A stretch of 16,524 nucleotides of DNA from a virus (lineage: Duplodnaviria; Heunggongvirae; Uroviricota; Caudoviricetes): IMG/VR virus record IMGVR_UViG_3300002348_000001, positions 3,455 to 19,978 of that record, one strand, 5' to 3'. Below the pieces are notes generated by a model, which saw only the letters and a list, made by a program, of their open reading frames with translations, searched no databases and had not been told where the DNA came from. Below, piece after piece: positions 1-16,524 of the stretch. How positions within the stretch are numbered: the stretch's first letter is position 1; each line of letters begins with the position of its first letter. A program made the translations under genes and the position numbers.

Positions 1-2652
1 GCTTATACCAAAATCAGCTCCACTTGTACCTACACCTAAAGTTTGTGCTGCTGTCGTCAATCCATTTATTGAGGAAATACCGTTTGCAAATGTTGTTGTT
101 ACGCTTGATATATTTCCATTCTCCGTGTATAAAGTTACTGTTTTACCATTAGGATTAACTATTTGAATCTCAATTACAATTCTATCTGTAAGAGCTAATG
201 TAACTCCGCTTGGTATACTAACTCCTAATGTATATAGGTCTTTAGTAGCACCATTAGTTAATTCTTCAATGGTACCACTACTAATTAGAGTGAGTGAGGC
301 TCCATCCCATTTCTTAACAACAGCTTGAATGGTTGCGGGACTTGCACCAATACCAGCTACAGAGAAATAACATTCAAATACCCAAATACCTCCAGGAACA
401 CTTAATTGATTAGGGTCTCCTATGTCAGTAATAAACGAAGCAATTGTTCCTATTGTACTGCTTGTAAAATTAGCAGATGTTCCACTGGCAGATAATTTAC
501 TTAACTGATACATTGTTGTACCTGCTATACTACCTTGGGATGTGTTTCCATTTAAATAATATACACTACCTCCACCACCACCACCCACTGTTGGGAATAC
601 ACCTAGTGTCCCATCACCACGTACATATTGACTTGATAATCCTGCGCCTGTTACAACAATACTTCCTGAGGAAGTTATTGGAGATAAAGACACTGTAAAT
701 GCTGAAGGCATTGTAAGCCCAACTGATGTAACTGTACCTACACTCCAGCTTCTATCTGCTGATAAGTCATAAGTAGTTCCATTAATTGTCAATGTTCTTG
801 ATGTAGGAACATAAGTAGATAGATCACTTGTTAATGCCAAAGTTCCTGTTGCTGAAGGGAATGTATATGAATATGGTAATGCAGTATTAAATAGTAGATT
901 ATGTGCTACTCCAAATCCCCCACCTGTTACATTAATAATTAAACCATTTGTTTGAGAACCTATTCCTGTATATCCATTAGCTATGGGGAAAGTTCCATTC
1001 TTAATATTTATACCTAAATCAAAATTCTTTACTCCTGTTATTGTTTGAGTATTTGCCAAAGTAACATACCCACTTAAATCTGGTGTATAATTTGGTATGT
1101 TAAATATACCTGTTAATGGATCATAAGTGGAAGCACCACTTGTACCAGTAGTAGTAAGACTAATAGCAGTTCTTGCTCTTGAATTTGTAAAATATAATTG
1201 AGAAGGTCTACCTGGAAGACTACCAGCTCCCTCAAATACATCTCCTGTTACAAGACTAACTGGTCCTGTATATCCATTTACAGAACTCACTGCATCTGTA
1301 TTATCCACTTTATCCCACGCAGTACCGTTGAATATAGCCCAATCCCCCACCTTCCAGTCTGTAATACCATCAAGATTTGTACTACCTGCTGCATTTACAA
1401 CATAATAATATCCTTTTGTTCCTACACCTGAAGTTAATGTAGGGGTATTAGTATTTGCGTTCCAAATTCCTTGGTAACTAACACTACCTAATAAAGCACT
1501 TATTTGATTCTGCACTTTACCAAAAGCTTGTAAAATAGTATCAGTGGAGACTATTGTTCCTCCACCTGTTAAATTAAGGCCTGTTAACACTTTACCTATA
1601 ACAGCAGAATTAACTAAAGATGGATTTGGATATGTTCCACTAAGCTCACCACCTGCTGCAATTCCTGAAATTGTGGAAAGTTTATTATTAAAAGTGTTCC
1701 AATCTGAAAAAGATAAATATCCATCTGTAGCAATATCAGCCTTTGAAATAGACACTGTAACAGTGCCTAATAAATTAGATGCAGATATAGGTGCTGTTCC
1801 CACTACACTAGAAACACCTGCTACAATAGACCAGCTTCTATTGGCTGAAAGATCGTATGTAACACCATTAATAGTGAGTGTTCTACTTTCTGGAACAGGA
1901 ACAAATCCTAATGCAGAAGTGATGTCCCCATAAACCACTGGAGTGGCTGATGTGACTAATCCTTTACCATTTACAGCGAATTTTAAGAAAGTATTGCTCC
2001 CATAAACATTAGTGTTTACAGTTTTTAATGTAAGTGTTACAGGGGATCCTGTAGATCCAGATCCTGTTACATCTCCCACAAAGCTTAATGAGGCTGATGG
2101 AAGTGCTATTAATTGAGGAGTGATATTAGTTACAAGTCCTTTTGCATTTACGGTGATTACAGGTACTGATATATCAGACCCATAAATACCAGGATTGGTG
2201 TTCACGGTAGATAGCGTAAATTGACTATTACCTGGGCCAGAAGCCACTCCATCACCATAAAGATCAGTAATATAGTCTCCAGCTGGTTGGTAAGTGGTGC
2301 TATCTAAAGATCCATCTCCTTTTACAAAATCAGAAGATGTTCCCCCAGTTGTAATAAATTTAGATGCTTCTAAAAATCCTGTAAAAGATAATGTATAATT
2401 ACCACCAATAGTGGTGTCTTGTAATAAAGATCCGCCTAATTGTACTATATTTCCTGGGGAAAGTTGATAAATACCGTTATTAAAAGCATAGCCTGCTGTA
2501 ATATCACCAAACTTAGCATCTATTTTTTGTAGAGCATCCTCTAACGTGTCATTTGTATTTATAGAAGTGTATATTAAATTAGCACCTTCGTAAAAAACGC
2601 AGGTGCTAGATAGTATCACTGGACACACTTCAGCAGAACAAGTAACGTTCAT
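1..2652 (-). CDS. Tail fibre / receptor-binding structural protein, partial (884 aa visible, continues past the left edge; absent from the ORF track)
   Basis: Manual translation from ATG at 2652-2650 gives no in-frame stop down to position 1 (MNVTCSAEVCPVILSSTCVFYEGANLIYTSINTNDTLEDALQKID...GTSGADFGIS). Gly/Ser/Thr/Val-rich, with motifs I recognise from phage fibres: VTVNAKGLVT x2, RTLTINGxTYDLSAxRSW x2, GGELSGTYPNP, YQGIWNANTNTP...GDWAIFNGTAWDKVDN, VSSVNGYTGPVSL, LYFTNSRAR, QTITGVKNF. The CDS is near certain; the product is inferred from motifs. Confidence 0.85.
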   Translation of the reverse strand, partial: MNVTCSAEVCPVILSSTCVFYEGANLIYTSINTNDTLEDALQKIDAKFGDITAGYAFNNGIYQLSPGNIVQLGGSLLQDTTIGGNYTLSFTGFLEASKFITTGGTSSDFVKGDGSLDSTTYQPAGDYITDLYGDGVASGPGNSQFTLSTVNTNPGIYGSDISVPVITVNAKGLVTNITPQLIALPSASLSFVGDVTGSGSTGSPVTLTLKTVNTNVYGSNTFLKFAVNGKGLVTSATPVVYGDITSALGFVPVPESRTLTINGVTYDLSANRSWSIVAGVSSVVGTAPISASNLLGTVTVSISKADIATDGYLSFSDWNTFNNKLSTISGIAAGGELSGTYPNPSLVNSAVIGKVLTGLNLTGGGTIVSTDTILQAFGKVQNQISALLGSVSYQGIWNANTNTPTLTSGVGTKGYYYVVNAAGSTNLDGITDWKVGDWAIFNGTAWDKVDNTDAVSSVNGYTGPVSLVTGDVFEGAGSLPGRPSQLYFTNSRARTAISLTTTGTSGASTYDPLTGIFNIPNYTPDLSGYVTLANTQTITGVKNFDLGINIKNGTFPIANGYTGIGSQTNGLIINVTGGGFGVAHNLLFNTALPYSYTFPSATGTLALTSDLSTYVPTSRTLTINGTTYDLSADRSWSVGTVTSVGLTMPSAFTVSLSPITSSGSIVVTGAGLSSQYVRGDGTLGVFPTVGGGGGGSVYYLNGNTSQGSIAGTTMYQLSKLSASGTSANFTSSTIGTIASFITDIGDPNQLSVPGGIWVFECYFSVAGIGASPATIQAVVKKWDGASLTLISSGTIEELTNGATKDLYTLGVSIPSGVTLALTDRIVIEIQIVNPNGKTVTLYTENGNISSVTTTFANGISSINGLTTAAQTLGVGTSGADFGIS
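739..810 (-). repeat. 24-aa fibre repeat, copy 2 (VPTSRTLTINGTTYDLSADRSWSV)
   Basis: 20/24 aa identical to the copy at 1825..1896, same frame. Confidence 0.9.
1825..1896 (-). repeat. 24-aa fibre repeat, copy 1 (VPESRTLTINGVTYDLSANRSWSI)
   Basis: 20/24 aa identical to the copy at 739..810. Confidence 0.9.
1939..2271 (-). repeat. Tandem pair of ~50-aa fibre shaft modules (GD..SG...TLxTVNTN..YGS.....VNxKGLVT..TP)
   Basis: Unit 1 at 2116..2271 is ITDLYGDGVASGPGNSQFTLSTVNTNPGIYGSDISVPVITVNAKGLVTNITP. Unit 2 at 1939..2088 is LSFVGDVTGSGSTGSPVTLTLKTVNTNVYGSNTFLKFAVNGKGLVTSATP. Confidence 0.75.
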
Positions 2653-2682
2653 AATTAAATATATTAAGGCGAGATTAAGATG

Positions 2683-2711
2683 CAAAGATACCTTTTTCTC
2701 TTTATTATCAA
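2683..2711 (-). promoter_or_regulatory. Bacteroidetes primary-sigma promoter (-33 TTG, 18-nt spacer, -7 TATCTTTG followed by CA) upstream of the tail fibre gene
   Basis: Minus strand reads ...gtaTTGataataaagagaaaaaggTATCTTTGcatc..., matching the established TTG/TTTG-N(17-23)-TAnnTTTG consensus. It lies in the only real intergenic gap (2653..2755), 30 nt upstream of the ATG. The leader is AT-rich, lacks a Shine-Dalgarno site and has A at -3. Confidence 0.75.
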
Positions 2712-2755
2712 TACATTACATAAAATATTCAGATATAATATAGCAATACAACTCC

Positions 2756-5700
2756 TTATTTCATACTACTTTCTTTTTGTATAGTTATATCAAATTCTTT
2801 GGCAAACTCATTATTTAAAATTGCTCCATATGTTAAAGCAGACTTTGCTACAGGTAAAGCTTTTGCAGCATATTTAATAGGCATAGCTTTTTTCCTCACC
2901 TCTTCAGCAGATAATGTAGGATCTGTAATATCAAATCCTGTCACTTCTCTAACAAAGTGACTAGTAAACCTAGTATAATCTGTTATAAGTCCTATAGCTG
3001 GGAACATACTTCCACTCAAAAGACTTTCAAAATTGACAGGATTATAGAAGAAAGAAAGCTCTCCAACAAATTTATCTACCACTCTTTGTGAATACCTAAA
3101 GAAATTTTTGGTTGCTTTATCTTCTTCATCATCAGGAGCCATAAATCCTAGAGAAATCATCACACCTAATAAAGCCCCAAGAATAGCTAATTCTTTAATC
3201 TCGTTTCTTAGATTGGTTCTAATCATATCAGCAAAATCTTCTTTAGTCATGTTAAGAGTTTCACCTGTTCTTTTTTCGTATTTTTCAGCAAAATCCTCAT
3301 ACATTTTATCTATCAAAGCAATTCCCTTGTCATTCATTTGAATTAAATTCGTAATATTTGCTGATTTATCACGAATAGATGTTCCTAAAACATAAGCCAA
3401 AAGTCTAATTCTTCCTATATCATATTTCTCCCCTTTAACACCATCTTCATCCACTGTTACAGAAAAATCATCGCTCACTTTTCTAAATTCTGAGAAACGT
3501 GTATCAGCAAGTTTTGGTATCCAGCTTTTAAATAGCATCATACTATTTGTCCAAACAGACATTGACATTCTGTTAATATCTCCGTCAGACATACCTCCTG
3601 TTGCATTTCTAGAAATTCTTCTAGTTAGTTCTGTCAATCTTTGTAACTCCCTTTGATTTGAAAGATCTAATCCAGGAATTTCTAATTTACCGTTTACAAG
3701 TTTTTTAGTTACAGCTATAGACTTTGTTTTCTTAAGTTCTTCCACCTCTGCTTTTATAGCTTCTTTAGACTGTTTATATTCTGAAGAGGATTTATATCTA
3801 TTTTTGTATTTGTTTTTTACAAAATCATTAATATTAACAATTCTACCATTATCCACCATCATGTTTTCCAAAAGTGTGACAAAAATAGACTTTTCAATAA
3901 GTTGTTCTGGTTTTCTCATAAAAACCATTAGCATATCCCCTAAATTTTTTCTAGTGAGAGCAGTCATCCCTGCTTCATATTTATATATATCTGTAGATGG
4001 ATCATCTTTTAGAGGCATGAATGTATTAACTAATTGTACAAATATTTCTCTATCTTCTTCATTATCAAATCTTTGTACAGCTAATTTAGCTTGATTTTTA
4101 AGAAAGTCTCTTGCTTTAAAATAATCACCAGCTTGTGTAGCCACCTGTATATTACCTCCAAACATATTTACAGCTCCAGATATAAATTCAAACCCTAAAG
4201 CTTTTAATTGGAATGCTCTATTTGCTGCGTCCATAGTTTTTACTAAAGATGTAGCAGAAGGCTCCTCATCTATTTTAAATACTTCTCTGCCTGTAATAGT
4301 GTTTACACCATTTTTTACAAAGTTTAACACTTTACCTACATTTAAAGGAGTGTCTGTATCAGAAAGAACATACTTTTGTCCGTATAACAACACTCTTAAA
4401 AAGTCATCATACATTTTAGTGTTTTCTTCATTTCCTGGTATTTCTATTATTTTACCACCTTGTTTAACAACATTTGCTGATCTATCTGTAGCTAAATGCC
4501 CTTTAAATTGCTCTACAGTTTTTACTAATTGTAATTGTCCTTCTACAGCAGAAAGATATTTATACTTTTCCATTTGTTGGATGTATAAAATCATATTCTT
4601 AAAAAGATCTTCGCTTACGTCAGAATAATCATTTACACCATCTTTTCTAGTAAAATCATATGTGTAATACTTAGGAACAGAATTTTCTAGTTCACCTGTA
4701 AGCTCATTAAAACTTCCAAATCCTACATCATCTGTTTGCATTTTAAGACTCTCTGAAAAATTCTTTAAAGGAGAAATACTATGATCCCAAGCTAGTTCTT
4801 CAGCAGCTCCTTTCCTAACAAACGGTAGGAATGTTTTCATCACTTTATTAGTGATATATCCAGCCTCTTTAGCTTCTTCATTTATACTACCTATGAAATT
4901 ATAAAGTTCTAAAAGAATTGGATTTTTAAGAATGTTTTTGTATTCTTCTGAATACCATTTTGGGAGAGGATGTCTTTTAATGATATAGTTATTCCAACCA
5001 TTAAAGTTTTTATTATCAATATCCCACATCTCTTGAGCTTCTTTAATATTTTTAACTCTTATAGCCTCATTCTCATTTTTATCACTTGTATATATCTGTC
5101 TTTCTATTTTTTTAATTTGATCTTCAAGACGTTTATTAGCTTCTTTTTTATACTCCTCTACATCAATATTGTCTAAAAGCCATTGTTTATCTCCACCTTC
5201 TTTAGCTTTTGCATCCACTTCTTCATGGAATTTTCTGCTATATCTATGAATAAGTTTATTAACAATACCTCCTTTATCATCCTTTTGATATATCTGTTGC
5301 ACTATTGTTCTAAGATCTCCCCCCTGTTCTGCTAATTTCTTCCTAATATCCATTAGTTTTTGTACTCTTTCTAACGATGCTTTAGAAGCTTCTCCTTGGG
5401 CACCTCTCACCACTTTGTATAACAATTGTAATGCTTTAGAAGGAAGTTCTGATATACCTCTAAAATTAGAAGAAAGTCCTTTAATAACAGCTTCGGGGGA
5501 TAGAAGTCCAAATACAAGGTTTCTTTGCCCTACATGTTTATCTGCAAAATCCTGAGCAGCTTTCGTTAATTGTTCTTTTGATCTGTAAATAGCATTAGAT
5601 TGGGCCATCAACTGATCATGTATATCTTTTCTTCTTGCTACATCTTCTCTTTCTTCTTCTGTCTTAGCATTTTCCAACATATCCTTTGTATACACAAGGT

Positions 5701-8700
5701 GGCCTATGTCTCTTCCTATATTTTCAAAAACATCAATAATTCTTAAGTGCACTCTCATCTTCTCTGCAAAATCTGAAAGTTCTTTATTATTTGAATCGTT
5801 AGAAGAAGCTGGTCTATTTTTATAAATAGTGTTATAATCATTTAATAGCTGGTCACCCTCTTCTCTCATAATACCTACAACATCAATTAAAGAAGCAATA
5901 TTATTTTGTCCCTGTAAAAGACGAACAGCTTTTCTAATAGTGTTTAAACGCTCTATTTTAAATAAACGCTCATCATCATCTGTTACTTCTTCCTTGCCTA
6001 TTTGTTTAAGCATGGAATTTAGTTTTTTAATAATATTATCAAGATCTTCATATCCTGTAGATTCTGTTTGTTCAGAAACAGGCACAAGTCTAAGATCTTG
6101 TATTTTAGTTTTATCTATAGAACCTATAGCTATTCCTTTTAATTCAAGGCCAGAACTCTTATTGCCTTTTTCTTTATACCCAAAATCCATAGCTATTGGA
6201 ATAGCTCTATTCATTCCAAATTCTTTTATTCCATAAAAGTCTTTAAGAATATTTTTATATGTACCAAGCTGAATATCAAAGGCTCCTTGTTTAAACCATG
6301 CAACATCTTCACCGTTTATTTGCATAAACTTCCAATCAAGAATATGTCCTTTCCCCGAAGGATCTACAGCTAAGAAGTCTATTGTACCAGCTCTTTTATC
6401 TTTAGGATTGTAAACTATAACTTCCGAGAAAACTAATGCATCTTTATCTAATGTTTGTAAAAGACTTACATAATAGTTTTCCAACATATTATACATTTCT
6501 TCAGAAGGAAGATTGAATTTTACAGGTCTTGGATCAGGAGTGGTCTTTTTTGTACCATCTTTATTATAATATCTATTATGTATTTCTTCAAAATCAGCAT
6601 GCCCCTCCACCCCATATTTTCTTTTCATCTCGTTAAAAGCCTTTTCTTCTGGAGTGAATTTTTTATCTTTAAATCTTTTCTTATACCACTCTTTAACAAG
6701 ATCTGTCACCCTTTTGGTTATTTTTTGTTTTGTACCATCAGGAAGAGATATTTCATACCAGTTGGTAGACTCATCTGAATCTGCTAACACTTCATCAGAC
6801 TTTTCATCACTAACCACTTTGTTAATAGAATTTCTTGTTTCCTGTATTTTTTCTTGCACTTTCTTTTGTGCATCAGATAGTTGGTAAAATATTCCTCCTT
6901 CAGAAATATCAGAAATGGTTCCTCCCACCTCACCTTCAATCACTCTAGCTCCCACTTCTTCAAATATAGATATGTTGGATTTTCTATATACACCTCTTAT
7001 AAGATCTAATATTTTATTCCAAAAGTTTCTAAATAATGATTGAGTGGCTTCCTCCATTAATTCAGGATAGGCTTCTGTAGCTCCTGCTTTATTAATAATT
7101 ACTTCCACTAAAAGTTTATCTACAGCTTCTTTCTTTATTTTACGTATATCTGGTTTTCCATTAGGAAGTTTATATACATCTTTATATTGATCATAGACTT
7201 GTTTATATATCTTAAATCTATCTATTTTAGAAATCATTTCTGTAACAAGTCTTGGGTCCATTTGTTCTAAAATAGCTGTTGCTACGTGTACCATTTCTTC
7301 TGTGAGAGCAACATCTTCTTTCCCCTCTGCTACAGCAATTATCCCTCTAACAAGATCTGCCAGTCCATTTATTCCTTTTGTTGTTACGTCTTTATTACCT
7401 TTTAAATAATCAGAAAGCTGCTGAATACTAATACCCATTTTTTTAGCAGCTTCCTTCACCTTAGAAAGTGTTTCAGCAGAAGCCTTAGAAGCAGGCATTC
7501 CTTCTTTTTGTAAAAGAATTTGTTTCTGTTCTCTTTCAGGAACAATTTCTACTTCATTCCATGTATTACCATATTCATCTGTAATTTGTTTTACATTATC
7601 CTTTCCGTATTGTTTATTTAAAATATTCTTTACAGTGTTCTCATAGAAGTTGTATATAGGTTTTAAAGCACCAAAACCATTTTTTTCAACATCTTCAAGC
7701 TCTTTTTTAAGTTGATTTATTTCATTTTTAGTTTCTTCTGAAAACTTACTTTTTAAAGATTCAATTTCTTCTTTAGTAGCTGTTTTTTCTCTACCTGTTT
7801 CATTGCTTACTTTTCTCCAAGTTAAAACCTCATTACCATTTTCATCTTCTAAATATCTTTGAATATAATAAAATCCATCAACATTTTTATTTTTTAAAAT
7901 ACTAGATTCTTCAAGTTCTTTAATTCTATTTTCTTTTTGTTTCTTAAACTCTTCTAATGTTGTATGTCCTTCTACTTTACTAGCTGTATTACCAGAAGGG
8001 AATAACACTTTCTCATATCCTTTTTTAGCACTATCTTGTAGAATAGATTTAATAAAGAATGTAACCCAGTTAGAGTTTTTGTTTAGAAGTTGGAGGAATT
8101 GATTATCTGAACTATTATCTCCTCTTTCATCAAATCTTTTTTCTAACGCACTTCTTCTTAAAGTAGCTGTTTTACCTTCTTGATTTGAAATTGTAATTAA
8201 TTCATAAAGATTAGAATCTGTGTCAATATTTGTAACTGTAAACTTTTCACCATTAGATATAAATGTATCTCCTACTTTTTTAATATCAAGCTTTTTAGAA
8301 AGAACTTTACTATCTCTACCCTTCTGAAAAAGATCAGATTGTACTTCTAGTATTCTACGAGTTGTAGTAGGTGTACCTCCAACACCAGGAATGCCATTTT
8401 TTTCTAATTCTTTAGCTGCTTGAGCACCTTCAGTATCTCTAACTTCTTCTATTTCTTGAGGTAGTGCTTTTCTATTTTGAATACCAACTATAGAATCATC
8501 ACTTCTAAACCAACCAATACCTTGATCTGTAGCAAACTGAGCATGTCCTTTAATAGAAGGAGTAATAGCTGGTGTAGCTATTTCATTTTCTGTATAATTG
8601 GTTCCTCCTGGAACTGTTAGGTTAGAATATACAGAACTATTATTAGCAGCTCTTTGAGTATTAAAAGCTCTGTTAGCCTCTTCTAATGTTTTAAAAATTG

Positions 8701-9208
8701 CTATATCAGGATCCCCATCTTCTGTAATATATTCAATAAAATAATCCCCAACTTCAGCTCCTAAAGCCATAGCAGAATTTTCATCGGTTATTTGTTTAGG
8801 TTCAGAACTTTTACCATAAATATCAGAACCTATTTTATTTTTAGCAACATTAATCTCAATAGCATAACTATAATTAGCTAACATGTTGGTAATCAACTCA
8901 TTACGATCTGTTGTATTAAATGATTTGAGAAGTTCTATTTGGTCTTTAGGAATACTAAGATCAGATTGTACCTTGTTCCAAAAAGCATCTCCTTTCACTC
9001 TATTCTTTTCTAAGGAAGAAAAAAGTTTAATAGCCTTCTCAGATTGTAAAGCATCTACAGATTTTAATCCAGCTTTAACAATAGAACTTTTACTCTCACT
9101 TTCAGGAACATTTCCTTCATAAAGATCCCATAAAGCATAAGCAACATTCTCTCCTCTAGCTGCTACTAACAATTTCCAAGAATCAAGATTTATATTAGGA
9201 CATGCCAT
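2756..9208 (-). CDS. 2150-aa multidomain (polyvalent) virion cargo / ejection-type protein: EVQSD domain + zincin-like domain + PD-(D/E)xK nuclease + helical C-terminal region with hydrophobic segment
   Basis: Uninterrupted ORF, ATG 3 bp after the RNAP stop (TAA AAT ATG, A at -3), TAA stop at 2756-2758. Domain motifs are listed as separate features. The virion/ejection role is inferred from size, position between RNAP and tail fibre genes, and helical composition. Confidence 0.75.
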   Translation of the reverse strand: MACPNINLDSWKLLVAARGENVAYALWDLYEGNVPESESKSSIVKAGLKSVDALQSEKAIKLFSSLEKNRVKGDAFWNKVQSDLSIPKDQIELLKSFNTTDRNELITNMLANYSYAIEINVAKNKIGSDIYGKSSEPKQITDENSAMALGAEVGDYFIEYITEDGDPDIAIFKTLEEANRAFNTQRAANNSSVYSNLTVPGGTNYTENEIATPAITPSIKGHAQFATDQGIGWFRSDDSIVGIQNRKALPQEIEEVRDTEGAQAAKELEKNGIPGVGGTPTTTRRILEVQSDLFQKGRDSKVLSKKLDIKKVGDTFISNGEKFTVTNIDTDSNLYELITISNQEGKTATLRRSALEKRFDERGDNSSDNQFLQLLNKNSNWVTFFIKSILQDSAKKGYEKVLFPSGNTASKVEGHTTLEEFKKQKENRIKELEESSILKNKNVDGFYYIQRYLEDENGNEVLTWRKVSNETGREKTATKEEIESLKSKFSEETKNEINQLKKELEDVEKNGFGALKPIYNFYENTVKNILNKQYGKDNVKQITDEYGNTWNEVEIVPEREQKQILLQKEGMPASKASAETLSKVKEAAKKMGISIQQLSDYLKGNKDVTTKGINGLADLVRGIIAVAEGKEDVALTEEMVHVATAILEQMDPRLVTEMISKIDRFKIYKQVYDQYKDVYKLPNGKPDIRKIKKEAVDKLLVEVIINKAGATEAYPELMEEATQSLFRNFWNKILDLIRGVYRKSNISIFEEVGARVIEGEVGGTISDISEGGIFYQLSDAQKKVQEKIQETRNSINKVVSDEKSDEVLADSDESTNWYEISLPDGTKQKITKRVTDLVKEWYKKRFKDKKFTPEEKAFNEMKRKYGVEGHADFEEIHNRYYNKDGTKKTTPDPRPVKFNLPSEEMYNMLENYYVSLLQTLDKDALVFSEVIVYNPKDKRAGTIDFLAVDPSGKGHILDWKFMQINGEDVAWFKQGAFDIQLGTYKNILKDFYGIKEFGMNRAIPIAMDFGYKEKGNKSSGLELKGIAIGSIDKTKIQDLRLVPVSEQTESTGYEDLDNIIKKLNSMLKQIGKEEVTDDDERLFKIERLNTIRKAVRLLQGQNNIASLIDVVGIMREEGDQLLNDYNTIYKNRPASSNDSNNKELSDFAEKMRVHLRIIDVFENIGRDIGHLVYTKDMLENAKTEEEREDVARRKDIHDQLMAQSNAIYRSKEQLTKAAQDFADKHVGQRNLVFGLLSPEAVIKGLSSNFRGISELPSKALQLLYKVVRGAQGEASKASLERVQKLMDIRKKLAEQGGDLRTIVQQIYQKDDKGGIVNKLIHRYSRKFHEEVDAKAKEGGDKQWLLDNIDVEEYKKEANKRLEDQIKKIERQIYTSDKNENEAIRVKNIKEAQEMWDIDNKNFNGWNNYIIKRHPLPKWYSEEYKNILKNPILLELYNFIGSINEEAKEAGYITNKVMKTFLPFVRKGAAEELAWDHSISPLKNFSESLKMQTDDVGFGSFNELTGELENSVPKYYTYDFTRKDGVNDYSDVSEDLFKNMILYIQQMEKYKYLSAVEGQLQLVKTVEQFKGHLATDRSANVVKQGGKIIEIPGNEENTKMYDDFLRVLLYGQKYVLSDTDTPLNVGKVLNFVKNGVNTITGREVFKIDEEPSATSLVKTMDAANRAFQLKALGFEFISGAVNMFGGNIQVATQAGDYFKARDFLKNQAKLAVQRFDNEEDREIFVQLVNTFMPLKDDPSTDIYKYEAGMTALTRKNLGDMLMVFMRKPEQLIEKSIFVTLLENMMVDNGRIVNINDFVKNKYKNRYKSSSEYKQSKEAIKAEVEELKKTKSIAVTKKLVNGKLEIPGLDLSNQRELQRLTELTRRISRNATGGMSDGDINRMSMSVWTNSMMLFKSWIPKLADTRFSEFRKVSDDFSVTVDEDGVKGEKYDIGRIRLLAYVLGTSIRDKSANITNLIQMNDKGIALIDKMYEDFAEKYEKRTGETLNMTKEDFADMIRTNLRNEIKELAILGALLGVMISLGFMAPDDEEDKATKNFFRYSQRVVDKFVGELSFFYNPVNFESLLSGSMFPAIGLITDYTRFTSHFVREVTGFDITDPTLSAEEVRKKAMPIKYAAKALPVAKSALTYGAILNNEFAKEFDITIQKESSMK
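3137..3190 (-). other. Candidate transmembrane helix LAILGALLGVMISLGFMA (aa 2007-2024)
   Basis: 18 consecutive uncharged, mostly aliphatic residues, followed directly by the acidic PDDEEDK. Confidence 0.55.
6240..6630 (-). other. RecB-family PD-(D/E)xK nuclease domain
   Basis: Motifs in canonical order: YGVEGH(870)ADFE, SE(929)VIV, AGTID(944)FL, ILD(958)WK(960)F, Q(980)LGTY(984). No Cys cluster, so not an Fe-S Cas4/AddB type. Confidence 0.8.
7070..7450 (-). other. Zincin-like metallopeptidase fold with variant motif EEMVH (7286..7300, aa 637-641)
   Basis: GINGLADLVRGIIAVAEG (strands) - ALTEEMVHVATAIL (HExxH-position helix with the first His replaced by Glu) - KKEAVDKLLVEVI (helix with a candidate third ligand). 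Boundaries approximate. Confidence 0.55.
7545..8629 (-). other. Unassigned conserved-looking domain with EVQSD motif (possibly GNAT-like), interrupted by insertions
   Basis: YSNLTVPGGTNYTENEI...KGHAQF...GIGWFRSDD / RRILEVQSDLFQKG / NWVTFFIKSILQDSAKKGYEKVLFPSG / FYENTVKNILNK. This resembles an (E)E[IV]QSD..Q + W....K..l..A...Gy..v pattern I recall from large phage-injected proteins. No family name can be supported without a search. Confidence 0.45.
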
Positions 9209-9211
9209 ATT

Positions 9212-12200
9212 TTAACATTTATTATTTTTAATTATTGTTCCTGCTTCAGCCAATGTGTAGCCCATGTCTACAAGCATTTTTGTGTTTAATTGCTCAGATG
9301 AATATGTTTTTCCATCTTTAAGAGACACTGTTTTTTCAGTAGTTGTAGACTCCAAAGATACTAAATTTTCATCTAAATATGATAAAATTTCATCATCTTC
9401 TTTTTCTTGTTCCACTTTTAAAAATCCATTATCTATCTTAGATTTTTTAGCTACATCATACATTTCTACAGCCCTGAAAGAGTCTCCCCAAGCATTAACC
9501 ATTTTATAAATATATTCAGTAATAACAATATTTTGTCCATCTTTATTCATTGTATATTCATTAGTAAATGGTATATCTCCGCTATATATTTTTTTGAAAA
9601 GTCCTTTTTTAATATAAGAATAATCACCCTTCTTTCTCATAGCTTCTTTCTCATATTTATTTCCCACTTCCCATGTAAACACAACATAGTCAGAGTCTGC
9701 TTCCCTGGATTTTGTATTAAACTTAATCAATTGAGGAATATCTCCAGTTTCCATAGGTTTATTAAACCCAGATAAATTTCTAAAAAAATCAAAATTTTTA
9801 TATCTCCAATTACCAAATTGATCTTGTTTTTTAACTAGTCTTCTACTAGGAACAACATCTCCATCATTCCAATTATTTCTTTGAAAAACTCCTAATTTAT
9901 AAAAATCATTAAGATTTGGAATTGTCTCAAGCTTTGATAGGGTCTTATTGTAGATTTCTTTAAAATCTTCATAAGGAATAAGAGATGTAAATGATATTGG
10001 AGACCTATTTAATCCAGATTGCAAAACAGCGAGCCTAACTAAGTTTCCATATAAAGGACTTTTTATACCTTTAAAGTATTGTTTTAGTTCTTCAAAAGCA
10101 TAGATAATTTGATTTTGATCATACACTTTATTATCTCTACCAACAATCTTTAAATTGTTTGTTCCGTTTTCTAGTTTTTGAGAAAATACAGGAACAAGAC
10201 TATTTATTAAAATATTATCTTTTAAAGGATGTTTGCTAGATTTTTTAACATCTACAATAAAATCTGACATTTGTTTAGCCACATTGTTATTTTCTAAAAG
10301 AATTCTTTGTACCATTGTATTAAGATCTCTATCATTCTGCACTGCCCAATCAAAAAGATCATTCACTGCCTTTTGAGAAATTTTAACAAAATCCCTATCC
10401 GATTCATTTATATACGGAAGTAACACTTTTTCCATAACTCCTCTAACATTAGTTTGGTCAGAAACAAGTATTGTAGAAAGAGCATTTCTTAATTTAAGCA
10501 ATAAATCACTTAAATTTCCTATGAAAGAATTTTCTAATATATCATCTACAGAAGATATAATAGATGTTTTTGCTTTTTTAAGTTGTTCCATTTTCTTAAA
10601 TACTAAAAATGGATCATTAAAAGAAGCTGTATCAAAATTAGAACCCTGTGTAACTAAGTATAGCTGATTAGCCATCTTAGCATACTTAACAAACTCAGAT
10701 AGGATAAATCTTTGATCTGCTTTCTGCTCTGGAGATAAATTTTCTCCTTCTCCAATCATATCCCATAATTTACTCTTGCTAGGTATTTTAGTGGGCTTTG
10801 TAATAGATGAATCATATTTAGAAATAACATCTTCAAATATGTCCCCAATAAATAACCAAGAATACCCAGACCTTTCTATGGATTTTAAATAATCTCTCAC
10901 AATGGGTTGGTTCATGAAATAAGCAATAGTGTCGATTGGTACACCTATCTTAGCTAAAAACAACCATGTACTAGCTACATTAGGAGTGGCTCCTAATTCC
11001 ATAATCCAGGGTCCTTTAGATATATCCACATATCCATCAATAAACTGTCCATTTATATCTGATATATCTTGGCCTTCTGCATTTTCTATCATAGAAAGTG
11101 TAGGAACTTTTTCTCCATCCACTTCTATACTGTTATACTGTTCAAAGTTAATTTCTGCATCACCCAACCACTCTCTGTCAGCAGCATCCTGTATTGCTAA
11201 TTTATTTTTATCTATGTAAATAGGAGATCTCTGATTTAATGAGTGATTAGTTTGACTTACAGCAGCAATACCAATAGCATATTTACCACTAACAAATGCT
11301 TGTCTAAGTCTTGACATAAACACCCTGTTTAGCATGTTTCCTGTAGAATCATAGTTAAAAGCCCCCACTCCTAATTTATCAGAGATTTTTTTAGATAAAT
11401 CTTTAAGTTGATCTGCGGAGTTTGGAGAAGTAAGTCTTTTGAAATTTTTAGGATGAGAAACAAGTTTTTCACAAGACTCTATATATTCATTTTCTAAAGA
11501 CTCTTTGTACATTTTGTCTTTAAACTCTTCTAATAAAATCTGCTGTACATCCCAATTAGTTAATTCAGAAAGTTTTTTACCAAGTTTTTCTAATCTTTTT
11601 ATAAAAATTTCCTCAATATCAGCAACTAATAATTTACCGTCTTCAGTTTCTTTTTCAAACATTTGTTTAAAAATAGGAATCCATTTATTAGCTGTTTTGT
11701 CACTAGATATTCCCAAAGAAATATCACTGAATAAAGACTGTAAATCAGCTGTAGATATTTTTTTAGCTTCTGCTTTATCTATTTTGCTTTGTAAAATATC
11801 AAAGAAAATATCTTCATATTTATTTTTGTTATTAGGATCTATACCAAAAAATGGTACAATCTCTATATTTCCTTTAGCATTTTTAAATACGTTTTTAAAG
11901 TATATAGAAAGTTTATCTATATCAAAGTCAGATCCCACTTTCTGAACCAATGCTGAGGGAATTACAACAGAGTCTCCAAATTCCTTAGGAAGAAATCTTT
12001 TAATTTTAAAAACATCAATAGAGTTTTGCTTTTGTGTAGGAATACGGTATGCAAGTCCAGATAGAATTTTTTGTCCTTCTGGAGTTTCATTTAAATATTT
12101 TAAAAGCTCTTCGTCAGACAAATCACTCTTAAACCATCTACCCACCATTATTTCACACACACGTTTACCATCCTCATCCTTATAAAACTCAAGAGTGTCA

Positions 12201-15200
12201 GATGTATATCCTAGTTTTCCGTTAATTTCTCTTAATTCTGTTTTTGTAGATTCTAATAAAGCAGCAGGAATTTGTACTTTTAATCCACCAGAAATTTTAG
12301 GAGAAATTACTTCCTTATCTGCTATGGAATATAAAATATTTCTTATTTGTTGGTAGGCAGGTGTGGCCTCTAATATTACAGAACCTTGTGCATAATTTCT
12401 TACAGCCTCACTTATATTATCATTAACCTCTCTTTTTAATAACTCTTGTCTTAAAAACTCTGCAACTTTTTCAACATTATCTGGTTCAATAACATATCCA
12501 TCAGTAGTTTCTGTTATATGCAATTTATTCAATAAAGAGTTATATCCTTCTGTAGCAATAGCTTCTAAAAGATTTTGATTGTTTTTTATTTCTTTATAAA
12601 GAGTAGATTCTTTTATTCTACCTTCTTCGTCTAATGCATACCAAGCTTTATACCTTTCTGGAAATGTTTTTGTTTCTTCAAAGTCTACAGGAACTCCTGC
12701 TTCCATATAATCCATAGTGATGAGTTTTGTCACCTGGGATCCTCTAGTTACCAAAGGAGTGTCTTTAGAAGGCACTTCAGATTGAACACTCATTATGTCA
12801 AAAGGAACATTGAACACTCCTTCAAACTCATTAGTGTTAAAACTACCATCCTCGTTATATACAGAATTAGTTTTTTCAGCTCCCACTTTTCTAGCACTCT
12901 TAAACACTACATAATCAATGTTTTCTTCCTGCATTTTATCATAAAGCTTTAATGCGTTGGAAGAAGCATTTATCTCATACATCACTCTATATGATAATGG
13001 ATATAATGCAAACTTGTCTAGCATTACATCATTGTAATTTTTACCATTATCTTTATTTCCAGCTACAATAGGTTTAACTGGTGTATAAGCACTCTTTGCA
13101 GCAGGATTCTTATTAAGAAGCTTTTGTAACTCTTCCTTAGAGGCTCCTGATTTAGCAGCTTCTTCAAATTTAATATCAAACTTATATTGAAGCTCTTCGT
13201 TTTCATTCCATTCTCCAGAACGAATTCTAAAATTTCTATACGCTTTAAAAGAAATTATACCACTACCATCCGTTTCTTCATATTCTTTATATCCAGGAAG
13301 ATCAATCACTCCTACAATATCAGCTAGTGTTGTGGTCTTAAAGTAATTTTTATTAAAATCTGTATACCCTAAATCTCCTTTTTTAAAGCCTTTATTCCAA
13401 ACATTATTTAATAGTGAATTTATATTGTCTGATCCTAATAAACGTTGTCTAGGAGAGAGAAAGTTTTTAATACGTTTTAATTCATCGCTGTATTGATAAG
13501 GATCTGAATATAATAACTTATGAAGTTCTATATTGTTAATCATAAAGTTGATATTCAAAGCTGTCAACTCTCTGTTTAAATCATCAATATTTTCAAACAC
13601 AGACTCTGAAAGTGCTATGTTTTCCACTTCCCAGCCTAAATCTGTTTTATTTATAATACCATAAGAAAGTAAATTATTTCTAAATTTATTTACATCTTCC
13701 TCAATAAAACTCTTTAGAGCAGCATTAATTTTTGACTCATATTTTTTATAAACTTCTTCTGGAGTTCCAGTTTCTTTCACAATATCATTATGCAACTTCT
13801 CTCCAAGAATAGGTTTAAAGAATCTAAGATCTGTACTTTTTCTAGTTTTTGTCTCTTTTGTGTTTCTATTTACATCTCTAGATAATAGTAATTCTGAAAT
13901 AAAATATCCTTTAAATATTTTATTAACATCTTCCATTCCTGTAGCTCTTAATCTTTTTACAGAAACATGATTACCCATATATGCCATCCATTCCATAGAA
14001 GCATCTCCAGGGACAAGATTCATATAATATCCATTAAGATTTAAATTAATTTCTTGTATTAATCTTTCTCTATAGGTTAACTTAGAAGATTCTTTTTTCT
14101 TACCACTCTGTTCATTAATTGTACCATCTACATATCCTATAGATAAATAGTTTTCAATATCTTCTCTTTTTTCCCCTGTCTCTAAATTAAACATTTTGTT
14201 TAATATAACAGAATTCTTAACAAAAGAATCTGTTAATAAATACTGATATTGAGCGGGAACATCATTTAAATTGTTAACCTGAGAAAGTACATCGTAAAGA
14301 TCACTACCAGGATTGGTTCCTATAAAAGACTGCACTCTTTCTCCATTAAGATTGAAATATGTACTGTCAAATTCTGGAGTGGTAATTATTGCTTTTATTG
14401 TAGCTAGTTTTAATAGCTGGCCCTCAATATCTAACACCTTACCAGATATAGTGGCTATTTCTTTAGCTTGCTCAATACTTGTTCTAATACCATCTACAGC
14501 TGTGTTAAATACTTTTAATTTATCACTGTTAAGAGATTTTAATTCTTCCTCTGTAAAAGATATTCCTAATTTTTCTAAAAACGCTATTCTTGCTGATGCA
14601 CTTAAAAGAGTTTTAGGAACAGATTTAGGCTCTCCTTTAAATCTTCTAGTCTTATCATCATATACAAAATAAGAACTTTTCTTAGTTTTTATTGCATCAA
14701 CTATTTGAGAAATAAAATCTGATCTTAATTGTCTTGCTGCAGAAGAAAGATTTGAATCTCCTATTACAACATCATCATTAGAAAGAATAAACACTGCTTT
14801 TACATCAGCATTCATTTTCTTAAATGTTTTCCAGAATGAAGCAAGTAATTGGGCCTCATGTGGTTCTGTTAAATTAGAATAATCAATTCCTTTAACAGTT
14901 ATAGCAGATTTAGTAAGTCTTTCATATAATGTTTTATAATTATTATCTTTTAAACCTAATTCTTTAAGTCCTTGTAACATTTCTTCTATAGTCTTGGCAC
15001 TATGAACTTGGTTCATTACTTTCATAAAAACCTCACTAGTAGGAATTAACTTAGCACCATTCACTGTAGAACGGTCCATATTACCATCTCTATCCACTCT
15101 AGCAACAGTGGATAATAACATTTTTATAGCTGCATTAGCCTTTTTAAAATTGTCAATTTTTCTAGCATCTTGATAATCTGATTTTCCAGAATTGTTCTCA

Positions 15201-16522
15201 TCTGTTAATGTTGCATTATCATTCTCATCAAATTCTATTGAATATCCTCTTAAATATTCCTCGTGTTTAAATTTAAACTCATCCCAATTATCTTCTACAG
15301 CCTTCCATAAAGCAAGAGATTTTTCTATGTGAGGAGCCCCTTGTTTTTCTGTAAATGTACCTTTCTCAATTAAAGCTTTTGTAGAACTTACAGTTTTAAG
15401 AATGTCTTTTTGAACTTGGTCTTTTAATTTTATATATAATTCCGTTTTGTTAATATTTGGAATAGTAAAAAAGCTTTTATTATCTCTGAAAATATTCTTT
15501 AAAGTGAGGTAGGTCATGTTTTGTATAACATCATGTCTTTCCTGACCATTCATTCCAATTATACTAAACTCTGCCCCAGCATTTGCAATAGCTTCTTCTA
15601 TATCAATCACTCCTTCTTTAGCGAAAGAAAGTGCTGAGTGATATGGAGAATATTGTTTGTAATATCCATTTCCTATTTTAGAGAATAGTTTTTCTGTATT
15701 ACTTCCAGCCTTATTTCCTGTAAAAAATTCCTTAATAAAACTAACGAGGTCTGCAAATAATTTTAATATAAATGGTCTTCCAGAAGTTGGTTTACCTGGA
15801 ATTTTTTTATACATTACATAATCTCTAAACTCTTCTGCTAGTTGTTCTTTAGCTTCTTGATTAGTGGCCTCAGAATATTTAACTTCTTTTCCTGTAGGTC
15901 TGTCTATAAAAGAACCTTTTCTAGCTTTAAACTCAGCTAATACATTAGCTTGTTCTTCAGCATCAGAAAACATTTTCCATACAGCTTCAAAAACCTCATG
16001 GTAAACAGTGCCCACTTCCGCATTCTCATATATGTATATAGCACCGTCTTGAAACATACCCCAAGCTTGTCTACCATTAGTAGCTTGTATTACATTCTTC
16101 ACTCTATATACAGGAACATTTGGAAAGTTTTCTTTTAACCACTTTTCCACCTTCTGCCAATTCTCTCCCTCAAATTTTTCTATTTCTTTAGCAATTTTCT
16201 CTCTAAACACAGGACCATCTTCATCAGAAGATTCCATCATTTGTCTTCTTATTTTGTCAAGATCTGACTCTGTCATTCCTTCAGATGCAATTTCTGTTTT
16301 AGCTTCCTCACTTATAATTTCTGCTGCTACAGGAGCTGTTTGTTCAGCCACTTTCTTTTTATATTCTTCTATCTGTGGAGCTAAAGTTTTTACAATTGAT
16401 CCTGCAAAAGCATCTTTAATTTGTTCTTCTGGTGCGTTAAGATCAGCTATTGCTTTTTCGATACCATCTCCAGACAGTTCTCCTTGAAACACTCCTTTTA
16501 TAGCATCATATGAAAAATTAAT
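9212..16522 (-). CDS. Virion-associated single-chain two-barrel (DPBB) DNA-dependent RNA polymerase, crAss-like / phi14:2 gp66 type, with N-terminal zincin-like domain; 5'-truncated
   Basis: Catalytic GSDFDIDKL at 11909..11935 (D1522/D1524/D1526 in ORF-track numbering), YRIPTQ at 12032..12049, TDGSGIIS at 13250..13273, also PVKP, FKSARKVG, GSQVTKL, SGKYAIGIAA and FIDGYVDISKGP (bridge-helix-like, ~11010..11045). The frame is open upstream of the GTG at 16492 (..INFSYDAIKG-V) to the window edge. Confidence 0.9.
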   Translation of the reverse strand: MNFSYDAIKGVFQGELSGDGIEKAIADLNAPEEQIKDAFAGSIVKTLAPQIEEYKKKVAEQTAPVAAEIISEEAKTEIASEGMTESDLDKIRRQMMESSDEDGPVFREKIAKEIEKFEGENWQKVEKWLKENFPNVPVYRVKNVIQATNGRQAWGMFQDGAIYIYENAEVGTVYHEVFEAVWKMFSDAEEQANVLAEFKARKGSFIDRPTGKEVKYSEATNQEAKEQLAEEFRDYVMYKKIPGKPTSGRPFILKLFADLVSFIKEFFTGNKAGSNTEKLFSKIGNGYYKQYSPYHSALSFAKEGVIDIEEAIANAGAEFSIIGMNGQERHDVIQNMTYLTLKNIFRDNKSFFTIPNINKTELYIKLKDQVQKDILKTVSSTKALIEKGTFTEKQGAPHIEKSLALWKAVEDNWDEFKFKHEEYLRGYSIEFDENDNATLTDENNSGKSDYQDARKIDNFKKANAAIKMLLSTVARVDRDGNMDRSTVNGAKLIPTSEVFMKVMNQVHSAKTIEEMLQGLKELGLKDNNYKTLYERLTKSAITVKGIDYSNLTEPHEAQLLASFWKTFKKMNADVKAVFILSNDDVVIGDSNLSSAARQLRSDFISQIVDAIKTKKSSYFVYDDKTRRFKGEPKSVPKTLLSASARIAFLEKLGISFTEEELKSLNSDKLKVFNTAVDGIRTSIEQAKEIATISGKVLDIEGQLLKLATIKAIITTPEFDSTYFNLNGERVQSFIGTNPGSDLYDVLSQVNNLNDVPAQYQYLLTDSFVKNSVILNKMFNLETGEKREDIENYLSIGYVDGTINEQSGKKKESSKLTYRERLIQEINLNLNGYYMNLVPGDASMEWMAYMGNHVSVKRLRATGMEDVNKIFKGYFISELLLSRDVNRNTKETKTRKSTDLRFFKPILGEKLHNDIVKETGTPEEVYKKYESKINAALKSFIEEDVNKFRNNLLSYGIINKTDLGWEVENIALSESVFENIDDLNRELTALNINFMINNIELHKLLYSDPYQYSDELKRIKNFLSPRQRLLGSDNINSLLNNVWNKGFKKGDLGYTDFNKNYFKTTTLADIVGVIDLPGYKEYEETDGSGIISFKAYRNFRIRSGEWNENEELQYKFDIKFEEAAKSGASKEELQKLLNKNPAAKSAYTPVKPIVAGNKDNGKNYNDVMLDKFALYPLSYRVMYEINASSNALKLYDKMQEENIDYVVFKSARKVGAEKTNSVYNEDGSFNTNEFEGVFNVPFDIMSVQSEVPSKDTPLVTRGSQVTKLITMDYMEAGVPVDFEETKTFPERYKAWYALDEEGRIKESTLYKEIKNNQNLLEAIATEGYNSLLNKLHITETTDGYVIEPDNVEKVAEFLRQELLKREVNDNISEAVRNYAQGSVILEATPAYQQIRNILYSIADKEVISPKISGGLKVQIPAALLESTKTELREINGKLGYTSDTLEFYKDEDGKRVCEIMVGRWFKSDLSDEELLKYLNETPEGQKILSGLAYRIPTQKQNSIDVFKIKRFLPKEFGDSVVIPSALVQKVGSDFDIDKLSIYFKNVFKNAKGNIEIVPFFGIDPNNKNKYEDIFFDILQSKIDKAEAKKISTADLQSLFSDISLGISSDKTANKWIPIFKQMFEKETEDGKLLVADIEEIFIKRLEKLGKKLSELTNWDVQQILLEEFKDKMYKESLENEYIESCEKLVSHPKNFKRLTSPNSADQLKDLSKKISDKLGVGAFNYDSTGNMLNRVFMSRLRQAFVSGKYAIGIAAVSQTNHSLNQRSPIYIDKNKLAIQDAADREWLGDAEINFEQYNSIEVDGEKVPTLSMIENAEGQDISDINGQFIDGYVDISKGPWIMELGATPNVASTWLFLAKIGVPIDTIAYFMNQPIVRDYLKSIERSGYSWLFIGDIFEDVISKYDSSITKPTKIPSKSKLWDMIGEGENLSPEQKADQRFILSEFVKYAKMANQLYLVTQGSNFDTASFNDPFLVFKKMEQLKKAKTSIISSVDDILENSFIGNLSDLLLKLRNALSTILVSDQTNVRGVMEKVLLPYINESDRDFVKISQKAVNDLFDWAVQNDRDLNTMVQRILLENNNVAKQMSDFIVDVKKSSKHPLKDNILINSLVPVFSQKLENGTNNLKIVGRDNKVYDQNQIIYAFEELKQYFKGIKSPLYGNLVRLAVLQSGLNRSPISFTSLIPYEDFKEIYNKTLSKLETIPNLNDFYKLGVFQRNNWNDGDVVPSRRLVKKQDQFGNWRYKNFDFFRNLSGFNKPMETGDIPQLIKFNTKSREADSDYVVFTWEVGNKYEKEAMRKKGDYSYIKKGLFKKIYSGDIPFTNEYTMNKDGQNIVITEYIYKMVNAWGDSFRAVEMYDVAKKSKIDNGFLKVEQEKEDDEILSYLDENLVSLESTTTEKTVSLKDGKTYSSEQLNTKMLVDMGYTLAEAGTIIKNNKC
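11909..11935 (-). other. RNAP metal-binding DxDxD motif (GSDFDIDKL)
   Basis: Direct translation. DFDID is the crAss-like counterpart of the cellular NADFDGD motif. Confidence 0.92.
15700..16160 (-). other. Zincin-like metallopeptidase fold with variant motif HEVFE (15986..16000)
   Basis: AWGMFQDGAIYIYENAEVGTVYHEVFEAVW ... KEQLAEEFRDY (15827..15847 for EQLAEEF) ... FILKLFADLVSFIKEFF. Typical zincin layout, but the second His of HExxH is Glu. Boundaries approximate. Confidence 0.65.
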
Positions 16523-16524
16523 AT

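Follow-up and report, generated by a model that had tools for sequence, protein, structure and literature searches.

Paired terminal cysteines and matched end modules at cargo protein junctions of crAss-like phages suggest a disulfide-linked clasp

Why should two giant phage proteins, both nearly free of cysteine, each place one at the gene boundary that they share? The question is raised by a phage DNA of 16,524 nucleotides (the whole stretch that was analysed, here called the window), in which the gene of a virion RNA polymerase ends directly before the gene of a 2150-residue protein. Both genes, like the other features described below, are on the minus strand. Read 5' to 3' on that strand, the boundary consists of TGT (9215..9217), the stop codon TAA (9212..9214), a 3-bp spacer (9209..9211), ATG (9206..9208), GCA and a second TGT (9200..9202). 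The first TGT encodes the last residue of the polymerase and the second encodes Cys3, the sole cysteine of the 2150-residue protein. The polymerase gene (9212..16522) is open at the window edge, so that the window holds the C-terminal 2436 of its 4157 amino acids. Cysteines in this part are at 1456, 1684 and 2436, and the full-length protein in the genome has the same three only, none of them close to its N-terminus. Contigs from four public sequencing runs, three of which may be the source of this DNA, span the junction with zero differences. An RNA run carrying this sequence was sought among public runs, and none was listed. At the interior cysteine frequency of relatives (0.018%, 1.8e-4), the chance of a cysteine among the last 10 residues is P ~0.002, and that of one at positions 2-6 is P ~0.001. 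Codons, translations and chance estimate confirm what had first been noticed here, a polymerase ending in cysteine followed by a protein whose only cysteine is residue 3. No Rfam match of note was found at the junction. The stop codon and spacer (9209..9214) have no conserved read-through frame, because the spacer length varies between -1 and 19 bp among relatives.

Alignment of relatives shows that each cysteine belongs to a small terminal module. The last 37 residues of the polymerase (9215..9325) contain an invariant Leu, an invariant Gly and the terminal Cys. Residues 1-35 of the next protein (9104..9208) contain invariant M1, C3, N5, W11, W27, G32 and P35. The original prediction had described terminal modules set off by linkers. 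The modules hold, but part of the supposed linker belongs to the N-terminal module, which reaches approximately Pro35, because G32 and P35 are invariant.

The polymerase is a relative of crAss001 gp50 (tblastn E 3e-12) and phi14:2 gp66 (E 9e-9). It gives a profile match to PDB 6VR4 (E 6e-19), which is the structure of gp66 in whose description the DFDID catalytic motif was reported (bioRxiv 10.1101/2020.03.07.982082); the motif is found here at 11915..11929. The N-terminal half of the protein matches gp47 (E 1e-34) and gp65 (E 7e-10), so that the 4157-residue polymerase is a gp47/gp65-like half fused to a gp50/gp66-like half. The approximate joint (15550..15700) was placed by comparison with the split genes of relative L047: the gp47 match stops at residue 1995 and the match to the L047 polymerase begins at 2045 of 4157. 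There is no cysteine at this joint, whereas split relatives have a cysteine pair at the corresponding junction. The 2150-residue protein (2756..9208) occupies the gp49/gp67 position and has a free C-terminus without cysteine. It gives no direct BLAST match to gp49 or gp67 but does match, weakly, the C-terminal region of polyproteins that are fully fused; position and these matches together suggest that it is the third cargo protein. The DFDxD motif, the gp66/gp50 homology and the gp65/gp47-like and gp67/gp49-like partners place the polymerase in the gp66 family; virion packaging and ejection have been shown for its homologues. Searches of PHROGs, Pfam and, with single sequences, PDB using both giant proteins returned nothing except a sub-threshold HTH.

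Is the cysteine pair a peculiarity of this phage? It is conserved across the order, which was the test named beforehand. In relatives selected solely by their polymerase sequence, a terminal cysteine is present in 73 of 73 polymerases and a Met-x(1-3)-Cys start in 72 of 72 next proteins, while the free ends of cargo proteins have none (0/51 and 0/60). In this set the C-terminal cysteine is followed by 0-6 residues and the N-terminal one is at positions 3-5; more widely the ranges are 0-8 and 3-6. A more distant set has 35 complete polymerases, of which 25 have cysteine at the end, and all 24 next genes start with Met-x-Cys; of the ten remaining polymerases, eight have at least 2180 residues past DFDID, as expected if they are fused to the third protein. 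The rule also holds in crAss001, phi14:2, crAss002 and one crAssphage isolate. In phi14:2 the sole cysteine of gp65 is at its end, gp66 has only Cys 3 and 2179, and gp67 has only Cys 3. There are exceptions: the polymerases of L216 and L225 lack the terminal cysteine (the nearest lies upstream by 130-170 residues), and in L199 and L225 no partner is visible for a Met-x-Cys protein.

The pattern in crAss001 is like that in phi14:2, with gp47 C2339 facing gp50 C5 and gp50 C2404 facing gp49 C5, although its gp47 is on the opposite strand, and the cysteine chain is kept with the same inverted arrangement in DAC17 and cr128. For this reason the order of the chain is that of the proteins (gp47/gp65-like, polymerase, gp49/gp67-like) and not, as originally predicted, that of the genes; the chaining itself is supported. 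A further check proposed at the outset, whether the coupling extends to the polymerase's own N-terminus and to the gene upstream, came out negative. No cysteine is near that N-terminus and the two cargo ORFs upstream, of 919 and 1388 residues, have zero, hence we reject a chain that reaches these channel-type proteins. The proteins at the homologous positions in crAss001 and phi14:2 likewise lack terminal cysteines.

When cargo genes are fused the cysteine pair is lost, and when a gene is split a pair is gained. Complete fused polyproteins of 4933-5542 residues have no cysteine at all (nor do P0053, P0060 and P0103). In Intestiviridae a different pair of proteins is fused, and cysteines are kept only at the junction that remains. 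One apparent split without cysteine, L091, is probably a frameshift of the near-identical intact L090 and was left out as redundant. Fused, cysteine-less remnants of both modules were sought within proteins; the only find was an isolated motif resembling the C-module, in a single small clade, so a natural single-chain clasp was not found.

The end modules, which relatives gain, lose and exchange, fall into ~19 matched types, which are scattered on the polymerase tree (a quick version, with three long branches unsure). C- and N-modules co-vary as cognate pairs, in agreement with the original expectation: r is 0.82 after polymerase similarity is removed and 0.71 without the largest type. The nearest neighbour of the C-module predicts the N-type in 66 of 69 cases, compared with 25 of 69 for the nearest neighbour of the polymerase core. 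Adjacent modules could co-vary partly through single recombination events that move both. In Steigviridae pairs that are not adjacent, the same type is matched on both sides in 3 of 3, with low scores. L047 has one N-module type at two junctions, meaning that module type does not encode a strict order in every case. The N-module has no named family in the ESM Atlas. The cysteine rule, its loss on fusion, its gain on fission and the cognate pairing of module types are shown by these genomes.

Complex prediction gave a score of 0.45 (best control 0.02), with runs agreeing in at least 86% of contacts and partner pLDDT of at least 71. This reaches a mark attained by 58 of 80 solved pairs and by 2 of 110 mismatched ones; with scores of 0.60 or less, however, the mark was attained by only 7 of the 80 and by both mismatches. 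The prediction thus lends weak support to an interface between the termini. One cysteine per partner is conserved in co-varying modules, with a weak predicted-complex score.

The third cargo protein contains a conserved accessory domain with an EVQSD motif (7529..8638). It is intact in the window and seven relatives, and spanned in 132 of the top 150 representatives, but in other relatives, one of them 91% identical, it is interrupted by cassettes of clasp modules and GIY-YIG homing-endonuclease genes. One module type travels with these genes, and three insertion sites lie within this one domain. The first, between Lys395 and Lys396 (8023/8024, within 8021..8026), is empty here and holds a clasp/GIY-YIG/clasp cassette in L029 and L140; the others are near 8498 (L203, L204) and near 8321 (L119-L121, L201, L202). 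Cargo genes that are split by an endonuclease and carry added terminal tails occur in all of these and in L100 and L123-L125. In the predicted fold (pLDDT 54, poor, in a first run and 79 in a deep run) the insertion site separates a helix from a strand in a block of pLDDT 89-93. The fold gave no clear match to a solved structure, only generic helical hairpins, which does not show a new fold, and no named family in the ESM Atlas. The cassette endonuclease has its five best matches all within clasps, while the window's own junction has no endonuclease gene and the cassette module type is also found without one (L043, L200). The upstream module has its cysteine at the distal end, and the downstream module has it at the start. 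Outside the endonuclease ORF the cassette has only 224 nt, and the flanking sequences vary mostly at synonymous sites, being conserved as protein. A group I or II intron of a catalogued kind around the ORF was rejected because of this short remainder and these protein-like flanks, and because seven cassette loci gave no Rfam match up to E 1. A split intein was also rejected: the window proteins and split pieces have no Pfam intein match, the modules are of 30-40 residues and the cysteine geometry is wrong, since an intein has Cys or Ser at the start of its N-half and Asn followed by Cys, Ser or Thr at the end of its C-half. Sequence comparison shows mid-domain insertion to be the derived state, accompanied by endonuclease genes.

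What could such modules do? We consider it probable, though far from certain, that they are cognate docking modules whose cysteines are likely disulfide-linked, and that the link replaces a peptide bond so that the cargo is packaged and ejected like a single thread. The final ~37 residues of a cargo protein would pair with the matching initial ~35 residues of its successor to give a clasp. On docking, the only two spare cysteines would meet, and an interchain disulfide would be the most likely outcome. The clasp would then stand in for a peptide bond in a chain of ~5000-6500 residues made by one, two, three or more genes, possibly with optional links besides the gp47/gp65-like protein, the polymerase and the gp49/gp67-like protein. 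Tied end to end, each protein may pull the next through the tail in N-to-C order. After entry, cytoplasmic reductants could release the chain, or the docked halves could refold together. We infer physical docking of cognate modules with strong confidence, the disulfide with moderate confidence, and the role in threading and later release with moderate to weak confidence.

Published work provides some context. Disulfides between subunits do occur in crassvirus virions, and partial unfolding of the cargo is expected during ejection (PMC10172136). A covalent tie would be useful because such unfolding would break non-covalent contacts. In N4-like phages cysteine is suppressed in ejected proteins (PMC11445570); hence a cysteine that is retained is likely functional. 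Recombinant gp66 alone, purified with DTT, is active on single-stranded DNA (bioRxiv 10.1101/2020.03.07.982082), so catalysis does not require the link. Virion assembly takes place in the reducing cytoplasm, which is a point against a disulfide. No thioredoxin-type motif was seen among the ORFs of 80-400 residues in the genome, which is ~75% complete. A literature search on disulfides or cysteines in crAss cargo or ejection proteins, covering few subscription papers, returned nothing relevant, and a clasp that links separate proteins in a chain, as the pattern suggests, seems not to have been described.

Several other explanations should be weighed. The same docking might bring the two cysteines together on a metal such as Zn, with a terminus or with four ligands shared by two junctions of neighbouring chains. 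A metal is compatible with the reducing cytoplasm, and several copies of each cargo protein are present per virion, so four cysteines could meet (PMC10172136). Neither module has a conserved His or further Cys in the alignments, however, and ~19 unrelated module folds with one common cysteine per side fit a bond between two residues better than a site with four ligands. We think this explanation unlikely. A similarly small chance is given to a clasp that serves assembly, co-packaging or rejoining after delivery and not threading, with a disulfide forming as a stabiliser only after lysis or in the periplasm. Mid-domain insertions do require the two halves to be together when the domain works, and the NrdA tails of phage Aeh1 achieve this without a covalent bond (PMC3045599). 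Yet non-covalent docking does not need an invariant cysteine in every type, given strong selection for cysteine-free sequence. An assembly role and threading are not mutually exclusive.

It is very improbable that the cysteines drive protein ligation (thioester formation or transpeptidation, perhaps via zincin-like domains) into a peptide-linked polyprotein. Equivalence to gene fusion and the association with homing endonucleases do recall split inteins, but short modules without an intein family match, a non-intein cysteine geometry with 0-8 residues beyond the C-terminal cysteine, and the report of gp47, gp49 and gp50 as separate proteins speak against it. We give equally little credence to each cysteine acting alone, through lipidation or by bonding to part of the capsid, the portal or the host, without any chain. 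A gene for a CPBP/Rce1-like protease lies within the junction of L003 and L005, but sister L004 lacks it, there is neither a signal peptide nor the fixed spacing of a CaaX box, and it would be left unexplained why the free ends lack cysteine, why both cysteines disappear together on fusion and arise together on fission, and why the types match. That no protein feature is involved (chance, a DNA or RNA boundary signal, read-through of the stop codon or, in the cassettes, a self-splicing intron) is largely refuted and scarcely credible: TGT prevails among the cysteine codons (57/72 and 67/72) and the window's spacer is in frame, but TGC is used too, cysteine offsets and spacer lengths vary, pairs persist between non-adjacent genes, and the cassettes argue against an intron as described above.

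If the disulfide-linked clasp is correct, it has several consequences. A broken gene would still yield a continuous chain, which would allow homing-endonuclease genes to be carried within the clasp and to divide cargo genes, even in mid-domain. We see an even chance that clasps are portable, orthogonal and disulfide-locked, a reversible substitute for the peptide bond that threads cargo, accepts extra effector domains and hosts endonucleases by a third route into essential genes, next to splicing at the RNA and at the protein level. Such a route would render mobile endonucleases harmless inside essential genes. The clasp would also account for the free splitting and fusing of cargo genes, and ~19 short orthogonal covalent pairing tags might be of use in protein engineering. 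No other phage order is as abundant in the human gut as that of the crAss-like phages. How several megadaltons of podovirus protein are ejected in order through a channel of <50 A is an open question (PMC10172136, PMC13434306). The cysteine rule predicts a cross-link, perhaps already within existing non-reduced data, as crAss001 samples have been run by mass spectrometry both reduced and untreated (PMC10172136).

Other systems share some of these features. The closest are the Crassvirales cargo proteins themselves: the phi14:2 gp65-gp66-gp67 and crAss001 gp47-gp50-gp49 sets (the latter being separate proteins, PMC10172136) are homologous, with DFDID and the same terminal cysteine pattern. Fusion into a single polyprotein is known in some of these phages, while here the gp47-like protein and polymerase are fused. 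Schitoviridae ejection proteins (N4 gp50, DEV gp71) also include an ejected virion polymerase with strong cysteine suppression, attributed to passage through the periplasm (PMC11445570). These are, however, one chain that keeps no terminal cysteine, and their polymerase fold is unrelated to that of crAss phages.

In modular polyketide and peptide synthetases, short terminal docking domains of several orthogonal classes order giant proteins head to tail. They are non-covalent and lack an invariant cysteine; the likeness to clasps is one of design, and homology is not expected. In genes fractured by split inteins, the joining halves flank an endonuclease gene, which gives the same layout of fragment, joining half, free-standing endonuclease, joining half and fragment. 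The clasp differs in having no intein domain, far shorter modules and a cysteine geometry unfit for splicing, and it probably remains in the mature proteins. Another parallel is Aeh1 NrdA-a/NrdA-b, where a gene split by mobE regains function without splicing through short retained C- and N-tails (PMC3045599). The Aeh1 tails are a one-off without homologues, charge-based and unneeded for the heterodimer itself, with no cysteine pair reported (PMC3045599). The crAss clasps, by contrast, are order-wide, come in ~19 reusable matched types with an invariant cysteine on each side, and are found at ordinary gene borders as well as at several sites of one domain.

The virus record that contains the window is 84 kb long, about 75% complete and of lake-water origin. 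We identify its large polymerase by sequence as a crassvirus virion polymerase because it carries the DFDID motif, resembles crAss001 gp50 and phi14:2 gp66 and gives a profile match to PDB 6VR4. Read on the minus strand, its gene ends with a Cys codon (9215-9217) and a stop codon (9212-9214); after a 3-bp spacer, the next gene starts with Met-Ala-Cys (Cys codon 9200-9202, minus strand). The full polymerase (4157 residues) has Cys at 3177, 3405 and 4157, the protein that follows it (the third protein, 2150 residues) has a single Cys, and the products of the upstream cargo genes (919 and 1388 residues) have none. Two of the four Cys among the 8614 cargo residues thus lie at this junction, which public contigs span without differences. 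The downstream tail-fibre-like gene (window 1-2652) starts with a conserved Cys-x4-Cys-x7-Cys, found also in most relatives' next genes; it is unrelated to this pair.

Conservation of the pair across crAss-like polymerase clusters, as the original prediction proposed, is borne out. Relatives were picked on polymerase sequence alone, to keep Cys from biasing the sample, and copies above 90% identity were removed. All 73 polymerases have a Cys within their last 1-7 residues, and all 72 large genes next after the polymerase encode one at position 3-5. Within 30 residues of free ends there is none (0/51 fused N-termini, 0/60 last C-termini), and interior Cys, mostly one conserved core residue, have a frequency of 1.8e-4. 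Junction spacers range from -1 to 19 bp, and at two loci an unrelated gene lies inside the gap. A CPBP/Rce1-like intramembrane protease gene (PF02517, E 1e-13) separates the Cys-ended polymerase from its partner at L003:11542-12006 and L005:11507-11962; the sister locus L004 lacks it, and it is probably an inserted extra gene.

In a second sample of more distant relatives, 25 of 35 complete polymerases end in this way and 24/24 next genes start Met-x-Cys. Eight of the ten polymerases without the terminal Cys are long enough after DFDID for fusion to the third protein, and the other two are real exceptions to the rule or else mis-assemblies. In these two (L216:6086-14842 and L225:6296-14473) the last Cys is 130-170 residues from the end and the next gene begins with an EAEG motif.

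The same rule is obeyed by cultured and gut phages. In phi14:2, gp65 has no Cys other than its last residue, gp66 carries Cys 3 and 2179 only, and the single Cys of gp67 is residue 3. In crAss001, gp47, whose gene is on the opposite strand, has one at 2339 of 2341, gp50 has Cys 5, 1334 and 2404, and gp49 has Cys 5 only. DAC17, cr128, cr50, cr55, cr108 and Flavobacterium phage FpV4 follow the rule as well. Since such phages comply, crAss001 with its opposite-strand gp47 among them, the feature is a property of the proteins and not of the gene boundary. In crAss002, the crAssphage isolate (CrAssphage C0531BW4) and cr110 (L108, L109 and L115), the zincin protein ends Cys-x, the fused C-ends lack a terminal Cys, and the polymerase begins Met-Ser-Cys once we shift its annotated start downstream by 14-32 codons; by the Cys rule, this re-assigned start is likely the true one. 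In cr108, about 290 non-coding bases without a Cys pair (L112:15002-15293), likely an intron, break the polymerase gene exactly at the catalytic motif.

The 35-40 residues beside the Cys form about 19 module types, 12 of them with at least two members; the window's pair belongs to the commonest. The expectation that the two termini co-vary as cognate pairs also held. With the Cys left out and polymerase similarity removed, C-module similarity predicts N-module similarity (r 0.82; 0.71 without the largest type), and neither tracks the polymerase (r about 0). Picked by C-module, the nearest neighbour shares the N-type in 66/69 cases, against 25/69 when picked by polymerase core, and well-supported sister polymerases frequently carry different types. 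DNA linkage accounts for part of this co-variation; the non-adjacent pairs (crAss001, DAC17, cr128) have the same single type on both sides in 3/3 cases, with low scores. Complex prediction for the two termini on window-type alignments reached its mark with a score of 0.45 (best control 0.02), at least 86% of contacts agreeing between runs and partner pLDDT at least 71. The mark is passed by 58/80 solved and 2/110 mismatched pairs, and at scores of 0.60 or under by just 7/80 solved pairs and both mismatches; the interface put forward originally receives weak support from modelling. One relative (L047:531-17856) has a single N-module type at both junctions, and chains that are out of order, branched or cyclic could conceivably form there. 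In one small clade (L056, L017, L009) the C-module motif recurs without Cys inside the polymerase, about 400-500 residues before its C-terminus.

Gene fusions suggest what the pair might do. The window polymerase is by its matches a fusion protein: gp47, gp65 and a 2015-aa L047 gene correspond to its first half, and the 2149-aa L047 polymerase corresponds to its second. At the matching border L047 carries a Cys pair, which the window fusion lacks. Full cargo-polymerase fusions are known (10.1101/2020.03.07.982082), and complete polyproteins of 4933-5542 residues (L209, L213, L220, L239) are entirely Cys-free. Conversely, extra links with Cys at both ends stand between polymerase and third protein in L007 and L089, and L123, L124 and L140 have chains of four to six links. 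Among 150 proteins with one accessory domain in common, 118 begin with Met-x-Cys and 50 terminate in Cys. Since the pair is lost on fusion and gained with extra links, it is inferred to be equivalent in role to a peptide bond.

The strongest sign that the modules would physically re-join proteins comes from cassettes (C-module, endonuclease gene, N-module) inserted in mid-domain, because the halves of one fold must meet. In relative L029, a third protein 91% identical to the window's is encoded as two pieces (421 and 1739 residues) with a GIY-YIG/NUMOD3 endonuclease gene between them. The break corresponds to Lys395/Lys396 of the window protein (8023/8024), a loop from a long helix to a strand in the predicted model of the intact domain. 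In the 888-nt insert, the 29 codons ahead of the endonuclease gene close with Cys-x-stop and the 33 codons after it begin with Met-Ala-Cys. The split state is derived, since the motif inside which the break falls runs uninterrupted in the window and in seven further relatives and a single protein spans the EVQSD-type accessory domain in 132 of 150 top representatives. Three sites in this domain take cassettes, one after residue 237, one after about residue 296-300 and one after residue 395, and in L100 one lies at the border preceding the polymerase. They match no catalogued intron, and changes in their flanks are mostly synonymous. The best five distinct matches of the L029 endonuclease, and about a dozen overall, lie inside such Cys-bearing module pairs, its more distant relatives outside them in other contexts; L043 and L200 have the same module type without an endonuclease. 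A 38-bp gap upstream of the L029 endonuclease gene (L029:14399-14436) has TTG about 20 bp before TATCTTTG, resembling the Bacteroidetes host promoter consensus, which suggests that the gene has its own promoter. Endonucleases of L118-L121 have a Cys 6-7 residues before their own C-terminus and might conceivably be linked into the chain themselves. The EVQSD domain (window 7529-8638, minus strand) belongs to a family of more than 1000 clusters in which a His, Glu, Gln and Asp are invariant, and has neither a Pfam match nor a clear solved fold; it moves among cargo proteins, and two of its three hypervariable loops accept cassettes.

Head-to-tail physical linkage of the cargo proteins is very probable. 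Docking modules would bring the two Cys into register for an interchain disulfide, a chemistry that we consider fairly likely. Inter-subunit disulfides exist in crassvirus virions at the tail and portal vertex, the cargo has to unfold in part to get through constrictions of less than 50 A, and the order in which it leaves is thought to depend on protein-protein interactions (PMC10172136). A covalent end-to-end tie would outlast unfolding where docking alone would fail. In N4-like phages, ejected proteins purge Cys, presumably owing to periplasmic disulfide catalysts (PMC11445570), which already-paired Cys would escape. The pair could instead bridge a metal; with one Cys per side, many unrelated module types and no other conserved ligands, a two-residue bond fits better. 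An assembly-only role of the modules is another less likely alternative; true protein ligation through the Cys pair and independent modification of each Cys are improbable. A nucleic-acid explanation of the Cys codons is the weakest; both TGT and TGC are used at relatives' junctions. The disulfide reading taken whole, with docking and chained cargo, is a little less secure than its chemistry, though still favoured. Thioredoxin-like genes annotated near the cargo cluster of several gut crassviruses (L109, L112, L117) probably serve nucleotide reduction; they are also candidates for redox control of the pair.

The cargo proteins belong to a known family. The paired modules, which may be called a clasp, are real, conserved and undescribed: no published description was found in a partial coverage of the literature, and as a system the clasp would be new. 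The tests run spoke against an intein, an intron, a lipobox and a CaaX signal. The clasp would act like the tails of Aeh1 NrdA (PMC3045599), split inteins around free-standing endonucleases and the docking domains of synthetases. Unlike these, it alone has an invariant Cys pair, and it combines many reusable types with order-wide use in ejected cargo.
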